A stretch of DNA of 64,000 nucleotides from an uncultured Alphaproteobacteria bacterium. Its GTDB lineage: Bacteria > Pseudomonadota > Alphaproteobacteria > RF32 > CAG-239. The first letter of the stretch is position 1; each line of letters opens with the position of its first letter. The position numbers and the translations under genes were made by a program. Location of the stretch: contig CALXUN010000004.1 in the NCBI GenBank assembly GCA_944391705.1, forward strand, positions 13,126-77,125, written 5' to 3'. This document shows, piece by piece, positions 1 through 64,000 of this stretch. A model generated the notes under the pieces. The model was not told the DNA's origin. It saw only the letters and a list, made by a program, of their open reading frames with translations, and ran no database searches.

Positions 1-181
1 GCCACCGGTATAACAAATACAATAAAACTTCGACGACAACAACCGTCAGCCAGGAGGCCGGCTCGGTTTTACAAAGAAAATAACACCCTATACCGAAACC
101 AAATAAAACCGGCAGCCAGACAACCCAGCGTTCACGTTCGGTAAAGAAACAATCCCGGATATATTCAACAAAATGCCTCAT
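1..181 (-). CDS. Partial CDS, N-terminal 60 codons of a hydrophobic (membrane-like) protein continuing beyond the window start
   Basis: Hand translation of the minus strand gives an ATG at 181-179, open to position 1 (MRHFVEYIRDCFFTERERWVVWLPVLFGFGIGCYFLCK...). The RBS is weak. Not in the ORF track because it is truncated at the window edge. Confidence 0.3.
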   Translation of the reverse strand, partial: MRHFVEYIRDCFFTERERWVVWLPVLFGFGIGCYFLCKTEPASWLTVVVVEVLLYLLYRW

Positions 182-269
182 AATTCTTATTTAACATTGC
201 TTATAAACAATTACAAACAAAAAAAGAGTGTTAAACATTTCTGTTTAACACATCCTTTCATTTTTACTT

Positions 270-560
270 TCAGAAAGCTTTCTGAAGAGTTTCCTTTGCC
301 TCTTCAAGCTTATCTTCTGCGACCAAAAGCAAATTCGGAACTTCGCTTAAAAGACTCTTCATTGAAGGTTTGGTAACCACGGTTCCTGCCTTGGTGGCAA
401 GTTCTGTTTCCGATGTAACGACGGTGATGTCGTTTTCCTGCGCTGCGGCCGGCATTTTAAAAGCTTGAACTTCACGAACGCCGTAATTTTTGCTATAACG
501 CAACCCGCAACAAATAAGCAACTTTTCAATCTCACGGATTGATAAACTTTGTTCTCTCAT
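270..560 (-). CDS. Hypothetical protein (96 aa)
   Basis: ORF from the track; no recognizable motif. Lies just downstream of lpxB on the same strand. Confidence 0.35.
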   Translation of the reverse strand: MREQSLSIREIEKLLICCGLRYSKNYGVREVQAFKMPAAAQENDITVVTSETELATKAGTVVTKPSMKSLLSEVPNLLLVAEDKLEEAKETLQKAF

Positions 561-628
561 ATTGTTAATTTTTAGTTAGAATAATTTTGAAACAATTTTA
601 TAGTAACAGAAACGAAACTTTTCGTCAA

Positions 629-1777
629 CTATTTTTTGTCAATTATTTTTAAAATAACATCACAGGCATTGGCGCTCGGGGTTTGTTCACCCAGCCCCAA
701 AATCTCCCGCACTTTGGCAAAACCTTCCATTTGACGTTCGTACAAAGGACCTTTTTTTAAGAATTCTTCCATGTAATACATGATTTTATCAACATTACAA
801 TCATTTTGCAACAATTCCGGCACAATTTCGCGTCCCAAAAGGATATTGCTTAAATTAACAAACTGAATATGCAAAAAATGTTTGGCAAACCAGGCCGTTA
901 ATGGTGCTACCCGGTAAGTAATGACATGCGGCACATCGACCATGGCCAACTCCAGCGCCACCGTACCGGAAGCTGCAACGGCAAGGTCTGCGGCAACAAA
1001 AGCATCATGCCGGTCGCTTTCATTATTGACAACAATAATCGGCAGACCGCTTTCTTCAACCATCTTCCGTACCTGGTCTTCAACCGTATGCACGGTCGGA
1101 ATCACAAAACAAAATTCTGGATGTTTTTGTTTAAATACCCTGACAAATTCCAAGAACACCGGCAACAGGCGGGAAACCTCTGTCTTGCGCGAACCGGGAA
1201 GAACAGCCATAATCCGGCATTCATCTTCAATATTATAGCGGCAGCGGAAATCTTCACTTTTACCCCAGACCACGCTGCTCTCAATCACCGGATGGCCGAC
1301 AAACGTCGTTTCCAGGTGATATGGCGTAAAATACTTCGGTTCATAGGGAAACAGCGTCAGCAGATGGTCAATGTATTTATACATGGTTTTAGCCCGTTTT
1401 TTCTTCCATGCCCATACCTGCGGCGCCACGTAATGCACCTGAGGAATACCTAAATTCTTTTTCTTTAAAGCCTTATGGATTCGCGCCGAAAAACTCCAAC
1501 TGTCAATGGTGATGACAATATCCGGTTTTTTTGCTTCAATATCGGCAACCGTTTGCCTGATACGTTTTAAGATCAGCGGAATACTTGGAATAACCTCAGC
1601 CAGCCCCATAACGGCCAAATCCGAGATGTCAAACAAAGATTTCAAACCTTCCCGTTCCATGCTTTCCCCACCGATACCGCAAAATTCGACATTCGGACAT
1701 TTATCCGCCATGGCACGCATCAACCTGGAACCAAGCAAATCACCGGAAGGTTCTCCGGCTATCAGATAGATTTTCAT
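629..1777 (-). CDS. lpxB: Lipid-A-disaccharide synthase
   Basis: 382 aa, glycosyltransferase family 19 hallmarks (N-terminal IAGEPSGD, VAPQVWAWK). Overlaps lpxI by 4 bp in the classic lpxI-lpxB arrangement. Confidence 0.9.
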   Translation of the reverse strand: MKIYLIAGEPSGDLLGSRLMRAMADKCPNVEFCGIGGESMEREGLKSLFDISDLAVMGLAEVIPSIPLILKRIRQTVADIEAKKPDIVITIDSWSFSARIHKALKKKNLGIPQVHYVAPQVWAWKKKRAKTMYKYIDHLLTLFPYEPKYFTPYHLETTFVGHPVIESSVVWGKSEDFRCRYNIEDECRIMAVLPGSRKTEVSRLLPVFLEFVRVFKQKHPEFCFVIPTVHTVEDQVRKMVEESGLPIIVVNNESDRHDAFVAADLAVAASGTVALELAMVDVPHVITYRVAPLTAWFAKHFLHIQFVNLSNILLGREIVPELLQNDCNVDKIMYYMEEFLKKGPLYERQMEGFAKVREILGLGEQTPSANACDVILKIIDKK

Positions 1778-2616
1778 TGAATAATCTCTCCCGGATTAAT
1801 TCCTATAACAAACATTTTATATTTATTTGCCAGCTTAATCACTTCTTTTTCATCAACAATCAAAGCATTCCCGGCATGGACTGCAACGCCGCGCAAACCG
1901 CTTTCGTGAGCATTTTCAATTGTTTTCACGCCGATTGTCGGCAAATCAATGCGCATATCCTGATTGGGCTTGCGAAGCTTGACCAGCACGCCGCCGTCGC
2001 CTTTGCGTCGATAATTTCCAGAGCGTTTAATCAGTTCATCGGTGCCCTCAATTCCTTCCATACCCAAAACCAGCCCTTGCTGAACAACCACGGATTGACC
2101 GACATCCAACTCACCTAAACAAAGAGCCACTTCCGTACCACGGGCAATATCAGACAAAGCTTGTTTATCCGGTTTGGCTTTCGTCAGACAGCCTTCCTGA
2201 ACCAACAATTGCGGCATAACCTCATGGATGCCGATAACTTTCATTTTTTCTGCTTCAATCTCTTTAACCAAGGCACGCAAGATTCCGTCATCACCCAATG
2301 CTTTCAGCCCGATTTTGGCAAAAAAAGCCGTTGTACGCAAATCCGGCATCAAATCAGCCAATGTCGGCCGCCGGATGGTCCCGATCATAATAACATCTTC
2401 AACGCCTTCTTCGCAAAAGCGTCTAAAGCCGGTACCGGCCTGCCCGATTCGTATCCACTGATGGGGAATTTCATTATTAAAAAGCGCCCGGTCGGCATTG
2501 CCTTCAATCGCCAGCACAAAATACGGACGCTGACTTTCACGGCAATAATTGATTAACATTTGCGGGATAACGCCCCCGCCGGCAATAATACCTAATTTTC
2601 GTTGGCCGTCATTCAT
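1774..2616 (-). CDS. lpxI: UDP-2,3-diacylglucosamine pyrophosphatase LpxI (DUF1009)
   Basis: 280 aa with N-terminal LGIIAGGGxxP and LpxI-like length. Sits immediately upstream of lpxB, as in alphaproteobacteria. Confidence 0.75.
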   Translation of the reverse strand: MNDGQRKLGIIAGGGVIPQMLINYCRESQRPYFVLAIEGNADRALFNNEIPHQWIRIGQAGTGFRRFCEEGVEDVIMIGTIRRPTLADLMPDLRTTAFFAKIGLKALGDDGILRALVKEIEAEKMKVIGIHEVMPQLLVQEGCLTKAKPDKQALSDIARGTEVALCLGELDVGQSVVVQQGLVLGMEGIEGTDELIKRSGNYRRKGDGGVLVKLRKPNQDMRIDLPTIGVKTIENAHESGLRGVAVHAGNALIVDEKEVIKLANKYKMFVIGINPGEIIQ

Positions 2617-2803
2617 AATATTTTGTTTCTCTTTGTTAATAACTTTTGCAACCTAACATAGAAAATATTTTTTTTCAAGAGGCCATATATTCTCCCTATA
2701 AAAATTCTATTCAAAACAAAAAAGTATCGCTTAATAAATTTAACATTGACAAGTTTTGTTTTTTCGGCTATTTTTTAGACGAAAACCTAATTTTTAATTT
2801 ATT

Positions 2804-3145
2804 ATGATAACAAAAATGCATCCCGAAAACGGCGAAGCTGCAGTAACCGTTGTTCGTAAAAAGTCAAATTACAACAAAACAATCGACTACTGTGATTACA
2901 AACATCCGGCAATAACGGCAATCATTCCCTGCTGGAAAGGAAAAGACGGAAAATTAATTTCCGTTGCCACCGGGAAAACCGTTACAATCGGCGAAAACGA
3001 TGATGTCCGCGTCTGTTTGGTCGGAACGACTTTCAAGTATCCGGACGGAGAAGAAATTCTCCTTACCCGCAACTGGAAACGGGAAATATATTTTATCACC
3101 CCGGAAAGAAAGCCCGAAAGCTTTTACAATGCATTCGGAGAATAA
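2804..3145 (+). CDS. Hypothetical protein (113 aa)
   Basis: ORF with plausible promoter (TTGACA near 2748) and terminator downstream; no family recognized. Confidence 0.4.
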   Translation: MITKMHPENGEAAVTVVRKKSNYNKTIDYCDYKHPAITAIIPCWKGKDGKLISVATGKTVTIGENDDVRVCLVGTTFKYPDGEEILLTRNWKREIYFITPERKPESFYNAFGE

Positions 3146-3160
3146 AATCCCGGCTTACAA

Positions 3161-3193
3161 AGAAAACCGCCTTCTTAAAGGCGGTTTTCTTTT
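3161..3193. terminator. Bidirectional rho-independent terminator hairpin between convergent genes
   Basis: aaaaccgcctt-cttaa-aaggcggtttt stem with T-run, lying between the 2804..3145 (+) gene and cca (-). Confidence 0.55.
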
Positions 3194-4423
3194 TTAAACA
3201 AGTTCTTTTATTTCGGCCTGCAATACGCTGATTTTGTATTCCCGCAGCCGTTCTTTAAAAGTTTCATCCTTGGGAAGTTTATTAAAACCCGGGACATCTT
3301 CGGCTTTAACCGTTTCAATCACCCGGCAGGCAAGTTTCAGCTTTTCGGCGCTCGGGGCAAATTCTGACCTTTGTTTGTCTGTTGATATCGTGCTTTCAAA
3401 ATCAGCCCGACACACGTCAATATATTCATTAACATAGCATGTATGCCCTATTGTCATTTTGTCAGCCAGATCATACAAACTTCCGACACGCATTACCGGA
3501 ATATAATGAAACTTCATATGCTGCTCGGCCGCCATGGTCGCAAAATCCCGAAAACGATTCGGTGTTTTAAGACGGTTGCAAATTTTATAAACCAACTGCC
3601 GGCTCTGGCTTTCATGTTTTTTATGCGAGGGAAGCTCTTCTTCGGGCGTCAAAAGTTTGCCGACATCGTGCACCAAAAGACCAAATTTAACCAACACCGG
3701 GCTTTTTTCTGCCAATTTCAAGGCATGCAGGACATGAGCCCCGGTATTCCCTTCAGGGTGAAATTCCGTACGTTCCGGAACTTTCCACAGGGCATCTATT
3801 TCCGGCAGAATAATTTTTAAAGCGCCAATCTCGCGCGCCAACTCAATAAACCGGTAAAAAGCCGGTGTTTTCATGGCTTTTAAGAGCTCAATCCAAACCC
3901 GCTCGGCCGTCAGATGTTCTAGCATCCCTTTTTGAACCATTGAGCGGCACAGTTCAACGGTAGCCGGTGCGGCATCAAAATCAAGCTGTGCAGAAAACCG
4001 ACAAAGGCGCAAAACCCGGAGAGGATCTTCCACAAAATGTTCAGCATTGACATGACGCAGAATTTTATTTTTGATGTCATCTTGTCCGCCGAAATAATCA
4101 ATATATTCCCCGGCTTCCTCATCATAAGCAATTGCATTACAGGTAAAATCGCGCCGTTCCAAATCTTCTCTTAAAGTAACGGATTCATCAAAAATAAATT
4201 CAAAATCCGTATGTTTATCGCCGGTTTTGATTTCTTTGCGCGCCAGAGCATATTCTTCCCGCGTCAGCGGATGCAAAAAAACCGGAAAACCTTTGCCGAC
4301 TTCCGTAAAACCTTGTTTAATCATTTCATCGGGCGTTGAGCCGACCACGACATAATCACTGTCATTTGGAATTCTTCCCAAAAGTCTGTCGCGTACGGCA
4401 CCGCCGACCTGATATATTTTCAC
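3194..4423 (-). CDS. cca: CCA tRNA nucleotidyltransferase / poly(A) polymerase family with HD domain
   Basis: 409 aa. N-terminal GGAVRDxLLG...DxDxV pol-beta motif plus a C-terminal HD domain (HDVGK). Confidence 0.85.
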   Translation of the reverse strand: MKIYQVGGAVRDRLLGRIPNDSDYVVVGSTPDEMIKQGFTEVGKGFPVFLHPLTREEYALARKEIKTGDKHTDFEFIFDESVTLREDLERRDFTCNAIAYDEEAGEYIDYFGGQDDIKNKILRHVNAEHFVEDPLRVLRLCRFSAQLDFDAAPATVELCRSMVQKGMLEHLTAERVWIELLKAMKTPAFYRFIELAREIGALKIILPEIDALWKVPERTEFHPEGNTGAHVLHALKLAEKSPVLVKFGLLVHDVGKLLTPEEELPSHKKHESQSRQLVYKICNRLKTPNRFRDFATMAAEQHMKFHYIPVMRVGSLYDLADKMTIGHTCYVNEYIDVCRADFESTISTDKQRSEFAPSAEKLKLACRVIETVKAEDVPGFNKLPKDETFKERLREYKISVLQAEIKELV

Positions 4424-4589
4424 CGCTTTTCTCCATAATCTCTTTTAAGAAGTTTAACGGATATCTTTTAAAAATCAAGTTGTAACAAATAAACCAACGA
4501 AATTATTCCGGATTGCCGACAGCTTAATACCTTGAACAAAAAGCATTCGGAATTATATCAGCGGCATAAGACACGACAAGGAGAAAACC

Positions 4590-5303
4590 ATGACTGCACC
4601 AATTTCAGGCTTTCCGGCTCTGGGAAGCAAAGCACCGGCTTTTTATGCCATCACCACGAACGGCACCATTAATTTCCCCGAAGATTTTAAGGGAAAATGG
4701 GTCATTTTATTTTCGCATCCGGCTGATTTTACGCCGGCATGCACCACCGAAATTGCGACATTTGCCGCCATGCAGGAAGATTTCAAAGCCCTAAATACCG
4801 AACTTATCGGTCTTTCGGTAGACAGTAATTCCTCACACCTGGCCTGGTTAAAAGAAATTGAGGAAAAAATTTCTTTTCATAACTATAACGGGCAGAAAAT
4901 AAATTTCCCTCTAATTGCCGATAACAAAGGCGATATTGCCGCTTTATACGGCATGTTCCGTCCGGAACTGGGCGATACCAAAACCTGCCGTTCAGTATTT
5001 TTTATTGATCCGGACAGTACCATCCGTGCCATGATACATTATCCGGCCACCACCGGCCGGAATTTTGCCGAAATTAAGCGGGTTATAGAAGCTTTGCAGA
5101 CGACAGACGCTTACGGGATATCCACCCCGGCCGACTGGCAGCCGGGAGATGACGTTCTTTTATCGGCCCCCAAAACACACCAGCAGGTACATGAAAGAGA
5201 ACAAAAAATGCCTGATATGCAATGCAGTGACTGGTTTTTCTGCACCCAGAAATACGAAAACTTAAAAGATAAGACAAACCGGAAAGCTACTTTTTCCCGA
5301 TAA
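4590..5303 (+). CDS. Peroxiredoxin (1-Cys/Prx6-like) with C-terminal extension
   Basis: FTPACTTE peroxidatic-Cys motif and AhpC/TSA fold signature; 237 aa. Confidence 0.8.
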   Translation: MTAPISGFPALGSKAPAFYAITTNGTINFPEDFKGKWVILFSHPADFTPACTTEIATFAAMQEDFKALNTELIGLSVDSNSSHLAWLKEIEEKISFHNYNGQKINFPLIADNKGDIAALYGMFRPELGDTKTCRSVFFIDPDSTIRAMIHYPATTGRNFAEIKRVIEALQTTDAYGISTPADWQPGDDVLLSAPKTHQQVHEREQKMPDMQCSDWFFCTQKYENLKDKTNRKATFSR

Positions 5304-5985
5304 TACCGGCAACAAAATCAAGTTCTTCCGGCAAAATCTGGTGGTCAAGCGTATTAAAAACTTTTACGGCTACCGGAATATTTTCCTGTTGCAGCCATTT
5401 TTTGGTATAGTCCAGGCATTTAAACAAAACCGTCTGGTCTTTTTTGCCATGCAGCAAATAAACTGTCGGCCGCGAAACAATTTGAAGATCCAGATGTTCA
5501 TCAGCTGCCGCAAGCCCGGAAAACGAAAAGCAGCCGGCCAGTTCCTGCATTCTGATTAAAGCCGTCCAAATTGCCAGCATTGCCCCTTGTGAAAAACCGG
5601 CAATATAAGTATTTTTGTCACGGAAACCATATTTTTTTTGCATATCGTCAATAAAAAAATTTATATCCATTGCCGTTTCAAAAAGTTTTTGCCCGGCCTG
5701 ATTATAAATTTTTGCGATTTCTTCAACCGGTGTTTCTTCAAGCCGGCGCTTGTTTTCCGCATCAAAACCGGAAACCTTATACCAGCTTTTGCGGGCCGGA
5801 TCTTTTTGTGATACATTTCCTCCTTCCGGTGCGGCTATGGCCAGACCCGGAAGTTTTTGCTGCAAATACTCATATACCGGACGCATTTCATCACGGGTAT
5901 TATTATAGCCGTGTAAAAATACCAGCAAAGACGAAGCCGGTTTTTGACTTGGAAAATACTGACTTTCAAAAACTGACAAAACCAA
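5287..5985 (-). CDS. Phospholipase/carboxylesterase family alpha/beta hydrolase
   Basis: 232 aa with a GFSQGA nucleophile elbow and an FLHGxN oxyanion region. Confidence 0.7.
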   Translation of the reverse strand: MVLSVFESQYFPSQKPASSLLVFLHGYNNTRDEMRPVYEYLQQKLPGLAIAAPEGGNVSQKDPARKSWYKVSGFDAENKRRLEETPVEEIAKIYNQAGQKLFETAMDINFFIDDMQKKYGFRDKNTYIAGFSQGAMLAIWTALIRMQELAGCFSFSGLAAADEHLDLQIVSRPTVYLLHGKKDQTVLFKCLDYTKKWLQQENIPVAVKVFNTLDHQILPEELDFVAGIIGKK

Positions 5986-6210
5986 TCCCCTGTTAATAAT
6001 GAATATATGTTTATCTATAAAAATTTTATTTAAATTTATTTAACAACGCCGGTTTCAATATTTGCGTTTTTATTTCAAGTTATAAGACACCTATAAAATA
6101 TTGTGGCAAGAAAGTAAAATAAATAAGTTTTTGTCTGCAAACATAAATTTAAACCTTGACTATCTTTTTTGTTTCATTTATGTATGTGTGCAGAAAACGA
6201 AAGCACGCAT

Positions 6211-6256
6211 TTGCTGTAGACGCATATTATTAAGGGCGCTTAGCTCAGTTGGTTAG
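6211..6256 (+). repeat. Direct repeat copy 1: 23 bp promoter-proximal sequence plus first 23 nt of the tRNA (truncated 5' tRNA fragment 6234..6256)
   Basis: 46 bp identical to 6452..6497 (ttgctgtagacgcatattattaagggcgcttagctcagttggttag), then diverges. Confidence 0.8.
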
Positions 6257-6451
6257 CTTGAGGATAAAAAATTTGCTTAGAAGCAAATTTTTTGACGAAA
6301 GGTGCCGTGAAGTTAGGTTGGGAGGGAAGCGACAGCAACCGAACCAACCGTTACGAACAAACGACAGGAGCGGCGTTAGTGAGCCCGCGGCGAGCTTTAC
6401 GTAGCGACTACGGCCCGGCTCTTGTGAAGAAAGAAAAGGCAGTTTTATAAA
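6257..6451. repeat. GC-rich ~195 bp insert, member of a window-wide short interspersed element family, flanked by the 46-bp duplication
   Basis: Composition is unlike the flanks. It shares motifs with the inserts at 12047-12180 and 16700-16810 (gcgacagc, ttagtgagc, cgaac) and contains the hairpin aaaaatttgcttagaagcaaatttttt at 6267..6293. Confidence 0.6.
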
Positions 6452-6474
6452 TTGCTGTAGACGCATATTATTAA

Positions 6475-6551
6475 GGGCGCTTAGCTCAGTTGGTTAGAGC
6501 CGGCCGCTCATAACGGTCTGGTCGTTGGTTCGAGTCCATCAGCGCCCACCA
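6475..6551 (+). tRNA. tRNA with CAT anticodon (elongator Met or lysidine-Ile2; close to E. coli ileX-like pattern)
   Basis: Hand-folded cloverleaf: acceptor gggcgct/agcgccc, anticodon loop ctCATaa, T-loop ttcgagt, discriminator A, encoded CCA. Confidence 0.8.
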
Positions 6552-6555
6552 TAAT

Positions 6556-6586
6556 AAAAACCTCTCCCTCAGCGGGGAGGTTTTTA
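6556..6586 (+). terminator. Rho-independent terminator after tRNA
   Basis: cctctccctcagcggggagg hairpin followed by TTTTT. Confidence 0.7.
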
Positions 6587-6729
6587 TTATGATAAGAATT
6601 GACAACTTGAACAGACAAAACACAAGCTTGACTCTCAAAGTCAGACAAGACGTAGGCTTTGCTGGTTTATATTTTCCTTTTAGCGTTTACTCTTTTAAGC
6701 AACCGAGCTTGTCGTCCCATTTCCAACAA

Positions 6730-6858
6730 TCAAAGATATTGTATCAAAGGTTCAATACCCCAGACAATAGCATTATTGACTGCTAAAAGAGAAAAAAGCG
6801 CAAAATAAATAGCCGCTTTCATGGTTATACCGACAATATAAAATGCGCTTTTTTTCAT
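6730..6858 (-). CDS. Small hydrophobic peptide (42 aa, MKKSAFYIVGITMKAAIYFALFSLLAVNNAIVWGIEPLIQYL)
   Basis: Found by hand; GGAGAAAAA RBS 5 nt before the ATG, single TM-like segment. Lies in the 390-bp segment bounded by the 24-bp direct repeats; below the ORF-track cutoff. Confidence 0.3.
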   Translation of the reverse strand: MKKSAFYIVGITMKAAIYFALFSLLAVNNAIVWGIEPLIQYL

Positions 6859-6962
6859 TTTTTCTCCTATTTATATTTTGTATTTAGCTGTTTTATCACC
6901 ATATACAGAGTATTCATATATGTTTTATATTTGCTTCATATTCACCTAAATGGTGCGAATTA

Positions 6963-6986
6963 ACCATAATAAAAACCTCTCCCTCA
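6963..6986 (+). repeat. 24-bp direct repeat of the tRNA 3' end and flank (accataataaaaacctctccctca), copy 2; copy 1 is at 6548..6571
   Basis: Exact 24/24 match to the tRNA discriminator-CCA plus the first half of its terminator; an att-like duplication. Confidence 0.75.
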
Positions 6987-8621
6987 ATGGAGATATTTTT
7001 CATCTTCGGGCGTATTAAGCTCATAGTAATATTCCAACAACTCCCGGGAATAATCTTCAATCCGTCCTTCCGGCAAAACCAGCATACGGCTGATGCCGAT
7101 TTGTTCCACAAATGACGGGTTATGGCTGACCACTAAAATCGTTCCTTCAAACAAATTAAAGTTACGGCCGATAACCGCCTGTGTTTCCGGATCCAAATGA
7201 TTGGTCGGTTCATCCAGAATCAGCAAATTTGCCCGCTGCAGCAAAACCTTGCAAAGAGCAATCCGTGCTTTTTCACCGGGAGACAAGACGGCTGTCTTTT
7301 TATGGACATCTTCATCATAGAATAAAAAATTGCTCAAAATCGAACGCAGCTGCCATTCATTATACCCTTCGGTTTCAACATTTTCCAAAATTGTTTTTTC
7401 CAAATCAATCTGCTCCAGTTCCTGAGCATAATAAGCCACGTCGGTTTTCGGATTATAACGGATTTGTCCGTGTTCCGGAACCAAAATTCCCATAATCAAT
7501 TTTAAAAGAGTCGATTTGCCCACACCGTTTTCACCGACAACCAGAAAACGCTCCCGACCATTTAAAAAAAAGGATAATTTTCGATAAAGCAGCCTCTGCC
7601 CCGGATATCGGAAAGAAAGTTCTTCCACCGCCAACGGTATACGGGCGCCCTCTCTTTTGGGACGGATATCCATCTTGACCTGACGATACGTCCGTTCGCG
7701 TGTTAAAAGCTGGCTCTTTTTCTTTTCCAAACGCAATGCCCGTTCCTGCCCCATACGTTTAAGCGCATGGTTGGTCTGGCTTGCCTGATTGGCACGCCGC
7801 ACAAATTCCTCAAGCTTTTTGATTTCCTTTTCCTGACGATCAATCAGCATATTCCTTGCCTTTTGTTCTTCGGCCCGTTTTTTTTGATAAACCGAATAAT
7901 TGCCGTCATAAACGGAAATTTTATGCGTTACTTTATTAATAAACATGACCTTGTTGATAATCTGATTTAAAAAATCAACATCGTGACTGATAATCAGCAC
8001 CATACCTTTATAACGCTTCAGATAATCAATAACAAAATCCCTGGTTGCCGCATCAAGATGGTTTGTCGGCTCATCCAAACATAAAATATCAAATTTCGAA
8101 AACAGCACCCGGGCAAATGCCATTTTAGATTTTTGCCCGCCGGAAAGCTCTTTCATCGGCTTATCCAATAAATCCGGATTAATATTCATTTTTTCAATTA
8201 AGACCAGCAGTTCGTCATCGGCCTCATATTGTCCGTAATAATCCAGCTCTTCCTGCAATTTCGCCACTTTTTCAAGCAACGCCGGATGTTCGGCCTCACC
8301 GGCCGTTTCCAGCCTTTTATAAACCTCTGCCAGTTCAGCGTTGATTTTGCGCAGCGGACGGCCGTCATTCAAATAATCCCACACGGTCATATTTTCATCT
8401 TCAAGAACAATCTCCTGCGGCAGATATCCGGCTCTGGCCTTTCCGATATCCAGCTCACCGCTGTCCGGTTTTATTTCTTTTAAAAGAAGCCTGAACAAAG
8501 TTGTTTTGCCGGCGCCGTTAACCCCGACGACACCGACTTTATCCTGTCCGTTTATCTGAAATTCTGCATCATCATAAATAATTTCAGATCCGAAAGATAA
8601 ATTTATATGGCTTCCTCTCAT
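6984..8621 (-). CDS. ABC-F family ATPase (two ABC cassettes, EttA/Uup-like)
   Basis: 545 aa with two Walker A (GVNGAGKTT, GENGVGKST), two LSGGQ-like signatures (LSGGQKS, LSPGEKA) and a charged KKRAEEQKARN linker; no TMD. Confidence 0.85.
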   Translation of the reverse strand: MRGSHINLSFGSEIIYDDAEFQINGQDKVGVVGVNGAGKTTLFRLLLKEIKPDSGELDIGKARAGYLPQEIVLEDENMTVWDYLNDGRPLRKINAELAEVYKRLETAGEAEHPALLEKVAKLQEELDYYGQYEADDELLVLIEKMNINPDLLDKPMKELSGGQKSKMAFARVLFSKFDILCLDEPTNHLDAATRDFVIDYLKRYKGMVLIISHDVDFLNQIINKVMFINKVTHKISVYDGNYSVYQKKRAEEQKARNMLIDRQEKEIKKLEEFVRRANQASQTNHALKRMGQERALRLEKKKSQLLTRERTYRQVKMDIRPKREGARIPLAVEELSFRYPGQRLLYRKLSFFLNGRERFLVVGENGVGKSTLLKLIMGILVPEHGQIRYNPKTDVAYYAQELEQIDLEKTILENVETEGYNEWQLRSILSNFLFYDEDVHKKTAVLSPGEKARIALCKVLLQRANLLILDEPTNHLDPETQAVIGRNFNLFEGTILVVSHNPSFVEQIGISRMLVLPEGRIEDYSRELLEYYYELNTPEDEKYLH

Positions 8622-8808
8622 AACCGGTTTCTTTCTTTACAACACATTATCTTAAGCCGAAAAGCTAACAGCCGCCCCTGTGATTGTCAACCGGTTTAAA
8701 ACACAAAAAATCAAAAAAAGCCAAAAATTTCAAGAAAATGGCAAACAAGCTTGCTTATATGACAAATCAGATTATAATGCTCAAAATTTTATCAATTGGA
8801 ATTTTAAA

Positions 8809-9390
8809 ATGGAACAATACCTGCAACTTTCAAAAGAACAGACAGCCAAAGCCCGGGAAATAATAAAATCCCTTAAAATTATCGAAACCTGGCAGAAGGC
8901 CGACGCCGTTGTCAACCTTATCGGCTCATTAAAAATCGGCGTCTTAGGCAAACACCGTGACATAGACTTTCACGTCTATACAGACAAACTTGATATAAAA
9001 CAAAGTTTTAAGGTTATGGCTGCACTCTGCGGCAATGAAAAAATCAAAAAATGTACTTTTGAAAATTTAGCGCAGACAGATGAATGTTGCTTAGAATGGC
9101 ATCTTTTTTACGAAGATGACATGTCAGACTTATGGCAGATAGATATAATTCAGATAAAAAAAGGATCTTTTTACGACGGCTACTTTGAAAACGTAGCAAA
9201 ACAAATAATATCCGCCATGTCGCCCAAACAGCAAGAAACCATCATCCGGCTGAAATTTGAAACACCTGATGATGTTAAAATCAGCGGCATGGAATATTAC
9301 AAAGCCGTCATTCAGGATAACGTTCAATCCTTTGAAGAACTGCTTCAATGGCGCCGGACACATCATTTTGATACTTTGATAAAATGGTAA
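8809..9390 (+). CDS. Nucleotidyltransferase-fold protein (GrpB/UPF0157-like)
   Basis: GS-x10-DxD pol-beta NTase motif (IGSLKIGVLGKHRDIDFHV). The track ORF begins at a GTG (8680); the first ATG is at 8809. Confidence 0.5.
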   Translation: MEQYLQLSKEQTAKAREIIKSLKIIETWQKADAVVNLIGSLKIGVLGKHRDIDFHVYTDKLDIKQSFKVMAALCGNEKIKKCTFENLAQTDECCLEWHLFYEDDMSDLWQIDIIQIKKGSFYDGYFENVAKQIISAMSPKQQETIIRLKFETPDDVKISGMEYYKAVIQDNVQSFEELLQWRRTHHFDTLIKW

Positions 9391-9450
9391 AACTTGACAA
9401 TCAGAAGCAAACGGATAATATAGAACAAAACAAGAACATCTTAAAAAACC

Positions 9451-10605
9451 ATGAAACAACATCTGATAGCTTTGGTTGATTGCGATTCTTTTTTTGTATC
9501 CTGCGAACGGGTAGACAATCCTGCCCTTTGCGGAAAACCTGTCTGCGTCATGACCGGCGGCGGCAGCAAAGGAATTATTGTTTCCCGCTCTAAAGAAGCC
9601 AAAGCTTTGGGCATTAAAATGGGAGCACCGTATTTTCAAGTACAAAAAACGCACCCGCAGGCGATATGCCTGCCGGCACGCCACCGTCGTTACAGCGAAA
9701 TTTCACATCAGGTCATGAACACGCTTAGAAGCTTTACGCCGGATGTCGAAGAAGTTTCAATCGATGAAGCTTATGTTGATTTAACCGGGTTAGATGCCGT
9801 TTATAAAATTTCATATCAGGAATTAATTAAAAAAATCCGGCAAACCGTATGGCAAAAAAACAAAATACCGGTTTCCGTTGGTTTAAGCACATCAAAAACT
9901 TTGGCCAAACTGGCCAGCGATAAAGCCAAATCTGCCGGCGGAATTTATATCATCCGGCCGGAAGAAATATTAGAAAGCATCGGTAATGATAATATAAATG
10001 AAATTTGCGGCATCGGCCGTTGTAACAGCCAAAACCTCGGGTTTAACGGTATTTTTACCGTCAAGGATTTTTTAGCTCAGGATAATGCCTGGATAAAAAT
10101 GGCCTTAGGCATTCGCGGTCTTAATTTAAAATTCGAATTATCCGGATTGGCTGTTTCACCGGTTGACACCACCTTGCAGGCACCACAATCCATACAAGAT
10201 ACAAAATCGTTTACGGATTTTTCCGATAATTTAGAATTTTTACAGGCCGAGCTCGGAATTCATGCCCATAATGCCGCCCAAAAATTAAGACACTGGAACG
10301 GATTTTGTGCCGAAGTCGGCGTTTTGTTGCGTACCAAAGATTTCAAAACATCTATACTTTTTACCAAACTTCCGGCAACAAATTCCGATTTTGCCATAAA
10401 AACCGCCGCAACAGAATTATTAAAACACCTTTACAAAACCAAAACGCTTTATCGCAGCATCGGAATAGAACTAAGAAAATTATCATATAATGAAACCCAG
10501 CAATCTTTATTTAAAAACTTACGCCGCGAAGATGACAAGCTTTCTAAAGTTGTTGATGAGCTTGAGCAAAAATTCGGCCGCGGCATTGTCAAAATCGGCG
10601 CTTAA
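9451..10605 (+). CDS. dinB: DNA polymerase IV (Y-family)
   Basis: 384 aa. N-terminal ALVDCDSFFVSCE catalytic motif; SIDEAY second acidic motif. Confidence 0.85.
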   Translation: MKQHLIALVDCDSFFVSCERVDNPALCGKPVCVMTGGGSKGIIVSRSKEAKALGIKMGAPYFQVQKTHPQAICLPARHRRYSEISHQVMNTLRSFTPDVEEVSIDEAYVDLTGLDAVYKISYQELIKKIRQTVWQKNKIPVSVGLSTSKTLAKLASDKAKSAGGIYIIRPEEILESIGNDNINEICGIGRCNSQNLGFNGIFTVKDFLAQDNAWIKMALGIRGLNLKFELSGLAVSPVDTTLQAPQSIQDTKSFTDFSDNLEFLQAELGIHAHNAAQKLRHWNGFCAEVGVLLRTKDFKTSILFTKLPATNSDFAIKTAATELLKHLYKTKTLYRSIGIELRKLSYNETQQSLFKNLRREDDKLSKVVDELEQKFGRGIVKIGA

Positions 10606-10671
10606 AAATTTGACAGGTTTGAAATTTCAGATTACTATCTGCTGATAATATGTCATTTAAGGGAAAAGATT

Positions 10672-11115
10672 ATGAAAGAAGCCAGTTTATCCATTATTGA
10701 AGATACAAAAAATCACAAATTTTTGATGATTCGCCACCACCGCGGCATCAACAAAGGGTGTATCAACTTTCCGGGCGGTAAACGTGAAAACGGTGAAAGT
10801 ATGGAAGACTGCGTCCGGCGTGAAACCTTGGAAGAAACAGGCTTAACAATCTTAAATCCGGTCAAAGTCGGTTATGTTGAGTTCCCGCGTTTTGATTATT
10901 ATGTACATATATACAAAAGCACAAAATTTAGCGGCGAAGTCCATGCCAAACAAGACGAGGTTGAAACTTTTTGGCAGGATGCTTCTAAAATCCCCTATGA
11001 ACAAATGCGTGCGGCCGACCGTGATTTTCTGCCCGACGTCTTAGCCGGTATCCCGGTCAACCGCCGCTACATCTATGATGATGATTTTAAATTACTGGAT
11101 GTCATAAATTTATAA
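10672..11115 (+). CDS. NUDIX hydrolase (MutT-like)
   Basis: Nudix box GGKxExGESxEDCxxRETxEETG. Confidence 0.8.
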   Translation: MKEASLSIIEDTKNHKFLMIRHHRGINKGCINFPGGKRENGESMEDCVRRETLEETGLTILNPVKVGYVEFPRFDYYVHIYKSTKFSGEVHAKQDEVETFWQDASKIPYEQMRAADRDFLPDVLAGIPVNRRYIYDDDFKLLDVINL

Positions 11116-11166
11116 ACTTCATTAAAAAAAGCTTGTTTTCCACATACAAACATGATATAAAGACAA

Positions 11167-11370
11167 GTGTTTAATAATTATTTTTATATGAAAAAGATTG
11201 AAATAATATGCCTTAGTATGGCTGCAGTTGCCATTATCCTGTTTTGGGTATTTGGCTTTAACGGAAAAATGAACTTAGCGCAGGTTTCATTGATTGTTGC
11301 CGGTGGTAGTTGTTGGTTTGTATTAATTTCCTACTTTATCAACTGGCTGCGCAACCGATGGCTTGTTTAA
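11167..11370 (+). CDS. Small membrane protein (67 aa, two TM segments)
   Basis: Hydrophobic ORF followed by a strong terminator (acagcccttcaaacaaagggctgtttttt at 11381..11415). Confidence 0.4.
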   Translation: MFNNYFYMKKIEIICLSMAAVAIILFWVFGFNGKMNLAQVSLIVAGGSCWFVLISYFINWLRNRWLV

Positions 11371-11537
11371 CGCACCATCAAAAAAACAGCCCTTCAAACA
11401 AAGGGCTGTTTTTTACACCCAAACAACGCCATGTTCTTCAAAGTAAAACATTGTGATTTTTTCCCTTAAAAGTTGACATTTGAATAAATGGTTTTATACT
11501 TAAATTAATTTTCACACTCACATATAAGGAAAACACA

Positions 11538-11975
11538 ATGACGATTAAAAAAATCATACTGATTTCAAGTTTATGTCTGACCATTCTTCCATTAACATCT
11601 GTGCAGGCCCGCAACATTCGTTACGGCTATAATGCACAAGGCGATTATGTTCCGGTTAAAATTGACGGCCGGCGTGTCCGCTACGGCTATAATGCACAAG
11701 GCGATTATGTCGCCAAATCAATCGGCGATGATAACATCAGATACGGCTATAATGCACAAGGCGATTATGTACCGGTTGAAATCAACGGCCGACGCATCCG
11801 CTACGGCTACAATGCACAAGGTGATTATGTCATTAAATCAATCGGCGATGATAACATCGGTTATGGTTACAATGCACAAGGCGATTATGTCATTAAATCA
11901 ATCGGTGATAATAACATCGGTTATGGTTACAATGCGAAAGGCGATTTTGTTCCCACTTCCTTTGGCAGGTTTTAA
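11538..11975 (+). CDS. Secreted repeat protein, 6 x 20-aa RYGYNAQGDYV-containing repeats
   Basis: AAGGAAA RBS, a 24-aa signal peptide, then six tandem 20-aa units alternating between two subtypes; terminator downstream. Confidence 0.65.
   Translation: MTIKKIILISSLCLTILPLTSVQARNIRYGYNAQGDYVPVKIDGRRVRYGYNAQGDYVAKSIGDDNIRYGYNAQGDYVPVEINGRRIRYGYNAQGDYVIKSIGDDNIGYGYNAQGDYVIKSIGDNNIGYGYNAKGDFVPTSFGRF
11619..11972 (+). repeat. Tandem repeat, 60-bp period x ~6 (higher-order 120-bp A/B alternation), coding
   Basis: Units share near-identical stretches such as ctacggctataatgcacaaggcgattatgt. Confidence 0.85.
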
Positions 11976-12027
11976 GACAAATGACTGAATACGAAAAAGC
12001 CCGTCCTTAAAAGGACGGGCTTTACTT

Positions 12028-12046
12028 TGGCTCCGACTATCTGATT
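12028..12046 (-). repeat. Orphan 19-nt copy of the tRNA-Asn 3' end (att-like direct repeat)
   Basis: tggctccgactatctgatt is identical to 12275..12293 (3' acceptor/T-stem of tRNA-Asn) and follows a terminator. Confidence 0.7.
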
Positions 12047-12274
12047 GGGTACTCCCGCCGGAAAACTGATTTTTTTAATTTGTATATCCTGCAACGGCGG
12101 GTCCTCCTCGCGTCGTAAGGTTCAAACGTCGCATTTCGCCAAGCGATTTGCTAGGCTCAACGCTCGTTTTCACCAACTTCCCGCTCCGAACAGATGACCA
12201 TCGGTCATCTGTTCAAATCAGTTCCGAACGCACATGCAAAAAGCCCATCCTTTTTCAAGGATGGGCTTTATTTT
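12047..12274. repeat. 230-bp remnant segment between tRNA-Asn and its 3'-end duplicate; contains a GC-rich insert-family sequence and a 28-bp palindrome
   Basis: GC-rich stretch 12047..12180; palindrome gaacagatgaccatcggtcatctgttc (12188..12214) built from T-arm sequence; second terminator 12240..12270. Confidence 0.55.
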
Positions 12275-12349
12275 TGGCTCCGACTATCTGATTCGAACAG
12301 ATGACCGATCGGTTAACAGCCGATTGCTCTACCGCTGAGCTAAGTCGGA
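12275..12349 (-). tRNA. tRNA-Asn (GTT)
   Basis: Hand-folded cloverleaf: acceptor tccgact/agtcgga, D arm tagctcagcggtagagc, anticodon loop ctGTTaa, T-loop ttcgaat, discriminator G, CCA encoded. Confidence 0.8.
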
Positions 12350-12355
12350 ATAATC

Positions 12356-12430
12356 TGGAGGCCGGTACCGGAATCGAACCGATATAAAAGGATTTGCAGT
12401 CCTCTGCATAAGCCATTCTGCCAACCGGCC
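12356..12430 (-). tRNA. tRNA-Cys (GCA)
   Basis: Acceptor ggccggt/accggcc, anticodon loop ctGCAaa, T-loop ttcgatt, discriminator U (typical of Cys), CCA encoded. Confidence 0.8.
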
Positions 12431-12607
12431 CTTACTGGTACCAAACTCAATCGGTGATTTACATATATACAAATATTTTTGCCGGCGTCAATACTTTTTT
12501 TAACATAAAGTGCATTTTTTTTGCATAGATATAAAAAAACTCTTTTTTTCAAGGCAAAAGTATTGTCTACTAAGCGCAAGATATTTACCTTGGGAGCATA
12601 AAACAAA

Positions 12608-13042
12608 ATGAAAATAGCTATTGCCTCCGACCACGGCGGTTTTGAGATGAAACAGGCTTTGATTGAATATTTTTCAAAAAAAGGCGTTGCTTTGCAGGAT
12701 TTGGGAACACACGATACCTGTTCGGTAGATTATCCGGATTATGCCGATAAAATGGCTGATTACATTTTATCCGGCCGGGCTGATTTGGGAGTTCTGATTT
12801 GCGGCACCGGAGTCGGTATTTCTATTGCCGCCAACCGTCATAAAGGGATTCGTGCAGCCCTTTTATATAATAAATTTGTAGCCGCCAAAGCCAAAGAACA
12901 TAACAATGCCAACATCATTGTTTTTGGCGGCCGCACCATGAGCATTCCGGAAGTGATTGAATATTGCGAAATTTTCTTAAAATCAACCTATGAAGGCGGC
13001 CGTCACCAACAGCGTCTTGATAAAATGGATAAAGGAGAATAA
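12608..13042 (+). CDS. rpiB: Ribose-5-phosphate isomerase B
   Basis: 144 aa, RpiB/LacAB family (DHGG, GTGVGISIAANR); immediately upstream of glyA. Confidence 0.85.
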   Translation: MKIAIASDHGGFEMKQALIEYFSKKGVALQDLGTHDTCSVDYPDYADKMADYILSGRADLGVLICGTGVGISIAANRHKGIRAALLYNKFVAAKAKEHNNANIIVFGGRTMSIPEVIEYCEIFLKSTYEGGRHQQRLDKMDKGE

Positions 13043-13045
13043 AAA

Positions 13046-14299
13046 ATGGATTTTAGTTTAAATTTAAAAAATGAAGATCCTGAAATTTTTACTGCCATTG
13101 AAAAAGAACAAATCCGGCAGCTTGAGCAAGTGGAACTGATTGCCTCCGAAAATTATGTTTCCAAAGCCGTTATGGAAGCCCAAGGCTCGGTTTTAACCAA
13201 TAAATATGCCGAAGGCTACCCCGGCAGGCGCTATTACCACGGCTGTGAAAATGTTGACATCGTGGAAAATCTGGCCATTTCCCGCGCCAAAGAATTATTT
13301 GGTGCTGCTTATGCCAATGTTCAGCCGCATTCCGGTTCGCAGGCAAACACGGCCGTTTATGTTGCCCTCTTACAACCCGGAGACACCATCTTGGGTATGA
13401 GCCTTGACGCCGGCGGCCACTTAACCCACGGCGCCAAAGTTTCCCTTTCCGGCAAATGGCTCAATGCCGTACAATACGGCGTCCGGGAAGATACCGGCTT
13501 AATTGATTATGATGAAGTTGAATGTTTGGCACTTGACTTCAAACCGAAATTGATTATTGCCGGCGGTTCGGCCTACCCGCGGCAGATTAATTTTTCCCGT
13601 TTCCGTGAAATTGCCGACCGCATCGGCGCATATTTAATGGTGGATATGGCGCATTTTGCCGGTCTGGTTGCCGGCGGCGTTCACCCGAACCCGCTTGAAT
13701 GGGCCGATGTTGTTACCACAACCACTCATAAAACCCTGCGCGGTCCGCGCGGCGGAATGATTTTAACCAACAATACCGACATTGCCAAAAAAATCAATTC
13801 TTCCGTCTTTCCGGGAACTCAGGGCGGGCCGCTGATGCATGTTATTGCCGGCAAAGCGGTTTGTTTTAAAGAAGCGCTAGACAATTCTTTTAAACTTTAT
13901 GCCCGGCAGGTTATCAATAACGCCAAGACCTTGGGCGAAACCTTAAAACAACGCGGCTTAAACCTTGTTTCCGGCGGCACCGACACACACCTTTTGCTGG
14001 TTGACCTCCGCCCGAAAGGCTTAACCGGCGATATCGTGGCTGAAACACTTGAAAAAGCACACATTACCTGCAACAAAAATGCCATTCCTTTTGACCCGAT
14101 GCCGCCAAAAATTACTTCCGGCATCCGGGTAGGAACGCCTGCCGGAACAACGCGTGGCTTTACCGAACGCGAATTTATGCTTATCGGCAACGCCATTGGA
14201 GATATTGTCGATGCCATAGCCGCTAAAAACGCAGAAGAAAGCATTAAAAAAACTGCCGGTGAAATGATTGCACTGTGCCGCCGTTTCCCTGTTTATTAA
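13046..14299 (+). CDS. glyA: Serine hydroxymethyltransferase
   Basis: 417 aa; PLP-lysine motif [14 protein letters not shown] and the canonical SHMT N-terminus. Confidence 0.95.
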
Positions 14300-14664
14300 G
14301 ATTTTAAATCTGTCATCTAAGACCGGTAAATTTTAAATTTACCGGCCTTAAATAATAAATAAAAATATTTTTTAATTGAGTTTTTTTCAAAACAGTATAT
14401 ATACATATTATGTATCTTTCAGGTGCCGGCTGTCAGAAGCCGTATATCAGGCGGTGTTAGGATATAACATCGAAAATTGCCGTATTGAATTTTCTGCGGC
14501 AGTAAATATATCCCCGATTATGAAACCTAATCATGGTCGGGGAGCTTTTGATGAATGTTCAGAGTATTTAAAAACTTAAAGATCAAAAGAATCATTTCCT
14601 GATATATGATTTCTGAACTCTCCGACCACCTGTATAAGATGGTTCATTTTTGGGAGAAACACTT

Positions 14665-15516
14665 ATGATAAAAGTTTCAGTTATCATCACTATCCACAAT
14701 GAAGGACTATTTTTACCGGAATGTTTGAACTCAATTTGTCGCCAAAGTTTAAAAGATATCGAAATCATCTGTATTAACGATGCTTCTGAGGATAATTCCG
14801 CAGAAATTTTAAAATATTATGCAGACAAAGACCGCAGAATAAAAATCATCAACCAAAACAATATCGGTCAGGCAGCCTGCCGCAATTGGGGAATTATTGC
14901 TTCTCAGGGCAAATACCTCTGCTTTATTGACGCCGGAGACTGGATTGATCCTTCTTTTTTAGAAAAAATATACAACACGGCAGCCTTAGAAAATGCAGAC
15001 ATTGTATGTGGCAGCATTATGCACATTGACCAGGAAGCGCAAGCTGATACGGTTTTAAAATATACACGGAAACAGACAGCCCAAACGTTGACCCAAAAAT
15101 TTAAGTTATTGCATATGCCGCAAATCAACTATATTTGCAATAAATTATATAAACATGATTTTATTGCCACTCAAGAACTCTGCTTTGATACTGATGATAA
15201 ACTGGCAGACATCAAATGGTGTTCGGAAACAGCTAAAAAAGCCGGAAAAATTATTTCAGTTCCGGGTATATATTATTATCATCGCCAACAAGACATTGAA
15301 ACGACAGCAGATGAACGGGAAATAAAAAAATCAAAAGAGGCCCAGATTGATTTAATTCTAAAAAACAAAATCCGGGTTAAAATCCCTTATGCCAGAAAAA
15401 CCAAAATCAGGGTTTTAGGCTTGCCGATTATTAAAATTTTATCTAACAGTAATTATAAAAGATATTACCTGTTCGGTATTAAAATTTTCGACGTGCGCAG
15501 CACGCGCAAATTTTAA
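14665..15516 (+). CDS. Glycosyltransferase family 2
   Basis: N-terminal VSVIITIHNE...DxS and a DAGD motif. The track ORF begins at TTG 14650; ATG 14665 has a GGGAGAAA RBS. Noticeably AT-rich relative to its neighbours. Confidence 0.7.
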   Translation: MIKVSVIITIHNEGLFLPECLNSICRQSLKDIEIICINDASEDNSAEILKYYADKDRRIKIINQNNIGQAACRNWGIIASQGKYLCFIDAGDWIDPSFLEKIYNTAALENADIVCGSIMHIDQEAQADTVLKYTRKQTAQTLTQKFKLLHMPQINYICNKLYKHDFIATQELCFDTDDKLADIKWCSETAKKAGKIISVPGIYYYHRQQDIETTADEREIKKSKEAQIDLILKNKIRVKIPYARKTKIRVLGLPIIKILSNSNYKRYYLFGIKIFDVRSTRKF

Positions 15517-15520
15517 TCAG

Positions 15521-16351
15521 CTAAAAAGTATATGACTTCAAAAGGCTGATTTCTTCTTTCCAGCCGGAAAGCTCGTTTGGCGTTTCCAGAATAAAGGGAA
15601 TATTTTGAAGTTTCGGATGATTGATGATTTTTATAATTGCTTCAAGCCCGATTGTTCCCTGCCCGATTTTTTCATGCCGGTCTTTACGGCTGGCAAACGG
15701 CATTTTGCTGTCATTTAAGTGGATGGCCTTCAATCGTTCCAAACCGATAATTTTATCAAATTCGCCTAAGACGCCGTCTAAATTATTGACAATATCATAT
15801 CCTGCCGAATAAACATGGCAGGTATCCAGACAAACACCTATTTTTTCAGGCTTATCCGTTCGGTCCATAATCTGCCGGAGTTCTTCAAAACGCGAACCGA
15901 CCTCGCTGCCTTTACCTGACATGGTTTCCAATAAAACAGTCGTTGCCGTCGGAAATTTAAGGATTCGGTTTAAAAGCGAGGCAATCATTTCTATACCCTT
16001 TTCAATCCCCTGCCCGACATGACTTCCGGGATGAAAATTATAATAATTTCCGGGCACATATTCCATACGCTCTAAATCATCTTGAAAAACCATTTCGGCA
16101 AATTCGCGCGTGGAAGGGTTATCCGAACACGGATTTAAAGTATAAGGCGCATGGGCAACAAATTGAACAAAATGATTCTCTTTAGCCAGTTTTAAAAACT
16201 TTTGCACATCCTCAGGATTAATATCTTTTGCACGTCCGCCCTGCGGATTGCGGGTAAAGAACTGAAATGTATCTGCCCCGATTTCAAGAGCATCTTTCCC
16301 CATGGCCAGAAAACCTTTGGCCGATGACAAGTGCGAACCGATATGTAACAT
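15521..16351 (-). CDS. nfo: Endonuclease IV
   Basis: 276 aa; AP endonuclease family 2 motifs ([12 protein letters not shown]). Confidence 0.9.
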
Positions 16352-16504
16352 ATTCTTTTTCCTTTATTAATAAAACGCGATAAAAAATATTATAATGCCC
16401 TGCAAATAATATCCATAAAAATTTGCAACATTTTCAAAAAAACACTTGTTTTAAAAAAATAATGTTGTATTAGTATAGCTACCTCAGACAATAAAATGTC
16501 GTAA

Positions 16505-16581
16505 CGGATTGTAGTTCAGCCTGGTAGAACGCTTCGTTCGGGTCGAAGAGGTCGCTGGTTCGAGTCCAGTCAATCCGACCA
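16505..16581 (+). tRNA. tRNA-Pro (CGG)
   Basis: Acceptor cggattg/caatccg, anticodon loop ttCGGgt with G37, T-loop ttcgagt, discriminator A, CCA encoded. Confidence 0.8.
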
Positions 16582-16584
16582 AAT

Positions 16585-16613
16585 AAAAAAGCCGCCTTTA
16601 CGGCGGTTTTTTT
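16585..16613 (+). terminator. Rho-independent terminator after tRNA-Pro(CGG)
   Basis: gccgcctttacggcgg hairpin followed by a T7 run. Confidence 0.7.
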
Positions 16614-16619
16614 ATGTGG

Positions 16620-16815
16620 TATGAAAATGGGAGAAGAACCAGCGACCTCGATAGAGGCTCGAGGATAAAAACAACCGGAGTAGCGGTTGTTTTTACCGCA
16701 AGAGGCGCCGTTTTGTTATTTGAGTGAGACGAGCGACAGCCGGCGAAACGAAATCTACAAAACAAGTGACCGACGCGCGGTTAGTGAGCGTCTAGCGAAC
16801 TTACCAAGCGAGAGA
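16620..16815. repeat. GC-rich insert-family segment; carries an inverted partial tRNA-Pro T-arm copy at 16631..16650
   Basis: Shares gcgacagc / ttagtgagcg / cgaac motifs with 6257..6451. Composition contrasts with the AT-rich flanks. Confidence 0.55.
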
Positions 16816-16840
16816 GGTTCGAGTCCAGTCAATCCGACCA
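16816..16840 (+). repeat. 25-nt exact copy of the tRNA-Pro(CGG) 3' end (att-like direct repeat) followed by its own terminator
   Basis: ggttcgagtccagtcaatccgacca equals 16557..16581; terminator aaagcctgtcttttagacaggttttttt at 16849..16877. Confidence 0.8.
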
Positions 16841-16994
16841 TCAAACATAAAGCCTGTCTTTTAGACAGGTTTTTTTGTTTGATAATTGCGTTAGCAATGG
16901 ACACGAACCAGCGAACGCTGGTTTGACTACAAGCGAAAGGCGGGCGGCAGAACGCCGGTCGGCTGATAAGCCGATGAGCGTAGTGAACGAAGTA

Positions 16995-17006
16995 GTCCAG
17001 TCAATA
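16995..17006 (+). repeat. Third, degenerate tRNA-Pro 3'-end fragment (agtccagtcaat) followed by a terminator
   Basis: 12-nt match to the T-stem/acceptor region; terminator aaaaacctgtctttttagacaggttttttt at 17018..17047. Confidence 0.5.
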
Positions 17007-17046
17007 AGGACCAAATAAAAAACCTGTCTTTTTAGACAGGTTTTTT

Positions 17047-17661
17047 TCATACTTGCTGACGTTTCCGGTATTCAGCACAAAGCAGCTCATACTCCAAAGC
17101 TTTTAACGGCGAATAAGCATCTTCCAGTTCATCAAACAAAACACTTATCCGGACACTGATCTCCGAAGTTGTCATCTGCGGAATTTTTTCTTTAAGTATG
17201 GCCAATAAATATTCCTGAGCCGCCTTTTCATCCCGACCAGCAGCTGCCGTATAAATAATGACATCCCCGCAGCAAAGCTTATTCAGCGACTTGTTTTTTC
17301 GATAACAAATAATCAAAACAACCATGGTTGACAAACAAACCGCTAACGCCACAATGAAAAAAATTCCAAGCCGGTCCGAACCATAAACCATGGCAAAATA
17401 TAAACAAACAGCCAGACAACCAACAATCAGAATGACAGAAAGGCTCCAGTTCAAAGCAAACTCAATAACGGACTGTCCTTTATCAACCGCTTTAGCCGTC
17501 TTCTCATTCGGAGCAAAAATTACCCACGGAGATTTTATGAAAAAACGATTCCGCATAAAGGTAAACATCATCAGGCCTTTTTCTTCCGGAACAACGCCAA
17601 ATCTGTCTTTAAACCACATAAAAGCGTCCTGCTGCAACTTTTTATTATCCATAATAATCAT
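17047..17661 (-). CDS. Hypothetical membrane protein (204 aa, 2 TM segments)
   Basis: ORF with hydrophobic core segments; no family recognized. Lies between the tRNA-Pro fragments. Confidence 0.45.
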   Translation of the reverse strand: MIIMDNKKLQQDAFMWFKDRFGVVPEEKGLMMFTFMRNRFFIKSPWVIFAPNEKTAKAVDKGQSVIEFALNWSLSVILIVGCLAVCLYFAMVYGSDRLGIFFIVALAVCLSTMVVLIICYRKNKSLNKLCCGDVIIYTAAAGRDEKAAQEYLLAILKEKIPQMTTSEISVRISVLFDELEDAYSPLKALEYELLCAEYRKRQQV

Positions 17662-17830
17662 AATTTAATTGTTCGACATAATCATAAAATTTAACCGTAC
17701 AATACAAAAAACATGCAGAATTTGCAACATTTTTCTCAAACCCCAAATTTATATTTACATTTTATACAAACCCGGTTAAATTATTTTTCGAAAGCAAATC
17801 TTTTATGTTTAATTATTAAAACTTATACTT

Positions 17831-18055
17831 ATGGAACAATTCAAACTGATTGTAACGGTATGGGCCGGTTTAACTTGTTTGGTCTGTTTATTCATGCTCT
17901 GGATGTTTCCCCGGCTGGGACAGAAAGAGATATTCTATCTCCCTGATGAGCACCTAAAAAAAACCAAAAAATTTGTTTTAAGATGCCTTTATTTCCTTAT
18001 TTGCTGGTTGCTCATTTTCGTCTGTTTTTGTATGTACTATTATATAAAGTGCTGA
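17831..18055 (+). CDS. Small hydrophobic protein (74 aa)
   Basis: Two TM-like segments; terminator hairpin ccggttgtttataaaaacaaccgg downstream. Confidence 0.3.
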   Translation: MEQFKLIVTVWAGLTCLVCLFMLWMFPRLGQKEIFYLPDEHLKKTKKFVLRCLYFLICWLLIFVCFCMYYYIKC

Positions 18056-18111
18056 AAAATCTTATCCGGTTGTTTATAAAAACAACCGGATAAATTCTAT
18101 ACCGGATTTTA

Positions 18112-18202
18112 CCTTTCGCTGGTAGTCGAACCGTCCCCCGACGGTTCAAATCCGAGCCCCGACATTAAAAAAGAGGCCGCTTCCAGCTGGCCTCTTTTTG
18201 GA
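18112..18202 (+). repeat. 91-bp direct repeat copy 1: degenerate plus-strand tRNA-Pro-like 3' end plus terminator
   Basis: About 90% identical to 18274..18364. Contains gacggttcaaatccg T-arm-like sequence and the terminator gaggccgcttccagctggcctc. Confidence 0.7.
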
Positions 18203-18273
18203 TCAGAACAGGCGGATGACTTCGTTCACTGGCGCTCATCGGCTTATCAGCCGACCGGCGTTCTTCAAGCCCG
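18203..18273. repeat. 71-bp segment that is the inverted complement of 16935..17000
   Basis: cgctcatcggcttatcagccgaccggcgttct...gcccgc is the reverse complement of gcgggcggcagaacgccggtcggctgataagccgatgagcg. Confidence 0.7.
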
Positions 18274-18364
18274 CCTTTCGCTGGTAGTCGAACCGTCTTG
18301 CCGACGGTTCAAATCCGGGCCCCGACATTAAAAAAGAGGCCGCTTCCGGCTGGCCTCTTTTTGG
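18274..18364 (+). repeat. 91-bp direct repeat copy 2
   Basis: See copy 1; its 3' end overlaps the 3' end of the minus-strand tRNA-Pro(TGG). Confidence 0.7.
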
Positions 18365-18438
18365 TCGGGACAGGCGGATTCGAACCGTCGGCATCTTGCT
18401 CCCAAAGCAAGCGCTCTACCAGGCTGAGCTATGTCCCG
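18362..18438 (-). tRNA. tRNA-Pro (TGG)
   Basis: Acceptor cgggaca/tgtcccg, anticodon loop ttTGGga, T-loop ttcgaat, discriminator A, CCA encoded. Confidence 0.8.
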
Positions 18439-18613
18439 TTTATATTCAATATATAAGCCTAATAATTTTCTTCAAAGAGCAAGATGCCTCGGCATCTTTC
18501 TTGCTCCATAAGTTTCGCTTTTTCCAAAGCTCAACAACTCCGCTTCGGTCATAGTTACTGTAACATTCGCTTTGTTCGCTTGCACGCTCACACGCTCTTT
18601 AACCGTAACTACC

Positions 18614-18658
18614 CTGAAACTAAAAAAACTTTTCACCGGAAACTTTTTTTAGTTTCAG
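18614..18658. repeat. Perfect 15-bp-stem inverted repeat (ctgaaactaaaaaaa / tttttttagtttcag) abutting the truncated tRNA half
   Basis: Seen directly; the 15-nt loop is cttttcaccggaaac. Confidence 0.7.
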
Positions 18659-18698
18659 CCCAAAGCAAGCGCTCTGACCTAAGCTGAGCTATGTCCCG
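18659..18698 (-). pseudogene. Truncated tRNA-Pro 5' half (acceptor through anticodon loop TTGGG), pseudo-tRNA
   Basis: The first 40 nt match the tRNA-Pro(TGG/GGG) genes, then the sequence diverges into an inverted repeat. Diverged partial 3'-half anticodon-stem copies (gagcaaga..gatgcc..) at 18476..18508. Confidence 0.55.
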
Positions 18699-18733
18699 TT
18701 TTTAACTTTGCAAAATAATATTTTTGATTTTTA

Positions 18734-18810
18734 TGGTCGGGACGAGAGGATTCGAACCTCCGACTTCTTGCACCCCATGCAAGCGCTCTACCAGGCTGAA
18801 CTACGTCCCG
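18734..18810 (-). tRNA. tRNA-Pro (GGG)
   Basis: Acceptor cgggacg/cgtcccg, anticodon loop atGGGgt, T-loop ttcgaat, discriminator A, CCA encoded. Confidence 0.8.
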
Positions 18811-19046
18811 TTAATTTACCATAACTTTACAATAATTTTCTAAACCGTGCAAGAAGTCTCCGACTTCTTGTCTTGCTCCGTAAGCCTCGCTTTGTCATGC
18901 TCGGCAACTTCGCTTCGGTCACGCCTTTACAACAATTTCTGTTTTTCTATATATCTGCTGTTTAAAAATTGCAAGAAAAATCTGCCACATACACAAAGGT
19001 AAAATTTAAACTTGACATATACGCATACCTGGTATATGTATAAAAT

Positions 19047-19063
19047 ATACCCGCGTGGGGTAT
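19047..19063 (+). promoter_or_regulatory. CsoR-family-type operator-like palindrome ATACCCgcgtGGGGTAT overlapping the promoter of the Cys-rich ORF
   Basis: Perfect 6-bp arms around a GC core, immediately downstream of a -35 TTGACA (19012..19017) and a TATAAAAT -10-like element (19039..19046). Confidence 0.45.
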
Positions 19064-19085
19064 GCTTAAATAAGGAGAAAAACAA

Positions 19086-19253
19086 ATGAGTAAATGCAAC
19101 AATCCGAATTGTCATTGTGAAAACTGCCAATGCGGTGATAATTGTCAATGCGGCAAAGAGTGCCGTTGCGGCGAAAATTGCACCTGTGGTGAAAATTGCC
19201 AATGCACCAAGGACAATAAATGTAATCCTGATTGCAACTGTGATAAAAAATAG
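19086..19253 (+). CDS. Cys-rich metallothionein-like peptide (55 aa, 16 Cys; MSKCNNPNCHCENCQCGDNCQCGKECRCGENCTCGENCQCTKDNKCNPDCNCDKK)
   Basis: Hand-translated; AAGGAG RBS 8 nt upstream of the ATG, repeated C-x-C-G-x-N-C motifs, TAG stop at 19251. Below the 60-aa cutoff of the ORF track. Confidence 0.6.
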   Translation: MSKCNNPNCHCENCQCGDNCQCGKECRCGENCTCGENCQCTKDNKCNPDCNCDKK

Positions 19254-19255
19254 CT

Positions 19256-19292
19256 AAAATTCATTCCGGGCAGATTCGCGCTGCCCGGAATA
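19256..19292 (+). other. Hairpin between the Cys-rich ORF and the csoR-like gene (attccgggcag...ctgcccggaat), no T-run
   Basis: 11-bp perfect stem seen in sequence; could attenuate transcription or be a second operator. Confidence 0.4.
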
Positions 19293-19312
19293 TCAACTGC
19301 AAAGGAACAGTC

Positions 19313-19588
19313 ATGGAAAATCATAACCCGAGCCACCTGGAAAATATACCGCGTTTAAACCGCATTGCCGGACAAATTGAAGGTATCAAAAAAATGATTG
19401 AGGAATGCCGTTACTGCCCGGAAATCATCAGTCAGCTTCGTGCCGTACGTTCGGCCGTCAAAGCCGTAGAATCAAATATTTTGCAAAAACACCTGCAGCA
19501 TTGTGTTGCTCAATCATTTGAAAATCCTGCCGAACGTGATAAAAAAATTGAAGAACTGAAAGCTCTCTTTGATCGTTTTGACGGCTAA
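19313..19588 (+). CDS. csoR: CsoR/RcnR-family (DUF156) metal-sensing transcriptional repressor, Cu(I)-type x-C-H-C site
   Basis: 91 aa with RYCxEI and HLxHC motifs; C35/H60/C64 align to the Cu(I) ligands C36/H61/C65 of characterized CsoR. Confidence 0.8.
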   Translation: MENHNPSHLENIPRLNRIAGQIEGIKKMIEECRYCPEIISQLRAVRSAVKAVESNILQKHLQHCVAQSFENPAERDKKIEELKALFDRFDG

Positions 19589-19659
19589 AAACAAAATGCC
19601 GGCTTTCTCGGTACAATAACTTAACGGCACTCAACAAACATTTTACGGACAAACGGACT

Positions 19660-22017
19660 ATGGCAACTTTAGACGAATTGCCGCGCGGCAAAACAGCAAC
19701 AATCACAACGGTTTTGGGAAAAAAAGATTCTTTAAGGCGGCACCTGCTTGAAATGGGACTTATTCCCGGCACGGACGTAACTTTGGTTAAAACCGCACCG
19801 CTCGGCGATCCGCTGGAACTTAAAGTCCGCGGTTATGAACTAACTTTGCGTAAAGCCGATGCTAAAAACATTGTCATTAAAGACATCAGAAAAATTTCCG
19901 CCTGCCCGGTTGAAATTCCCGCGCAAAAAAAGGACATATTCACGCGCAAAGGCGAAAAAAATGCTCTAAATCTGAAGACCGCCGGTGAAATTATTCCGGA
20001 AGGAGCACCGCTTAATTTTGCCTTGGTTGGTAATCAAAATTGCGGTAAAACCACCCTGTTTAACCAGTTAACCGGCTCCAACCAGCACGTCGGCAACTTT
20101 CCAGGTGTTACCGTCGACCGGACGGACGGGCAAATCCGCGGTTTAAACAACGTATCCGTAACCGATTTGCCGGGCATATATTCGCTTTCGCCTTATTCTA
20201 AGGAAGAACTTGTCACACGCGACTTTTTGCTCAAAAACCACCCGGATGCCATCATAAACATTGTTGATGCCTCAAACATTGAGCGCAATTTGTTTTTAAC
20301 GCTCCAGCTGCTGGATTTGCGCATCCCAATGGTCATTGCCTTAAACATGATGGATGAAATCAAAAAAAACGGCGCCTCGATTGATATCAACCGTTTGGAA
20401 CAGACCTTAGGCGTTCCGGTCATTCCGATTTCTGCCTTAAAAAACGAAGGCGTCAATGAATTGATTGAACACGCACTCAATGTAGCCCGCTACCGCGAAA
20501 TCCCGGATAAAGTTGATTTCTGCCTCTGCGGCGGCAAAGACGACGGCGCCGTCCACCGTGCGATTCACGCAATCTCCCACTTAATTGAAAACGACACCGC
20601 TAAAGCGGGAATCCCTTTGCGTTTTGCGGCATCAAAACTGGCTGAAGGCGATGAACCGATATTAAAATCTTTAAAAATCGATGCTGATCATGCTAAAATT
20701 CTGGAAAATATCACTAACCAAATGGAACAGGATTCGCATCTTGACCGCGAAGCGGCCGTTGCCGATATGCGCTTTTCGTTTATTGACAGGCTTTGCGCCG
20801 AATGTGTGTTCAAACCGGTTTTAAGCAAAGAACGTGCCCGGAGCGAAAAGTTGGACCGCATCTTAACCGGAAAATACACAGCGTTGCCGGTCTTTTTAAG
20901 CCTGATGGCCCTGATTTTTTACCTTTCATTCGGCCCGTTCGGTACTTATTTTTCGGATTTGATTGAAAACCTGATTGCTGCCTTAGGTAATATGGTCGGA
21001 ACCGGACTTGATGTTTATGGCATGAATCCGATCGTTAAATCATTTATCATTGACGGCGTATTCGCCGGCGTCGGCAGCGTGTTAAGTTTTCTGCCGGTTA
21101 TTGTTTTGTTGTTTTTCTTCCTCTCCCTTTTGGAAGACAGCGGCTATATGGCGCGCGTTGCTTTTTTTATGGATAAACTGTTACGCAAAGTCGGTTTATC
21201 CGGGCGCAGCTTTGTCCCGATGCTGATTGGCTTTGGCTGTTCGGTACCGGCCATCATGGCCGCCCGCACCCTTCCGTCCGAACGCGATCGTAAAATGACA
21301 ATTATGCTTACTCCTTTTATGAGCTGTACTGCCAAACTGCCGATTTATGTTTTACTGACTGCCGCCTTTTTCGAAACCCGTCAGACTCTTGTTATTATCA
21401 GCCTTTATATGTTGGGAATTCTGATTGGTTTAATATTGGCCTTCATGTTTAAATCCACCTTATTTAAAGGCGAGGCTGTGCCTTTTGTCATGGAATTGCC
21501 GAACTACCGTCTGCCGGGCTTAAAAAATGTCTGGCGGTTGATTTATTACAAAGCCAAATATTTTATTACCAAAGCTTTCACCATCATCTTTGTGGCAACA
21601 ATCATTATCTGGTTTTTAAGTACATTTGACAGCAGGCTGAACCCGGTATCCGATTCTTCTGCAAGTATCTTAAGTGCCGTCGGCAGCCTGATAACGCCGA
21701 TTTTTGCCCCGCTCGGCATTAATGACTGGCGCTTATCCACCGCATTTTTAAGCGGTTTTGCCGCCAAAGAAAGCGTCGTCAGCACTTTGGGCGTCCTGCT
21801 TGAAGGAAACATCGACTTGCTGCCGCAGCTGTTAACACCGTTAAGCGCTTATGCCTTTTTGGTTTTTTCACTCCTTTACACACCATGTGTTGCAGCTGTT
21901 GCCACCGTTAAAAAAGAACTCGGTTTGCGTTATGCATTATTTGTGGTTGGTTTACAATGCGCCATTGCCTGGATTGTTGCCTTTATAATTTATCAGACGG
22001 GACTGCTGATTTTTTAA
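19660..22017 (+). CDS. feoB: Ferrous iron transporter FeoA-FeoB fusion
   Basis: 785 aa; N-terminal FeoA SH3-like domain (~75 aa), then G-domain (GNQNCGKTTLFN) and the polytopic FeoB permease core. Confidence 0.9.
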   Translation: MATLDELPRGKTATITTVLGKKDSLRRHLLEMGLIPGTDVTLVKTAPLGDPLELKVRGYELTLRKADAKNIVIKDIRKISACPVEIPAQKKDIFTRKGEKNALNLKTAGEIIPEGAPLNFALVGNQNCGKTTLFNQLTGSNQHVGNFPGVTVDRTDGQIRGLNNVSVTDLPGIYSLSPYSKEELVTRDFLLKNHPDAIINIVDASNIERNLFLTLQLLDLRIPMVIALNMMDEIKKNGASIDINRLEQTLGVPVIPISALKNEGVNELIEHALNVARYREIPDKVDFCLCGGKDDGAVHRAIHAISHLIENDTAKAGIPLRFAASKLAEGDEPILKSLKIDADHAKILENITNQMEQDSHLDREAAVADMRFSFIDRLCAECVFKPVLSKERARSEKLDRILTGKYTALPVFLSLMALIFYLSFGPFGTYFSDLIENLIAALGNMVGTGLDVYGMNPIVKSFIIDGVFAGVGSVLSFLPVIVLLFFFLSLLEDSGYMARVAFFMDKLLRKVGLSGRSFVPMLIGFGCSVPAIMAARTLPSERDRKMTIMLTPFMSCTAKLPIYVLLTAAFFETRQTLVIISLYMLGILIGLILAFMFKSTLFKGEAVPFVMELPNYRLPGLKNVWRLIYYKAKYFITKAFTIIFVATIIIWFLSTFDSRLNPVSDSSASILSAVGSLITPIFAPLGINDWRLSTAFLSGFAAKESVVSTLGVLLEGNIDLLPQLLTPLSAYAFLVFSLLYTPCVAAVATVKKELGLRYALFVVGLQCAIAWIVAFIIYQTGLLIF

Positions 22018-22762
22018 ACTGACAGCCGGCATATTCTGCCAATATCGGAGAAAGGATTTCTGCCCATTCGGTACTTCCTTTTTCAATGTCGGCAAATTCA
22101 TCATCGCGGATTTCAATCAGCGCATAATCAAGTCCGTACATTTTGGCAAAATGAACAGCCGTTCCCGTATCATAACGCCTTAAATCATACGGTACGTTTT
22201 GAGCAACAACCTTATTTGTTTTCTGCTTCAGACTTGAAAACACAAATGAAGCCATAGGTTGCGGCCGGTGGAACAATATTCCGGCCTGCCACGGCCTGAA
22301 TGCGCCACCTTTCAATTGCGGGGTAAAACTATGAACTGAAAAAATGACCGGCTTGATTTGGCATGCGGTTAAAGCATCAAGTTGTTTTTCAACTGCCGCA
22401 TAATAGGGACGGTAATATTGCAAAATCCGCTTTTCTCTTTCTTCTGCCGACAGGTTCTGATTTCCCGGAATTAATGTTTGGTCGCTTTCTGCAACAATCA
22501 GTTCCTGCTCATCTTCATTCCGGTTCAAATCAATCAGCAACCTGGAATATTTTCCGGTAACGGCAAAACAGCCGAGCTTCTCAGCCAGCTTTCGCGTTAA
22601 CGCATAACACCCTTTATCCCGGGCAATATGCGTATCCAAAGACACGGCACTCAATCCGAGGTTGTCATATTCATAAGGAATATCAGCAGAGGCATGTTCA
22701 CAGGTCAAAATCAGCCGTTTTGTTGAATTTTCATTAAAAATCTCAAAAACATTATTTTCCAT
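21983..22762 (-). CDS. N-formylglutamate amidohydrolase (FGase) family protein
   Basis: LTCEHAS and LIDLNRN motifs typical of FGase-fold zinc amidohydrolases. GGAGG RBS; its ATG overlaps the last 4 codons of the upstream gene. The track ORF extends to 22828, but ATG 22762 is preferred. Confidence 0.55.
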   Translation of the reverse strand: MENNVFEIFNENSTKRLILTCEHASADIPYEYDNLGLSAVSLDTHIARDKGCYALTRKLAEKLGCFAVTGKYSRLLIDLNRNEDEQELIVAESDQTLIPGNQNLSAEEREKRILQYYRPYYAAVEKQLDALTACQIKPVIFSVHSFTPQLKGGAFRPWQAGILFHRPQPMASFVFSSLKQKTNKVVAQNVPYDLRRYDTGTAVHFAKMYGLDYALIEIRDDEFADIEKGSTEWAEILSPILAEYAGCQFKKSAVPSDKL

Positions 22763-24467
22763 ATCCTTTTGCCTCCACGATTTTCTTATTAAAAGCTGCA
22801 TTAACATACGCAACTTTACCGGTTTCATTTAAAGCGTGCATAATCAGCCGCCAGTATTTCTGTTCTTGTTCAATAACATTTTTTGAAACCTGTCTTTCCC
22901 GCGGGTGAAAAGAATCATACTCATAGTCATAAGCATACGGCAAACGGTGTATAACGGTTTTAGTATCCGTCTGCCGGTTATTATGCCAGGAATATTTGTT
23001 TAGCAAAATCCGGTTAACATGCACGGGACTGTTCTCTGCTGCAGAACGGACAAACTCACGGTTAAACTCCAGAAAGGCTTTCACAAATTTTTTATTGAAA
23101 TTGGCATTCATAAAACGCATCTCAACCGTATGTTCCGGCATAATATTTAAGGTTTTATACTTGTGTCCGAAAGAAGCAAACTCCTGAAGCTGACGTTTAT
23201 CGTCGCACAAATCAACCATCAGGCACAAAAAAGGATAATCGCCCCGGCCGTCCCGGCTCAAATTCCGACTGATATAAGTAGCATAAAGCAACTTATTGTC
23301 CCGCCGTTCCGGTGCGGCAAATGCCGAAACGATTTTTTCTTCATGCTGCATCATGCGTTTTACAAGCCTCTTATAAGCAGCCAAATCCAACCCGTCCGCC
23401 GCCAGATGCTGATGCAGGGAACAATGAACATTAACATGGCCTTCATTAAATGCATCAAGAATTTTCAGACAAGATTCCTCATCTTCTTTATTTTTCATGA
23501 TACGGCTGGCATATTCAACCGCTGCTAATTTATTATACCGGACCAGACTTTCATCACGCATAATTACACCGGCAGAATTTTCATCGTGATAAACTGAGGC
23601 ATCTTTATTGCTTGAATAAAGTTTCGACCACTCATTTTGACTTTTCAAATATCCAATCAGCCGGTCATAATCCCGGTATTTTTCCGGAACATAAAACTCC
23701 AACTCAAAACCGCACGGCCAATACTTTTGTTCAACCACTGTCCCCGGTGTTTCAATTTGAAACATATTCCGCCACGCTTCATTCGTTTCTGAAATGTTTG
23801 CAAATTCTGTTTTAAGGCGTCCTTTTAAATCTAAAAGTTTTTGCATGGTTTGCCGGCGGAAATTAAAGTCATATTCATCATGATAGCAATATTTGCCGGC
23901 CAGAGTTTTGCGTAAAAACACATCCGCTGCATACGCTGCCCGGACGGAAACATCACCCTCGGACGTCAGAGAAGCATAATTCTTATCCAAAAACGACAAC
24001 ATATCTGCCGCAACCATCATACCGTATTGTGCAGAATATGGCATATTGGGTTTAACCGGCCAGCCCCTGAAAGCATTGTCATGATCTTCCCGGTCAGCAA
24101 AATTATACATAAATTGCCGAAACTCAAATCCAAAAGTTTCCATACCATCAATCAACTCGGAAAGCTCACCGGTTTTATCTTTGGAAAAATCCGAATTTTT
24201 TAAAACACTTAATTGCGGCTTGTCCGCATTGTAAATTTTGATGCGGGCACGCATATCTTTAACAAATTCATGAAATTTTTTTGCACCCTGCGGCCCGTAA
24301 TATTTATCAAAATAAGCAACCAGCCCGGAAAACGGGGAAAGCATGTTGTCAACATGCCAGTCATAATAGAACTGTTTGAATTTTTTACCGCCGATTACTG
24401 CAAAATAATCCGAAAAGACGTTTTTTACTTCTTGTACCGTATGATTTATATTATTATCCTGTTTCAT
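22752..24467 (-). CDS. Large hypothetical protein (571 aa), possibly a glutamine-synthetase/GCS2-like carboxylate-amine ligase
   Basis: CDS is confident. Function is inferred only from GFELEFYVPE (two Glu on a strand), HCSLHQH and EMRFM motifs reminiscent of the GS/GCS2 fold, and from coupling to an FGase-family gene. Confidence 0.4.
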   Translation of the reverse strand: MKQDNNINHTVQEVKNVFSDYFAVIGGKKFKQFYYDWHVDNMLSPFSGLVAYFDKYYGPQGAKKFHEFVKDMRARIKIYNADKPQLSVLKNSDFSKDKTGELSELIDGMETFGFEFRQFMYNFADREDHDNAFRGWPVKPNMPYSAQYGMMVAADMLSFLDKNYASLTSEGDVSVRAAYAADVFLRKTLAGKYCYHDEYDFNFRRQTMQKLLDLKGRLKTEFANISETNEAWRNMFQIETPGTVVEQKYWPCGFELEFYVPEKYRDYDRLIGYLKSQNEWSKLYSSNKDASVYHDENSAGVIMRDESLVRYNKLAAVEYASRIMKNKEDEESCLKILDAFNEGHVNVHCSLHQHLAADGLDLAAYKRLVKRMMQHEEKIVSAFAAPERRDNKLLYATYISRNLSRDGRGDYPFLCLMVDLCDDKRQLQEFASFGHKYKTLNIMPEHTVEMRFMNANFNKKFVKAFLEFNREFVRSAAENSPVHVNRILLNKYSWHNNRQTDTKTVIHRLPYAYDYEYDSFHPRERQVSKNVIEQEQKYWRLIMHALNETGKVAYVNAAFNKKIVEAKGYGK

Positions 24468-24756
24468 ATCATCCTCTTAAAACCAAAAAACACAAACTTA
24501 AAGTGTGTGGCGTTTTCCCCCCTGAACGCCCACACTTTAAAAACACATGGATGGAAACGCTCAGAGGCTGGTAATCAAGAACAGAATATTAATAAGGATA
24601 AAAGAAATCAGGCATGCCAAAATACGGCCTGAAAACAAGGCCTTAAAAAGAAATGAAGTATTTTGACACACGTTAATCATAACAATCCTGATATCAACAA
24701 CACTTTTATTAAAATAACAGAAAAAAAAACAGAATACAAGATTTTTTTTTATTTTT

Positions 24757-25563
24757 TTAATACCAACCGAATAAAGATTGACCACCGTCAAGCACCCGGA
24801 TTTTTTCCATATCCTCCGCATCCAGCTGAAAATCGAAAATATCTATGTTTTCTTTTATCCGTTTTGCACTGGAAGATTTTGGAATGGCAGGAATACCGTT
24901 TTGTACCAAAAACTTCAGAGCAATCTGCGCCGCACTTTTACCGTACTTGCTCCCGACCGTCCTCAAAATATCATTATGAAAAATATCTTTTTTTCCTGCC
25001 GCAAACGGACTCCAGGCTTCCATAACCGTGCCGGATTGAAGCAAACGGTTTTTAAATTCAGACCGTTGATAAAAAACATGGGCTTCTACCTGGTTTACAA
25101 CCGGAATAATCCGACAGCCTTTCTTAAAATTAAAATAAAAGTCCGGATTAAAGTTTGAAACACCGATGGCCTTGATAACCCCTTGATTATAAGCTTCCTC
25201 CAAAGCCCTATACATCTCTCCGGCTTCCCGGTACGGTTCATGAATAAGCATCAAATCAAGATAATCCAGCCCCAGTCGCTCCAATGAATTTTCCACCGCT
25301 TTTTTTGCGCCGGCATAAGAATTATCCGGCGCACAAATTTTAGATGTAACAAAAATTTCCTGCCGGGACACACCGCTAAGGACAAGTGCTTTGCCGACTT
25401 CTTCTTCATTGCCGTACATCCGCGCCGTATCAATCAAACGATAACCACACTCCAGCGCCGATAACACGCATTCCACACATTGACGGCCGCGCAAATCCCA
25501 TGTACCCAGACCTAAAACCGGCATTAAAACTCCGTTATTAAGCGTTACATATTCCATTTTCAC
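24757..25563 (-). CDS. Aldo/keto reductase
   Basis: 268 aa AKR fold with LGTWxL, DTAxxYGNE and IGVSNF motifs. Confidence 0.85.
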   Translation of the reverse strand: MKMEYVTLNNGVLMPVLGLGTWDLRGRQCVECVLSALECGYRLIDTARMYGNEEEVGKALVLSGVSRQEIFVTSKICAPDNSYAGAKKAVENSLERLGLDYLDLMLIHEPYREAGEMYRALEEAYNQGVIKAIGVSNFNPDFYFNFKKGCRIIPVVNQVEAHVFYQRSEFKNRLLQSGTVMEAWSPFAAGKKDIFHNDILRTVGSKYGKSAAQIALKFLVQNGIPAIPKSSSAKRIKENIDIFDFQLDAEDMEKIRVLDGGQSLFGWY

Positions 25564-25623
25564 CCGTATATATGTTAAAAGCGGCCGCTTATATCTTAAA
25601 CAGCCGCCTGCCTGCCATAAAAA

Positions 25624-26679
25624 TTATTTTAAATAAGTCCTGAAAAAACTCTCGATTTTATCAAACGGAATTTTATCCGTCTGATCATACAAATCCACAT
25701 GGTTGGCATCAGGAACAATCAAAAGTTCTTTATTATCACCTTTGAGTTTTTTGAATGCGTCCTCACTAAAATAACGACTGTGCGCATTTTCACCATGAAT
25801 TATGAGCACCGCATTTTCTATTTCGCTGCTGTAAGCCAAAATCGGCATATTGAGCAAAGACAAAGAAGATGTCACATTCCAATTACCGTTAGAGTTAATG
25901 GAACGCTTATGAAAACCGCGCGGTGTTTTATAATATCCCCAATAATCTTTCACAAACTGCGGTTCATCGCCGGTTAATTTTTCGGGCAGACCGGGTGCTT
26001 TGGCATAAACACCGTTTTTAAAATCCTCGGTGCGTTGTGCGTTTAATTGTTTTCTTAAATCCTGCCGGCCTTTGGCATCTAAGGCATCAAAATAACCGTT
26101 AGCCGTAACCCGGGTCATGTCATACATGGTCGAGGTTACCGTTGCTTTAATACGCGTATCGATTGCCGCCGCATTTAACCCGAAACCGCCAAAACCGCAA
26201 ATACCGATTATGCCGATTTTATCCGCATCCACCTCCGGCTGTGTGCTTAAAAAATCAACAGCGGCACTGAAATCTTCCGTATTAATGTCCGGTGAAGCCA
26301 CATCCCGCGGCTCGCCGCCGCTCTCACCGGTATAAGACGGGTCAAAGGCCAGAGCAATAAAACCGCGTTCGGCCAAAGTTTGGGCATACAACCCGGAAGC
26401 CTGCTCTTTTACGGCGCCGAACGGTCCGGAAACAGCGATAGCCGGAAGCTTTTCACCACTCATGTTTTTGGGCATATATAAATCCCCGGCAAGCGTTATA
26501 CCGTAACGGTTTTTAAAATGCACTTTTTTAACATCGGCTTTATCGCTTTTAGCAAAAACCTTATCCCAGGTACCCGTTTGTATATTCATTGTATCATCTC
26601 CCCTTACTGTTGAAGTTAAAATAGACACGCAAAACATGGCTGACAATATTATTTTAGCAAAATAAAACTTATGTTGCAT
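25624..26679 (-). CDS. Secreted alpha/beta hydrolase (dienelactone hydrolase/X-Pro peptidase-like)
   Basis: Signal peptide begins at the ATG 26679 (AAGGGGGA RBS). GICGFGG nucleophile elbow. The track ORF begins earlier, at 26733. Confidence 0.7.
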   Translation of the reverse strand: MQHKFYFAKIILSAMFCVSILTSTVRGDDTMNIQTGTWDKVFAKSDKADVKKVHFKNRYGITLAGDLYMPKNMSGEKLPAIAVSGPFGAVKEQASGLYAQTLAERGFIALAFDPSYTGESGGEPRDVASPDINTEDFSAAVDFLSTQPEVDADKIGIIGICGFGGFGLNAAAIDTRIKATVTSTMYDMTRVTANGYFDALDAKGRQDLRKQLNAQRTEDFKNGVYAKAPGLPEKLTGDEPQFVKDYWGYYKTPRGFHKRSINSNGNWNVTSSLSLLNMPILAYSSEIENAVLIIHGENAHSRYFSEDAFKKLKGDNKELLIVPDANHVDLYDQTDKIPFDKIESFFRTYLK

Positions 26680-26817
26680 GATTTTCCCCCTTCTGTTTTT
26701 ATTAAACTTAACCTCGTTTTTCAAAAATAGCAAATACTTATATCTTATAGAAAGATATGTTTGACAAGCATATCAATAAAACATTATATTTACTTGTAAA
26801 ATAAGGAGATGATAAAA

Positions 26818-27708
26818 ATGGAATTAAGAGTCCTGCGCTATTTTCTTTCCGTTGCCCGCGAAGGCAGCATGACAGGGGCCGCCGCCGCTTTAAATATAAC
26901 CCAGCCGACCCTTTCCCGCCAAATAAAAGATTTGGAAACCGAACTTGGACGGCAGCTGTTTATCCGCAGCAGCCACAGCATGTCATTAACAGCCGACGGC
27001 ATGGCTCTGCGCCGGCGTGCCGAAGAAATTATAGATATGGTTAACATGGCCAAAACCGAACTCAGTTCCAAAAATGAAAACATTGCCGGCGACATTTACA
27101 TCGGCGGCGGTGAAACCGACGGCATGAGCCTGATAGCAGACGTCATAAGCCGTTTGCAAAAAAAATTTCCGGCAATCCGCTGCCATTTATACAGCGGCAA
27201 CGCCGAAGACGTTACCGAACGCCTGGATAAAGGGCTCTTGGATTTCGGCATCCTCATTGAACCGACAAACCTGTCAAAATATGATTATCTGACACTTCCT
27301 GCCAAAGATATCTGGGGACTTTTGATGCCAAAAGACCATCCGCTGACCCGGAAAGATTTTATTACGGCGGCAGATTTGGCCGATCTGCCCCTCATCTGCT
27401 CCCGCCAGATATTACAAAATAATACTGCCGGAAACGATATTTTCCGCAAATTCGGAACCGATATCAACAAACTTAACATTGTGGCCACTTATAATTTGAT
27501 TTTCAATGCCGCACTTTTAGTAAGCCGGGGTGTCGGCTGCGCTTTAACTTTGGATAAACTCGTCAAAGACGACAACTTCTGTTTTAAACCGCTTTATCCG
27601 CAGGTTTGTTCCGGATTAAATATTGTCTGGAAAAAATCCCGGACATTTTCAACACCGGCTGAATTTTTTTTGGAAATGCTCCAAAAAAAACTAAAAAAAA
27701 CTGTTTAA
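26818..27708 (+). CDS. LysR-family transcriptional regulator
   Basis: N-terminal HTH LRYFLxVAxxGSxTxAAxxLxxTQPTLSRQIKxLE. Divergent from the hydrolase/AKR pair. ATG 26818 is preferred for RBS spacing. Confidence 0.85.
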   Translation: MELRVLRYFLSVAREGSMTGAAAALNITQPTLSRQIKDLETELGRQLFIRSSHSMSLTADGMALRRRAEEIIDMVNMAKTELSSKNENIAGDIYIGGGETDGMSLIADVISRLQKKFPAIRCHLYSGNAEDVTERLDKGLLDFGILIEPTNLSKYDYLTLPAKDIWGLLMPKDHPLTRKDFITAADLADLPLICSRQILQNNTAGNDIFRKFGTDINKLNIVATYNLIFNAALLVSRGVGCALTLDKLVKDDNFCFKPLYPQVCSGLNIVWKKSRTFSTPAEFFLEMLQKKLKKTV

Positions 27709-27765
27709 TCAAATTTTAACATCAGCACTCTAGAATAAAATAAAATAATATCACCGGGATTATTC

Positions 27766-29094
27766 ATGTCTGATTTTACCATAGCCGAATTACTTATTTT
27801 TCAGTTTATCCTGATTTTGTTGAATGCCGTTTTTGCCTGCGCCGAAATTGCCGTTATATCCATCAACGACAACAAATTAAAAAACATGGCCGACAACGGC
27901 AATAAACAAGCTAAACGCCTGACAGCTCTTTTAAGACAACCGGCTGACTTTTTGGCAACCATCCAAATCGGTATCACTCTGGCCGGATTTTTAGGCAGCG
28001 CTTTTGCCGCCGACAACTTTTCCGACCGTATTGTCAACTGGCTGATTGAGGCCGGCGTAACGCTTTCGCCCAAAACACTGGATGTTTTATCAGTCATCGG
28101 CATCACCCTCATACTCTCATACATTACGCTCATTTTAGGCGAATTGGTACCTAAGCGCATTGCCATGAATTATGCCGAAAAAATCGGACTTTCCATGTCC
28201 GGTATCATTTATGCCATTGCCAAAATTTTTGCCCCGCTCGTTTGGCTTTTAACCGCCTCCACCAACGCCGTTTTACATCTGCTGCGCATTAATCCGGACG
28301 AAAAAAATGAACAGGTTACCGAAGAAGAAATCCGAATGATGATTGATGTCGGAAATCAAAACGGAGCCATTGACGATATTGAAAAAAACATCATTCACAA
28401 TGTATTTGAATTTGACGATAAAATTGCCGAAGAAATTATGACCCACCGCACGGACGTGACATTTTTAAATATTGCCGAACCGCTCGAAAAGTGGGACGAA
28501 ATCATAATTAATTCAAAATATTCCGTTTATCCTGTTTATGAAAACGATTCGGATAACATTGTCGGTACGCTTTCATTAAAAGATTATATCAGGTATAAAA
28601 AACAGGGCAAAGAAGCCGTACTTGAAAATGCGCTTAAACCGGCACAATTCATCAGCAAATCAAAACACATCGATGAATTGTTTACCGCCATGCAGAAAAG
28701 CCGCAACCATTTTGCCGTCGTCGTTGATGAATACGGCGGCGTTTACGGCATTATAACCATGAATGACATTTTGGAAGAAATCGTCGGTGATTTGGAAGAC
28801 GACGTTACGGCACCTGACAACACCCCGCTGATTTTACAAACCGGAGAAAATTCATGGATAATCCGGGGCTGCGCGCCGGTTGATGATGTTTCGGAAACAT
28901 TGGGTATCAAACTTTCCGATGATTACAGCGACACTTTTGCCGGATTTTTATTAACAGCCATGGGTGGTTTTCCCGAAGACCGCAAAAGTCGGAAATTCGA
29001 ATACCGGGATTTGAAAATAAAAATCACCAAAATGAAAGGACGGCGGATTGAGGAAGCCTCGGTCCAGCGTATACAAACAAAAGCACAGCCCTGA
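27766..29094 (+). CDS. HlyC/CorC-family transporter (DUF21 TMs + CBS pair + CorC_HlyC domain)
   Basis: 442 aa with four N-terminal TM helices, tandem CBS domains and a C-terminal transporter-associated domain. Confidence 0.85.
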   Translation: MSDFTIAELLIFQFILILLNAVFACAEIAVISINDNKLKNMADNGNKQAKRLTALLRQPADFLATIQIGITLAGFLGSAFAADNFSDRIVNWLIEAGVTLSPKTLDVLSVIGITLILSYITLILGELVPKRIAMNYAEKIGLSMSGIIYAIAKIFAPLVWLLTASTNAVLHLLRINPDEKNEQVTEEEIRMMIDVGNQNGAIDDIEKNIIHNVFEFDDKIAEEIMTHRTDVTFLNIAEPLEKWDEIIINSKYSVYPVYENDSDNIVGTLSLKDYIRYKKQGKEAVLENALKPAQFISKSKHIDELFTAMQKSRNHFAVVVDEYGGVYGIITMNDILEEIVGDLEDDVTAPDNTPLILQTGENSWIIRGCAPVDDVSETLGIKLSDDYSDTFAGFLLTAMGGFPEDRKSRKFEYRDLKIKITKMKGRRIEEASVQRIQTKAQP

Positions 29095-29201
29095 TATCGG
29101 CAGAAAATAACTTTCTTGTTAAAAGAATAAAAAAACATCTATAAATTTCTCTCATCTCATATATCTTATAAATATCAAATCATTTTATAAGGAGAAAACA
29201 G

Positions 29202-29795
29202 ATGAAAAAGAATTTCATGGCAGCCGTTTTGTTCGCGGCTCTGGCACTCAGCGGTTTCAACGCCGGCGCTGAAGAACTGGCGCTGCCAAAGCCTGATACT
29301 TCATCAGCCTTAATGAAAATTATTGATGCCCGTCAGTCCGGCCGCGCTTACAGCGACCAAAAAATTTCCGAACAGGAATTAAGCAATATTTTATGGGCGG
29401 CATTCGGTGCCAACAGCCACGGCAAACGAACCATCCCGACCGGTCGTAACCAGCAGGATTTAAAAGTTTTTGTAATTTATGATAATGCCGTATGGTTATA
29501 TGACGGTAAAAACAACCTCTTGAATAAATATTCGGAAACGGATCTCATGCCTTATCTTGATTCGCAGGATTTTGTTAAACCGGCACCGGTCCATTTAATT
29601 TATGCCGGCGGTAAAAAATACGCTGAAGCCCATAGCGGTTCTGCTTATGAAAACGTTTACCTGTATGCCGCCGAAAACGGTCTTTCCACCGTTATCCGCG
29701 GCCTGATTGACCGCGATGGCCTGCACAAAGCTTTAAACTTAAATGAAGATGAGGTTGTGACCTACCATCAGCCGATCGGCTATCCGGCACAATAA
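29202..29795 (+). CDS. Nitroreductase-fold protein with signal peptide
   Basis: N-terminal MKKNFMAAVLFAALALSGFNAGA signal; core with RQSGRAYS and ILWAAFGAN reminiscent of the nitroreductase/SagB-type fold. Confidence 0.45.
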   Translation: MKKNFMAAVLFAALALSGFNAGAEELALPKPDTSSALMKIIDARQSGRAYSDQKISEQELSNILWAAFGANSHGKRTIPTGRNQQDLKVFVIYDNAVWLYDGKNNLLNKYSETDLMPYLDSQDFVKPAPVHLIYAGGKKYAEAHSGSAYENVYLYAAENGLSTVIRGLIDRDGLHKALNLNEDEVVTYHQPIGYPAQ

Positions 29796-29889
29796 ATTTA
29801 TGCAGGGCTGCCATATGAAACAGCCCTGTTTTTTATTTTTTAATTTGTAAGTTAAAAAGAATTATGCTACATTACAAACCGAGGTTATC

Positions 29890-30090
29890 ATGACTTTAGA
29901 CGAACGCTTGATAGACATTGAAATGGCCGTCGCCAATCTGCAAAAAACGGTTGATGAACTAAATGAAGTCGTCATTCGCCAAGGCCGGGAAATTGATTTA
30001 CTGGTAAAAGAAAACAAGCTTTTGGCAGATATGCTTAAAGAAGAAAATATCAAGCCTTTGCAGGAAGAAACACCGCCGCCGCATTATTAG
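29890..30090 (+). CDS. slyX: SlyX family protein
   Basis: 66 aa coiled-coil (LDERLIDIEMAVANLQKTVDELNEVVIRQGREID) typical of SlyX. Confidence 0.75.
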   Translation: MTLDERLIDIEMAVANLQKTVDELNEVVIRQGREIDLLVKENKLLADMLKEENIKPLQEETPPPHY

Positions 30091-30100
30091 GGGAACAGAA

Positions 30101-31282
30101 ATGGTTGCTGCTATTTGTATTCACAACGCCACCGTCTTAAACGGATTTTCTGCCATGAAAAATTGTGCGGTGCTTATTAAGCAGCAAAAAATTATTGATG
30201 TTTTCAATGAAGAACGTTTCACCCAGAAAAACTTCAAAGCCGACACCGTTTTTATTGATGCCAAAGGTGCATATGTTGCCCCCGGTTTTATAGACACCCA
30301 CATTCACGGCATCGGCGGTTACGGTACGGATGATTATCAAAGCGATTCCATTCTGCAAATGTCCGAAATTTTAAGTGAGTACGGCGTAACTTCTTTTATC
30401 CCCACGCTTTATTCCGCTCCGAAAGAAGAACTTATTTGCGGTATCAAGGCTGTTGTTAAAGCCATGGGCCATGAAAAAGGTGCCAGAATTTTAGGTATTC
30501 ACCTGGAAGGGCCGTTTATCTCTCCGGAACGTTTAGGCGTCCAGTCTCAAGATTCCATAAGCCCGGTAAATCTGGATTTAATGGAAAGTTTATGGGAAGC
30601 CTCCGCCGGTCATATCATAAATATGACCGTTGCACCTGAATTAAAACATATGCGGGAACTGGCTTTATATTGCGTATCCAAAGGAATTATCCTGCAGGCC
30701 GGGCATACCAATGCAACCTATGCCCAGATGGTCGAAGGCATGCAGGTGCGGATTTTACATGTTACCCACTTGTTTAATGCCATGAGCCGTATGCATCACC
30801 GCGATCCGGGGGCTGTCGGTGCCGTATTTATTCATCCGGAACTTTCCTGTGAGGTTATTGCCGACGGTATCCATATCAACCCTGACATCATCAAATTCCT
30901 GCTGACCTGTAAGTCACTGGATAAAATAGTTCTGGTTACCGATTCCCTAAAGCCCACGAAACAAAAGAAAAAACCGTTAATTGCAAATGGAGAAGAAGTA
31001 TACCTGGACAAATGCTTTTACCGCAAATCAGACAATGTTATTGCCGGTTCGGCTTTAACCATGCTTGACAGCGTCCGCAACATTGTATCTTACGGCTTTA
31101 CCGTTGAACAGGCCATTCATATGGCTTCAACCAATCCGGCACGGATTATGCGCCAGGAACATTTAGGCCTGATTGCCCCGGGCTATGATGCGGACCTGGT
31201 CATTTTTAACAAAAACTTAAACATTTTATATACAATAATTAAAGGTAATCTTTATCATAAAGGAAAAAAACTATGCGTGTAA
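30101..31282 (+). CDS. nagA: N-acetylglucosamine-6-phosphate deacetylase
   Basis: 393 aa amidohydrolase with GFIDTHIHG and HLEGP motifs; overlaps nagB by 10 bp. Confidence 0.85.
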   Translation: MVAAICIHNATVLNGFSAMKNCAVLIKQQKIIDVFNEERFTQKNFKADTVFIDAKGAYVAPGFIDTHIHGIGGYGTDDYQSDSILQMSEILSEYGVTSFIPTLYSAPKEELICGIKAVVKAMGHEKGARILGIHLEGPFISPERLGVQSQDSISPVNLDLMESLWEASAGHIINMTVAPELKHMRELALYCVSKGIILQAGHTNATYAQMVEGMQVRILHVTHLFNAMSRMHHRDPGAVGAVFIHPELSCEVIADGIHINPDIIKFLLTCKSLDKIVLVTDSLKPTKQKKKPLIANGEEVYLDKCFYRKSDNVIAGSALTMLDSVRNIVSYGFTVEQAIHMASTNPARIMRQEHLGLIAPGYDADLVIFNKNLNILYTIIKGNLYHKGKKLCV

Positions 31283-32064
31283 TTATAAAACCTGATTATG
31301 ACACAGTTTCCAAATGGGCGGCAAATTATGTCGTCTATCGGATTAACAAATTCAGACCAAGTGCTTCCCGCCCTTTCGTTTTAGGGTTACCGACGGGCTC
31401 CACGCCGCTTGGTTTTTATAAAGTACTTATTGAGCTTTATAAAGAACGCAAAGTTTCATTTGAAAACGTTGTTACATTCAATATGGATGAATATATCGGC
31501 CTAAAACCGTCTGATCCCCAGAGTTATCGCTATTTCATGGAAGAAAATTTCTTCAAACACGTGAATTTAAAACCGCAAAACATTCATATGTTAAACGGAA
31601 TGACCAAAGATTATGAAAAGGAGTGCCGGGATTATGAAAAGGCCATCCGCCAGGCCGGCGGAATTCATTTATTTATCGGCGGCATCGGTACCGACGGCCA
31701 TATTGCCTTCAACGAACCGTTTTCTTCGCTTTCGTCCCGGACGCGGGTAAAGACGTTAACCGAAAGCACCATAAAAGCTAATTCCCGCTTTTTTGACGGC
31801 GATTTATCCCGCGTCCCGACCACAGTATTAACCGTCGGCGTGGCAACAATCATGGACGCCGCCGAGGTCATGATTCTGGCTACCGGCGAAAATAAAGCGA
31901 CAGCCTTAAAACACGGCATTGAAGAAGGTGTCAGCCATGTCTGGACAATTTCGGCATTGCAAATGCACCCGCACGGTATTATCGTTTGTGATAAACCGGC
32001 CACAAAAGAATTGTCCGAACAAACCGTTAACTATTTTATGGATATTGAAAAAAATAATTTCTGA
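31273..32064 (+). CDS. nagB: Glucosamine-6-phosphate deaminase
   Basis: 263 aa with GLPTGSTP and MDEYIGL motifs. Confidence 0.9.
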   Translation: MRVIIKPDYDTVSKWAANYVVYRINKFRPSASRPFVLGLPTGSTPLGFYKVLIELYKERKVSFENVVTFNMDEYIGLKPSDPQSYRYFMEENFFKHVNLKPQNIHMLNGMTKDYEKECRDYEKAIRQAGGIHLFIGGIGTDGHIAFNEPFSSLSSRTRVKTLTESTIKANSRFFDGDLSRVPTTVLTVGVATIMDAAEVMILATGENKATALKHGIEEGVSHVWTISALQMHPHGIIVCDKPATKELSEQTVNYFMDIEKNNF

Positions 32065-32096
32065 AAATACAAGGCTCCTTTATTACAGGAGCCTTT

Positions 32097-32594
32097 TTAA
32101 GATAAAACTTTTTCACCTAAAAATGCCAAAATCTGATTTAAAACTTCTTCGGGCGGCAAATGAAAATTCAAAAAGAGCTGATTATGCTTTCCGGTAAGGC
32201 ACACTTCCTGCCTGGCATCATAAAGACAAAAAGGTGTTTCAAAATTTTCCCCGTACAAAGCAGAATCATCAATATGAAAATCTATGCCGTTCTCCCGGCA
32301 ATATTTTGCCTTGGCATCATTCCACAATGAATCCTTAACCTGAAAAGAACCGTCAGGAAGGTGCAAAACCATATTTTTACGTTCAAAATAATCCAGCATC
32401 GACCAGACAACCGAATACACAATACCGTGCAAATGAAGATATTCCTTGATATCCTGACCGGCACCGCCGCTTAAAATATATATTTTACAACCATTATCCA
32501 GAGCTTTTTGATTAAATTCCTTAAAAAAATCAGGATTAGCCGTAATAACGCCATGATAATCCACGCCGATTTTAACCTGCCTTTTCATCATTTT
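32097..32594 (-). CDS. Hypothetical protein (degenerate HAD-like?)
   Basis: MMKRQVKIGVDYHGVI... resembles HAD motif I with the second Asp replaced. Start chosen at 32594; the track ORF extends to 32708 inside asmA. Confidence 0.35.
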   Translation of the reverse strand, partial: KMMKRQVKIGVDYHGVITANPDFFKEFNQKALDNGCKIYILSGGAGQDIKEYLHLHGIVYSVVWSMLDYFERKNMVLHLPDGSFQVKDSLWNDAKAKYCRENGIDFHIDDSALYGENFETPFCLYDARQEVCLTGKHNQLFLNFHLPPEEVLNQILAFLGEKVLS

Positions 32595-35500
32595 CTCCTC
32601 CGGCTGACGAGAATAAATCTTTAACAGAATTCGGGCTGAAAACCGAAAGCGGATTAATACTGATTTTCGGATCCTGCAAGCTTCCCTTAATGCTGTAATT
32701 GGCAGCAAACACTGTCCCGTCTTTTCCGGCCAGAACCGAACCGACCAGCGGGATTCTGCCGATAAGGGAATTAAGGCTGTATGCCGGCGAAATAATCCCC
32801 CTGATATCTATTTTTTCATTAACGCGGTGGTAAGAGCCGCTGCCGGTAAAGCCGATAACATTGCCAAACATCTTGGCATCTTTTATATAAAGTGTTTTGT
32901 TTTTATACTCAAACGGCGCGTCAAAGTGCGAAAATGCAAGCCCTTCTCCACGCAGTAAATCCAACATACCGCTGAAAGAGGCCACGGTCAAAAGCTTTGC
33001 CAGCAACGGCGTATTTTGGATACTGAAATCTCGTATCTGGGCATGACCGACAAATTGCTTGTTACGGTCACGCTTTGCTTCGATTTTCAAAATTCCGCCG
33101 TTCATATTGTCATAAAGACGCAAAACTCTCAGCGTGCTTCCGGCGTTATTGCTGTCAATGGAAAGCAGATACTCGCCGTTCGGGCGGGGAACATAGTCCA
33201 GCTTCAGCTTAATTGATTTATCTGTACCGTAGTTACCGACCATATGGGCTTCTTCCACACCAACACCGTTTTTTAAAACCGCACTTCCGGCAAAGTTTTT
33301 AATCGGCGTTTTCGGATTAGTCCACAAACTGTTCACGGCAATAAAAATTTCGGCATCCGGAACAGCTGTCCAGTCATCATCACCGCTGCCGGCTGTTGAA
33401 ACCTTATTCTCATCGGATTTTGCAAAAAGTTCGGTTAAATCGTAGCTGTTGCCGCTGACATTGGCTTTGATGCTTTTTTGCGCAGATCCGCTAAATTCGA
33501 TTTTTGCCTTGGCTGCCGTTTTCGGCCCTTTAATGTCGGTAATGTCAATAGTTCTGACCTCCCCTTTGTTATCAACCCCTATTTTTCCCTGCAGGTTAAA
33601 ATCAGACTTTGCCAGAGAAAATGATGGAATATCAGACAATTTGTTATCAGAAAACTCTATTTTTGTTTTAATTTTTCCCCACTTTCCGCGGGCTTTTTTA
33701 AACCCTAAAAAGCTGTAATCTATTGCCGCGTGAGTTAAATCGGCATCAATTTCCAAACGGGCTTTATGATTGTTTAAAACGGTCAAATCCGCAATAACAT
33801 CGGCATACCCTTCAATATAAGGAGCATCCAAAATTGCGGCATTAATACCAAGTTTTTTCTTAACCGCGTCATCGACTTTAAGCGTAAACTTTCCTTTGCT
33901 CTTATAGGCTTCATTATCAAAAGTCTGATTGATGACAACATTAACGGGAATGCCGTCAAATTCGGCATCTCCTAATACGATAAACCCGTCACTGTTAACT
34001 TCTACCGCCATTTTTTCGGCCGTCAGATTTTTACCGTCGGCGACATCGGGCATTTTAACCTGGCTCAAATCGGCCTTGACATCAACTTTAATATCTTCCG
34101 GCTTCAAGTCTTCATACAATTCAAAATTTAAGCCCAGCTCTATTTCGACATCACCTAAAACAGCCTCCGGTTTTATCCCCATTTCCTGAGCAAAATTAAG
34201 CGGCGGATGGTCAATAAATTTCAACGCATCGGTAATGCTTGAATTGCCTTTGATTTTAATATCAATAAAATTATGATACTTGTCCAAATCATAAAGCCGG
34301 ACATTGCCGCCGGTAATGATAACCCCTTCGGAAACGCCTTTGTCTACCTTAATATCAATATCCGAAGAAGAAAAGAAAGCCGTTCCGTATACGTTATTGA
34401 CCACCGGCATTCCCTCAAGATAGGAAATATTACTGTCAACCACATCGGCTTTACCTTCAAGTTTGGAAAGATATAAAGTTTTAAGCTCTTCATTATAACT
34501 GAAAATAAAATCAAACCGGCCGTTTTCGGCATATCCGCCGTAAAGGTTTTCTTTGCACCATTCCCAGGCCGGTTCGGCCAGATAGCGCGGCCAGAATTTA
34601 GACAAGTCGTCAAGACCGAAACGCGCAATATCGGCGCTGAACACAATTTTCAAGTCTTCAAGCGATCTTTCAAAGAAATACTTTTTATATCCGGAAACAT
34701 CAAGCCCCAAACGGGTTTTCTGCCCGCCGACTTCAAAATCGGCATCTTTAATGGATATGGAATTCAAATCCCCCGAGACCGTTCCATTTAAAACAAAAGC
34801 ATCAATACCGTAGTTAAATTCCTTATTTTCGTTAAATACAACCTCACCGGCATCGCCTTTGATATCAAAAACGATTTGTTCAATAGCAGAATCCAACCCG
34901 CCGATAAGATTATCTTTATGCGCCAAAATTTCACTGAAATTTATTAATGCGCTGACATTTCCTTCCACCGGCACCTCAATTTTAGGATATTCTCCGCCCC
35001 AGTTGCTGATGATATCCGACAAAACCAAATCGGAAAAATCCAGTTTAAGCGCCAGCTTATTGCTTCCCGGGCGGTATTCTCCGCCGATTTTAAGCGTTGC
35101 CATTCTGTCTTGCATATCAAGCAACCCGCCGACGGCAATTTCCAGATTGGTCAGATTGCGTTCAAAATGAAAATTAACATCTTGAAAACCCAGTTTCCGC
35201 CCGAGTTCAACCTCGTGAAATTCCACCTCGGCATTGTTAACCGTTATTTCATTGATAAAACTTTCCGGATAAATATCATCTTCGGAGTTAAACCTGTCTA
35301 AAAAATCTTCAAACCACTCAAAATAAAACTGCAGTTTCTTTTTATTGGCTTCATTAACCTTGTCTTTTTCCACCCCGTAAGTGGTAAAAACGGCAATTTC
35401 CGGATTTTCGAAAGTAACGCTGCTCGGTGCCACAATACCCTTAAGTAAAGCCCGGATACTAAATGAAAGCGAAAGTTTCGGCGTATGAACCGAAAATTCA

Positions 35501-35784
35501 TCATCATTTTGGCGGAAAACCACATCGTTGGCAATAATTTTAACCGGCTGTATGGAGCGGACCAACTCCAGATTAACCTCCCCGACATTTACCGAGAATT
35601 CCGAATCTTCCGAATTAAGCGCCTGCATGATATACGGCTTCAGAAACGGAACGGAAAGCGGCCCCTGATACAAAATCCATAATAAATATAATAATGAAAG
35701 CAGCAAGGCTACCCCGAGGTAATCCGCCGTCTTACGCATATAATATATTTTTCCGGAAATTTTCTTCATGAAAGCTGCAGCCAC
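32572..35784 (-). CDS. AsmA-family outer-membrane biogenesis protein
   Basis: 1070 aa, N-terminal TM anchor then a long beta-rich periplasmic region; AsmA-like C-terminal region. Confidence 0.75.
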   Translation of the reverse strand: MAAAFMKKISGKIYYMRKTADYLGVALLLSLLYLLWILYQGPLSVPFLKPYIMQALNSEDSEFSVNVGEVNLELVRSIQPVKIIANDVVFRQNDDEFSVHTPKLSLSFSIRALLKGIVAPSSVTFENPEIAVFTTYGVEKDKVNEANKKKLQFYFEWFEDFLDRFNSEDDIYPESFINEITVNNAEVEFHEVELGRKLGFQDVNFHFERNLTNLEIAVGGLLDMQDRMATLKIGGEYRPGSNKLALKLDFSDLVLSDIISNWGGEYPKIEVPVEGNVSALINFSEILAHKDNLIGGLDSAIEQIVFDIKGDAGEVVFNENKEFNYGIDAFVLNGTVSGDLNSISIKDADFEVGGQKTRLGLDVSGYKKYFFERSLEDLKIVFSADIARFGLDDLSKFWPRYLAEPAWEWCKENLYGGYAENGRFDFIFSYNEELKTLYLSKLEGKADVVDSNISYLEGMPVVNNVYGTAFFSSSDIDIKVDKGVSEGVIITGGNVRLYDLDKYHNFIDIKIKGNSSITDALKFIDHPPLNFAQEMGIKPEAVLGDVEIELGLNFELYEDLKPEDIKVDVKADLSQVKMPDVADGKNLTAEKMAVEVNSDGFIVLGDAEFDGIPVNVVINQTFDNEAYKSKGKFTLKVDDAVKKKLGINAAILDAPYIEGYADVIADLTVLNNHKARLEIDADLTHAAIDYSFLGFKKARGKWGKIKTKIEFSDNKLSDIPSFSLAKSDFNLQGKIGVDNKGEVRTIDITDIKGPKTAAKAKIEFSGSAQKSIKANVSGNSYDLTELFAKSDENKVSTAGSGDDDWTAVPDAEIFIAVNSLWTNPKTPIKNFAGSAVLKNGVGVEEAHMVGNYGTDKSIKLKLDYVPRPNGEYLLSIDSNNAGSTLRVLRLYDNMNGGILKIEAKRDRNKQFVGHAQIRDFSIQNTPLLAKLLTVASFSGMLDLLRGEGLAFSHFDAPFEYKNKTLYIKDAKMFGNVIGFTGSGSYHRVNEKIDIRGIISPAYSLNSLIGRIPLVGSVLAGKDGTVFAANYSIKGSLQDPKISINPLSVFSPNSVKDLFSSAGGENDEKAG

Positions 35785-36659
35785 TCCAAAATATCACGGT
35801 AATTTCTTAAATTAAACAAAGTATCGTGCGTTGCCCCCTGGTAAACCTTCAATGTTTTCGGCTCCGGCGCGTACTGATAAAGCGCTTTGGCCTGCGCCGG
35901 CGGAATAAGGCTGTCGCTTTCCGTCGTCATAATCAAAACGCGGCTTCTGATTTTATCCACCAGACTGAGATTATTATATGTATCCTTAACCAACAAATCA
36001 AGCGGCACCGACACAATTCCCCCGAAAGTTACATGGTACAAAGCCGTATCAAGCAGACTGGTAAACGGAACTTCCAGGATAAGGGCGTCGAAAGGTTCTT
36101 GTTTTTGCATGGCCGTAACGGCATAAAGTGCCGTGTATGTTCCCAAAGACATGCCGTATACAATAATATCCCTGTTGGCAAAGCCAAGAGAGTTAAGATA
36201 TTTAACCGCATTAACGGCATCTTCTTCCAAATACTTCTGCCGGATTTTCTTTCCCTGTCCGCCAAAACCACGGTATTCCGGAATAAAAACCGAATAGCCG
36301 GCCTCTGCTAAAGGAACCGTTTTATGGTAATAATGTTCGACATTATAAGCATTGCCATGTAAAAACAGCACCGCCTTATGCAGGTTACCTTCCGTTTCAT
36401 TCAAATAAAGCCAACCTTTAGCTTTAAGTCCCTCATAATCATAATAAACAACTTCCCGGGCATCAAACCCGTCGGCCTGCGCTTTTTTAAGATTCCCGGG
36501 ATATGAATACGGATGATAAAAATATATTTCCGGAAAAAAATAAACCGAGGCACATAATAAAACATAAAAGACGGCCGCACCGACAATAATTCTTTTAACG
36601 ATTTTCATCAGCTCCAACCTTTCCGGCCAAAGCCGCGGCCAAAAACATATCAATATCAC
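35766..36659 (-). CDS. Alpha/beta hydrolase (membrane-anchored)
   Basis: 297 aa with N-terminal TM, GMSLGT nucleophile elbow and HG oxyanion motif. Confidence 0.7.
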
Positions 36660-37702
36660 CGTCCAAAACCGCTTTATAATCCGATGTTTCCACGCCGGTG
36701 CGCAAATCTTTCACCATCTTATAAGGCTGCAGCACATAAGAACGTATCTGGTAACCCCAGCCGTTATCGCCCTGATTTTCCCTCTGTTCAAAAGCAGCAT
36801 CCGAACGCTTTTGCATTTCCCGTTCATATAAACGCGCCTTTAACATTTTCCAGGCATTGTCACGGTTCTGAAACTGCGAACGCTGGCTTTGGCTCTGCAC
36901 AACAATGCCGGTCGGAATATGCGTAATACGTACTGCCGAATCTGTTTTATTGATATGCTGTCCGCCGGCGCCTGATGCCCGGTATGTATCAACCCGGCAA
37001 TCAGCCTCATTAATTTCAATTTCAATCGTATCGTCAACAACCGGATATACGCCCACCGATGCAAAACTGGTATGCCGTCGCCCGGCACTGTCAAACGGTG
37101 AAATTCTGACCAGCCGGTGAACACCCGTTTCCGATTTCAGCCATCCGTAGGCATTATGGCCTGAAATTTTTAAAGTAACGGACTTAATACCGGCAACCTC
37201 ACCTTCTGTTTCTTCCTGATACTCAACTTTATATTCGTGTTTTTCTGCCCAGCGCACATACATCCGTAAAAGCATCTCGGCCCAGTCCTGAGCTTCCGTT
37301 CCGCCGCTGCCGGCATGAATTTCCAGATACGCATCATTGGCATCGGCCTCCCCGGAAAGCAGAGCCTCCAGCTCGCCGCGGCGGGCCTGTTTTTGTAAGT
37401 CTTCCAGCCCGGACATAATCTCTGTCTGTAATTCAGCATCTTCTTCCGACAATTCAGCCATTTCTGCATAATCAGCAAGATTTTTTTCCATCTCCCGGTA
37501 ATGATTAATGCCGTCTTCCAAAAAATTTTTCTCGCTCATCAGCTTTTGTGCTTTAACAGCATCATTCCACAAATCCGGATCGGCACTTAAGGCATTGAGT
37601 TCATCTAAACGCAAAACAGCATTATCATAGTCAAAGAGACCTCCTCAGCAGCGCCAGAGACTGCCTGATACTCTCAATAATATTTTCAAACTCTGCTTTC
37701 AT
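36595..37702 (-). CDS. prfB: Peptide chain release factor 2, requires programmed +1 frameshift
   Basis: ORF0 [23 protein letters not shown] stops at an in-frame TGA within CTT TGA C, preceded by an AGGAGG SD-like element. Reading +1 gives [13 protein letters not shown]..., continuing the 339-aa RF2 body with SPF and GGQ motifs. Confidence 0.9.
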
Positions 37703-37728
37703 TTTCTGTCCTTTTTTTATAAAAATCC

Positions 37729-40143
37729 CTAATATTCACCGCCGACTTGAAGCATATCGTCATTATTATCAAGCACCACGGCTTCTTCACCGTCGCCGCC
37801 GATAACCCTTTGATTAGAGGCATCAAAACTGTAATCCGGCTTCAAGGCTTCGGTAATAACGGTATCATCACCCGGCTGGGACAATTTACCGGTCTTCGGA
37901 TTAATCCGCACCAGTTTAATCCCTTGCGGAATACGGAAGTTTGTATCCGGAACATCTTTTAAGGCTTCTTGCATAAAGCTGTAAAAAATAGGCAAAGCCG
38001 CAGCAGCACCGGTTTCATAACGGCCAAGCGTTTCCGGTTCATCATACCCGACATAAACACCGGCCACCAAATCCGGTGAAAAACCTATAAACCAGGCATC
38101 TTTGGTATCATTGCTGGTACCGGTCTTACCGCCCAGATGACGTTTCAGACTGCGCAGCCTGGCACCGGTTCCGCGCAAAACCACACCCTCCAAAATTGAG
38201 GTCATTTGATAAGCCGTAAGCGGGTCAATAATCTGCTCACGCATATCCGGCCGCTCGGGCGGGGTTTGTCCTTCCCATTTGTCGGCATTGCAATCCGGAC
38301 AATCATAATTATCATGTTTAAAAATTGTTTTTCCGGTTCTGTCCTGTATCCTTTCAATCAGATAAGGCGTCACTTTCTTGCCGCCGTTGACAACAATGCC
38401 ATATGCACTGGTCATGTCAATAACCCGGGCGGAAGCCGCACCTAAAGAAGAAGAAAGGTATTGCGGCAGATGCTCATTAATACCCACCCTTTTAGCCATT
38501 TCGGCCACCTTATCCATACCTATATCCTGTGCCAAACGCACGGTCATCAGGTTTTTGGATTGCTCAACCCCCTGACGCAGCGTCATCAGTCCGTAAAACT
38601 TTTTCGAATAGTTAACCGGCTTCCATTTCGGCATCCCCGCTCCCTGATCAAGTACAAACGGTGCATCCAAAATCAAATCATTCGGAGAATAGCCCATTTC
38701 AAGTGCCGCAAGATAAACAAACGGCTTAAAAGCCGAACCGGTCTGGCGGTAAGCCTGAGTTGCACGGTTAAACTGCGATTTTTCAAACGAGAAACCGCCC
38801 ACCAGTGCCAAAACTTTTCCCGTATGCGGATCAATAACGGCCATACCGCCTTCAACATCCGGCACCTGTCTTAAAGCATAAGCATCTTCGCCGTCTTTTA
38901 ATCTTTCGGCATAAATGACATCACCGGCATTTAAAACTTTTGCAACCGAATTCGGTTCGTCCCCGACAAATTTATTCTTCAAAGCCGGCTTGGCCCATTT
39001 TAAATCCTTAAGATAAATATACCCCTTATCGCCGTCTTCGGTTTCAATCTCGGCTTTGTCTTGTCCGGTTTTCAAAACCACAGCCTTTTCCCATGACGGT
39101 TCAGCACCTCTGATGAGTTTTGCTTCTTTTAATGCTTTCTGATAATCGCCCTCAAGAGAAATTTGAACTTCCGCGCCGCGCCAACCGTGCCGGACATCAT
39201 AATCAAGCAAACCTTTACGGAATGCCTTGGTAGCAATGGACTGTATTTTCGGATTAATGGTCGTCCGGACAATCAGCCCGCCCTCATATAACGCATCTTC
39301 GCCCAAATTATGGACAATCGTCCGCCGGACTTCTTCACTGTAATATTCGGCATCTTTTAAAAAGCCGGTTTTACGCTCAACGGTAACTAAAGGCTTAGCC
39401 TTGGCGCTTTCCGCTTCTTCGGGAGTAACATAGCCGTCTTCAACCATCCGGCCGATAACCCAGTTGCGGCGTGCCACCGCCGCATCATAACGGCGGACGG
39501 GATGATAGTTGTTCGGCCCTTTAGGCAATGCCGCCAGATAAGCAATTTCTTCCAAAGAAAGCTCATCTAAGGCTTTGTTAAAGTAGTTCAGCGCCGCGGC
39601 AGCCACCCCGTAAGAACGGTTTCCGAGATAAATTTCATTTAAATACAGCTCCAGAATATGATCTTTACTGAAAGCATTATTCATACGATTCGCCAAAATG
39701 GCTTCTTTAATTTTGCGCACATATGAAACTTCCGAACTGAGTAAAAAGTTTTTGGCAACCTGCTGGGTAATGGTTGAGGCACCGCTCGGACGACGACCGG
39801 TACCGATATTTTTGATATTATTGATAACAGCTCTGACAATACCGATATAATCAATGCCGCCATGCTGATAAAAGTGCTTGTCTTCTGCTGAAATAAAAGC
39901 CTGTTTAACGCGTTCGGGGATTTTATCGACCGGAACAAACAAACGTTTTTCGGCGGCATATTCCATTAACAATTGTCCGTCGCCGGCAAACAGACGGGTT
40001 GTGACAGCCGGTTCATATTTGGCCAGCTGGCGGTAATCCGGCAGGTCTTTGCTTAAGACGCCAAAAACAATCATCAGCGCAATCAACCCCAAAATTGCAA
40101 AAAACATTCCGGCACTTACCAGTGTTGAAAAAAATCTAAACAT
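37729..40143 (-). CDS. mrcA: Penicillin-binding protein 1A (bifunctional transglycosylase/transpeptidase)
   Basis: 804 aa with GT51 motifs (EDKHFYQHGGID, RQGxSTITQQ) and transpeptidase motifs SxxK (TGSAFKP), SxN and KTG (KTGT). Confidence 0.9.
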   Translation of the reverse strand: MFRFFSTLVSAGMFFAILGLIALMIVFGVLSKDLPDYRQLAKYEPAVTTRLFAGDGQLLMEYAAEKRLFVPVDKIPERVKQAFISAEDKHFYQHGGIDYIGIVRAVINNIKNIGTGRRPSGASTITQQVAKNFLLSSEVSYVRKIKEAILANRMNNAFSKDHILELYLNEIYLGNRSYGVAAAALNYFNKALDELSLEEIAYLAALPKGPNNYHPVRRYDAAVARRNWVIGRMVEDGYVTPEEAESAKAKPLVTVERKTGFLKDAEYYSEEVRRTIVHNLGEDALYEGGLIVRTTINPKIQSIATKAFRKGLLDYDVRHGWRGAEVQISLEGDYQKALKEAKLIRGAEPSWEKAVVLKTGQDKAEIETEDGDKGYIYLKDLKWAKPALKNKFVGDEPNSVAKVLNAGDVIYAERLKDGEDAYALRQVPDVEGGMAVIDPHTGKVLALVGGFSFEKSQFNRATQAYRQTGSAFKPFVYLAALEMGYSPNDLILDAPFVLDQGAGMPKWKPVNYSKKFYGLMTLRQGVEQSKNLMTVRLAQDIGMDKVAEMAKRVGINEHLPQYLSSSLGAASARVIDMTSAYGIVVNGGKKVTPYLIERIQDRTGKTIFKHDNYDCPDCNADKWEGQTPPERPDMREQIIDPLTAYQMTSILEGVVLRGTGARLRSLKRHLGGKTGTSNDTKDAWFIGFSPDLVAGVYVGYDEPETLGRYETGAAAALPIFYSFMQEALKDVPDTNFRIPQGIKLVRINPKTGKLSQPGDDTVITEALKPDYSFDASNQRVIGGDGEEAVVLDNNDDMLQVGGEY

Positions 40144-40264
40144 GCATCAAACCCGTCATTTCAAACTTTGATATTTCCGCCACTTTAGTACATTTAATTT
40201 AAATTGCAAAAGAAAATTTAAAATATCAAAACCTTATCCCGGCCGGAATAACATTTTAACCCGA

Positions 40265-41518
40265 TTAATACAAAGCAGCAATTTCCGGATCGTTAAAATA
40301 ACGGTCAATTGCTTTTGACGCAGACGTTGCCAGTTTTTTACGATAGCTGCTTTGTTTTAAGAGTTTTTCTTCCGTACGATTGGACAGATAACCCATTTCC
40401 AGCAAAACCGACGGAATATCCGGTGCTTTCAAAACCGCAAAGCCGGCAAAACGGTGGGTATTGCTGACAAGCTTGACCGTTTTGCTCATTTCGCCGACCA
40501 TATAAGTTGCAAACTTGGAAGATTTATTGCGGCTGTCGGTTTGAGAAAGCGAAATCAGAATATCATTAATTTCTTTGGAATTTTCCGAAAAATCAACCCC
40601 GCCGATAATATCAACCTTGTTTTCCCGCTCGGCCAAAGCCGCTGCTTCCTTATCGGAAGCCTTTTCGGAAAGTGTATAAACCGATAAACCCGTTGCATTA
40701 CGGTTTAAGGCGCTGTCGGCATGGATAGACATAAACAAATCCGCTTTATAACGCTGGGCAATCCGTACCCGCTGCCGAAGCGGAATAAAAACATCCGTAC
40801 TGCGCGTCAAATAAACCGTATAGCCTTTTTTCTCCAAAATTGACTTTAATTCTTTGCCCATGGCAAGTGTAATGTTTTTTTCATAAGTTTTGCCGTAAAC
40901 ACCGATGGCACCCGGATCTTTGCCGCCGTGTCCGGGGTCTAAAACGATAATTTTTTTACGTGCTTTACGCGGTTTATTTTCATCATTAAAAAACCAGTTT
41001 TTATCGTCATTTGAAGCGGTCTTGACATTCTGGTCGTCACGGCTGGAAAAAGCATGTTTTGACCCGACCTTGGCCTTAAAATCCCGTTCCGAACACAATG
41101 CCACGTCAATAACAAAGCGCCATTTCATATTGCTTTGCGGTTTTAAGGTAAATGCTTTTTTAATAAAAACCGGCTTTAAAAGATCAAACACCACCCGTTT
41201 GTTATTACCGTCAAGCTTGCCGACACGGGTTTGGGAAATAATGTTGTTTTTATCGCTTTGCAGCGTATTCTTAACATCCATATCATAGACATCAACCACC
41301 AGGCGTTTCGGATCCGTTAATAAGAAAGCCTTATAATCAAAGGCCTCATCAGCTTCAAATACGATTCGCACACTGCCGACCTGCTGCCCGATTCGCATAT
41401 TGGTAATATTGCCGGCCAAAGCATTGCCGGAAAGCATCAGCACACACCAGAACAATGCGGCTGCAAAAAAAACGCACAGCCGAAACATTCTGTTCAATCC
41501 TGATATTATGCCAGTCAT
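40265..41518 (-). CDS. amiC: N-acetylmuramoyl-L-alanine amidase (AMIN domain + Amidase_3)
   Basis: 417 aa with signal/TM, N-terminal AMIN-like beta domain, and a C-terminal DPGHGGxDPG...SIHAD catalytic domain. Confidence 0.85.
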   Translation of the reverse strand: MTGIISGLNRMFRLCVFFAAALFWCVLMLSGNALAGNITNMRIGQQVGSVRIVFEADEAFDYKAFLLTDPKRLVVDVYDMDVKNTLQSDKNNIISQTRVGKLDGNNKRVVFDLLKPVFIKKAFTLKPQSNMKWRFVIDVALCSERDFKAKVGSKHAFSSRDDQNVKTASNDDKNWFFNDENKPRKARKKIIVLDPGHGGKDPGAIGVYGKTYEKNITLAMGKELKSILEKKGYTVYLTRSTDVFIPLRQRVRIAQRYKADLFMSIHADSALNRNATGLSVYTLSEKASDKEAAALAERENKVDIIGGVDFSENSKEINDILISLSQTDSRNKSSKFATYMVGEMSKTVKLVSNTHRFAGFAVLKAPDIPSVLLEMGYLSNRTEEKLLKQSSYRKKLATSASKAIDRYFNDPEIAALY

Positions 41519-41981
41519 TTTCTCTCCATAAAATTTTATTAAAAATTGTAACGCAGACTTATTACCAATCTGTTAAAAAAAACGCTCGGTCGCAAAATTT
41601 AACAAATTAAATGTTGTAAAACAAATTAAGTGTTGTAATTTAAAACAAATCCTATATTGTAGGTAAAAGACCGGATTTTTATGCACTGATATAAGGGAAT
41701 ACTGCCACAGATTATGATTGTTTACTTTCCCTTACCTGAGGTGCCGCCGTCATTTCATAACGAAGCGATGTGCCCCGGTTTAAAAAACTGCAGGATATTA
41801 TTGCTTTTAAAAACGCAACTGAGAACCAAGAATTAAGATTTTTAAAAGCAGACATAAAAAAACAGCCGGCGCATTGGTCGCCGTTTATGATACAAAAAAG
41901 GGAAAGCCCCGAAGCATCTTTGTTTGTTATGACTTTAATATCCGGCATAATAAAAACAAATTATATTTATAGGAAAATGTT

Positions 41982-44381
41982 ATGACAAAGAGAATGTTAA
42001 TTGACGACACCCAGCCGGAAGAAACCAGAGTCGTTATTGTTGATGGAAATAAAGTTGAAGATGTTGAAATAGAATCAAGCTCCCGCAAACAAATCAAAGG
42101 CAATATATACACGGCAAAAGTTATCAGGGTTGAACCCTCGCTCCAGGCCGCTTTTATTGATTACGGCGGCAACAAGCACGGCTTTTTGGCATTTGGTGAA
42201 ATCCACCCGGATTATTATCATGCCAGCCCGGAACTTTTGGAAACCGTTGACCGGGAAGTAGATGAAATAATTGAACGTAAAAAACAATATTTGAAAGAAC
42301 GCGAAGAACAGCGTGAACGCATACGGGCTGAAAAACAGGCTTTATATGAAGCGCGTAAACGCGAAGAAGAAGCTAAAAAAGCTGCTGAAGCTGCCGAACA
42401 AAATCAAAACATCAATAACTCGCCTGAAAAAACAGAGGCAAAAGAAAACACGACACAAACAACAGAAAACGGAGATACCCCGGCCGAAGATACCGCTCCG
42501 GCAGAAACTAAGCCGCAGGTAAAGCAAAAGCGTAAATACACCCGCCGCAAAACCGTCAAAAAAACATCCGACGACGGAAATACTGAAGAAGAAGAAAAAA
42601 CACCGGCAGCCGACACTCCGGCAAATGAAGATTTTAAAACACTGGCTGACCAACAGGAAAATACCGACCCCGTAATTCGGGAGGATACCGATGATGAAGA
42701 ACGTAGCGATGATACAGAAGAAAATGATGATAACGAAATGGAAATTTCTTCTGACAATGACGATGATGATATTGATACGGACAATGACTTTGAGATTCAG
42801 CGTAAACTTTTACGTGCCCGTAAACTATATCATTACAGCACCATCCAGGATGTCATCAAAGAAGGACAAACGCTTCTTATTCAAATTGTCAAAGAAGAGC
42901 GCGGCAACAAAGGTGCGGCCTGCACGACATACCTGTCTTTGGCCGGCAGATACTGTGTTTTAATGCCTAACCGTATCAAAAGCGGCGGCGTTTCCCGCAA
43001 AATCACCAATGCTGCTGACAGAAAACGGTTAAAAGACATTATGAAAGAACTGCCTTTAACCGATGAAATGTCCATGATTATCCGCACTGCCGGCGAAGAT
43101 AAAACCAAGGCCGACATCGTCCGTGATTACAATTATCTGATACGCGCCTGGAACCATATCCGCTTAAATGCTTTAAAAAATAAAGTTCCGTCAATGATTT
43201 ATGAAGAAGGAGATTTGATTAAACGGGCCTTGCGCGATATGTATACCAAAGATATCTCGGAAGTTATCGTTGACGGCAACAATGCTTATAAAGCTGCCAA
43301 AGATTTTGTTAAAATCTTATCTCCGCACAATTTGAAAAAAATCAAATGCCGGCGGCCAAATGAAATGCCCTTATTCCAACGTTTTCAAATAGAAACACAG
43401 CTTGATAAGCTGCACAGTCCGGTTGTCCAGCTTGAATCGGGGGGATATCTGGTCATCAATCCGACCGAAGCATTGGTTGCCATAGATGTTAACTCCGGCC
43501 GTGCCACCAAAGAAAAGGACATTGAGGAAACAGCCTTAAAGACCAATCTGGAAGCTGCCGATGAAATTGCCAAGCAATTAAAAATGCGCAACTTGGCCGG
43601 GTTGATTGTCATTGACTTTATTGACATGGACGAAGCTAAAAACAACCAGGCCGTGGAAAAGCGGATGAAAGAGGCCTTAAAAACCGACCGCGCCCGTATC
43701 CAGATAGCAAAGATGAGTTGTTTTGGCCTGCTGGAAATTTCACGTCAGCGGATGCATTCTTCATTTATCGAAAGCAATTACCAACCCTGCCCGTTCTGCC
43801 AGGGACAAGGCGTTGTCCGCACCACGGAATCCTGTGCGATGTTTATTTTGCGCGCCATAGAAGAAGAAGGAACCAAAAACCGTTCTTCCAAAGTAAATGT
43901 ATATGTTCCGACCGAAACAGCCATTTATCTTTTAAACCGGAAACGCAAAAATTTATGCGAATTGGAAGAACGTTATAAAATGTCTATTGTCATTTCCGCC
44001 GACGACGGCATTAAAAACATTTCCGAATACCGTATTGAAAGAGTAAAACAAACCAAAGCCTCTGAAACTGAAGAAGAAAATACACCAACCACGACTTATG
44101 CCGAAGTCGAAAATGAAAGTTACGATGAGGAAAACAACGATTATGCCGCCGATGACGAAAAAGAAGACAGCAGCCGTCAAGGCAACCGCCGTTTCCGCGG
44201 ACGCCGTTCTTATTACGACCGGCGGCGCGGCAGATTCGGGCGCCGTGATGAAAACGGCAGCAACGTAAAAGATTTTCCGGCAACTGATAACCGGGAAAAC
44301 GGCCATGCTGCTCCAAATGAACCGGCAAGTGAAAACAAAAAGGAGGAAAAAGTGGCATGGTGGCGGAAGTTAATCGGATAA
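41982..44381 (+). CDS. rne: Ribonuclease E
   Basis: N-terminal S1 domain (MLIDDTQPEETRVVIVDG...IYTAKVIRVEPSLQAAFIDYG). Acidic/lysine-rich low-complexity insertion at roughly 42.28-42.80 kb; Arg-rich C-terminus. Confidence 0.85.
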   Translation: MTKRMLIDDTQPEETRVVIVDGNKVEDVEIESSSRKQIKGNIYTAKVIRVEPSLQAAFIDYGGNKHGFLAFGEIHPDYYHASPELLETVDREVDEIIERKKQYLKEREEQRERIRAEKQALYEARKREEEAKKAAEAAEQNQNINNSPEKTEAKENTTQTTENGDTPAEDTAPAETKPQVKQKRKYTRRKTVKKTSDDGNTEEEEKTPAADTPANEDFKTLADQQENTDPVIREDTDDEERSDDTEENDDNEMEISSDNDDDDIDTDNDFEIQRKLLRARKLYHYSTIQDVIKEGQTLLIQIVKEERGNKGAACTTYLSLAGRYCVLMPNRIKSGGVSRKITNAADRKRLKDIMKELPLTDEMSMIIRTAGEDKTKADIVRDYNYLIRAWNHIRLNALKNKVPSMIYEEGDLIKRALRDMYTKDISEVIVDGNNAYKAAKDFVKILSPHNLKKIKCRRPNEMPLFQRFQIETQLDKLHSPVVQLESGGYLVINPTEALVAIDVNSGRATKEKDIEETALKTNLEAADEIAKQLKMRNLAGLIVIDFIDMDEAKNNQAVEKRMKEALKTDRARIQIAKMSCFGLLEISRQRMHSSFIESNYQPCPFCQGQGVVRTTESCAMFILRAIEEEGTKNRSSKVNVYVPTETAIYLLNRKRKNLCELEERYKMSIVISADDGIKNISEYRIERVKQTKASETEEENTPTTTYAEVENESYDEENNDYAADDEKEDSSRQGNRRFRGRRSYYDRRRGRFGRRDENGSNVKDFPATDNRENGHAAPNEPASENKKEEKVAWWRKLIG

Positions 44382-45733
44382 GCCGGCTAAGGTCTTTCTT
44401 TTCCGGACTAAAAAAACATTGCCGAGTTTTGTCGTTTGCTGTTTTTTTCTGCCTGCTGGTTTTACCCTGCCGGAATGCTTTTTCGTTATCTCTTATTTCC
44501 GATGACGAAACCGAAACATTTTTACATAACATCATCCGCCCGATTTTTAACGCCGCCGGCGTGCCTTTTAATGCCAATAAAGTGTTTATACTCAATGACC
44601 CGTCGCTTAACGCATTCGTCAGCGACGGGAACTATTTGTTTATCCACACCGGTACGTTAATGAATGCTGATAATGTCAACGAATTAAGCGGTATCATCGC
44701 CCATGAGGCCGGACATATATCCGGCGGACACATTGTCCGGCAAAAACTGCGCCTTAATCAGTTTCAGACGCTGGCGGCCGTTTCTTTAATTGCCGCCGGT
44801 GCGACGGCCGCTGCTTCCGGCAATGGCGATGCAGCCATGGCCGTAATGTTGGGCTCTCAAAGTTCGCTTATCAATACCATGACGGCCTACCAGATGCAGG
44901 AAGAGCGAAGCGCTGATGAAAGCGCCGTCAAATATCTTGAACAAACCGGCCAATCGCCGCTCGGGCTTAAAACGTTCATGAAGAAAATAAGCCGCTTAAA
45001 CCGCTTAAGCGGATATGAAGAAATGCCCTACTTCAGCACCCACCCGATGAACAGCGAACGCGCCGCATTTTTCAACCAGGCATTAGATAAGTCGTCTGGC
45101 AGCACAAACTCTCCTTATGATGCCGAATTTCAAATTATCAAAGCCAAGCTTTCAGCCTTTTTGCTGCCGACCGCCCAGGTTCTGAAAAAATATCCCGAAA
45201 CTGACCATACACCGGCCGGACGCTATGCCCGTGCCATTTTGTCTTATCGGGAAGGAAAACTCCCGCAAGCTTTAAAAATTCTGGATTCCTTAAGTCTTTC
45301 CCAACCGGATAATCCGTATTTTTATGAGTTAAAAGGACAATTTTTATTTGAAAGCGGTAAAATAGAAGAAGCTTTAAAAGCTTATCAAAAAGCTTTGCAG
45401 CTGCGGCCGGATTCGCCCGAGATTATGCTGGGCTGGGCACAAACCGCCATGGAAGCACCGCACGGTAAAACCCAGCTTGCAAAAATCATTACCGGACTAA
45501 ACCAAACTCAGCTAAAACGTCCGAATTTAGTTGCCTGGCAGCTCCTTTCCCGGGCCTATGAAGAAAATAAACAAACTGCGGAAATGTATTATGCCGCCGC
45601 ACAATACAGCATCGGCATCCGTAATTTTGAGGCAGCCAGACGGCAGATTGAAGCTGCCGAACAGGCTGATCCCCCGGCGGATTTAAAGTTGCGCTTAAAA
45701 GATTTAAAAATAAAACTCAATCAGTCAAACTGA
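44357..45733 (+). CDS. M48-family metalloprotease with TPR repeats (BepA/YfgC-like)
   Basis: HEAGHISGGH zinc motif plus C-terminal TPR region. Start is uncertain: the ATG overlaps the rne 3' end, and the signal-like segment follows. Confidence 0.7.
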   Translation: MVAEVNRISRLRSFFSGLKKHCRVLSFAVFFCLLVLPCRNAFSLSLISDDETETFLHNIIRPIFNAAGVPFNANKVFILNDPSLNAFVSDGNYLFIHTGTLMNADNVNELSGIIAHEAGHISGGHIVRQKLRLNQFQTLAAVSLIAAGATAAASGNGDAAMAVMLGSQSSLINTMTAYQMQEERSADESAVKYLEQTGQSPLGLKTFMKKISRLNRLSGYEEMPYFSTHPMNSERAAFFNQALDKSSGSTNSPYDAEFQIIKAKLSAFLLPTAQVLKKYPETDHTPAGRYARAILSYREGKLPQALKILDSLSLSQPDNPYFYELKGQFLFESGKIEEALKAYQKALQLRPDSPEIMLGWAQTAMEAPHGKTQLAKIITGLNQTQLKRPNLVAWQLLSRAYEENKQTAEMYYAAAQYSIGIRNFEAARRQIEAAEQADPPADLKLRLKDLKIKLNQSN

Positions 45734-45737
45734 ATTG

Positions 45738-46202
45738 TCAAAAATCGTCATGAGCTAAAAACTCATTTATCTGTCCGGTTAAATATTTGGTAAAGTAATC
45801 CTCATCATCGGCAAAATCCTGCAAGTTGTTGATTTTATGCCAGCCCAGCATTTCCCCGTTGCTGATTTTTACCAAAACCATCGCAAGAGGCGTATACAAA
45901 TCATAGGCCTCAGCATAATTAAAACCGTCTTCATCAGTATAATCAATCACAAAAAGGCTGTAAAGACCGGCAAATTCGTCATTATAAACTTCTTCTGCCA
46001 GTTCAATGGCCTGCGGACACTCATAACATTGCTGCCCGTTATAAAAAAGATAAATAATTGACCTGTTATAATTGGCCTTATCAGCGGCAAAATATTCCTC
46101 CAGCGGCTGGCTGTCAGCAAAATTTTCATCAAAAACCGACTGCGCCTGCACATTTAAAATCATCAGACAGGTAAAAATACCAGCCCAGAATAACTTTTCC
46201 AT
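45738..46202 (-). CDS. Hypothetical secreted protein (154 aa)
   Basis: Signal peptide MEKLFWAGIFTCLMILNVQA; acidic; contains a CYECPQ motif. Confidence 0.4.
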   Translation of the reverse strand: MEKLFWAGIFTCLMILNVQAQSVFDENFADSQPLEEYFAADKANYNRSIIYLFYNGQQCYECPQAIELAEEVYNDEFAGLYSLFVIDYTDEDGFNYAEAYDLYTPLAMVLVKISNGEMLGWHKINNLQDFADDEDYFTKYLTGQINEFLAHDDF

Positions 46203-46223
46203 ATATTTCCTCCGCCAAAAATT

Positions 46224-47906
46224 TTAAAGCGGAGAGCAGGCAGCCTTTAACCATTCTTTCTCTTTGGCATCCATATACGGAGCTAAACAGCTGAATACCT
46301 CTTGATGATAACTGTTTAGCCAGCCCTGCTCTTCGCTGCTTAACAGATATTTATCAATCAGATGTTTATCAATAGGAATTAAGGTTAGGTTTTTAAATTT
46401 TAAGAACCCCTCTTTACCGGCAGGTACGCTATAAATCATATTTTCAATCCGGATGCCGAAAGCCCCTTCTTTATAATATCCCGGCTCATTAGAAGTTACA
46501 TAACTTTCATAAATTGGACAGACATTGTTCGGACTAATGGCAAACGGCCCTTCGTGCACATTTGAAAAATGTCCGACGCCATGTCCGGTGCCATGAGCAT
46601 AATTCATGCCATATGCCCATAAACGACTGCGGGCGATAGCATCAAGTGCCTGTCCCGGTGTTGCTTCAGGGAAACATGCCGTTGCCAGAGCAATATGCGC
46701 TTTCAACACATAAGTAAAAGCTTTTTTAATTTCATCAGAAGGGTTTCCCAATGCAATGGTGCGGGTAACATCGGTGGTACCGTCATAATATTGCGCCCCG
46801 CTGTCTATCAACAAAACACTGTCCTTTACAAGCGCTGAATTGTGTTGTTCCGACGGCTGGTAATGAACAATAGCCGCGTTAGCACCACTTGCGGCAATCG
46901 TACCAAAACTATCGGAAAAAAATAAATCCTGTTGCCGGCGGAATTCGCCCAGTTTTTGTACCACATCCCACTCGCTTATACCCTGCCAATTGCTATCAAG
47001 CCAACATAAAAATTTGACCACGGCAACGCCGTCACGGATATGGCAATTTTTAAAACCTTCCAATTCTGTTGCATTTTTGACAAGTTTTATTTTAGCTGCC
47101 GGACTGATACCTTTAAAGCACAAATCAACCCCGTCCGGCAATATCTTCAAAATTTGCTGTGGTGTATCTGCAATATCGCCCCAAACTGACCGACCGCAAT
47201 ATTTTTGTAAATCGGCCGTAAGTGCTTTCAATGGTTTAATATTCTCATAAGTACATCCATCGGCATAAACAAACGCTTTACCTGAACGATCAAGCAAAAC
47301 ATAAGCCCGTAAAACAGGCGTATCCGGCAAAGTATGCGAACGCAAATTCATAAGCCATGAAACCTGATCTGCCGCCGTTATCAACATTGCCGCATATTTT
47401 TTGGGCAGCGCCTCAATCACAGCTGCACATTTTTCGGCAGCGGATTTTCCGGCAAACCGGATATCATGTTCAAACACCTCAACGGCATCATCAGTCACGA
47501 TACCATCAACCAGTTCTTCTTCTCGTAAAGTGATATCTGTAAATACCTCTTGCAAATAACGAACATTTTTTATAGAAACACTCCTCGGGTCATAAGCCAG
47601 TTCCGAAACACCGCTTTCGCGGCATAATTTTCCCAAAGTCAGAAAAAATTGGTTTGTATCGACAACCGTTATCTGCTGCGGATTCGTTTCCTGCCGTGCC
47701 TGAATGGAATAACGTCCGTCAACCAGTAAAAACGCCTGCTCAGGCAAAACCAAAAGCATAGCGGCAGAACCGGAAAATCCTGTCAATTCAAGAATTTTAT
47801 TTTCCTTTTCAAGAACATCTTGCCCCAAAAACATATTATTCATAGTCTGCATATAAGCCTGAATATTTCTTTGCCGCAATTTGCGTTGCAAATCTTCCAG
47901 TATCAT
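46224..47906 (-). CDS. pepP: Xaa-Pro aminopeptidase (M24B)
   Basis: 560 aa long-form APP; conserved HGTGHGVGHFSNVHE metal-binding motif. Confidence 0.8.
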   Translation of the reverse strand: MILEDLQRKLRQRNIQAYMQTMNNMFLGQDVLEKENKILELTGFSGSAAMLLVLPEQAFLLVDGRYSIQARQETNPQQITVVDTNQFFLTLGKLCRESGVSELAYDPRSVSIKNVRYLQEVFTDITLREEELVDGIVTDDAVEVFEHDIRFAGKSAAEKCAAVIEALPKKYAAMLITAADQVSWLMNLRSHTLPDTPVLRAYVLLDRSGKAFVYADGCTYENIKPLKALTADLQKYCGRSVWGDIADTPQQILKILPDGVDLCFKGISPAAKIKLVKNATELEGFKNCHIRDGVAVVKFLCWLDSNWQGISEWDVVQKLGEFRRQQDLFFSDSFGTIAASGANAAIVHYQPSEQHNSALVKDSVLLIDSGAQYYDGTTDVTRTIALGNPSDEIKKAFTYVLKAHIALATACFPEATPGQALDAIARSRLWAYGMNYAHGTGHGVGHFSNVHEGPFAISPNNVCPIYESYVTSNEPGYYKEGAFGIRIENMIYSVPAGKEGFLKFKNLTLIPIDKHLIDKYLLSSEEQGWLNSYHQEVFSCLAPYMDAKEKEWLKAACSPL

Positions 47907-48784
47907 CGCTTTTTCTCCATCAAAACCGCATGCCAGTTGTCAATATCATAAACTTTTACCAATTTAAGCCCCTGCTCTTCGTGAGCAGAAACCACCCAGC
48001 CGATTTGGTCATCAATAAAGCCCGAAAGGACGGCAAAACCACCGGGTTTAAGATTAGCTCTCAGCTGCGGCGCCATTTCAATCAACGGGCGGGCTAAAAT
48101 ATTAGCCAAGATAATGTCATATGGTGCGTTTTGTTTGATAATCTCTGCTTGATAACCATCGCTTTGCACCACGTCGATATATTTTTCCAGATGATTATCA
48201 TAAGCATTCTGCGCCGTTACATTGACCGATTCTACATCAATGTCAGCCGCCACAATATGCGGTTCGTCTTTTGCCCAGAGCTTGGCGCAAGCCAGCGACA
48301 AAATGCCCGACCCGGTACCCATATCCAAAATTTTTCGATGCTTTGCACCCGATACGCTCAAATCACTTATGGCTTGCAAGCAAGACTTCGTCGTCTGATG
48401 TGATGACCCGAAAGCCGTGGCGGCATATATTCTTATGGCTAGTTTATCTGTTTGCGGCGTTTGTTTTTCATGCACGCCGTAAACACAAAAATCAGCCACT
48501 TCAATCGGCGGAAATTCAATCACGTTATCGGCAAGCCAGTTTTCGCTTGTCAATTTTTCAACCCTGTAAGGCAAAAGTTCAACTCCGACAGCGGCTGCCT
48601 GCTGGTGCATATCATCGGCGCTGAAATCCGTGCCGGCATAACCGACATATTCTTCTTTGCCGTCATCGGTATAATTACAGGCCGTTACTTCAAAATAGCC
48701 GTCTAAAAAATCAGCTGTTGCAGCCGGCACATTTTCAACCGGTGCAAACTTAACCATAAGGCATTCAGATAAATTCTTCTTCAT
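47903..48784 (-). CDS. prmA: Ribosomal protein L11 methyltransferase
   Basis: SAM-binding LDMGTGSGILS motif with DID acidic residue; 4-bp overlap with pepP. Confidence 0.75.
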   Translation of the reverse strand: MKKNLSECLMVKFAPVENVPAATADFLDGYFEVTACNYTDDGKEEYVGYAGTDFSADDMHQQAAAVGVELLPYRVEKLTSENWLADNVIEFPPIEVADFCVYGVHEKQTPQTDKLAIRIYAATAFGSSHQTTKSCLQAISDLSVSGAKHRKILDMGTGSGILSLACAKLWAKDEPHIVAADIDVESVNVTAQNAYDNHLEKYIDVVQSDGYQAEIIKQNAPYDIILANILARPLIEMAPQLRANLKPGGFAVLSGFIDDQIGWVVSAHEEQGLKLVKVYDIDNWHAVLMEKKR

Positions 48785-48873
48785 ATCATTCCATTTGTTA
48801 TTGATTTATTTACCAAATTTAATCTATATTATTTCACAGAATATGTTTAAACATTAAAAAAGAGATTAATCCG

Positions 48874-49635
48874 ATGAAAAAATTAGCTGCACTTTTGTCC
48901 CTTTCCATGTTATCGGCTTGTATGTACGCCGGCGAGATGGATATTTTTCACGGCCGCAACAAATTTTTCCAGATTTGGCAGACCGAAGAAATTTTTTATT
49001 ACGACACCAAATCCGGCGATGAATATTTAACCGAAAGCAAAACCATTACCGAAGACAGTATTGAACGCAATCAGGTATTAATTACCAAAGTGGGCGGTAT
49101 TATGGCATTCAGCCGCACGCATCGTACGGATTTTTACGGCTCGGAAACCTTAACCGTTAATAAAGACGCCGTCATGAGTTCCAGCTATTCTCCGCTGTAT
49201 ATTAAAAAGAACAACAAGTTTGAGCCTTTCGGCGAAACAACCTTTAACGGTGAAAAATATATGCTGGTTAAACAAGGCAAAAGCGGCGATGTGTTGATGA
49301 TTAACGGCAACGGCGAATTATTTGACCGGATCGGACGCGTCGTTGACGGACGTCTGGCCGTTTTGGATATAACATTCTTTGTTGAGCCTGAAGATGTCCT
49401 GTTTACCCCGGTTGTCAACACCCGTTCGGAAAACACTGAAGTAATGGACGGCTGGGAGCTTCGTTATGACGGCATTGTCAATAACTATATGCGCTTTACT
49501 TATTCAACACTTGGTGAAAACGGACAGGCGGAAGAGTTTATTTTCCCGACCGGACAGCAGACCATTATTATTAATGATTTACGCATTAATGTCATTGAAG
49601 CCGGATATAACAAAATAGAATATGTTATTTTGTAA
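48874..49635 (+). CDS. Hypothetical lipoprotein/secreted protein (253 aa)
   Basis: Signal peptide with lipobox-like LSAC; no family recognized; terminator downstream. Confidence 0.4.
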   Translation: MKKLAALLSLSMLSACMYAGEMDIFHGRNKFFQIWQTEEIFYYDTKSGDEYLTESKTITEDSIERNQVLITKVGGIMAFSRTHRTDFYGSETLTVNKDAVMSSSYSPLYIKKNNKFEPFGETTFNGEKYMLVKQGKSGDVLMINGNGELFDRIGRVVDGRLAVLDITFFVEPEDVLFTPVVNTRSENTEVMDGWELRYDGIVNNYMRFTYSTLGENGQAEEFIFPTGQQTIIINDLRINVIEAGYNKIEYVIL

Positions 49636-49745
49636 TATGCGACATATCAATTTCAGGCGCTCTCACCGGGCGCCTTTTTTATACTTATGTGTTAATTTAA
49701 AAGGGCGGTCTTCCGACTATATATAAAATCAACAGGGAGGATGCC

Positions 49746-50057
49746 ATGAGATTTATTAAACCTAAAGATTTAAATCGTAATTCTTTAATTTTAGATGTTC
49801 GCGATGAAGACGAATATGAAAAAGAAAGCCTGGCCTTTCCGCATATTTTTCAACCTTTAAAAACATTAAAACCGGAAATTTTCATCAAAGAACATCACCT
49901 CGACGGAGAGCAGACCATCAACATCATTTGTTCTTCCGGAGGCCGTTCTTCCCAAGCCGCGCAAATGTTCGAAAAAAGCGGATATGATAACGTGGCAATC
50001 GTCATCGGCGGCATTATTGAAGCCGATTATGAAGGACTGCCGATTGTGCGTCACTAA
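49746..50057 (+). CDS. Rhodanese-like domain protein
   Basis: 103 aa with active-site CSSGGRS loop. Confidence 0.7.
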   Translation: MRFIKPKDLNRNSLILDVRDEDEYEKESLAFPHIFQPLKTLKPEIFIKEHHLDGEQTINIICSSGGRSSQAAQMFEKSGYDNVAIVIGGIIEADYEGLPIVRH

Positions 50058-50117
50058 AAAAACATTTGAGTTATAAAGACTTTTATGCTAGCCCTTGAAA
50101 TTAAAGGAGAAAGCATA

Positions 50118-50741
50118 ATGCCAAACTGGGATGAAGAAAATAAATATTCCGGCCTGATTGCCGGCATTGACGAAGCAGGCCGCGGCCCTTGGGCAGGACC
50201 GGTCGTTGCCGGTGCCGTTATCTTTTATACCCAAGACATTAATCCCTGTTTGTTAAATTCGCTCAACGATTCTAAAAAGCTGTCGGCAAAGAAGCGGGAA
50301 GAATTGTATGCTCTGATAGAACAAGAGGCCGGCTATGGACATTTAAGTTACGGCATCGGTGAAGCCTCGGCCGCAGAAATTGACCGGTTAAACATCTTAC
50401 AGGCAACTTTTTTAGCCATGCGTCGTGCTCTGGAAAAATTGCCGCGACGGCCGGATATTGCCATAATTGACGGCAATCGCAATCCTAAAGATTTTCCCTG
50501 TCCGTCAACAACCGTTATCAAAGGCGATGCCAAGTCTTATTCCGTTGCCGCCGCTTCAATTATGGCAAAAGTTTATCGTGACCGCTTTATGAGCAGTCTG
50601 GCTCAAATTTATCCCGGTTACGGATTCGAAAAAAATGCCGGCTATGGCACCAAAGCCCATATTGAAGGCTTAAAAAAGCTCGGTATTACGCCGGAACACC
50701 GTAAAACATACCGCCCGATAGCCGAATTGTTAAAACCATAA
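50118..50741 (+). CDS. rnhB: Ribonuclease HII
   Basis: GIDEAGRGP and DSK motifs. ATG 50118 has a GGAG RBS; the track ORF begins earlier, at 50085. Confidence 0.9.
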   Translation: MPNWDEENKYSGLIAGIDEAGRGPWAGPVVAGAVIFYTQDINPCLLNSLNDSKKLSAKKREELYALIEQEAGYGHLSYGIGEASAAEIDRLNILQATFLAMRRALEKLPRRPDIAIIDGNRNPKDFPCPSTTVIKGDAKSYSVAAASIMAKVYRDRFMSSLAQIYPGYGFEKNAGYGTKAHIEGLKKLGITPEHRKTYRPIAELLKP

Positions 50742-51100
50742 ACATATAGGCTTTCAAACTTCAGGTATTTTATTTGCCACAATGGTAAAATATTGTCATT
50801 CCGGTAAAACACCTTTCTCCTGTCAAGCCTTAAGAGGGAGTGAAACAACCGAGTACCAGCATCCACCCTCCCTGTCATGCCTACGAAACAGTGCAGCTGT
50901 TGAGTATCAGGCATCCACAAATTTCTGGACCCCTGGTATTCGCGGATAAATCCGCTCATAGGGGTGACTGTGTATGTGCAGGCAGTCAGTGACCTTTTCC
51001 CCGCCCGGAGAATCTTTAAAGTTGCAAAAAAAAAAACGGTTTAGAATGACGCGTAAATCGTATTTGTTTTCTTTTCTTTGTAACTTGGGAGGGGTTTTAT

Positions 51101-51847
51101 ATGCATCTTAATCTGTCCGGCCGGTCATTCTTATGCAGAGTGTTGCAGATACGACGTAATTTTGCAACGACGTGTACACAAAAAAGCACACAAGGAGCAA
51201 AATTACAAGCAGATGCGACTTTATGCGGGAGAAGTATGGTGGAAATGCTTGGTGTGCTCGCCATCATCGGTGTCTTATCGGTCGGCGCTATCGCCGGTTA
51301 TTCTAAAGCCATGTTTAAATATAAACTCAACAAGCAGGCAGAACAATTAAATACGGTTTTTAACGCTGTCGCAAGGAATGTTCATTCTTTTGATAACTTG
51401 TCAAAAACTATGGATATTACAAATTATTTTATCAAATTGAATGAATTTCCGCTCGAAATGATAAAAAATGACAACAGTCGCATTTACGATATTTTTGATA
51501 CACCGATATCTATTGAATACGGCGTTTTTGCATTATACACCAGGTTAATTGTTAGTCTTACGCCAAATTTAGATGTCAAAAGTACCGAAAACCTGGAAAT
51601 TTGTCATAACATTTTAAAAATAGCCAAAGAAAACGCTGGAAACATTCATCATCTTTCCATCGTTGGCAACTACGGTCAAGAGGAACAAAGTTATTTAACC
51701 GTTTACGGAGATGCTTATATAACTAAAGGAAATTTATCTTTTAAAGAACTAACCTTAGATAACATATACAACTTATGTACATCTGTAATAGAAAAAGAAA
51801 ATCCGCATATAAAAGTCATATGGCACAGTAAAGGAAACACCCTGTAA
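51101..51847 (+). CDS. Type IV pilin/pseudopilin-like N-terminal-domain protein (orphan)
   Basis: The segment G-RSMVEML-GVLAIIGVLSVGAIAGY matches the prepilin consensus G|FTL(I/V)E(L/M)L with Glu at +5. The strong GGGAGGGG RBS before ATG 51101 implies an unusually long, basic 44-aa leader; the alternative start at 51236 would give no leader. Confidence 0.45.
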   Translation: MHLNLSGRSFLCRVLQIRRNFATTCTQKSTQGAKLQADATLCGRSMVEMLGVLAIIGVLSVGAIAGYSKAMFKYKLNKQAEQLNTVFNAVARNVHSFDNLSKTMDITNYFIKLNEFPLEMIKNDNSRIYDIFDTPISIEYGVFALYTRLIVSLTPNLDVKSTENLEICHNILKIAKENAGNIHHLSIVGNYGQEEQSYLTVYGDAYITKGNLSFKELTLDNIYNLCTSVIEKENPHIKVIWHSKGNTL

Positions 51848-51871
51848 CAGGTGTTTCCTTCAATGAAAATC

Positions 51872-53293
51872 TTACGGTATCCGAATGGTATGCAGCATAT
51901 TGGTCATACCGCGGCGCGCCAACGGAAAACCGGCGGTTGAAATAATATAATCGCCTGATTTTCCCAAACCGCATTGTTTAACATATTTAATGGCAATTTC
52001 TTCAATCAAATCAAAACTTAAGAACACATCTTTGTTAATAAAGCTGCGCACACCCCAGACAATGCCCATCTGTCTGGCAACCGTTTCGCTTGGTGTTATG
52101 GCCACAATTGGCAAATCAGGCCTCTCTTTAGCCATGGAAAATGTTGTAAAACCGGAAGCCGTAAAAGTAACAATTGCCGCAACATCAGGTAAAACCTGCG
52201 ATAATTCACTTGCCGCATATGTAATCCCTTGCGATTCGCTTTCACAGATATCTTTATGATTATTTGCCATACAATTGTAAAAATTCGGATCATGTTCGAC
52301 CTGTTCAATAATTTTATGCATCATTTGAACCGTTTCCGCCGGATATTGCCCGACAGCCGTTTCGGCTGAAAGCATAACCGTATCTGCCCCGTCATACACG
52401 GCCGTTGCAACATCGGAAACTTCTGCCCTGGTTGGCGTCGGCGCACCAATCATCGATTCCAACATCTGGGTAGCCACAATCACCGGTTTGGCATATTTGC
52501 GGCACATGGCAACAATCCGTTTTTGCAAAACCGGAACTGTCTGAATCGGGCATTCCACGCCCAAATCACCACGTGCAACCATAATACCGTCGGATAAGCG
52601 GACAACATCTTCCAGCTCATCAATTGCGCTCGGCTTTTCAAGCTTTGAAATAATCAGTGCCCGACCTTTTACCAAATCGCGCGCTTCCTGCACATCAGAT
52701 GCTTTTTGCACAAACGAAAGGCTGATCCAGTCTACACCCAAATCAAGCGCAAAGGCCAGATCATCTTTGTCTTTTTCGGTCAAAGCTGAAATCGGCAGGG
52801 TAATATTTGGCAGGTTAACACCTTTATGATCGGAAAGCATACCGCCGACTTTAACTTTTGTAACCGCATGTCCGGCATCACATTCCTCAACCTCTAAAGC
52901 AATATTTCCGTCATTTAGGAGCAAAACATCACCAGGTTTGACAGCAGCAAAAATTTCTTTATGTGGCAGATTAACCCTGGTTTCATCGCCGGCAGTTTCA
53001 TCTAAGTCCAAAACAAACTTTTGTCCGGTTTTAAGCATAACTTTGCCGTCTTTAAAATGCCCGACCCGCAGTTTCGGCCCCTGCATGTCGGCAATCACCG
53101 CAATATGACGACCTTTCGATTCGGAAATCCGGCGAACGACATTATAACGCTCGGCATGCTCTTCATGCGTTCCGTGCGAAAAATTAAACCGAAAAGCATC
53201 CACCCCGGCATCCACCAGCTTTTCAAGCATTTCCTTGGTTGCTGTGGCCGGACCGACGGTGGCCAAAATTTTGGTATGTGTATTTTCTGGCAT
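51872..53293 (-). CDS. pyk: Pyruvate kinase
   Basis: 473 aa with KILATVGPA N-terminus and MVARGDLG motif. Confidence 0.9.
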   Translation of the reverse strand: MPENTHTKILATVGPATATKEMLEKLVDAGVDAFRFNFSHGTHEEHAERYNVVRRISESKGRHIAVIADMQGPKLRVGHFKDGKVMLKTGQKFVLDLDETAGDETRVNLPHKEIFAAVKPGDVLLLNDGNIALEVEECDAGHAVTKVKVGGMLSDHKGVNLPNITLPISALTEKDKDDLAFALDLGVDWISLSFVQKASDVQEARDLVKGRALIISKLEKPSAIDELEDVVRLSDGIMVARGDLGVECPIQTVPVLQKRIVAMCRKYAKPVIVATQMLESMIGAPTPTRAEVSDVATAVYDGADTVMLSAETAVGQYPAETVQMMHKIIEQVEHDPNFYNCMANNHKDICESESQGITYAASELSQVLPDVAAIVTFTASGFTTFSMAKERPDLPIVAITPSETVARQMGIVWGVRSFINKDVFLSFDLIEEIAIKYVKQCGLGKSGDYIISTAGFPLARRGMTNMLHTIRIP

Positions 53294-53421
53294 ATTTTCC
53301 CTCTTCTAATTGTTGCTTTGTTATACCATATATAACAAAAATTATGACTTGTAAAATATAATCAATTTTGTTAACTTCTTAAACAACAAAATTTTTAATA
53401 TTTAACTAAAGGAGGGTTAAA

Positions 53422-53664
53422 ATGGCCGAAGTAGGCGGAATTGCCACTGACAGACTGCGTTCTTTAATTGAACGCATTGAAAAGCTTGAAGAAGACAAAA
53501 AAGAAATTTCAACCGATATTCGCGAAGTATTTGCCGAAGCCAAAAGTGCCGGCTTTGACGTTAAAGTCATGCGCGCCATTTTAAAATTGCGCAAAATGAA
53601 CGCCGCTGACCGCGATGAGCAGGAGTTTTTATTGGAAACTTACCGCAAAGCACTGGATATGTAA
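53422..53664 (+). CDS. gapR: GapR / DUF2312-family DNA-binding protein
   Basis: 80 aa (RLRSLIERIEKLEEDKKEISTDIREVFAEAKSAGFDVKVMRAIL...), characteristic of the alphaproteobacterial DUF2312 family. Confidence 0.8.
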   Translation: MAEVGGIATDRLRSLIERIEKLEEDKKEISTDIREVFAEAKSAGFDVKVMRAILKLRKMNAADRDEQEFLLETYRKALDM

Positions 53665-53704
53665 TCTGACAGACCAATCACCCCTGATAATTCAGGGGTG
53701 ATTG

Positions 53705-54409
53705 TTATTCTCGTTCATTTTCCGGCCGGATACTTGAAGGTGTCTTTTTTTCTTTAATTTTCTCTGATACCCGTATGGTATCGCTTTCTCTTGACTGACG
53801 GACAATCTCTTTCATTTTTTGTATATTCTCAAGCATACCCGCATTACCATATTCCAATGCCGCTTCCTTATATTTTTCCCGCAGATATATATCACCGTAC
53901 GCTGCTATTAATTCAGGAGGTTCACGACGCCCGCCGTTGGCATTGGAATAAAAACTCCACCCGTCCACAAACGGTTTGATAATATCGAAATTTTGTTCTG
54001 TTTTATCCATTTGCCGCAACACATCTATCGGCATATAACGCCCGTTTTCACCGCCGTTTAAAAAACGCTCCATCGCCCGCCGACCGGCCGCACGCATCGG
54101 CAAAAACATATAATGCGCCTCCACTTTATAGCCGTCCTCGTGAAACTCACGTATCCGGCGTAAAACACTGTCGGCTTTTCCCATTGTGGTTTCTATCACA
54201 ACATTTAAGCGGTTTTCTTTACACAATTGCACACATTGTTCCAAAATATCACCGCTTTCTTCATGCACTTCCTCGGCATTCCAACCTTTATATTCCGGCA
54301 ACATCGCTTTTATTTCATCGGCATCCAGCACAATAAAGCTATCATCATATACCAACCCGCGAAACCCAGATGTCTTACCGCTGCCCGGACGACCACCCAA
54401 CACAATCAT
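53705..54409 (-). CDS. Zeta-toxin-family P-loop kinase
   Basis: Walker A GGRPGSGKT, LDADE (catalytic Asp region), VIETTMGK and RAAGRRAMER align to zeta/PezT UNAG-kinase motifs. ATG 54409 overlaps the upstream stop (TAATG). Confidence 0.55.
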   Translation of the reverse strand: MIVLGGRPGSGKTSGFRGLVYDDSFIVLDADEIKAMLPEYKGWNAEEVHEESGDILEQCVQLCKENRLNVVIETTMGKADSVLRRIREFHEDGYKVEAHYMFLPMRAAGRRAMERFLNGGENGRYMPIDVLRQMDKTEQNFDIIKPFVDGWSFYSNANGGRREPPELIAAYGDIYLREKYKEAALEYGNAGMLENIQKMKEIVRQSRESDTIRVSEKIKEKKTPSSIRPENERE

Positions 54410-54738
54410 TACGCGTGGTTGTTCTGTACGCATTTTAGAAGTTGCTCAGTTAATAACAATTTCTTTAATAATCTTCTCATGTAACGCTTCTCGTTCTTCG
54501 GTATACACCGCCGTTTTTTCTCACCGCTTAAACGGTATTTGTCAATCGTCATCCCTAAATGACTGATTTTGTTTTCAACTTCTTCTACTTTCTCTTTAAT
54601 TTCTTCCGACGTATAATGAATTCCCTGCCGGCTGACATAGCCATCCATCTCGGCAATGATGCCATCCAAAGTAACATCACCGTCATTGTGGGTCAAAAAA
54701 TATTCATATCCCGAAAACAGCCGGCCGTCTTTATCCAT
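54409..54738 (-). CDS. Hypothetical protein (109 aa), translationally coupled upstream partner of the zeta-like kinase (candidate antitoxin)
   Basis: Stop/start overlap TAATG with the kinase gene; acidic N-terminal half. Confidence 0.4.
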   Translation of the reverse strand: MDKDGRLFSGYEYFLTHNDGDVTLDGIIAEMDGYVSRQGIHYTSEEIKEKVEEVENKISHLGMTIDKYRLSGEKKRRCIPKNEKRYMRRLLKKLLLTEQLLKCVQNNHA

Positions 54739-54760
54739 TTTATCCCGTCCTTTTAAGATT

Positions 54761-55009
54761 TTATTTGCCCTGTTCCTGCGCTTTCTTTATTTCAGCTAAA
54801 CGGGCTTTTACCATTTTATCCATTTTACGCATGAACGGCGTCATCTCCGGATCTTCCGGGCCGTCGTAATCCCCGAATTCATAAACATTGCGACGGTAGC
54901 GTTCTTCCCAATATTCTCTTTTCCGCTGTTCCAGTTCGGCTATCTTTTTTTGTTTTTCTTCTTCGCTTAAACTAATCAGCTCTTCTTCGTTTAACTTCGG
55001 CTCTTTCAT
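54761..55009 (-). CDS. Hypothetical coiled-coil protein (82 aa)
   Basis: Charged helical sequence; first gene of the putative three-gene minus-strand operon. Confidence 0.35.
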   Translation of the reverse strand: MKEPKLNEEELISLSEEEKQKKIAELEQRKREYWEERYRRNVYEFGDYDGPEDPEMTPFMRKMDKMVKARLAEIKKAQEQGK

Positions 55010-55136
55010 AACTTTACTCCTTTGGATTACAGAGTATATATTTTTTCTTTATCATATAGCTCATATTTTGTCAATCTCAGACCTACAACCACAAAAAGGA
55101 TTCTCCGGTAAGGAGAATCCTTTTTTATCACTTTGT

Positions 55137-55637
55137 TTACGATGCCTGTTGCTGAATCATATAGTCTATATAGACACTTTTAAGGTTTTGAAATTCCAGG
55201 CTTTCGTTCAAGAGTTGTTCGCTCTCATCTCCAAGCTCTTTAAATTTTCTCAGCCAGGCCAGCATCAAATCTTTGTCTTTGCGCTGCAGCATCGCCATTT
55301 CCACCGCATCGCCCGGCATATGACACAAACACTCAAGCACCCTGCGGCAGGCGGCATCCGATCCTTTCTCAAAAACCCATCTAAGGTTTTCCTCAAAAAA
55401 ACCCCAGTTGTCATGTGACAACTTTAACAGTTCTGCCGAACCTGTAATCATCAGGCACTTTTCAGCTGCCGGCGACGGCCACATGGATTTAAGATATTCG
55501 GCTTTCCAGTTTTCCGGAGCTTTTTTAAAAAACTCAGCCTCTTCCGTTTCACTGACTGTACCGACATCTATCCGGAGAAATTTCTGAAATTCTGCCCAAT
55601 CGTTAGCTTTGAGCAGATTAAGCAATTTTCTTTCCAT
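55137..55637 (-). CDS. Hypothetical protein (166 aa)
   Basis: ORF with terminator-like hairpin downstream (aggattctccttaccggagaatcct at 55092..55125). Confidence 0.4.
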   Translation of the reverse strand: MERKLLNLLKANDWAEFQKFLRIDVGTVSETEEAEFFKKAPENWKAEYLKSMWPSPAAEKCLMITGSAELLKLSHDNWGFFEENLRWVFEKGSDAACRRVLECLCHMPGDAVEMAMLQRKDKDLMLAWLRKFKELGDESEQLLNESLEFQNLKSVYIDYMIQQQAS

Positions 55638-55741
55638 AATATATATTTTTTAAATTCAACAATAATTTATCTGTATTTATTTTTTTAACATTAGACAATA
55701 TATTTGTCAAACAAAATTTGTCAAATTTCGCAAAAAACGCC

Positions 55742-57229
55742 TTAAACTTTTACAATTCCGGTCGCCATGGCATAAACTGCAAACAAAGCAACCAAAACCA
55801 ATACGCCTGCCAAACAGCTTTCTTTGTGGCTGAACGGTTTTTCCTGCGGTGTATTCTGATGTCTGGCCCAGATATAAACCGGAATACCCAAAGAAACAAA
55901 AATTACAGCCATCAACAAATACTGCAACCCGGCGGCATAAATCAGCCATAAAGCATACAAAGAGCCGACCATACCGGACAAAAGCGCTGTTGAACGCCGG
56001 ACATAGCTTCCTTGAGGATATTCATGGTCTTCGCACATTTTCCATAAATAGGCACAGCTCATCAGATATGCCGGTAAAACCATAACGCTTGTAATGCTGA
56101 GCATGGTATTCCAGGCATTGCTTGAAAAATAAACAAGCAGCATAAACACCTGCATAAAAGCACTGGTAACCCACAAAGAAACCGAAGGCGAACCGTTTTC
56201 GTTTTCTTTGGCAAACTCTTTGGGGAAAGTTCCGTTTTCAGCGGCCGCCTGCGGAATTTGCGCCGTAACCATCGTCCAGGCAAGCCAGCTGGTTAAAACT
56301 GAAATAAGCAAGCCGATATTCATCAGCCAGGCACCCCAGCGTCCGACGATTTTTTCCAAAATCCCGGCAGTTGACGGATTGGCCACGGCTTCCAATTCGG
56401 CCTGCGTCATGTAACCGAAAGGCAATAGCGAGAGCAGAATATAAATAACCAGGCAGCCTAAAAAACCAAGCAGCGTTGCTTTGCCGACATCTTGCGGCGC
56501 TTTGGCATGCTTGGACATCACAACCGCACCTTCAATACCGATAAATGCCCACAAAGTTACCAGCATTGTACTTTTAATCTGGGTAGACAAACCGCCAAGC
56601 TTGGCCTTCGTTGCCAGATTTTCACCCCAGAAATCAAAACTGAATTTATCGCTTTTAAAAACAAACAGCAGAATAACAATAAACAACAACAACGGAACAA
56701 TTTTGCCGATGGTACCGATAAAATTGATGATTGTTGCCTGTTTGATGCCGCGCAGAACCAAAAAATTAAATCCCCAGATTAAGACAGAACCGCCGATAAT
56801 TGAAATCAGGTTGTTGCCGCCGGCAAAGTAAGGCGGAAAAAAGTAATTAAGTGCATCCATTGTAATCACGGCATAACCGACATTGCCGCAAATCTGACAC
56901 AACCAGTACGACCAGCCGATGGTAAAACCGGCATACGGACCAAACCCCACCCGGCTGTACATGTAGATACCGGCCGTCAAATCCGGTCGTACCTCGGATA
57001 ATATCCGGAAAGTATTGGCAATAAAATAAACCCCTATCCCGGTAATAATCCAGGCAAGTAAAACCGCACCTGCCGATGCGCCTGCCGCCATATTCTGCGG
57101 CAGACTGTATATACCGCCGCCAACCATGGAACTGACGACAATTGCCGCCAGTGCCACAACACCCAGCCCGGCAGACGGCTTTGAAGCCGCTGCCGGTGCG
57201 GATGAATTTGATTTTTTGCCTTTTATCAT
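55742..57229 (-). CDS. Basic amino acid/polyamine antiporter (arginine:agmatine antiporter, AaxC/AdiC-like)
   Basis: 495 aa APC-superfamily permease ([11 protein letters not shown], 12 TM), adjacent to a pyruvoyl arginine decarboxylase. Confidence 0.7.
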
Positions 57230-57247
57230 CTTTCCGCCCCGCTTTTA

Positions 57248-57832
57248 TTAACCGATTTTTGCCGGTTCGGCATATTCAAAATTTAAAAAGCCCAAACAGG
57301 TCAGGCTGTAACCAAACTGCTGGGTAATATTGAGATAATTGTGGAACATCTGAAATTCGCTGTGTTTCTCCACCCCACGGATTTCCAGTTCATGATTTAA
57401 GGATTTGTTAAGCCACATCCTTGCATGACCTTCGGCAATTTCATCATCAATATGCGTATCGAAAAACTCGACATATTCTGCCGCCCAGCCACCGATTAAT
57501 TCGCCGTTTTTATCCTTACCCCAGCAAATACCGACACCGGTGGCAATCGCCTTATGCTCATCGCGGTTGGCCCCGTGTCCGGCCATAATAACTTCTAAAA
57601 CGGCACCGTGCTTAAACTGATTGACAACTTTATCAACCGGCACGATATTTCCGTACAATTCTTTTGGCAATACTGAGGTATAAGGCACAACATTGAAGTT
57701 TTCGATTTTTGCCTGCATTAAGGCCGAATCATAACAAAAAGTTTCAAACGGCTGCGGCGGAATACCGTCATCTGCCTGTCCCACGCCGCCGGTTTGAAAC
57801 GCTAATGTCGGGTAACGAACACCTTGTGTCAT
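57248..57832 (-). CDS. Pyruvoyl-dependent arginine decarboxylase (AaxB/PdaD family)
   Basis: 194 aa; [11 protein letters not shown]-terminus and self-cleavage Thr52-Ser53 in the context NVVPYT|SVLP, as in characterized AaxB. Confidence 0.75.
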
Positions 57833-57948
57833 TGATTTTCTCCTTATAAAACAAAATTAAATTAAACCGTTTTCAAGGTAATCTTGTTTTAAGGAGTTTC
57901 AATTAACTTAAGCCCAAAGTTTTATGCCCGTTCATGATAAAAAAACAT

Positions 57949-58398
57949 CTAACCGGCTGCATTCCAAAGCATGGTATATTCTGCTTCTCCGGTATTTTTA
58001 TCCGTCTTTTCCGAAACAATTTTAAAACCTTCCCGTTGATAAAATCTGACCGCTTGTTCATTTTTTACATAAACATTCAAAAACAAACACCGGTGAAATT
58101 GCCCGGCATACTTTAAAAGCGCCCGCCCGACACCCATGGAACGAAAAATTTTTGCCACAAAAATTCCGGCGACATAATCACCTTTAAGACCGATAAAACC
58201 TTTCAATACATCATCTTCCTCATAAACATAAATTTCCGCCGACGGCAATTGCTGTTTAAGAACCAAAACGTTTTTTTCCCAATAAACGGGCGGAATAAAA
58301 GAGTGAGTTTCAATATTGCCGTTTAGCCAAATATTAATTATTTGTTCCGTATCACTGACTTCAAATTTTCGAATCATACATACCCTGTATATAAACAC
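57949..58398 (-). CDS. GNAT-family N-acetyltransferase
   Basis: 149 aa with RSMGVGRALL acetyl-CoA-binding motif. Confidence 0.7.
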   Translation of the reverse strand: MFIYRVCMIRKFEVSDTEQIINIWLNGNIETHSFIPPVYWEKNVLVLKQQLPSAEIYVYEEDDVLKGFIGLKGDYVAGIFVAKIFRSMGVGRALLKYAGQFHRCLFLNVYVKNEQAVRFYQREGFKIVSEKTDKNTGEAEYTMLWNAAG

Positions 58399-58482
58399 TT
58401 CTTAAGCAAACATTCTCTTTGAAAGATAATATTTAAATCATAAAAAAGGAAGCTTAAAAAGCTTCCTTTTTTACTTAATTTT

Positions 58483-59314
58483 TCAGCAGCCAATCCCTTG
58501 GATCTTTTTGTAGCGGATAAGAACAATCTTATCCACCAACTCGGACACTTTGGTAGCGTCGCTTATGCATCCGGGAGCATCGTTCATCTGTATTCCAAGA
58601 TTTTCCTCCAGCCAGAAAATCGGAAGATCCCAATCTCCTTTTGAGAACCCGGCCGGAACAACGGATTTAACTGCCATTTGCAGAAAATCATCGTCCTTAA
58701 CCTCATCTGAAACATCTGCCATCGCACGGTACACTGCAATTGTTTCCCGACGAAACCTCCCCAGGAGATGCTTAGGCTCTTCCAGTTCAACATATTTACG
58801 GCGCTTTGCCGTAATGACATCTGAACCATAAGAGAAATACTTGGCAATTTCCTCATAGGTAACATCATCCCCTAAGTATGCCAGCGGCGCATCAGCACCC
58901 GGCCACAACAAAGCCTTTCCGGTAGCGTCCTCCAATTTCTCCACCAGAGAAATCAGATACGGCCGGTCTATCAACGTGCCGCCGATAGTGGCTTTTTTCA
59001 CCCGTGATATCGGATAATCTATGGCTTGAGCGAAGAAATCAAGCAAATCGTCTGCTTGATAATCCCCGGCCAAATCAGATATCCATTGGCGGACAGTCGG
59101 TTTCGGGAACAGGCCTTTTTTCTTGGAAAGAGCGTACTTACGGCGAATGACGTCTCCGCATTCTTTTATGAACCTGCGCGACAAAGCAGAAACAGGTTGA
59201 CTCATTACCAACTGCTGGTACGAAATTTTATCCAGTTTCTTTTCAGCCTCTGCAAACAGTTCATCACTTTTGGCCAACTTCTTTGCAACATATAGTTGCA
59301 CTACCGAGATATTC
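58483..59314 (-). CDS. Hypothetical protein
   Basis: Track ORF 58483..59373; the first plausible start is MNISVVQ (59314). No family recognized. Confidence 0.4.
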
Positions 59315-59417
59315 ATAATATAATAAAATTTAAGTGAAACAATAATACTTATTACTCTTTGAAAATAGCACACGAATTCTCAACAATCAAGATTTATTTT
59401 TGACAAAATGGAAAAAA

Positions 59418-60248
59418 TTACAAATTTTGTGCCAGAATTAAATATTTTTCGGGAGAAATTTCTTCGGCACGCATGGTCATTTCGATTCCGGCCATTGCAC
59501 AAGCCTGCTCTATTCCTGTAAAAGATTTTAAGCTTTGACGTATCATTTTGCGACGCTGTCCAAAGGCCAATGCCGTTATTTTCTCTACTTTTTCAAGTAT
59601 TGGTAACAGCGGAATAATTTCTTTCGGCCGGAAAAGCAACACGCTCGACCACACTTTCGGTGCCGGAACAAAACAAGTCGGCGGTAAATCAAACAATTTA
59701 TCGATTCGGCACGTAAGCTGTGCCAAAACCGATACCCGGCCGTAACTTTTGGTTTTAACCGGTGCCGTTATCCGCTCCGCCACTTCTTTTTGAAACATCA
59801 GCGTCATGGCCGAAAATGCCGGCATTTGTTTAAGCCAGCCGACTGTCAGCGGTACCGAAATATTATATGGTAAATTACTGATAATCTGCCGTGGTGAAGA
59901 TTCCAATTCAGTCAAATCGGTCATCATGGCATCAGCATTAATAATCTCCAGCGGACAGGACGTGCAACCTTTTAAATCTTCCATAATCCGGACAGCACGT
60001 TCGTCCATTTCCACGACTGTCAGCTTAGCCGGCCGATTCGCCAGCACGGATCTTGTCAAACCACCCGGCCCCGGACCGACCTCAAAAACGTTAATGCCGG
60101 AAAAATCCTTTAACCCCTGTTTTTCCAGCGACAAACGGATAATTTTATCCGTAATGTTCTGGTCCAGCAAAAAATTTTGTCCTAACGACTTTTTTGCCAT
60201 CAGGCCGTAATATTCAACCGTTTCCTTAAGCGTCCGTCCGAAATCCAT
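59418..60248 (-). CDS. rsmA: 16S rRNA (adenine1518/1519-N6)-dimethyltransferase
   Basis: 276 aa with GQNFL, VFEVGPGPGGLT SAM motif and NLPYNIS. Confidence 0.9.
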   Translation of the reverse strand: MDFGRTLKETVEYYGLMAKKSLGQNFLLDQNITDKIIRLSLEKQGLKDFSGINVFEVGPGPGGLTRSVLANRPAKLTVVEMDERAVRIMEDLKGCTSCPLEIINADAMMTDLTELESSPRQIISNLPYNISVPLTVGWLKQMPAFSAMTLMFQKEVAERITAPVKTKSYGRVSVLAQLTCRIDKLFDLPPTCFVPAPKVWSSVLLFRPKEIIPLLPILEKVEKITALAFGQRRKMIRQSLKSFTGIEQACAMAGIEMTMRAEEISPEKYLILAQNL

Positions 60249-60254
60249 TTTATC

Positions 60255-61382
60255 TTAAGCCTTACGCTCAATAATCGCCTTATTGCGCAAATCACGAAGA
60301 TATTTGGCCGCCGTTTCTTCCATTTTTTTGCTTTCGAGCATCTTCCTGACCGTTTCGGCATCCGGAACCGGCGCTTTATCTATACCGGGACGATATTTTT
60401 TCTCCAGACGCAGAATATAATAATCCGAGCCTAAGGCTATCGGATTGGAAATTCTTCCTTCTTTCATTTGCTCCAGCGCTTTTTCCAATGGTTCTGCCAG
60501 CTGTCCTTTATTAACCCAGCCTAAACGGCCGCCGCCTCTGGCACTCGGACTTTGCGAAAACTGCATGGCATACAGTTCAAAACGCGGATCCTGACGCAGA
60601 TTGCTGACCAAATCCCCAATATGCGCAGCCTGTTTCTTGGGAATAACGATTTCAGAAACCATAAATTTCGGTGTTTTAATATCCTTGGTAATATTCTCCA
60701 TTGCCTCATCAACTTCGCTTTGCGAAACATTCGCCTCTTGTGCAGCTTTGCGCTGTACCAGTCGCACCCAGGCAAGTTCTGCCTTCATCTGTGAGCGGAA
60801 AACATCTTCATCAACTTGCGCCTGTTTTAACATTTTTTTTAGCTGAGGCACCGAAACGCCATTGGCTTTGGCAAAATTTTGCATACCGGCATCCATATCA
60901 GCTTCAGAAATTTCAACACCATTTTTTTGCGCCTCCTGCAACTTTATTTTTTCATCAACGGCCGCTTGCAGCACCCTGTCTATCACCATATCTTTCGTTT
61001 CGGCATTAACCGGTATTTGCGTTGTTGCAACAAAAGCATTCACCCTGTCCTGCATATCGCGGCTGGTAATAATTTCTCCGTTAACTTCGGCAAAAATTTT
61101 AATGCCGTTGCCAAACAAATTTACCGGCCTTAAAGCCCGGCGCCTGGCCTCCTCAGCCTGACGAAGTGCTTCTTCTTCACGGCGTCTTTGTTCTTCATAC
61201 GCTTCCCTCCGGCGCTGTTCTTCCCGCTGGCGCATCACTTCTTCCGGATTTTGATTTCCAAATAACACGGAAGTACCTTTGGCACTGCGTGCTGCGGCAT
61301 CAAGTGCCGAAACATCCACCTCCTGCGCTAACGCAGGAAAAATAAGGCCGATTACCAATAAACAAACCAGAGAATGCCTCAT
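60255..61382 (-). CDS. surA: SurA-like periplasmic chaperone / PPIase-domain protein
   Basis: Signal peptide, SurA N-domain, RRRE-rich linker and C-terminal parvulin-like region; located between lptD and ksgA. Confidence 0.7.
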   Translation of the reverse strand: MRHSLVCLLVIGLIFPALAQEVDVSALDAAARSAKGTSVLFGNQNPEEVMRQREEQRRREAYEEQRRREEEALRQAEEARRRALRPVNLFGNGIKIFAEVNGEIITSRDMQDRVNAFVATTQIPVNAETKDMVIDRVLQAAVDEKIKLQEAQKNGVEISEADMDAGMQNFAKANGVSVPQLKKMLKQAQVDEDVFRSQMKAELAWVRLVQRKAAQEANVSQSEVDEAMENITKDIKTPKFMVSEIVIPKKQAAHIGDLVSNLRQDPRFELYAMQFSQSPSARGGGRLGWVNKGQLAEPLEKALEQMKEGRISNPIALGSDYYILRLEKKYRPGIDKAPVPDAETVRKMLESKKMEETAAKYLRDLRNKAIIERKA

Positions 61383-61401
61383 TTTTTATTTCTCCTTCAC
61401 A

Positions 61402-63705
61402 TTAATTACCCATACCGCCCAACGTTTTCAGATAAAAAGTAAATTTAAATTCATACCCGTCATCCAATTCCGGATCATTTGAATTGGAACGTTTAACTGT
61501 TGTTACAAACATAAAACACTCATCTTCATAGATCAGGTTGCCGCCATGTTCCAGCGAGCCCCGGTTGTCATCAGCCAAATCCTGACGGTTATAGATACTG
61601 ATTGACCAATCCCGGGTCAATGCAGCCCTAACAGAAGTATACAATTCTTTCCGGTCACCGAAATTTTCCGATGAATTTTCATTTTCCTGCAGATATATGT
61701 ATGAAACATAAAGATTCAACAAATTTGTTCCGATTCTGGCGCCCAACTCGCTGTATTTTAATTTTAAATCATCCTGATTCAAACGAAAACGATAATTCAA
61801 ATCCAGATAACTGGCAGGCGCGGCATAAACACGCCCGACATAATCGGTAAAATGCCCGTCATCACCGATATTTCGCGTAAAACTGGCCTGCTTGTTAAAC
61901 TGATAACTCTGGGCAATAAATGCCGATGTCCGTCCCATAATATTACCATACGAATTCCAATTCAAACCATAGCTGATACGACTGCCGGTATCATTCCGGT
62001 CATACCCGGCATAACGATTAAGATTTAAAATATTAGAGTCGTCCAACTCAACGTCTTCACTGTCTTCATTAGGAATTTTATCAGACAAATTACCGCCGTT
62101 TGGTGCCAAAACACCAACCACAACCGGCTCAATAATCTGCCTGCTGTCTTCGGTTGCCCGGACAAAAGGCAGACGCCACTCCAACCCGACCTGCGGGAAA
62201 ACGCGGGCAACGGAACCGGTATAATCATCAGAACTGTCAGCCGCCTGATATTTATCAATATAATAAACATCTGATTTTAATGACGCTACAAACTTATATC
62301 TTTCACCAAACGGACTTGTCCACGGCAAAACCCAGGAATTAATCATTGACAGTCGCTGCGATTGCGTATCGCCCTCATGATAAACGGAAGCAAAACTAAA
62401 ATCATTTTTCCAATAAGAGCCGATATCGCTGCCATCGCTGATGGTCTGGTAACTCATTAACGGCGCCACCAAAGGCTTGTTATATTTACGCCGCTCATAT
62501 TCAGCCATGTTCCGGCGTCTTAAATCATAACTGATGAGCTTATAGTAATAGGCCTCTATTGCCGCATAATCACGGTCTTCAAACCGCTGCAGACGGACAT
62601 TTGAGGTCAGCCAGGCATCATCATCATGATCCAAATCAAGTTCTTTTAAATATAAACTGTCCGAAGCATAATTGATATTGGTATCAAATACCCAGTAATC
62701 ATCTATTTCATACCGTCCGTAAGCAAACAAACTTCCCCGGTTTTCCGGACGGTTTTCATCATTATCCTTAAGATATGTACCGTCCATTTCTATATATCCC
62801 TTATTAAAATACTGACGATAAATACCCCCTAAAACCGGATCTTTGTCGGTATTAAAAATCGGTGAAAAAAGAAAATCGGAATGATCATTAATTGCCCAAA
62901 AATAATTAAGCTGCAAAGTTCCGCCCAAATAATTGTTGCTGCCGATGCTGGGCGTTAAAAAACCGGAACGGCGTTTAACCGTCGGATCAGGGTGTGAAAA
63001 AAACGGCGTATAAAAAACCGGAACGCCTTTGATATCTACAAATGCATCATTATAATTGATGTTTTTATTCTCGGCATCATGCGTTACCTTCCGGGCTCTT
63101 ATCTGCCATAAAGGAGATTCTTTGCCTTCACAAAAATCACACGGCGTATATATAGCACGACGCATTACTTTATTGTCATTTTCTTTTTTACGGAATTCTT
63201 CTGCCCAAATTTGGCTTTCATCTTGCAAAATTGCCTTGATATGATTCATTTCAGCCCGGGTCATTTTATCCTGAAGCTCAACTTCATCGGCAAACACGAC
63301 ATTGCCGTTTTCTTCTTCCATCCGTACATTACCTGTTGCGATGATTTTATCTTCAAGCTGATAATAAATCAGCCGGTCGGTATAAACCGTCATGGTATCA
63401 CGCTTGACAATAACATCGCCGACAGCTTCGATGATTTTTTCTTTATCATGGTTAATCAACTCATCGGCATTAAAATAAATATCCGGCTCTTCATCCTTTG
63501 AAGCCTGACTTCCCGAAAAGACATCGGTAATGTTGCGTGCAGGTTCGACCTTTACAAACGGCGGCGTTTCTTTATCATCTAAAACTTCTCCGGCAACCGG
63601 TTCCCTTTCGGTTTCAAACGGCCACCAGGCAAAAGCGTTTTCGCTCAACCCGCACAAACTTAAAAGTGCCAAAAAGACACCTGTTTTTTTCATATTTTTT
63701 TTCAT
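61402..63705 (-). CDS. lptD: LPS-assembly protein LptD
   Basis: 767 aa with signal peptide, N-terminal OstA-like domain and large beta-barrel. Conserved lptG-lptD-surA-ksgA order. Confidence 0.85.
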   Translation of the reverse strand: MKKNMKKTGVFLALLSLCGLSENAFAWWPFETEREPVAGEVLDDKETPPFVKVEPARNITDVFSGSQASKDEEPDIYFNADELINHDKEKIIEAVGDVIVKRDTMTVYTDRLIYYQLEDKIIATGNVRMEEENGNVVFADEVELQDKMTRAEMNHIKAILQDESQIWAEEFRKKENDNKVMRRAIYTPCDFCEGKESPLWQIRARKVTHDAENKNINYNDAFVDIKGVPVFYTPFFSHPDPTVKRRSGFLTPSIGSNNYLGGTLQLNYFWAINDHSDFLFSPIFNTDKDPVLGGIYRQYFNKGYIEMDGTYLKDNDENRPENRGSLFAYGRYEIDDYWVFDTNINYASDSLYLKELDLDHDDDAWLTSNVRLQRFEDRDYAAIEAYYYKLISYDLRRRNMAEYERRKYNKPLVAPLMSYQTISDGSDIGSYWKNDFSFASVYHEGDTQSQRLSMINSWVLPWTSPFGERYKFVASLKSDVYYIDKYQAADSSDDYTGSVARVFPQVGLEWRLPFVRATEDSRQIIEPVVVGVLAPNGGNLSDKIPNEDSEDVELDDSNILNLNRYAGYDRNDTGSRISYGLNWNSYGNIMGRTSAFIAQSYQFNKQASFTRNIGDDGHFTDYVGRVYAAPASYLDLNYRFRLNQDDLKLKYSELGARIGTNLLNLYVSYIYLQENENSSENFGDRKELYTSVRAALTRDWSISIYNRQDLADDNRGSLEHGGNLIYEDECFMFVTTVKRSNSNDPELDDGYEFKFTFYLKTLGGMGN

Positions 63706-64000
63706 AGGGCGGCACCCTTTTCTTTTAAACGCCGTTTCACAAAGAAAAACGGATTATAAAACAACAGCAAATAAATACAAAACCCCAAAGGCATAAAACA
63801 ATTAATATAAAGCATCGGCAGAAAATACAATGAACGACCTGCCAAATTCGTTACAATTAAATCATTTCCCTGAACCAAAATCATCACCAAAACCGATATA
63901 CTGATAATTTTAGTCTGCCCCCGGCGGTTAAAGTTGCCGACAAGCAAGCCCGTACATGCTAACAGTGCAAACACCAGGTTATACCACGGTGTTACCAGGC
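63702..64000 (-). CDS. LptF/LptG-family permease, C-terminal part (gene continues beyond window end)
   Basis: Hydrophobic YjgP/YjgQ-like C-terminus. The frame is open to the window edge; 4-bp overlap with lptD. Confidence 0.55.
   Translation of the reverse strand, partial: LVTPWYNLVFALLACTGLLVGNFNRRGQTKIISISVLVMILVQGNDLIVTNLAGRSLYFLPMLYINCFMPLGFCIYLLLFYNPFFFVKRRLKEKGAAL

Follow-up and report, generated by a model that had tools for sequence, protein, structure and literature searches.

A probable metal-sequestration operon pairing a metallothionein-like peptide with a CsoR-family repressor in uncultured gut Alphaproteobacteria

We describe here a pair of adjacent genes which, together with operator boxes in the promoter preceding them, probably constitutes a metal-inducible and autoregulated sequestration operon made of a small metallothionein and a CsoR-family repressor. 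The pair lies on the plus strand of the window (the whole 64-kb stretch of DNA that was analyzed). Its first gene is a real gene under selection, its second gene encodes a protein carrying the ligand set of CsoR sensors, and gene pair and operator are co-conserved in related genomes. The metal served by the operon could be Cu(I), Zn(II)/Cd(II) or both, copper and zinc/cadmium being about equally supported. Whereas the regulatory logic is known from the RicR-MymT system, the protein family is new.

Results

A small cysteine-rich gene under purifying selection is missed by automated annotation

The open reading frame at positions 19086–19253 (plus strand; ATG at 19086, stop codon ending at 19253) encodes a 55-residue peptide, MSKCNNPNCHCENCQCGDNCQCGKECRCGENCTCGENCQCTKDNKCNPDCNCDKK, which contains 16 cysteines (29%), a single histidine and no phenylalanine, tyrosine or tryptophan. 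C-x-C-G-x-x hexapeptide units form its building blocks, and it is the only ORF of 25–130 residues with at least 20% cysteine in the window. An AAGGAG ribosome-binding site (19072–19077, plus strand) is located 8 nt 5′ of the ATG. The small frame with 16 cysteines behind such a site, as proposed in a preliminary description of this DNA, was hereby confirmed. Small size, a cysteine content of about 30%, CxC/CxxC motifs and the lack of aromatic residues place the peptide in the functional class of metallothioneins and suggest that it binds metal; its N-terminus, MSKCNNP, reads as free of a signal peptide.

When the curated families of Pfam and NCBIfam were searched with the peptide, no match above cutoff was obtained. 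The bacterial BmtA/SmtA profile (Pfam PF02069, Metallothio_Pro) was unmatched at E ≤ 1, and the sole near-match to a Pfam metallothionein, Metallothio_5, stayed below its cutoff (14.1 bits against 25; E = 0.052), in line with the earlier statement that the peptide does not resemble SmtA/BmtA. A profile search of the PDB similarly gave one near-match, to a snail Cd-metallothionein, which is compositional (E = 0.04), and BLASTP against a MymT sequence aligned 18 residues by their cysteine pattern only (15 bits; E = 0.03, calculated for one pairwise comparison). AlphaFold, run on a seven-sequence alignment, returned a low-confidence model devoid of secondary structure (pLDDT 52), a result that a metal-dependent fold would allow but that does not argue for one. 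Searches of the literature found nothing on the motifs of the peptide and, for bacterial metallothioneins paired with CsoR, no description of this peptide family, which apparently represents a new and undescribed family of metallothioneins. Weak LpxD matches were dismissed, as they mirror the six-residue periodicity only.

At the DNA level, relatives of the peptide were found in 156 species-level genomes, nearly all of them metagenome-assembled genomes of gut or rumen Alphaproteobacteria. The 78 intact orthologues, 28–66 residues long, have the N-terminal sequence M-x-K-C-x-N-P-x-C-x-C-x-x-C-x-C-G as an invariant feature and differ in length by in-frame insertions and deletions of repeat units. 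Third codon positions carry the variation (entropies of 0.24, 0.18 and 1.08 for the three positions), and the pN/pS ratio, 0.10 in the peptide frame compared to 2.8 and 1.0 off frame, indicates purifying selection. Moreover, a GGAG, GAGG or AGGA motif is present at −4 to −18 of the gene in 79 of 80 loci.

A csoR gene follows directly 3′ of the peptide gene, or just past an exporter gene, in about 65 of the 78 loci, and in two species (L061 and L065) the two are naturally fused in frame into a metallothionein-CsoR protein of 127 residues; conservation next to csoR homologues, a point that the preliminary description had proposed to check, was thus found. Paralogous peptide genes lacking both csoR and the operator box occur in about ten loci (L013, L025, L047, L056, L058, L060, L066, L079, L082), showing that control of the peptide by CsoR is not universal.

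Taken together, these data largely refute the notion that the ORF is non-functional as a protein, whether by serving csoR as a leader or attenuator or by being open by chance within a repeat. The ORF is indeed short, repetitive, 5′ of a regulator gene and rarely reported by gene callers. Yet selection is confined to the peptide frame, indels are in frame without exception, a strong ribosome-binding site is almost always present, and both the csoR-free stand-alone paralogues and the fusions to CsoR speak for a protein product, leaving the non-protein reading most improbable.

Protein databases hold the family in just 6 clusters among 5.8 billion, as against the 156 genomes that contain it as DNA, and the earlier prediction that automated annotation would miss the ORF proved correct. 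A profile search of 1.84 billion representatives retrieved 13 proteins, none of them MymT-like; more distant profile matches (P0011, P0015, P0017) do not adjoin csoR and are uninformative regarding the metal. Several deposited csoR calls are over-extended through the peptide gene in another frame. As the gene is rich in TGY, its complement and shifted frames stay open, with the result that gene callers choose an antisense ORF or over-extend the neighboring gene. A wider host range, to which loci labeled Bacteroidaceae (L054), Muribaculaceae (L080) and Mycolicibacterium (L081) seemed to point, was rejected: L054, near-identical to the alphaproteobacterial L053, looks like a binning error, and the peptide start motif is missing in L080 and L081.

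CsoR-type operator boxes occupy the metallothionein promoter

Upstream of the peptide gene, a −35 hexamer, TTGACA, can be read at 19012–19017 (plus strand), and TTGAC is found in this region in 74 of 79 related loci. A consensus sigma-70 scan did not call the promoter at 19012, owing to its weak −10 element (TATGTA). Two overlapping ATAC-N9-GTAT boxes, at 19019–19035 (ATACGCATACCTGGTAT) and 19025–19041 (ATACCTGGTATATGTAT), make up operator site 1 (19019–19041); they fill the −35/−10 spacer and cover the −10-like TATGTA at 19035–19040. In 55 loci the first operator box begins 7–9 nt past TTGAC, and the nested palindrome ATAC..ATAC.N3.GTAT..GTAT recurs at the same position in L003, L006, L007, L032, L034 and L042. 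The overlapping boxes next to TTGACA are absent from the preliminary description.

Operator site 2, ATACCCGCGTGGGGTAT (19047–19063), is placed downstream of the −10 region and ahead of the ribosome-binding site. It had been described as a perfect palindrome resembling the operators of CsoR-family repressors; the CsoR-type shape and the exclusive association with the peptide gene are upheld, whereas the 17-mer is not strictly perfect, consisting of the arms ATACCC/GGGTAT interrupted by a 5-nt spacer. ATACC-N7-GGTAT occurs once in the window, at this site, against a chance expectation of 0.04. In related DNA totaling about 797 kb, exact boxes of this type number 59, and every one of them lies 130 nt or less ahead of the peptide gene. 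The arms of operator site 2 are conserved and its center varies. In 68 of 79 loci, the peptide gene is preceded by ATAC-N9-GTAT (background, 0.003 per 130 nt).

Type-2 CsoR operators follow the rule of a TAC-N9-GTA pseudopalindrome with G/C tracts (PMC3902906), and three such boxes begin at 19019, 19025 and 19047. Operator site 2 also matches the Bradyrhizobium CsoR box, TATACCCnnnnnGGGTATA (PMC5057107). Judged by its sequence and distribution, the palindrome at 19047–19063 is supported as a putative CsoR-type operator, and its exact box is exclusive to the peptide gene in related loci.

The second gene encodes a CsoR-family sensor with an additional invariant histidine

The gene at 19313–19588 (plus strand), preceded by an AAGGAA ribosome-binding site at 19302–19307 (plus strand), encodes a protein of 91 residues that matches Pfam PF02583 (Trns_repr_metal/DUF156) over residues 12–87 with 93.9 bits (cutoff 22.8; E = 8e-27). 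Its nearest relatives in the PDB are the CsoRs of Geobacillus (4m1p) and S. lividans (4adz), followed by InrS (5fmn), and Cys35, His60 and Cys64 align with the ligand cysteines and histidines of the two CsoRs. The earlier assignment of this gene to the DUF156 repressors with ligands C35/H60/C64 is in full agreement with these results. The x-C-H-C fingerprint corresponds to Cys36, His61 and Cys65 of the Mycobacterium tuberculosis CsoR. A homologue search with the sensor returned only members of its own clade, at 66% identity or more and under generic names.

All 44 sequences of this clade have Tyr34, Cys35, Cys64 and Glu81, and 43 have His60; in the sensor, His63 adjoins Cys64. The second shell of a Cu(I) CsoR is likewise found, with a tyrosine before the first ligand cysteine and Glu81 (in I-x-E-L), which we take to be the counterpart of Glu81 in M. 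tuberculosis CsoR. InrS also has an equivalent of Glu81, so this residue is not copper-specific. His8, which the preliminary description did not mention, is shared by all 44 clade sequences and absent from the Cu-CsoR structures. Residue 4 is the one that aligns with His21 of InrS; it is a histidine in the window sensor, and in only 6 of the 44 clade members.

A number of these features would fit a copper-only module, in which a classical Cu(I) CsoR, coordinating its metal trigonally by Cys-His-Cys, controls a Cu(I)-thionein as a functional analogue of RicR-MymT. The closest solved relatives of the sensor are Cu(I) CsoRs, with which it has R-Y-C ... H-x-x-H-C-V-A in common; RicR is its best NCBIfam model (67.7 bits, below cutoff); and the x-C-H-C set is kept throughout the clade together with the Tyr/Glu second shell. 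Similarly, the operator has the form of those of Cu-CsoRs, and an all-cysteine peptide almost free of histidine suits Cu(I). The invariant His8 stands against this reading, as does the reported case of InrS, by which a C-H-C core alone does not imply copper (PMC3320959). The gene neighborhoods described below also weigh against copper as the only metal, and we hold this reading tentatively, as a possibility of lesser standing than the operon itself.

A hairpin separates the two genes, and feoAB follows

Between the two genes, an 11-bp GC-rich stem with a 7-nt loop and no U-tract extends from 19263 to 19291 (plus strand; MFE −22.1 kcal/mol, z = −3.8), a stability reached by none of 200 shuffled sequences. 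The preliminary description does not report this hairpin. In about 20 related loci, where the peptide gene and csoR are 47–130 nt apart, the gap holds a hairpin of unrelated sequence (−11.6 to −38.5 kcal/mol, most at or below −17), in several cases with a T-run; in the remaining loci the gap is 3–15 nt and hairpin-free. The intercistronic hairpin is conserved in position, not in sequence. Calls of a terminator scan at the hairpin and at operator site 2 were on the minus strand only and were not taken as functional. Rfam models detected only tRNAs over the window.

A feoAB fusion gene of 785 residues (19660–22017, plus strand; Pfam domains FeoA, FeoB_N, Gate and FeoB_C) comes 71 nt after csoR. 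This gap contains no terminator-like hairpin, and when it was checked for a Fur-like box, a CsoR box or a terminator, nothing conserved was seen. The same gene follows csoR in 8 close relatives; feoAB is thus a possible downstream passenger of the csoR transcript, outside the core module.

Neighboring exporters in related genomes point to divalent metals

To the contrary of what a copper-only module would lead one to expect, no copA or copZ (a P1B-1 ATPase or HMA-domain gene) turned up from −4 to +5 kb around the peptide gene in about 80 loci, and the 11 window ORFs compared with Pfam (three of the largest and the genes flanking the module) included none either. Bona fide Cu-CsoR clusters nearly always have copA/copZ nearby, a property used to assign Cu sensors (PMC8643695).

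In about 25 of the 78 loci, corresponding to about a third of the species, the operon of the peptide gene includes a cation-diffusion facilitator (CDF) exporter instead. This exporter scores best against ZitB (169–174 bits, compared to 97 bits for DmeF with a cutoff of 250), carries an H-x-x-x-D site in each of TM2 and TM5, and is rich in histidine at its N-terminus and in cysteine at its C-terminus. ZitB-like exporters transport divalent ions, not Cu(I). The gene orders metallothionein-csoR-CDF and metallothionein-CDF-csoR span three sub-clades of the sensor, with the sole operator upstream of the peptide gene. Moreover, the only P-type ATPase found near related loci is of the ZntA/CadA type (P1B-2, with CPC, K and DxG marks; ATPase-IB2_Cd at 521 bits), located 1–2 kb upstream in L009, L033, L036 and L052. 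The exporter context of related genomes had not been part of the preliminary description.

These neighborhoods, together with His8 in all 44 sensors, argue for a zinc/cadmium module (possibly cobalt/nickel), in which His8, Cys35, His60 and Cys64 would form a tetrahedral His2Cys2 site and metal would switch on a Zn/Cd-thionein along with the CDF exporter. A CsoR of Bradyrhizobium that uses the same box is induced by zinc and cadmium besides copper (PMC5057107). Several observations oppose this interpretation: beside the module in the window there is no CDF gene and feoAB takes its place; the ATPase genes are parted from the module by unrelated genes and lack a box; the sensor is overall nearer to the Cu-CsoRs than to InrS or RcnR; and His8 sits four residues off the W-site histidine of InrS/RcnR, making its role as a ligand a conjecture. 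In addition, we know of no dedicated zinc-sensing member of the CsoR family. We see the zinc/cadmium module as possible rather than probable. The further proposal that the whole sensor clade was re-tuned to Zn(II)/Cd(II), co-regulating metallothionein and ZitB-like CDF through a His2Cys2 site with His8, is somewhat doubtful.

The specific assignment to Cu(I) made in the preliminary description could consequently not be maintained in view of the missing copA/copZ, the ZitB-like CDF of about 25 loci, the ZntA/CadA-type ATPase of four loci and the extra His8. The similarity of the sensor points to Cu(I), but the neighbors of its relatives (ZitB-like CDF, ZntA-like ATPase, no copA/copZ) point to zinc/cadmium, and any metal named for this module would be a candidate.

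We also considered a function unrelated to metals, in which a CstR-like sensor of persulfide or thiol stress would govern a sacrificial thiol/persulfide buffer suited to the sulfide-rich gut. CsoR-family members with two cysteines can sense persulfides (PMC8643695), and the hosts live in gut and rumen. A gene of the metallo-beta-lactamase fold, which is the fold of persulfide dioxygenases, follows the module in at least 11 loci. Nevertheless, sensors of the CstR type are x-C-x-C whereas all but one of the 44 sequences retain His60, the recurring neighbor clusters include no rhodanese, sulfide:quinone oxidoreductase or TauE-type gene, and the recurring partner gene is a metal exporter, all of which renders this function very unlikely.

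Discussion

A model for metal-inducible sequestration

In the operon that we consider probable, the first gene would provide a small cytosolic metallothionein whose 16 thiolates enclose several soft metal ions as metal-thiolate clusters, and the second a tetrameric CsoR-family repressor. In its metal-free form, the repressor is predicted to sit on the three TAC-N9-GTA boxes. The two that overlap in the −35/−10 spacer and over the −10 element would block RNA polymerase, and the third, between the −10 element and the ribosome-binding site, would be occupied as well. A thiophilic metal filling Cys35, His60 and Cys64, possibly with His8 as fourth ligand, would cause the repressor to leave the DNA. 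Upon derepression the metallothionein would be produced abundantly and keep the metal buffered; as free metal falls, the repressor would rebind, closing a negative feedback loop. Transcription of csoR appears to occur only by read-through from the metallothionein promoter, making the repressor autoregulated, and the intercistronic hairpin may keep the level of csoR well under that of the metallothionein, a role which is a guess for the window hairpin as it has no U-tract. The metallothionein-CsoR fusions hint at a direct hand-over of metal from buffer to sensor.

Implications

To our knowledge, metallothioneins are rare in bacteria, and apart from the SmtA/BmtA family and MymT none is well established. 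As cytoplasmic copper sinks, a 2024 review of metal handling in bacteria lists MymT, CutC, CopZ and Csp only (PMC11672702). If our interpretation is correct, the peptides described here would be a third bacterial metallothionein family, unrelated in sequence to the other two. Uncultured Alphaproteobacteria of gut and rumen carry them in about 150 species or more, yet protein databases nearly lack them, a case that illustrates how small cysteine-rich genes drop out of annotation. The module would be a compact, self-contained cassette of sensor, operator and buffer. It also poses a testable question on metal selectivity in the CsoR family, namely that of a C-H-C core with an invariant histidine beside a zinc-type exporter. 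Should the zinc/cadmium interpretation apply, the CsoR/RcnR family would gain its first dedicated sensor of Zn/Cd. In animals, MTF-1 drives both metallothionein and the exporter ZnT1, a circuit to which the module would then be a bacterial parallel. Since livestock receive high doses of copper and zinc in their feed, a sequestration system widespread among gut bacteria would be relevant to metal tolerance of these microbiomes.

Comparison with known systems

The closest analogy is offered by M. tuberculosis, in which the CsoR paralogue RicR is reported to repress a small Cu(I) metallothionein, MymT (PMC3944814; Gold et al. 2008 therein). In both systems, a CsoR-family repressor is paired with a palindrome that lies in its own promoter and in that of a Cys-rich sequestering protein of about 50 residues. 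The analogy to RicR-MymT drawn in the preliminary description is thus right as regulatory logic, whereas the peptide is no homologue of MymT by BLASTP. The two systems differ further in layout (one operon in the window, separate loci in M. tuberculosis), in host (here Gram-negative gut Alphaproteobacteria), in the CDF exporter that many species include in the unit here, and in metal, copper being that of MymT and a candidate only for the window module.

SmtB-SmtA/BmtA resembles the module in placing a small bacterial metallothionein for Zn/Cd buffering under a metal-sensing repressor. There, the repressor belongs to the ArsR/SmtB family instead of CsoR, and the metallothionein has a zinc-finger-like fold with histidine and aromatic residues in place of all-cysteine hexapeptide repeats.

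DmeR ligands are those of the RcnR type, H-C-H-H, while the last sensor ligand here is a cysteine in 44 of 44 sequences. As in the CDF-containing relatives of the module, DmeR-DmeF joins a CsoR/RcnR-family repressor to a co-operonic CDF in Alphaproteobacteria; it is reported to combine an RcnR-type repressor with a Co/Ni exporter in Rhizobiales (PMC6044271, PMC9820535). The CDF of the related loci falls far short of the DmeF cutoff and is better matched by ZitB, and DmeRF lacks a metallothionein.

InrS of Synechocystis, reported as a nickel-sensing CsoR-family repressor with an H-C-H-C set (PMC3320959; PDB 5fmn), shares a C-H-C core with the window sensor, of which it is the third-best solved relative, and has an N-terminal histidine besides; it illustrates that a divalent metal can be sensed with ligands of the CsoR kind. 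In contrast to the clade studied here, with its invariant histidine at residue 8, the histidine of InrS corresponds to residue 4, and InrS controls a nickel exporter, not a metallothionein.

Finally, the csoR-cueA divergon of Bradyrhizobium liaoningense is derepressed by Cu+, Zn2+ and Cd2+ (PMC5057107). Here, too, an alphaproteobacterial CsoR is combined with the same box shape, TATACCC-N5-GGGTATA; its target is a divergent P1B-type ATPase, and metallothionein and CDF are absent. This CsoR is a precedent for a mixed metal response, and a response to Cu+, Zn2+ and Cd2+ alike would reconcile the evidence on the window module.

A conserved cysteine-rich small ORF upstream of a csoR-family gene

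The metallothionein-like peptide gene comprises 55 codons on the forward strand, from the ATG at 19086 to the TAG at 19251–19253, and is preceded by the ribosome-binding site AAGGAG (19072–19077, forward strand, 8 nt 5' of the start codon). Its product, MSKCNNPNCHCENCQCGDNCQCGKECRCGENCTCGENCQCTKDNKCNPDCNCDKK, contains 16 cysteines, one histidine and no aromatic residue, and is built of C-x-C-G-x-x hexapeptide units. When the whole 64-kb window was scanned, this was the sole ORF of 25–130 aa with at least 20% cysteine. A DUF156 gene follows, and the region reads as the preliminary description had claimed.

Relatives of the peptide are scarce in protein databases: among 5.8 billion protein clusters, a word-indexed search recovered 6, and exhaustive profile matching against 1.84 billion representatives recovered 13. 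At the DNA level, by contrast, they are encoded in 156 species-level genomes; automated annotation therefore does overlook the ORF, as had been anticipated. We retained 80 loci, nearly all from gut or rumen MAGs and almost all labelled by their submitters as uncultured Alphaproteobacteria, Azospirillum sp., Azospirillaceae or Rhodospirillales; "Azospirillum sp. 51_20" and its kin would fall within order RF32 of GTDB. An intact ORF starting with M-x-K-C-x-N-P-x-C-x-C-x-x-C-x-C-G is present in 78 loci (28–66 aa, 7–19 cysteines), the length differences reflecting repeat units gained or lost in frame, so that the proposed small ORF is indeed conserved among relatives. Selection was evaluated on the first 22 codons of 68 distinct nucleotide versions. 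Positional entropy at codon positions 1, 2 and 3 was 0.24, 0.18 and 1.08, and pN/pS, 0.10 in the peptide frame, rose to 2.8 and 1.0 for the two frame shifts. Together with a Shine-Dalgarno-like motif upstream of 79 of the 80 copies, these results rule out a chance ORF and indicate that the peptide is under selection in its own frame.

In this TGY-rich gene, neither the +1 frame nor the antisense strand is closed by stop codons, as exemplified in the window by shadow ORFs of 46 aa (19117..19257, forward strand, +1 frame) and 91 aa (18927..19202, antisense strand). Because of this, public records hold over-extended csoR products of 142–158 aa (proteins P0039, P0047 and P0068), whose first 50–68 residues, depending on the record, come from reading the metallothionein gene in the +1 frame; save for its start residue, P0047 matches the ORF at 575–1051 of locus L015 exactly. 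This over-extended annotation hides the real gene.

Operator and promoter architecture

The promoter region displays a -35 hexamer TTGACA (19012–19017, forward strand), directly followed by two overlapping, unstranded ATAC-N9-GTAT boxes (19019–19035 and 19025–19041) that cover a -10-like TATGTA (19035–19040). Further downstream lies the palindrome ATACCCGCGTGGGGTAT (19047–19063, likewise unstranded), the only ATACC-N7-GGTAT in the window, where 0.04 would be expected by chance. Its location upstream of the peptide gene and its CsoR-operator shape stand as first described; it is, however, not a perfect palindrome but an interrupted one, with two 6-nt arms flanking a centre of 5 nt.

Similar elements were found in the related loci: TTGAC precedes the peptide gene in 74 of 79. 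An ATAC-N9-GTAT box does so in 68 of 79, where the background rate is 0.003 per 130 nt; in 55 loci the first box begins 7–9 nt past TTGAC, and at least two separate sites occur in 24. The ~797 kb of related DNA analysed contains 59 exact ATACC-N7-GGTAT boxes; every one is situated upstream of the peptide gene at a distance of no more than 130 nt, and none was found elsewhere in that DNA. The arms are conserved across loci and the centre varies freely, the pattern expected of a protein-binding site. The box shape agrees with published CsoR operators, namely the Streptomyces consensus ATATACCCCTNAGGGGTATAT (PMC3902906) and the box of the alphaproteobacterium Bradyrhizobium liaoningense, TATACCCnnnnnGGGTATA (PMC5057107).

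Upstream of the module, positions 16400–18950 hold many tRNA genes and tRNA-gene fragments, and two tRNA-Pro genes lie upstream on the opposite strand. An intact tRNA (16505–16578) has exact 25-nt 3'-end copies (16816–16840) and, close to 16994, a partial third copy; partial tRNA-Pro 3' copies lie at 18659–18704, and a 64-nt direct repeat at 18138–18201 and 18301–18364. A perfect 32-nt inverted repeat (16949–16980/18233–18264) brackets an unannotatable 204-aa ORF on the reverse strand (17047–17661). The pattern resembles what repeated rounds of integration and excision at tRNA genes would leave behind.

Sensor protein

The next gene (19313..19588, forward strand) encodes a 91-aa protein matching Pfam Trns_repr_metal (DUF156; 8e-27). 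Its best NCBIfam model is RicR (67.7 bits, below cutoff), followed by RcnR and FrmR. Among solved structures, its closest relatives are two Cu(I) sensors, 4m1p from Geobacillus thermodenitrificans and 4adz from Streptomyces lividans, and it has the R-Y-C and H-x-x-H-C-V-A motifs in common with both; the third is the nickel sensor InrS (5fmn). Across 44 distinct sequences of the sensor clade, Tyr34, Cys35, Cys64 and Glu81 are invariant, and His60 and His63 occur in 43 and 41, respectively, in line with the x-C-H-C ligand set initially assigned to this DUF156 repressor; Cys32, which forms a CxxC in the window sensor, is not conserved. On these sequence tests, the protein belongs to the CsoR/RcnR family and passes as having a CsoR-type site. 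In addition, His8 within P-x-H-x-x-N-[ILM]-P-R-L-N-R is invariant (44/44). Since Cu-CsoR structures carry Glu or Lys at this position, and the W ligand of InrS (His21) aligns to window residue 4, a histidine in just 6 of 44, we infer that His8 is a clade-specific candidate fourth ligand.

Operon anatomy

The gap between peptide gene and csoR takes two forms. In one, it measures 3–15 nt and is unstructured; in the other, it spans 47–130 nt and contains a hairpin rich in GC. At most loci this hairpin is strong, its sequence is unrelated from species to species, and several examples precede a T-run. The window shows the longer form, with an 11-bp stem at 19263–19291 on the forward strand (-22.1 kcal/mol, z = -3.8, equalled by none of 200 shuffles) that lacks a U-tract. 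Only ~20 nt separate this hairpin from the csoR ribosome-binding site, which leaves no room for a separate promoter, and csoR would thus be expressed through read-through from the peptide-gene promoter. The hairpin may act as a partial terminator or 3' stabiliser, yielding a high metallothionein-to-repressor ratio.

After a 71-nt gap, csoR is followed by a gene for a 785-aa FeoA-FeoB fusion (19660–22017, forward strand; Pfam). This order occurs in 8 close relatives (L003, L004, L005, L009, L019, L033, L036 and the window itself), and neither a terminator-like hairpin nor a recognisable promoter was found in the gap (19589–19659). Co-transcription of this ferrous-iron importer with the metal-stress operon is therefore possible.

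Linkage to csoR, fusions and paralogues

A csoR homologue lies downstream on the same strand in ~65 of 78 loci, directly or after one exporter gene, and is 56–91% identical to the window sensor. In two different rumen MAGs (L061 and L065, both 5001–5384), a single 127-aa ORF behind a CsoR box joins a ~37-aa N-terminal metallothionein module in frame to the CsoR domain. The two fusions differ at several residues and are therefore no assembly error; they read as a Rosetta-stone fusion of putative buffer and sensor.

At ~10 loci, paralogous peptide genes stand without csoR and box, and several such genomes carry a canonical copy elsewhere (L045/L058, L010/L066, L018/L065, L024/L073). Second, shorter copies (38–51 aa, around 5001, no csoR or CsoR box) occur at L047, L056, L058, L060 and L066, with a serine-recombinase gene lying ~1–2 kb upstream of them. 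At L047 the spacer contains another palindrome, GTCTGT-N5-ACAGAC, and the peptide is a nearly pure CQCGED x6 repeat, which suggests expansion by 18-nt units. The module N-P-x-C-x-C-x-x-C-x-C-G is also found in organisms outside the clade (P0008, P0011, P0015, P0017; L083–L088), including 11 tandem copies in the 645-aa protein P0008; genes for stand-alone peptides there do not adjoin csoR, and one lies beside an AraC-type regulator gene. L054, labelled Bacteroidaceae, is probably a binning contaminant, because it is near-identical in sequence and gene order to L053, labelled uncultured Azospirillum sp.

Metal specificity

The preliminary description assigned the module to copper. Its similarity to Cu(I) CsoRs fits such a sensor, as do the x-C-H-C ligands and the kind of operator, but the gene neighbourhood disagrees, and the assignment is premature. 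Judged by its neighbours, the sensor does not pass as a copper sensor: at no locus did the interval from -4 to +5 kb around the peptide gene contain copA or copZ, and neither turned up in a Pfam scan of 11 window ORFs. Instead, a cation-diffusion (CDF) exporter gene follows or precedes csoR behind the peptide gene in ~25 loci from three sensor sub-clades, the sole operator being upstream of the peptide gene. A P1B-2 ATPase is encoded 1–2 kb upstream in four loci. With these against it, we regard a module responding to copper only as possible but less likely than not.

The CDF protein matches ZitB best (169–174 bits, below the equivalog cutoff; DmeF, 97 bits). Both TM2 and TM5 carry HxxxD, the N-terminus is rich in histidine, and the tail reads C-x-E-C-C; transporters of this class move divalent ions (Zn, Cd, Co, Ni) out of the cell. 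A 263-aa metallo-beta-lactamase-fold gene is often next: in at least 11 loci (L017–L028 and others, e.g. L018, 2237–3028) it comes after the CDF gene or, in L003 and L019, after csoR. The ATPase is of ZntA/CadA type (CPC, Lys and D-x-G motifs; 521 bits on ATPase-IB2_Cd), although unrelated genes separate it from the module and it has no box. We consider a Zn/Cd-centred module about as likely as a copper-only one, and likewise short of probable. At L053 (5264–5578), L054 (5229–5582) and L078 (5241–5609), a ~117-aa membrane protein without NCBIfam match is encoded between peptide gene and csoR; its CCG(V)P motif in the first helix and CCC run recall MerT/MerC-type thiophilic-metal carriers.

Most of the remaining probability falls to a mixed metal response. 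For the Bradyrhizobium CsoR, whose box is the same, derepression has been reported with Cu+, Zn2+ and Cd2+ (PMC5057107), and by analogy such behaviour could reconcile a copper-like sensor with Zn-type neighbours. Whichever the metal, the general mechanism, a CsoR-family repressor over a metallothionein, is well supported.

Comparison with known systems

No curated family in Pfam or NCBIfam contains the peptide, and its near-matches among curated families and the PDB are animal metallothioneins alone, at non-significant E-values. The Pfam search assigns it no SmtA/BmtA membership, consistent with the dissimilarity noted initially, and it appears to share nothing with MymT beyond cysteine spacing. 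Searches of 8 million papers turned up no mention of its motifs and no account of a family of this kind, and a 2024 review lists MymT, CutC, CopZ and Csp alone as cytoplasmic copper sinks (PMC11672702). The initial observation is borne out and strengthened; the first reading was right in kind, a metallothionein with a CsoR-family sensor, and premature as to copper specificity. The module overturns nothing established and poses a clean question on metal selectivity in the CsoR family. Overall, it would represent a new metallothionein family inside a known regulatory logic: the proposed RicR-MymT analogy holds at that level, a small metallothionein being under a repressor of the CsoR family in both systems (PMC3944814), and SmtB-SmtA follows a similar logic, with a metal-sensing repressor over a metallothionein.

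Follow-up and report, generated by a model that had tools for sequence, protein, structure and literature searches.

A conserved amidoligase and FGase-family hydrolase gene pair behind an upstream-ORF leader in gut Alphaproteobacteria

According to the Pfam description, Iyer, Abhiman, Burroughs and Aravind are reported to have predicted, in 2009 (Mol Biosyst 5:1636), gene neighbourhoods built around Amidoligase_2 (PF12224) with roles in peptide-like metabolites or peptide tags; the partner genes were reportedly a GATase-like thiol peptidase in proteobacteria or an AIG2 cyclotransferase in firmicutes. A demonstrated reaction for any Amidoligase_2 member was not found in the literature searched. 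In the PuuA/PuuD gamma-glutamylation pathway, a ligase of the glutamine synthetase (GS) fold is matched by a hydrolase that takes the added group off again, and Peptidase_C26 is PuuD's family. Among regulatory leaders, the trp, ilv and leu attenuators and the ermC, secM-secA, mifM-yidC2 and tnaC systems depend on a short upstream open reading frame (uORF), the latter through unmasking of a Shine-Dalgarno (SD) sequence.

Here we describe two overlapping genes, for an amidoligase and an FGase-family amidohydrolase, and the previously undescribed leader of about 230 nt that precedes them (Table 1). They lie in the window, by which we mean the whole stretch of 64,000 nucleotides analysed; the host is a gut alphaproteobacterium. 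The best explanation of the arrangement is a self-contained operon consisting of promoter, uORF, leader and two enzymes: a system of a kind already predicted, whose apparently ribosome-dependent leader is unexpectedly elaborate. We propose that ligase and hydrolase form a make-and-release module under a uORF-gated leader, a reading whose chance of being right as a whole we place slightly above even.

Table 1. Positions of the genes, protein domains and leader elements in the window
Feature	Position	Strand	Remarks
feoB	19660..22017	+	
FGase-family (PF05013) amidohydrolase, 259 aa	21983..22762	-	Pfam E 8.5e-34
Ribosome-binding site GGAGG of the FGase-family gene	22776-22772	-	9 nt 5' of the ATG
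Amidoligase ORF, 571 aa	22752..24467	-	
Amidoligase residues 246-571	22752..23732	-	GS/GCS2-like catalytic core, then C-terminal helices and stop codon
Amidoligase residues 1-245	23733..24467	-	family-specific all-helical N-terminal domain, confident models
Amidoligase SD, AAGAGGA	24478-24472	-	
Core leader element	24474..24581	-	covariance model R1: 85 bits, E 6e-13
P0	24579-24570 with 24484-24476	-	last uORF codons against SD-proximal segment
Pa	24567-24559 with 24527-24519	-	holds uORF stop TGA 24563-24561
Pb	24538-24531 with 24507-24500	-	
Inner GC stem, then U-run	U-run 24490-24485	-	
uORF, 39 codons + TGA, MINVCQNTSFLFKALFSGRILACLISFILINILFLITSL	24561..24680	-	AGGA 24689-24686 upstream
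Helix H0	about 24671-24658 with 24625-24612	-	in 5' half of uORF
Helix H1	24642-24626	-	in 5' half of uORF; also picked up as terminator-like site

The two enzymes

The initial annotation had seen no obvious family in the 571-aa protein, but Pfam's Amidoligase_2 profile matches its residues 298-472 above the gathering score (28.2 bits, where 22 suffices; E = 2.2e-6); a PHROG 'amidoligase enzyme' profile matches too (E = 8e-6), and a precomputed PF12224 match is present in most relatives. An AF2 model was confident (pLDDT 89, pTM 0.90), and its best solved fold matches by Foldseek were the YbdK/GCS2 structures 1r8g and 1tt4 (probability 1.0, E = 3e-3), with weaker matches to Dop/PafA and glutamate-cysteine ligase. 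The low TM-scores against the YbdK structures (0.24-0.36, at 12-13% identity) are due to extra domains; no sequence-level match to YbdK was found. Profile and fold together uphold the GS/GCS2-like ligase assignment that had been read from the letters, and the structure prediction, a YbdK-type fold, brought up no unrelated fold.

The motifs behind that assignment largely held. GFELEF spans residues 253-258 and includes the invariant E255 and E257, and the ExR-type motif is the invariant E449-x-R451; the supposed HxxH, however, is in fact HxH (H352-Q-H354), with H348 close by. E255, E257, D305, E318, H352, H354, E449 and R451 are invariant among 29 close relatives, and in relatives at 14-37% identity the equivalent catalytic-site residues vary little or not at all. 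By analogy, the ExE strand, HxH and ExR residues presumably make up a metal-nucleotide site. The enzyme would then be an ATP-dependent carboxylate-amine ligase of the GS/GCS2 fold, presumably acting there via an acyl-phosphate intermediate and joining two small molecules by an amide, most likely into an amino-acid-type conjugate with Glu or Asp.

For the N-terminal domain, Pfam gave no match and neither did a fold search of the PDB, where Foldseek reached E 1.2 at best and a probability of at most 0.13. Every occurrence of the domain among 1.84 billion representatives searched is a fusion to the amidoligase core, and distant amidoligase relatives carry the same fold-orphan helical domain, which probably sets substrate specificity.

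For the smaller protein, the predicted N-formylglutamate-amidohydrolase fold was confirmed by PF05013 at 118 bits against a cutoff of 28.9, so that the profile searches returned the family expected for each member of the pair. Relatives are labelled 'N-formylglutamate amidohydrolase' in the sources and Pfam gives FGase, which would suit an ordinary HutG of histidine degradation whose adjacency to the amidoligase is incidental. This we consider highly improbable: the TIGR02017 hutG equivalog scores 42.7 bits, far under its cutoff of 278.75, the HutG-type structure 2q7s is matched at E = 2e-3 only, no hut genes are found among the called genes of the locus, and the adjacency, with overlapping reading frames, is kept in 49 of 51 species. 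The nearest solved relative is instead the uncharacterised Atu2144 (2odf; E = 2e-27, and 1e-38 with a profile), and the CEHAS, DxNR, HSF and E-I-R-D motifs are invariant across 23 FGase partners. Judged by these sequence matches, the partner is of the Atu2144 type and not HutG, and it would be a metal-dependent amidohydrolase that cleaves the ligase's amide or one directly derived from it.

The conserved start of the FGase-family gene is the ATG at 22762-22760; homologs give no support to a 281-aa protein starting further upstream, from the ATG at 22828. The two ORFs share 11 nt, comprising part of a Tyr codon and the Gly, Lys and stop codons of the amidoligase, as the described overlap of its last codons with the FGase start implied. 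The GGAGG ribosome-binding site and the 35-nt overlap of the pair with the 3' end of the oppositely oriented feoB were likewise as first reported.

Conservation of the pair and the hydrolases beside distant relatives

Co-occurrence in other genomes, proposed initially as a check, was found: amidoligase and FGase-family genes are adjacent in 49 of 51 related loci from different species, with start/stop overlap or near-abutment, which makes the pair more than chance. All 51 loci belong to uncultured gut or rumen Alphaproteobacteria. No other conserved neighbour gene was found around the pair in these loci, and the pair was absent from viral contigs. Two paralogous amidoligase copies (L025, L046) have no adjoining FGase.

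Among distant relatives the hydrolase changes family. An overlapping AstE/AspA gene follows the ligase in P0129, a Peptidase_C26 gene lies directly downstream in P0134, P0132 and P0164, and a Peptidase_M20 gene is next downstream in P0120; in P0118 an alanine racemase is followed by a PF00144 beta-lactamase-family gene, two genes downstream. Of the nine distinct distant contexts looked up, five thus have a hydrolase directly downstream and a sixth has one within two genes; P0128/P0196 have no adjoining hydrolase. P0124 has a weak Asp/Glu-racemase match upstream, and the clusters around P0132 and P0134, with PrnB-like, aminotransferase, radical SAM and RimK genes, look like small-molecule biosynthesis.

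Because different hydrolase families follow the distant ligases, the hydrolase partner appears replaceable yet usually present. Enzymes that hydrolyse N-acyl-Glu/Asp or gamma-Glu amides are known from the AstE/AspA, C26, M20 and FGase families alike (HutG, AstE, AspA, PuuD, CPG2). From these neighbours we infer chemistry and substrate class: the amide handled by both ligase and hydrolase would be a small molecule, probably a conjugate of Glu/Asp type as the tendencies of these families suggest, and the two enzymes would constitute a module that makes and releases it (or makes and controls it). Against such a module, opposing activities on one bond would run as a futile cycle unless steps encoded elsewhere intervene, and genes for intervening steps are not conserved near the pair; the amidoligases that lack an adjoining FGase (L025, L046) or any adjoining hydrolase (P0128/P0196) count against it too.

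A uORF interleaved with covarying helices

Upstream of the amidoligase gene, 48 of 50 related loci have an in-frame uORF of 36-44 codons with the same end point in the leader; the other two are cut by contig ends. Of 32 leaders scored, 26 have an SD-like motif before it, and the two other frames stay open in only 1 and 0. Codon position 2 is 68% U, whereas positions 1 and 3 have 34% and 49%. The C-terminal half of the encoded peptide is hydrophobic (hydropathy 1.7-2.9 over the last 19 aa), ending in ...ISL or ...LWL. As far as sequence conservation can indicate, the element fits a short ORF that is translated from an SD of its own and kept in frame and position.

The imperfect hairpin noted initially at 24508..24545 exists (-20.8 kcal/mol for 24495-24556) and proved to be one helix of a larger conserved uORF-plus-pseudoknot element. 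Three covarying helices form its core: the 5' strands of P0 and Pa are the last seven uORF codons and the stop, the 3' strand of P0 abuts or overlaps the amidoligase SD, and Pa, with the stop codon inside it, is interleaved with Pb. Covariance model R1 matched each related locus once and nothing else in 784 kb, and Rfam 15 gave no match to 21800-24900 on either strand at E<=1. Alignment A4 has pairing in 94.8% of cells and double-sided changes at 13 of 27 pairs, a number reached in 0 of 500 shuffles, which ignore phylogeny; for Pa, which lies outside the model, 100% of 284 cells pair and six of nine pairs are compensatory. The stop codon is UGA, UAG or UAA according to clade, always at the same helix position, and the partner strand changes to match. 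H0 and H1 have weaker support than P0, Pa and Pb: across their region (24612..24671) RNAalifold found 12 pairs in 21 leaders, 11 of them with double-sided change in at least one sequence, and folds of individual sequences agree. The window has a terminator-like hairpin with a U-run, a feature shared by only about a third of its clade; hairpin strength correlates with the subsequent U-run (Spearman -0.71, p = 9e-5).

Covariation in the aligned leaders indicates that the uORF overlaps strands whose pairing would control the downstream SD or a terminator. We infer both the direction of regulation and the signal sensed: translation of the uORF would gate amidoligase expression, with P0 pairing beside and over the amidoligase SD and the Pa strand pairing into the loop of hairpin Pb, so that a ribosome at the uORF end would have to melt P0 and Pa, thereby freeing the SD. 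In the window's lineage, Pa may also compete with the GC-rich inner stem of the U-run hairpin, adding a transcription attenuator of the leader-peptide type. Pa and Pb could, against a ribosome switch, coexist as a static, ligand-binding pseudoknot.

The five conserved covarying helices, the interleaving of Pa and Pb as in H-type pseudoknot aptamers and the confinement of the element to one operon would suit a metabolite-binding riboswitch in which the ORF is secondary. We give this reading, which is compatible with a role for the uORF, a small though appreciable chance; against it, frame, length, SD and ATG, and a stop at fixed position are kept in 48 of 50 leaders, and the use of all three stop codons at that position is unexpected for an untranslated aptamer.

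The uORF product might instead be a tail-anchored micro-protein that recruits the amidoligase to the membrane, there to amidate an envelope precursor or the head group of a lipid; the leader would then simply enforce translational coupling of subunits. Its hydrophobic C-terminal 19-20 aa are kept across clades despite differing nucleotides, with the periodic U at codon position 2, and P0-type coupling is typical of co-assembling subunits; one distant amidoligase relative carries a fused LPG_synthase_C (MprF C-terminal) domain and another clade sits after psd-pssA-kdsA. These contexts, however, are of one lineage each and may be incidental, no membrane segment is predicted in the amidoligase, FGase enzymes are not known to have any tie to lipids, and the hydrophobicity could equally serve nascent-chain or codon sensing, so we hold this to be unlikely.

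We rate as improbable that the system tags peptides or proteins. In this reading the ligase would modify a protein carboxylate with an amino acid or amine and the FGase-type enzyme would undo the modification, by analogy with PafA/Dop-Pup, RimK-S6 and tubulin ligase/carboxypeptidase; the 39-aa peptide, through its C-terminal Leu, is a possible target. In favour are the small ORF always immediately 5' of the amidoligase, the weak match of the GS-like fold to Dop/PafA, the carboxypeptidase-like nature of the FGase fold, and the large private N-terminal domain, which could bind a macromolecule. But the peptide's conservation comes largely from RNA pairing (its SQN/ILAC motifs are H0 and its last codons P0 and Pa), it diverges much faster than the two enzymes, the uORF is missing from most distant amidoligase relatives, and those relatives adjoin racemase, aminotransferase, radical SAM and RimK genes typical of small-molecule pathways. 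A small-molecule module behind a uORF-gated leader remains our preferred reading.

Comparison with known systems

Like the predicted Amidoligase_2 neighbourhoods, the locus combines a GS-like core bearing the same motif set with a cleaver of amide/gamma-glutamyl-type bonds. It differs in its partner, an FGase-family metallo-amidohydrolase in 49 of 51 loci where a GATase-like or AIG2 protein might be expected (Peptidase_C26/GATase partners occur only in the distant P0132, P0134 and P0164), in its uORF/pseudoknot leader, and in the size of the ligase, which has about 570 aa, 245 of them in the fold-orphan N-terminal domain, as against about 270 aa for standalone members. YbdK/GCS2 (1r8g, 1tt4) is the best structural match to the catalytic core and presumably shares its ligase chemistry; unlike the protein here, it has neither the N-terminal helical domain nor a hydrolase partner.

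With PuuA/PuuD the pair shares the ligase-plus-hydrolase logic, and C26 genes stand beside the distant P0134, P0132 and P0164; here, however, no oxidase or dehydrogenase genes lie alongside, the hydrolase is FGase and not C26, and the ligase is not a member of the GlnA-type dodecamer family. Glutathionylspermidine synthetase/amidase offers the same make-and-release logic. PafA/Dop/Pup resembles the locus in its GS-like fold (a weak Dop match), linked ligase and bond cleaver, and nearby small ORF, but Dop and PafA are paralogs whereas the hydrolase here has an unrelated fold and is no paralog of the ligase; the small peptide is hydrophobic and fast-evolving, with no C-terminal GGQ/GGE, and the locus has no proteasome genes.

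The leader recalls those of trp/ilv/leu and the ermC type in its short ORF, in ribosome occupancy that by analogy would select the RNA pairing, in a downstream SD predicted to pair with the leader ORF and, in the window's lineage, in a terminator-like hairpin with a U-run like those of leader-peptide attenuators. It differs from them in that its ORF, at about 40 codons, is long, ends in a hydrophobic tail and contains further helices, and its stop codon is fixed inside a covarying helix interleaved with a second helix.

The amidoligase and its FGase-family partner

The larger protein of the pair, which the initial annotation had left without an obvious family while proposing a GS/GCS2-like ligase, is assigned by Pfam to Amidoligase_2 (PF12224; 28.2 bits, cutoff 22), one of the families expected for it from profile searches; NCBIfam gave no match, and sequence searches of the PDB, with the single sequence or a profile, found none. 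An AlphaFold2 model made with an alignment of 29 relatives was confident (pLDDT 89, pTM 0.90), with an all-helical N-terminal domain (residues 1-245), an alpha/beta core (~250-480) and C-terminal helices. Foldseek against the PDB ranked YbdK/GCS2 carboxylate-amine ligases top (1tt4 and 1r8g, probability 1.0), bearing out the predicted fold, followed at low probability by Dop/PafA and glutamate-cysteine ligase; the N-terminal domain, modelled separately (pLDDT 84), returned only noise from the PDB (best E 1.2). The GFELEF (253-258) and E449-x-R451 motifs both occur and are invariant; the histidine motif, first described as HxxH, is instead HxH (H352-Q-H354, with H348 close by). We found no characterised PF12224 enzyme with a demonstrated reaction in the literature, and no link between amidoligases and FGases; a paper on Klebsiella CfmP was set aside as a lead because the enzyme there is an ATP-grasp protein, not Amidoligase_2. 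PADLOC gave no defence-system match beyond a 15-bit score against an unnamed model.

The partner is, as proposed, an FGase-family amidohydrolase (Pfam FGase, PF05013, 118 bits), and the family motifs are invariant in 23 partners. It lies nearest to the uncharacterised Agrobacterium protein Atu2144 (2odf, profile E 1e-38); the HutG-type structure 2q7s is a far weaker match (E 2e-3), and the NCBIfam hutG match is sub-threshold (42.7 bits vs a cutoff of 278.75). The conserved start of the FGase gene is the ATG at 22762-22760: independent gene calls on near-identical contigs begin there, and alignments to homologs start at residue 1 or 2 of the 259-aa version. The arrangement described in the initial annotation holds throughout: the amidoligase and FGase ORFs share 11 nt, a GGAGG ribosome-binding site (22776-22772) lies 9 nt 5' of the FGase ATG, and the 3' end of the pair shares 35 nt with the convergent feoAB-fusion gene (19660..22017), an overlap that leaves no terminator space between the convergent genes. 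Directly 5' of the fused FeoA-FeoB gene (785 aa) is a gene for a CsoR-like metal-sensing repressor (Trns_repr_metal, 91 aa), the two spanning 19313..22017 (+).

A word-indexed search with the amidoligase gave 112 clusters, nearly all of 555-590 aa and 41-99% identity, the few named ones coming from uncultured Alphaproteobacteria. We compared 51 loci, one genome per species, all of them gut, rumen or faecal MAGs labelled Alphaproteobacteria, Acetobacter, Azospirillum, Rickettsiales or Rhodospirillales. An FGase homolog lies directly 3' of the amidoligase in 49 of the 51, confirming that the pair co-occurs across genomes, with offsets in the alignments of -7 to +32 nt; both exceptions (L025 and L046) are second amidoligase copies, whose genomes also carry paired copies (L018 and L012, respectively). 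When all ORFs of the loci were clustered, only the amidoligase and FGase were common, the next real cluster comprising 15 loci of one clade. A scan of viral contigs found no relative, and the pair is thus not evidently phage-borne.

The two unpaired paralogs (L025:5995-7704 and L046:1687-3363) retain the small upstream ORF (uORF) and leader described below (89 and 40 bits, respectively, to the leader model R1) without a downstream FGase; in L025 the next gene 3' encodes a 435-aa polytopic membrane protein.

Features of the operon and its leader, and gene contexts of distant full-length amidoligase relatives (P numbers)
Feature	Position or paired segments	Strand	Remarks
uORF	24680..24561	(-)	39 codons; AGGA 5 nt 5' of ATG
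Amidoligase ORF	22752..24467	(-)	571 aa, from ORF table
FGase ORF	start ATG 22762-22760, end 21983	(-)	259 aa
R1 match in window	24474-24581		85 bits
Leader helix P0	CUUGAUUAUC with GAUAAUCAAG		adjoins and covers amidoligase Shine-Dalgarno (SD) sequence
Leader helix Pa	CCUCUGAGC with GCUCAGAGG		GCUCAGAGG within hairpin loop
Leader helix Pb			hairpin stem
P0129			overlapped by AstE/AspA-family gene
P0134, P0132			conserved cluster: PrnB-like, aminotransferase, radical SAM, RimK ATP-grasp, amidoligase, Peptidase_C26; GNAT next in P0132 locus
P0164			Peptidase_C26 next
P0120			Peptidase_M20 next
P0118			N-terminal LPG_synthase_C domain; then alanine racemase, PF00144 beta-lactamase-family gene, second amidoligase paralog
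P0124			preceded by weak Asp/Glu-racemase match (30.5 bits vs cutoff 31)
P0128, P0196			after psd-pssA-kdsA; no hydrolase
P0156			paralog next

Distant relatives and the likely chemistry

A profile search of 1.84 billion representatives returned only 85 matches: fragments, about ten full-length proteins and then standalone amidoligases of ~270 aa. The full-length relatives (580-950 aa, 14-37% identity) keep both the N-terminal domain and the core. Their gene contexts indicate that an amidohydrolase usually lies 3' of the ligase and that the hydrolase family is interchangeable, and the companion genes are of types found in pathways for small molecules derived from amino acids. The AstE/AspA, C26, M20 and FGase families all include enzymes that act on N-acyl-Glu/Asp or gamma-Glu amides, HutG, AstE, AspA, PuuD and CPG2 being examples. 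From the partner families and companion genes we infer that ligase and hydrolase handle small amides of one class, which would probably be conjugates of the Glu/Asp type; in some lineages D-amino acids may play a part. The range of swappable partners (FGase, AstE/AspA, C26, M20 and, close by, a PF00144 gene) limits which bond types are likely. The two-enzyme module of this clade, clean, minimal and strongly conserved, lends itself to the search for a first Amidoligase_2 reaction, and its hosts are abundant but uncultured Alphaproteobacteria of gut and rumen, about whose small-molecule metabolism almost nothing is known.

Several of these relatives sit in gene clusters of their own. At L060:8001-15097 a 953-aa LPG_synthase_C-amidoligase fusion is accompanied by an alanine racemase, a PF00144 protein and a second, 594-aa amidoligase paralog, which has no Pfam match and scores 632 bits to A2, our divergent amidoligase profile; the cluster suggests a pathway for a D-Ala-containing product. 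The seven-gene PrnB-like to Peptidase_C26 cluster is kept in two relatives of 29-35% identity (L065:2619-9552 and L072:2604-10033, with GNAT in the latter) and looks like an undescribed small-molecule biosynthetic cluster. In one distant clade the long amidoligase comes after psd-pssA-kdsA (L055:1565-5753 and L058:1217-5395), with no hydrolase partner there; L055 also has mreB and cytochrome bd genes close by, and our impression, which is only that, is of Chlamydiota-like gene content at the two loci. We set aside P0112 (638 aa, on a 5.4-kb ENA contig), which joins a secreted Glug-repeat protein in frame to an amidoligase C-terminus apparently identical to P0066, as most likely a chimeric assembly and not a real fusion.

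A structured leader with an upstream ORF

The imperfect hairpin noted earlier upstream of the amidoligase exists, not as an isolated structure but as part of a larger leader element that recurs across loci. Scanning upstream regions for terminator-like hairpins showed it to recur with shared sequence GTGGGTGCTCAGRGG inside AAAGTGTG...CACACTTT despite differing upstream genes, and an alignment of 24 leaders brought out another invariant block, TTGATTATCAGCCTCTGAGCATTT, to which two segments further 3' are complementary. Of the resulting helices, Pa and Pb are interleaved (Pa5' < Pb5' < Pa3' < Pb3'). In the leader alignment 94.8% of cells are paired and 13 of 27 pairs show double-sided change (shuffle control mean 5.9, with 0/500 at the observed value), while slid controls paired at only 33-52%. 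The covariance model R1, built with P0 and Pb only, gave exactly one match per locus in 784 kb, always 5' of an amidoligase, scoring lower in other clades yet still detecting them; Pa, absent from R1, pairs in 100% of 284 cells of the cross-clade alignment, with six of nine pairs compensatory. The same arrangement is built from other sequences in the L027 group of loci (CUCUAAGUG/CACUUAGAG and UUAAAGCCC/GGGCUUUAA) and the L022 group (CCUCUAGGCG/CGCUUAGAGG), and a metagenome pattern scan found two more copies, both 5' of amidoligase genes. Rfam gave no match to the leader. As a single minimum-free-energy fold the 133-nt leader is unremarkable (z -1.25); its structure signal emerged only when loci were compared. 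A sigma-70 scan found no convincing promoter within 21800-24900.

Some leaders depart from this layout. L024 has the element in tandem (5709-5812 and 5887-5984), and L023:5719-5822 and L050:5747-5850 have one copy followed by a short ORF resembling the amidoligase N-terminus (MSNNNQKSF...), with a separate strong hairpin and U-run between this ORF and the real amidoligase start; these arrangements look like leader duplication or remodelling. In the L027-L045 leaders (for example L029:5850-5880), the L027-clade GCUUUAA just 3' of Pa5' complements Pb5' UUAAAGC and mimics Pb3', which suggests one more set of mutually exclusive helices in the leader of that clade. By eye, many leaders seem to have another helix, P1, between the variable flanks of Pb, but it could not be aligned and is not claimed.

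The invariant 5' block of the leader is coding sequence for the C-terminus of the uORF. In 48 of 50 leaders an ORF of 36-44 codons terminates at one fixed point of the helix, and its stop codon occupies positions 5-7 of Pa5', being UGA, UAG or UAA by clade with the partner strand changed to match. Alternative frames are almost never open, and in the last 18 codons U makes up 68% of second positions (34% and 49% of first and third). Two further helices, H0 and H1, lie in the 5' half of the uORF, and their pairing accounts for what look like peptide motifs, SQN and ILAC. In every clade the last 19 aa of the peptide are strongly hydrophobic, and 13 of the last 21 codons of the window's uORF are Ile or Leu. 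Alternatively to a regulatory role, the peptide could be a real membrane micro-protein, the RNA structure only enforcing its coupled synthesis.

A 47-codon ORF (L066:233-376) with the hydrophobic tail …LFFSLSLFIFILSFILRISF ends 127 nt before the distant amidoligase P0120, its stop codon falling within a helix that is predicted to form between CGAAUUAG and CUAAUUCG. The arrangement may be a distant counterpart of the uORF leader; R1 does not detect it.

Proposed regulation and comparison with known systems

A ribosome that has come to the end of the uORF necessarily covers the 5' strands of P0 and Pa, and the 3' strand of P0 abuts or overlaps the amidoligase SD. Translation of the uORF would thereby unmask this SD, giving translational coupling or control. 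In leaders with a GC-rich inner stem and U-run, Pa would act as an anti-terminator, formed only if no ribosome covers the stop region, the same logic as in leader-peptide attenuation. Within the window's clade, hairpin stability correlates with the following U-run (Spearman -0.71, p 9e-5, without phylogeny correction), and the window's hairpin (-17.4 kcal/mol, U-run 24490-24485) falls in the terminator-like subset. Candidate signals are Ile/Leu-tRNA supply, an RNA-bound ligand or a metabolite that the nascent chain detects.

A bolder reading, which we think improbable, is that the leader represents a new class of cis-regulator, in which a hydrophobic nascent peptide of ~40 codons governs ribosome stalling or release at a pseudoknot-embedded stop codon in response to the pathway's own metabolite, or else that the micro-protein is a third component of the system, as a membrane anchor or ligase substrate. 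Metabolite-responsive stalling or release of this kind is known from TnaC and SpeFL. If this regulatory reading were true, a nascent-peptide switch would turn on a ligase/hydrolase module for a so far unknown amino-acid conjugate, possibly containing a D-amino acid, in these uncultured gut Alphaproteobacteria.

By profile, fold and motifs, the pair belongs to the Amidoligase_2 and FGase families, and pairs of this kind had already been predicted computationally. New are the use of an FGase as partner, together with the signs that partners are swapped, an N-terminal domain of orphan fold and a leader combining uORF and pseudoknot. The enzymology is expected in kind. The greater surprise is the leader, a structured RNA with good support and no counterpart in Rfam, which lends itself directly to testing and in which translation termination, pseudoknot-type pairing and SD sequestration are physically interlocked; the signal it senses would also be a clue to the operon's substrate. 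The pair falls outside the described amidoligase-GATase/AIG2 systems and outside pupylation, and the FGase partner is not a HutG. Its closest logic is that of PuuA/PuuD, a module of GS-fold ligase and hydrolase, here placed behind a control region of the leader-peptide type.

Follow-up and report, generated by a model that had tools for sequence, protein, structure and literature searches.

The window, a 64,000-nucleotide stretch of DNA from an uncultured alphaproteobacterium, carries on its minus strand three co-oriented open reading frames (ORFs), given in the ORF list as an 82-aa ORF, a 109-aa ORF and a kinase. The gapR gene (GapR_DNA-bd in Pfam, E=1.5e-32) is the neighbor on one side and is convergent with the kinase gene; on the opposite flank are a PvlArgDC gene (arginine decarboxylase) and an amino-acid permease gene, as read from Pfam tables for loci with identical module DNA. 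A preliminary description had placed the module between gapR and this acid-resistance pair. The gene gapR does adjoin it, but on the other side a 166-aa ORF and then a hairpin intervene. The features of the locus are as follows.

53675..53704, no strand assigned: hairpin with a 13-bp stem between the convergent gapR and kinase genes (terminator scan), a candidate bidirectional terminator
53705..54738, minus strand: disrupted zeta-toxin-like kinase gene of ~344 aa with an N-terminal extension, a pseudogene (orthologs and DNA alignments)
53705..54433, minus strand: kinase-domain fragment ORF, 242 aa from the ATG at 54433 or 234 aa from the ATG at 54409
54371..54397, minus strand: Walker A motif GGRPGSGKT; Lys20 of the 242-aa ORF corresponds to K122 of the intact protein
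54409..54738, minus strand: 109-aa ORF, comprising native kinase residues 1–75 plus 34 out-of-frame residues
54446..54448, minus strand: nonsense codon TGA, in frame with the kinase; L006, an allele that shares the linker, has CGA (Arg) here
54514..54519, minus strand: A6 run; A7 or AAGAAAA in intact alleles (DNA alignments)
54761..55009, minus strand: intact small partner gene, 82 aa (ORF, and homologs beside intact zeta genes)
55017..55023, minus strand: ribosome-binding site AAAGGAG, 7 nt ahead of the ATG of the 82-aa gene (read from the sequence)
55051..55080, minus strand: promoter-like site (CTGAGA, 18 nt, TATGAT), a candidate with 9/12 matches in a consensus scan
55093..55125, no strand assigned: perfect 14-bp inverted repeat with a 5-nt loop (repeat search, 100% complementary), with T runs on both sides

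We read the inverted repeat as the probable terminator hairpin of the 166-aa gene; it would also bound the module on its upstream side. The candidate promoter lies just downstream of this hairpin.

It is close to certain that the 109-aa ORF and the 234/242-aa kinase ORF are the halves of one broken kinase gene, because relatives encode a fused protein and the split is produced by a one-nucleotide deletion and a nonsense codon. The nearest homologs are single ORFs of 341–345 aa that span both window ORFs, and the intact orthologs are 56–88% identical to P0001, a protein that shares 95% identity with the window kinase ORF. DNA alignments with intact alleles reveal exactly two lesions. The first is the loss of one A from a run of seven, which shifts the frame after Lys75, and the second is an in-frame change of CGA to TGA, placed by coordinate arithmetic in the frame of the ATG at 54433. 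Insertion of a single A restores a frame of 344 codons with one internal stop.

The preliminary description had taken the 109-aa ORF for an acidic, separate, epsilon-like antitoxin that is translationally coupled to the kinase. The three ORFs and the TAATG stop–start overlap on which it drew are present (overlap at 54407–54411), but their meaning is different: the 109-aa ORF is the frameshift-truncated N-terminal domain of the kinase, fused in frame in relatives, and the lesion has therefore produced the apparent coupling by chance, with TAATG marking the end of the shifted frame. Nor is the ORF acidic as a whole (pI 8.5). Its first 75 residues are (pI 4.9), whereas the last 34, which are out of frame and have a counterpart nowhere else, have a pI of 10.6. 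Reading the upstream sequence directly, we found no Shine–Dalgarno sequence ahead of the ATG at 54433 or the ATG at 54409. That the three ORFs nonetheless form a functional trio, in which the 109-aa protein restrains a solitary 234-aa zeta kinase through TAATG coupling and the 82-aa protein is a third component, has next to no chance of being correct, even though the arrangement is identical in several assemblies. Every close relative is one fused protein, the supposed antitoxin is basic overall and ends in a tail without counterpart, and its N-terminal domain is integral to a confidently predicted kinase fold and is conserved even in phage polyvalent proteins. In place of the trio, other genomes keep a pair, consisting of the 82-aa gene and the fused kinase gene.

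The split allele is genuine, because an identical copy with both lesions occurs in other metagenome assemblies. Over a 1341-nt stretch that includes the two lesions, three other assemblies, derived from at least two projects, match the window with 100% identity, which rules out a sequencing or assembly error as the origin of the split; a homopolymer artifact, moreover, cannot account for the C to T nonsense change. The window kinase gene is by all appearances a pseudogene, and a young one, since just 13 codon changes, the nonsense codon among them, are private to this allele. Residues 76–102 are absent from both remnant products, and with them R83 and H87, two positions that do not vary across 77 family members. 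Because both products lack these residues, the gene carries two inactivating lesions and the internal ATGs have no ribosome-binding site, the module is most likely defunct in the source genome. The intact toxin gene of a type II toxin–antitoxin system is thus missing here, through a frameshift and a nonsense codon in an allele seen in independent assemblies.

Stop–start overlaps can permit re-initiation, and a residual kinase fragment could conceivably be expressed through the coupling at TAATG. Re-initiation at the overlapping ATG would yield a truncated kinase checked by the 82-aa protein, and hence a two-piece or deregulated toxin. In favor of this, Walker A and residues matching zeta D67, E116, R158 and R171 are retained in the fragment, changes elsewhere in the allele are few, and the small gene has stayed intact. 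We consider an active split allele improbable, however. The fragment would lack not only R83 and H87 but also the helix before strand 1, and has no Shine–Dalgarno sequence of its own. Neutral decay following a first hit would be expected to leave such a pattern of two independent lesions within 70 nt, and the same gene is disrupted differently in other lineages. L022, whose allelic background differs, shows the loss of one A from the A7 run as well, and one nucleotide is gone from another A run in a third lineage. In all, the kinase gene has been lost to decay on repeated, independent occasions (L022, L023/L024, P0006, P0007, P0018/P0098).

The recurrence of this deletion in two backgrounds, with a third one-nucleotide loss elsewhere, could also suggest that the A7 run is a phase-variation switch, by which slipped-strand mispairing would toggle toxin production within populations. 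This is very improbable: a run of seven is short for efficient phase variation, and some intact alleles interrupt the run (AAGAAAA in L006). In the window allele both phase variation and programmed frameshifting can be rejected, because the TGA downstream would end translation anyway and restoration of A7 would not restore the protein.

By sequence and predicted fold, the kinase is a member of the zeta-toxin family. It matches the Pfam family Zeta_toxin (PF06414) over residues 5–149 of the 242-aa ORF, scoring 88 bits where the gathering cut-off is 22.3 (E=7.5e-25), and a subfamily profile searched against the PDB matched zeta and PezT (E~5e-7). AlphaFold modeled the N-terminal domain and kinase of an intact ortholog as one confident fold (pLDDT 90, pTM 0.83), for which Foldseek ranked zeta first (3q8x/1gvn; E=8e-10, TM-score on the target 0.60), followed by 2p5t and 4z8q. 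Grouped by system, zeta, PezT and AvrRxo1 match best in the PDB, the last aligned over ~280 columns. The Walker A motif GGRPGSGKT had been correctly recognized in the preliminary description, and residues matching zeta K46, D67, E116, T118, R158 and R171 are all present. The segment LDADEIK aligns with zeta IDNDTFK, such that D39 of the window ORF corresponds to D141 of the intact protein and to zeta D67; in family alignments, Walker A and D141 are invariant. HMMER alignments identify E183 and R225 as the equivalents of zeta Glu116 and Arg158, and the match of R234 (in GRYxP) to zeta R171 (in RATP) was made by eye alone. The family alignments show these three residues as invariant or almost so. 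In zeta, Glu116, Arg158 and Arg171 serve nucleotide binding and catalysis (PMC6362051).

The earlier assignment to the zeta/PezT UDP-GlcNAc kinases holds for the family but not for the substrate motif. GTXR (zeta G117–T121) is absent: zeta EGTGR aligns with ETTMG, leaving TTMG in its place, with Thr118 retained and Arg120 replaced by Gly or Ser in the subfamily. The equivalent of Glu100, E167, is conserved within the subfamily only and not in the wider clade, and the combination of GTXR and Glu100 that marks UDP-GlcNAc kinases is not found. Since GTXR is replaced, it should not be taken for granted that the kinase would kill in the way zeta does. The clade has an invariant H-E-E motif of its own, and the kinase adds an N-terminal extension of ~105 residues and a C-terminal helical tail of ~60 residues.

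Compared with epsilon/zeta of pSM19035 and PezAT of Streptococcus pneumoniae, the cassette shares PF06414, the nearest solved folds (3q8x, 1gvn, 2p5t), equivalents of the Walker A Lys, the catalytic Asp, Glu116, Arg158 and Arg171, and a small helical protein encoded directly upstream in the same operon. It differs in its ~20% identity to these proteins, in the N-terminal extension and C-terminal tail, in TTMG for GTXR and in the H-E-E motif; the 82-aa partner, furthermore, has no PezA-like HTH and is predicted to form two helices rather than a three-helix bundle, and the window copy is a pseudogene. A second comparison is with EzeT of Escherichia coli, in which, according to the summary in PMC4826407, a zeta toxin and an N-terminal antitoxin domain acting in cis make up one chain (Rocker & Meinhart 2015). 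The intact orthologs resemble it in architecture: one polypeptide joins an N-terminal domain to a zeta-like kinase at the C terminus. In contrast to EzeT, a separate small partner gene is conserved as well. The N-terminal region here contains family-invariant residues and is retained inside phage polyvalent proteins. Both observations suggest that it contributes to structure or catalysis instead of inhibiting its own kinase, and they speak against a domain that is inhibitory and nothing else.

The 82-aa gene is intact, and 22 nt separate it from the kinase gene downstream. Its product is predicted to consist of a helix, a loop with the invariant motif YEFG.Y..P, and a second helix, and belongs to a family of 83 members. 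An AlphaFold model gave two helices and a loop, at a confidence (pLDDT 69) too low for a fold search. Searches of Pfam, NCBIfam and PADLOC returned no significant match for the 82-aa, 109-aa or 166-aa ORFs, and the 82-aa and 166-aa ORFs, the two that were searched against PHROGs, had zero matches there. At the level of the locus, PADLOC gave a chance-level match and no defence-system model. Profile searches detected no similarity of the 82-aa protein to epsilon, PezA or other known antitoxins and no DNA-binding domain of the kind usual in type II antitoxins, and no epsilon- or PezA-type antitoxin, a three-helix bundle blocking the ATP site, is found upstream of the kinase. Zeta-type inhibitors can be unrelated small proteins that bind as an extended polypeptide, and zeta-type kinases with substrates other than UDP-GlcNAc (NAD, UDP-MurNAc) are exemplified by AvrRxo1/Arc1 of Xanthomonas and ng_epsilon1/ng_zeta1 of Neisseria gonorrhoeae (PMC5923241). 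Like the kinase described here, these have a zeta-like fold with added elements; as a difference, the topology of ng_zeta1 is rewired and includes an OB domain, and neither system is a close sequence relative. We regard the 82-aa protein as a candidate antitoxin or immunity protein.

The preliminary description, which had proposed a toxin–antitoxin module, mentioned the 82-aa ORF as an additional gene that precedes the others. The ORF is present, but it is the conserved partner across contexts, and the toxin–antitoxin appearance of the locus belongs to a cassette of two genes rather than three: the conserved unit is the 82-aa gene plus the long kinase gene. This pair is found in at least five chromosomal contexts in uncultured gut Alphaproteobacteria (L001/L007, L004/L026, L006, L021 and L014/L016), and the small gene may stand upstream or downstream of the kinase gene depending on the locus (downstream in L014/L016). 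The genes are adjacent and co-oriented, with linkage kept across contexts in both gene orders, as is generic for type II toxin–antitoxin systems. The small gene has mosaic alleles and sometimes occurs in two or three tandem copies. Read from the alleles, this mosaicism and amplification, together with the repeated decay of the kinase gene, is the behavior of conflict genes.

Sequence relationships affiliate the kinase clade, which comprises more than 4,000 representative clusters, with phage or mobile elements. Its nearest sequence relatives are polyvalent or MuF-position proteins of phages and conjugative elements, with 40–50% identity over residues ~8–280. The unit of N-terminal domain and kinase is embedded in polyvalent proteins with ART-PolyVal, PBECR3, InPase, ddrB-ParB, DUF5661 and SNF2 domains, and one polyvalent relative is fused to an Acb1 anti-CBASS domain. 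Elsewhere a portal gene is followed by the zeta protein gene (L029, L043, L048, L065), there is a match to PHROG 16619, 'minor head protein', and 172 contigs in IMG/VR encode relatives. Downstream of the relatives' kinase gene, a small ORF and then an HD_4 hydrolase gene often recur in this order, and immunity ORFs downstream of MuF toxins have a precedent (Jamet et al. 2017, PMC5576092).

The window gene differs from its polyvalent and MuF-position relatives (PMC5512222, PMC5576092), which are multidomain or post-portal and are followed by small ORFs: it is a stand-alone chromosomal copy, outside any prophage or conjugative element, with a lineage-restricted small protein encoded upstream. 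It is flanked by gapR and pyruvate kinase genes on one side and by arginine decarboxylase and permease genes on the other, with no phage gene adjacent, and its lineage is without the HD_4 hydrolase. The phage-locus small ORFs resemble the 82-aa protein in position and motif only. Homology between the alphaproteobacterial small family and small ORFs that follow phage zeta genes was considered and rejected as not significant (hhalign E=0.07 and 0.1), and the strict motif [YW]E[FYW][GD] was found downstream of 80 viral zeta genes in one locus only. In the literature we found no experimentally studied phage or polyvalent zeta kinase; the one mention is computational (Iyer et al. 2017, PMC5512222), with the proposal that the polyvalent zeta-like domain aids injection or conjugation by weakening the cell wall.

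These affiliations leave room for a kinase that does not poison its own cell. It could be a phage-derived effector or metabolic kinase that acts on host nucleotides, immune signals or DNA entry, in which case the small protein would serve as chaperone, adaptor or regulator, and mobile elements would have left the chromosomal copies behind as remnants. The concentration of the clade in phage polyvalent proteins, including the one with Acb1, and in head/portal modules is consistent with this, as are the proposed injection aid, the absence of GTXR and the lack of a matching defence model, and the phage kinase may act on the infected host instead of as an addiction toxin. We consider it unlikely for the pair in gut Alphaproteobacteria, where a compact two-gene arrangement with a fast-evolving, sometimes amplified small gene occupies non-phage chromosomal contexts, and where the kinase has been knocked out repeatedly while the small gene was retained, a pattern typical of toxin–immunity pairs.

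With the sum of this evidence, we favor, at a probability of roughly 0.6, the reading that the locus is a phage-derived, two-gene toxin–immunity cassette resembling type II toxin–antitoxin systems, whose toxin was recently inactivated. The intact cassette encodes a P-loop phosphotransferase of ~344 aa with the zeta/PezT/AvrRxo1 fold, a tightly integrated N-terminal extension and all the zeta catalytic residues, and a predicted helix-loop-helix protein of ~80 aa with the invariant loop motif. We infer that the kinase uses ATP to phosphorylate a hydroxyl of a nucleotide-type metabolite, which may be a UDP-sugar or NAD-like, and thereby poisons the cell, and that the small protein would bind the kinase and block its activity; in some relatives the adjacent HD_4 phosphohydrolase may additionally reverse the modification. 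Toxicity, neutralization, substrate and the role of HD_4 are all meant in this conditional sense. In the window, the kinase gene has been split by the A7 deletion and the CGA to TGA change, and the small partner gene alone survives.

The proposed scheme of kinase and HD_4 would be a dual-immunity kinase–phosphatase pair acting on a nucleotide metabolite. Dual immunity by a binder and a hydrolase has a precedent in Bxa/Bsi/BAH of a Bacteroides stercoris prophage (PMC11699363), to which the relatives of the locus may be likened by a phage toxin domain, a small candidate binder and a possible reversing enzyme, HD_4. That system, in contrast, pairs an ADP-ribosyltransferase with an ADP-ribosylhydrolase rather than a kinase with a phosphohydrolase, and the window lineage has no hydrolase.

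A broader reading is tentative and, in our estimate, possible rather than probable: the intact relatives may constitute a widespread toxin–immunity system of phage origin, in which a head-packaged or stand-alone kinase with a pocket unlike that for UDP-GlcNAc (H-E-E, no GTXR) is countered by a helix-loop-helix binder and often by HD_4 as a phosphate remover. The gut alphaproteobacterial pair would then be its domesticated form, repeatedly lost by inactivation of the toxin.

For the window itself the result is a correction, in that an apparent three-gene module becomes a two-gene cassette with a just-dead toxin, and because that toxin has only just died, nothing unusual is operating at this locus. 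The by-product is a large clade of zeta-like kinases with an N-terminal extension, no UDP-GlcNAc motif, small partner ORFs and often HD_4. If the kinase is toxic and its partners neutralize it, the zeta toxins would gain a new class of substrate and a form of immunity that combines a binder with an eraser, and effectors delivered from phage heads would be linked to the chromosomal toxin–antitoxin-like cassettes of gut bacteria.

The locus is a recently inactivated, phage-derived gene for a zeta-like kinase beside an intact small partner gene. The three co-oriented open reading frames (ORFs), the GGRPGSGKT motif of the kinase ORF, the TAATG overlap and the gapR neighbour reported in the preliminary description are all in the sequence. 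The ORF calls are as follows.

54761..55009, minus strand, 82-aa ORF (small partner gene)
54409..54738, minus strand, 109-aa ORF
53705..54433, minus strand, kinase ORF (242 aa from ATG 54433; 234 aa from ATG 54409)
55137-55637, minus strand, 166-aa acidic ORF separating the module from the permease gene

In TAATG (54407-54411), the 109-aa ORF's stop overlaps ATG 54409. An AAAGGAG ribosome-binding site lies 7 nt ahead of the ATG of the 82-aa gene, which is preceded by a promoter-like site directly past the hairpin ending the upstream gene; another hairpin (53675-53704) lies at the 3' side of the kinase gene. Downstream of the kinase ORF is gapR, on the opposite strand, and upstream of the module are the 166-aa ORF, followed by a perfect 14-bp hairpin (55093-55125), and then genes for an amino-acid permease and a pyruvoyl-dependent arginine decarboxylase. 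Elsewhere in the window, a 248-aa ORF (51101-51847, plus strand) adjoins the pyruvate kinase gene; its N-terminus contains GRSMVEMLGVLAIIGVLSVGAIAGY, resembling the leader and hydrophobic helix of a prepilin (type IV pilin or pseudopilin).

The kinase ORF matches the Pfam Zeta_toxin profile (88 bits, cut-off 22.3, E = 7.5e-25) and has weak sequence matches to zeta and PezT in the PDB. In a search of 5.8 billion proteins its close homologues each form one chain of 341-345 aa, and the top match, the intact orthologue P0001, is 95% identical to it; their N-terminal ~100 residues correspond to the 109-aa ORF and the remainder to the kinase. DNA alignment with three loci in other assemblies that carry intact orthologues (L001, L002 and L006) located two lesions. 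The first is an A7 run short by one A (A6 at 54514-54519 in the window), which shifts the frame after ...SGEKK (Lys75), and the second is TGA (54446-54448) against CGA in L006, an allele with the same linker. Reinserting one A restores a 344-codon frame with one internal stop left, so the 109-aa ORF ends in 34 out-of-frame residues, strongly basic (pI 10.6); native residues 1-75 have a pI of 4.9 and the whole ORF, earlier called acidic, 8.5. TAATG is merely the end point of the shifted frame, and the alignments indicate that the 109-aa and kinase ORFs are fragments of one broken gene. The 109-aa ORF, put forward as an epsilon-like antitoxin, is instead the N-terminal part of the kinase, cut off by a 1-nt deletion.

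A protein-identity index places the 82 + 109 + 242-aa layout also in ERZ28613692, Logan ERR4096375 and ERZ24773258, which stem from at least two projects, and BLASTN of the window against these assemblies gave 100% identity across 1341 nt, both lesions included. This identity in three other assemblies rules out an assembly error as the cause of the split. Relative to four intact alleles, just 13 codon changes are private to the window allele (nine synonymous and four not, the nonsense codon among the four), which points to recent inactivation.

Residues 76-102 of the intact protein are absent from both possible window products. This segment holds R83 and H87, invariant across 77 family members, and a helix (81-94) that a confident model places ahead of the first strand of the P-loop core. 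No Shine-Dalgarno sequence was found ahead of ATG 54433 or ATG 54409. Stop-start re-initiation at TAATG may occur, but its product would be a truncated domain; the window kinase gene is probably non-functional.

For the intact enzyme, a model of P0001 built with a 77-sequence alignment reached a pLDDT of 90 and a pTM of 0.83, with the N-terminal 110 residues mostly above 95. Foldseek placed zeta nearest (3q8x/1gvn, E = 8e-10), followed by PezT (2p5t) and AvrRxo1 (4z8q and related entries, ~280 aligned columns) and, lower down, PFKFB kinase domains, polynucleotide kinases and ng_zeta1; with the Pfam match, this bears out the original assignment to the zeta-toxin family. Among residues with known roles in zeta (PMC3062530, PMC6362051), K46, D67, E116, T118 and R158 correspond to K122, D141, E183, T185 and R225 in HMMER alignments, while R171 was matched to R234 by eye only; in the family alignments each of the six is invariant or nearly so. 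The intact enzyme is very probably an active phosphotransferase. The GTXR UDP-GlcNAc-binding motif is not retained: zeta EGTGR aligns with ETTMG, and Arg120 is therefore replaced by Gly or Ser. The clade has its own invariant motif, H159-E160-E161. Other zeta-like kinases act on UDP-MurNAc or NAD (PMC5923241). In one cluster (P0014, 375 aa), a Glycos_transf_1 domain (PF00534/PF13692) is attached to the first ~60% of the zeta-like sequence; this is probably an allele, chimeric or rearranged, from a short contig.

The conserved unit, as gene order indicates, is not the trio but the 82-aa gene plus a single long kinase gene. Immediately 5' of an intact kinase gene, a small-gene homologue is found in L001 and L007, with flanks as in the window, in L004, L005 and L026, flanked by histidine kinase, response regulator and glycosyltransferase genes, and in L006 and L021, each with yet other flanks. 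In the most divergent subfamily members (L014/L015; L016 = L025) a homologous small gene is immediately downstream; these downstream genes retain the invariant Y-E-F-G-x-Y..P motif, and a profile search confirmed P0329 (E = 7e-10) and P0330 (E = 5e-8) among them as family members. The family is narrow (83 proteins, none annotated). Its alleles are mosaic, with EERYRRN or ENERKYY and TPFMRKMDKMVKARLAE, SPGVAMADKRIKEIIAQ or TPDVAEWDKKVKARLAE variously recombined. The gene (81-82 aa) is single-copy in the window and tandemly duplicated or triplicated in L007 (3439-4249), L008 (3639-4249), L010 (31-720) and L021 (2163-2978), arrays reminiscent of those of immunity genes. Modelled alone, the 82-aa protein is predicted, at low confidence (pLDDT 69), to form a helix, loop and helix, which would be compatible with folding upon contact with the partner, the behaviour reported for ng_epsilon1 (PMC5923241).

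The genome matches are uncultured Alphaproteobacteria MAGs (BRZ metagenome series, roe deer, goat rumen, rabbit gut), and since the pair sits in differing core-gene neighbourhoods, it moves as a cassette. The 166-aa ORF has no match in Pfam, NCBIfam, PADLOC or PHROG. A 162- or 166-aa gene is called there in L007-L013, a correspondence judged by position, and the module DNA of L011-L013 matches the window; the ORF is probably unrelated to the cassette, because no such gene is called in L004, where the module is flanked differently. In L002 (4367-4989), RNase HII is called as overlapping 100- and 115-aa pieces and in L001 as a single 207-aa gene; a frameshift or assembly error in the L002 contig could account for this.

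The kinase gene is frequently damaged across lineages, by independent disruptions.

L022:3016-4001, 5' truncation and the same A7 to A6 deletion in another linker background
L023/L024:3001-4028, one base lost from a different A run (products of 63 + 279 aa)
P0006, C-terminal frameshift; P0007, internal deletion; P0018/P0098, split

A homopolymers seem to act as hot spots for mutation in the gene. The L022 truncation adjoins a 3-methyladenine glycosylase-like gene. Beside broken kinases (window, L023, L024) the small gene is usually retained. Repeated loss of the kinase next to a small neighbour that is retained, diversified and amplified suggests a toxin with its immunity protein or antitoxin. 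The original interpretation is partly supported: the proposed toxin-antitoxin-like nature of the module holds, although the antitoxin was misassigned and the arrangement in the window is not functional.

Searched exhaustively with phmmer, 1.84 billion representatives yielded 4,219 matches, many aligning query residues ~8-280 (N-terminal domain plus kinase) as one block, internal or terminal in proteins of 500-5,600 aa that also carry ART-PolyVal, PBECR3, InPase, ddrB-ParB, DUF5661 or SNF2 helicase domains by Pfam. Their architectures mark these as 'polyvalent proteins' of phages and conjugative elements, a setting in which zeta-like kinases were mentioned by Iyer et al., 2017 (PMC5512222). The joint alignment makes the N-terminal domain a conserved part of the clade, which would speak against a role as a cis antitoxin of the EzeT type. 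By PHROGs the region falls in a 'minor head protein' family; phage proteins called 'zeta toxin domain' lead the viral structural matches, one with an Acb1 fusion, and relatives in cultured phages are annotated as minor head, head-morphogenesis or zeta-ParB proteins. Relatives are encoded on 172 IMG/VR contigs. In a Rhodovarius prophage (L029) and viral contigs L043, L048 and L065, a 530-640-aa zeta-bearing protein lies directly 3' of the portal gene, the MuF position at which polymorphic toxins followed by small immunity ORFs are found (PMC5576092). On a 50-kb contig with a dense polyvalent/conflict gene block (L019:1-5989), the 421-aa stand-alone homologue P0070 comes right after 1221-aa ddrB-ParB and 2441-aa Eco57I-SNF2 helicase proteins, with a HicA/HicB pair in between.

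In several relatives the gene for an HD_4 (PF13328) phosphohydrolase, absent from the window, adjoins those of the kinase and the small ORF(s). This family resembles small alarmone hydrolases. The recurring order is zeta-like kinase, one or two 48-75-aa acidic/aromatic ORFs, then HD_4.

L014:1447-3225 (likewise L015); L016:2331-4258; L019:6001-8231; L027:346-2772
Viral loci: L039, L043, L048, L065, L075-78, L088, L102, L106, L108-110

The HD_4 proteins of L014, L016, L019 and L027 share 43-54% identity. HD_4 is just downstream of the kinase gene in 14 of 80 fetched IMG/VR viral loci, and all eight distinct viral loci inspected have a 55-75-aa acidic/aromatic-rich ORF between the two genes; these phage ORFs show no demonstrable homology to the 82-aa family (hhalign E = 0.07-0.1). 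By analogy with Bxa/Bsi/BAH, in which a binder and a modification-reversing enzyme both counter a prophage toxin (PMC11699363), HD_4 may serve as an enzymatic antidote against the kinase; kinase plus phosphohydrolase would match that binder-plus-eraser logic.

In contrast to zeta/PezT, this family has a non-epsilon partner, an N-terminal extension and an altered substrate motif, and relatives of the window gene have the HD_4 companion. It is the family-level triad, more than the window copy, that merits experimental work.
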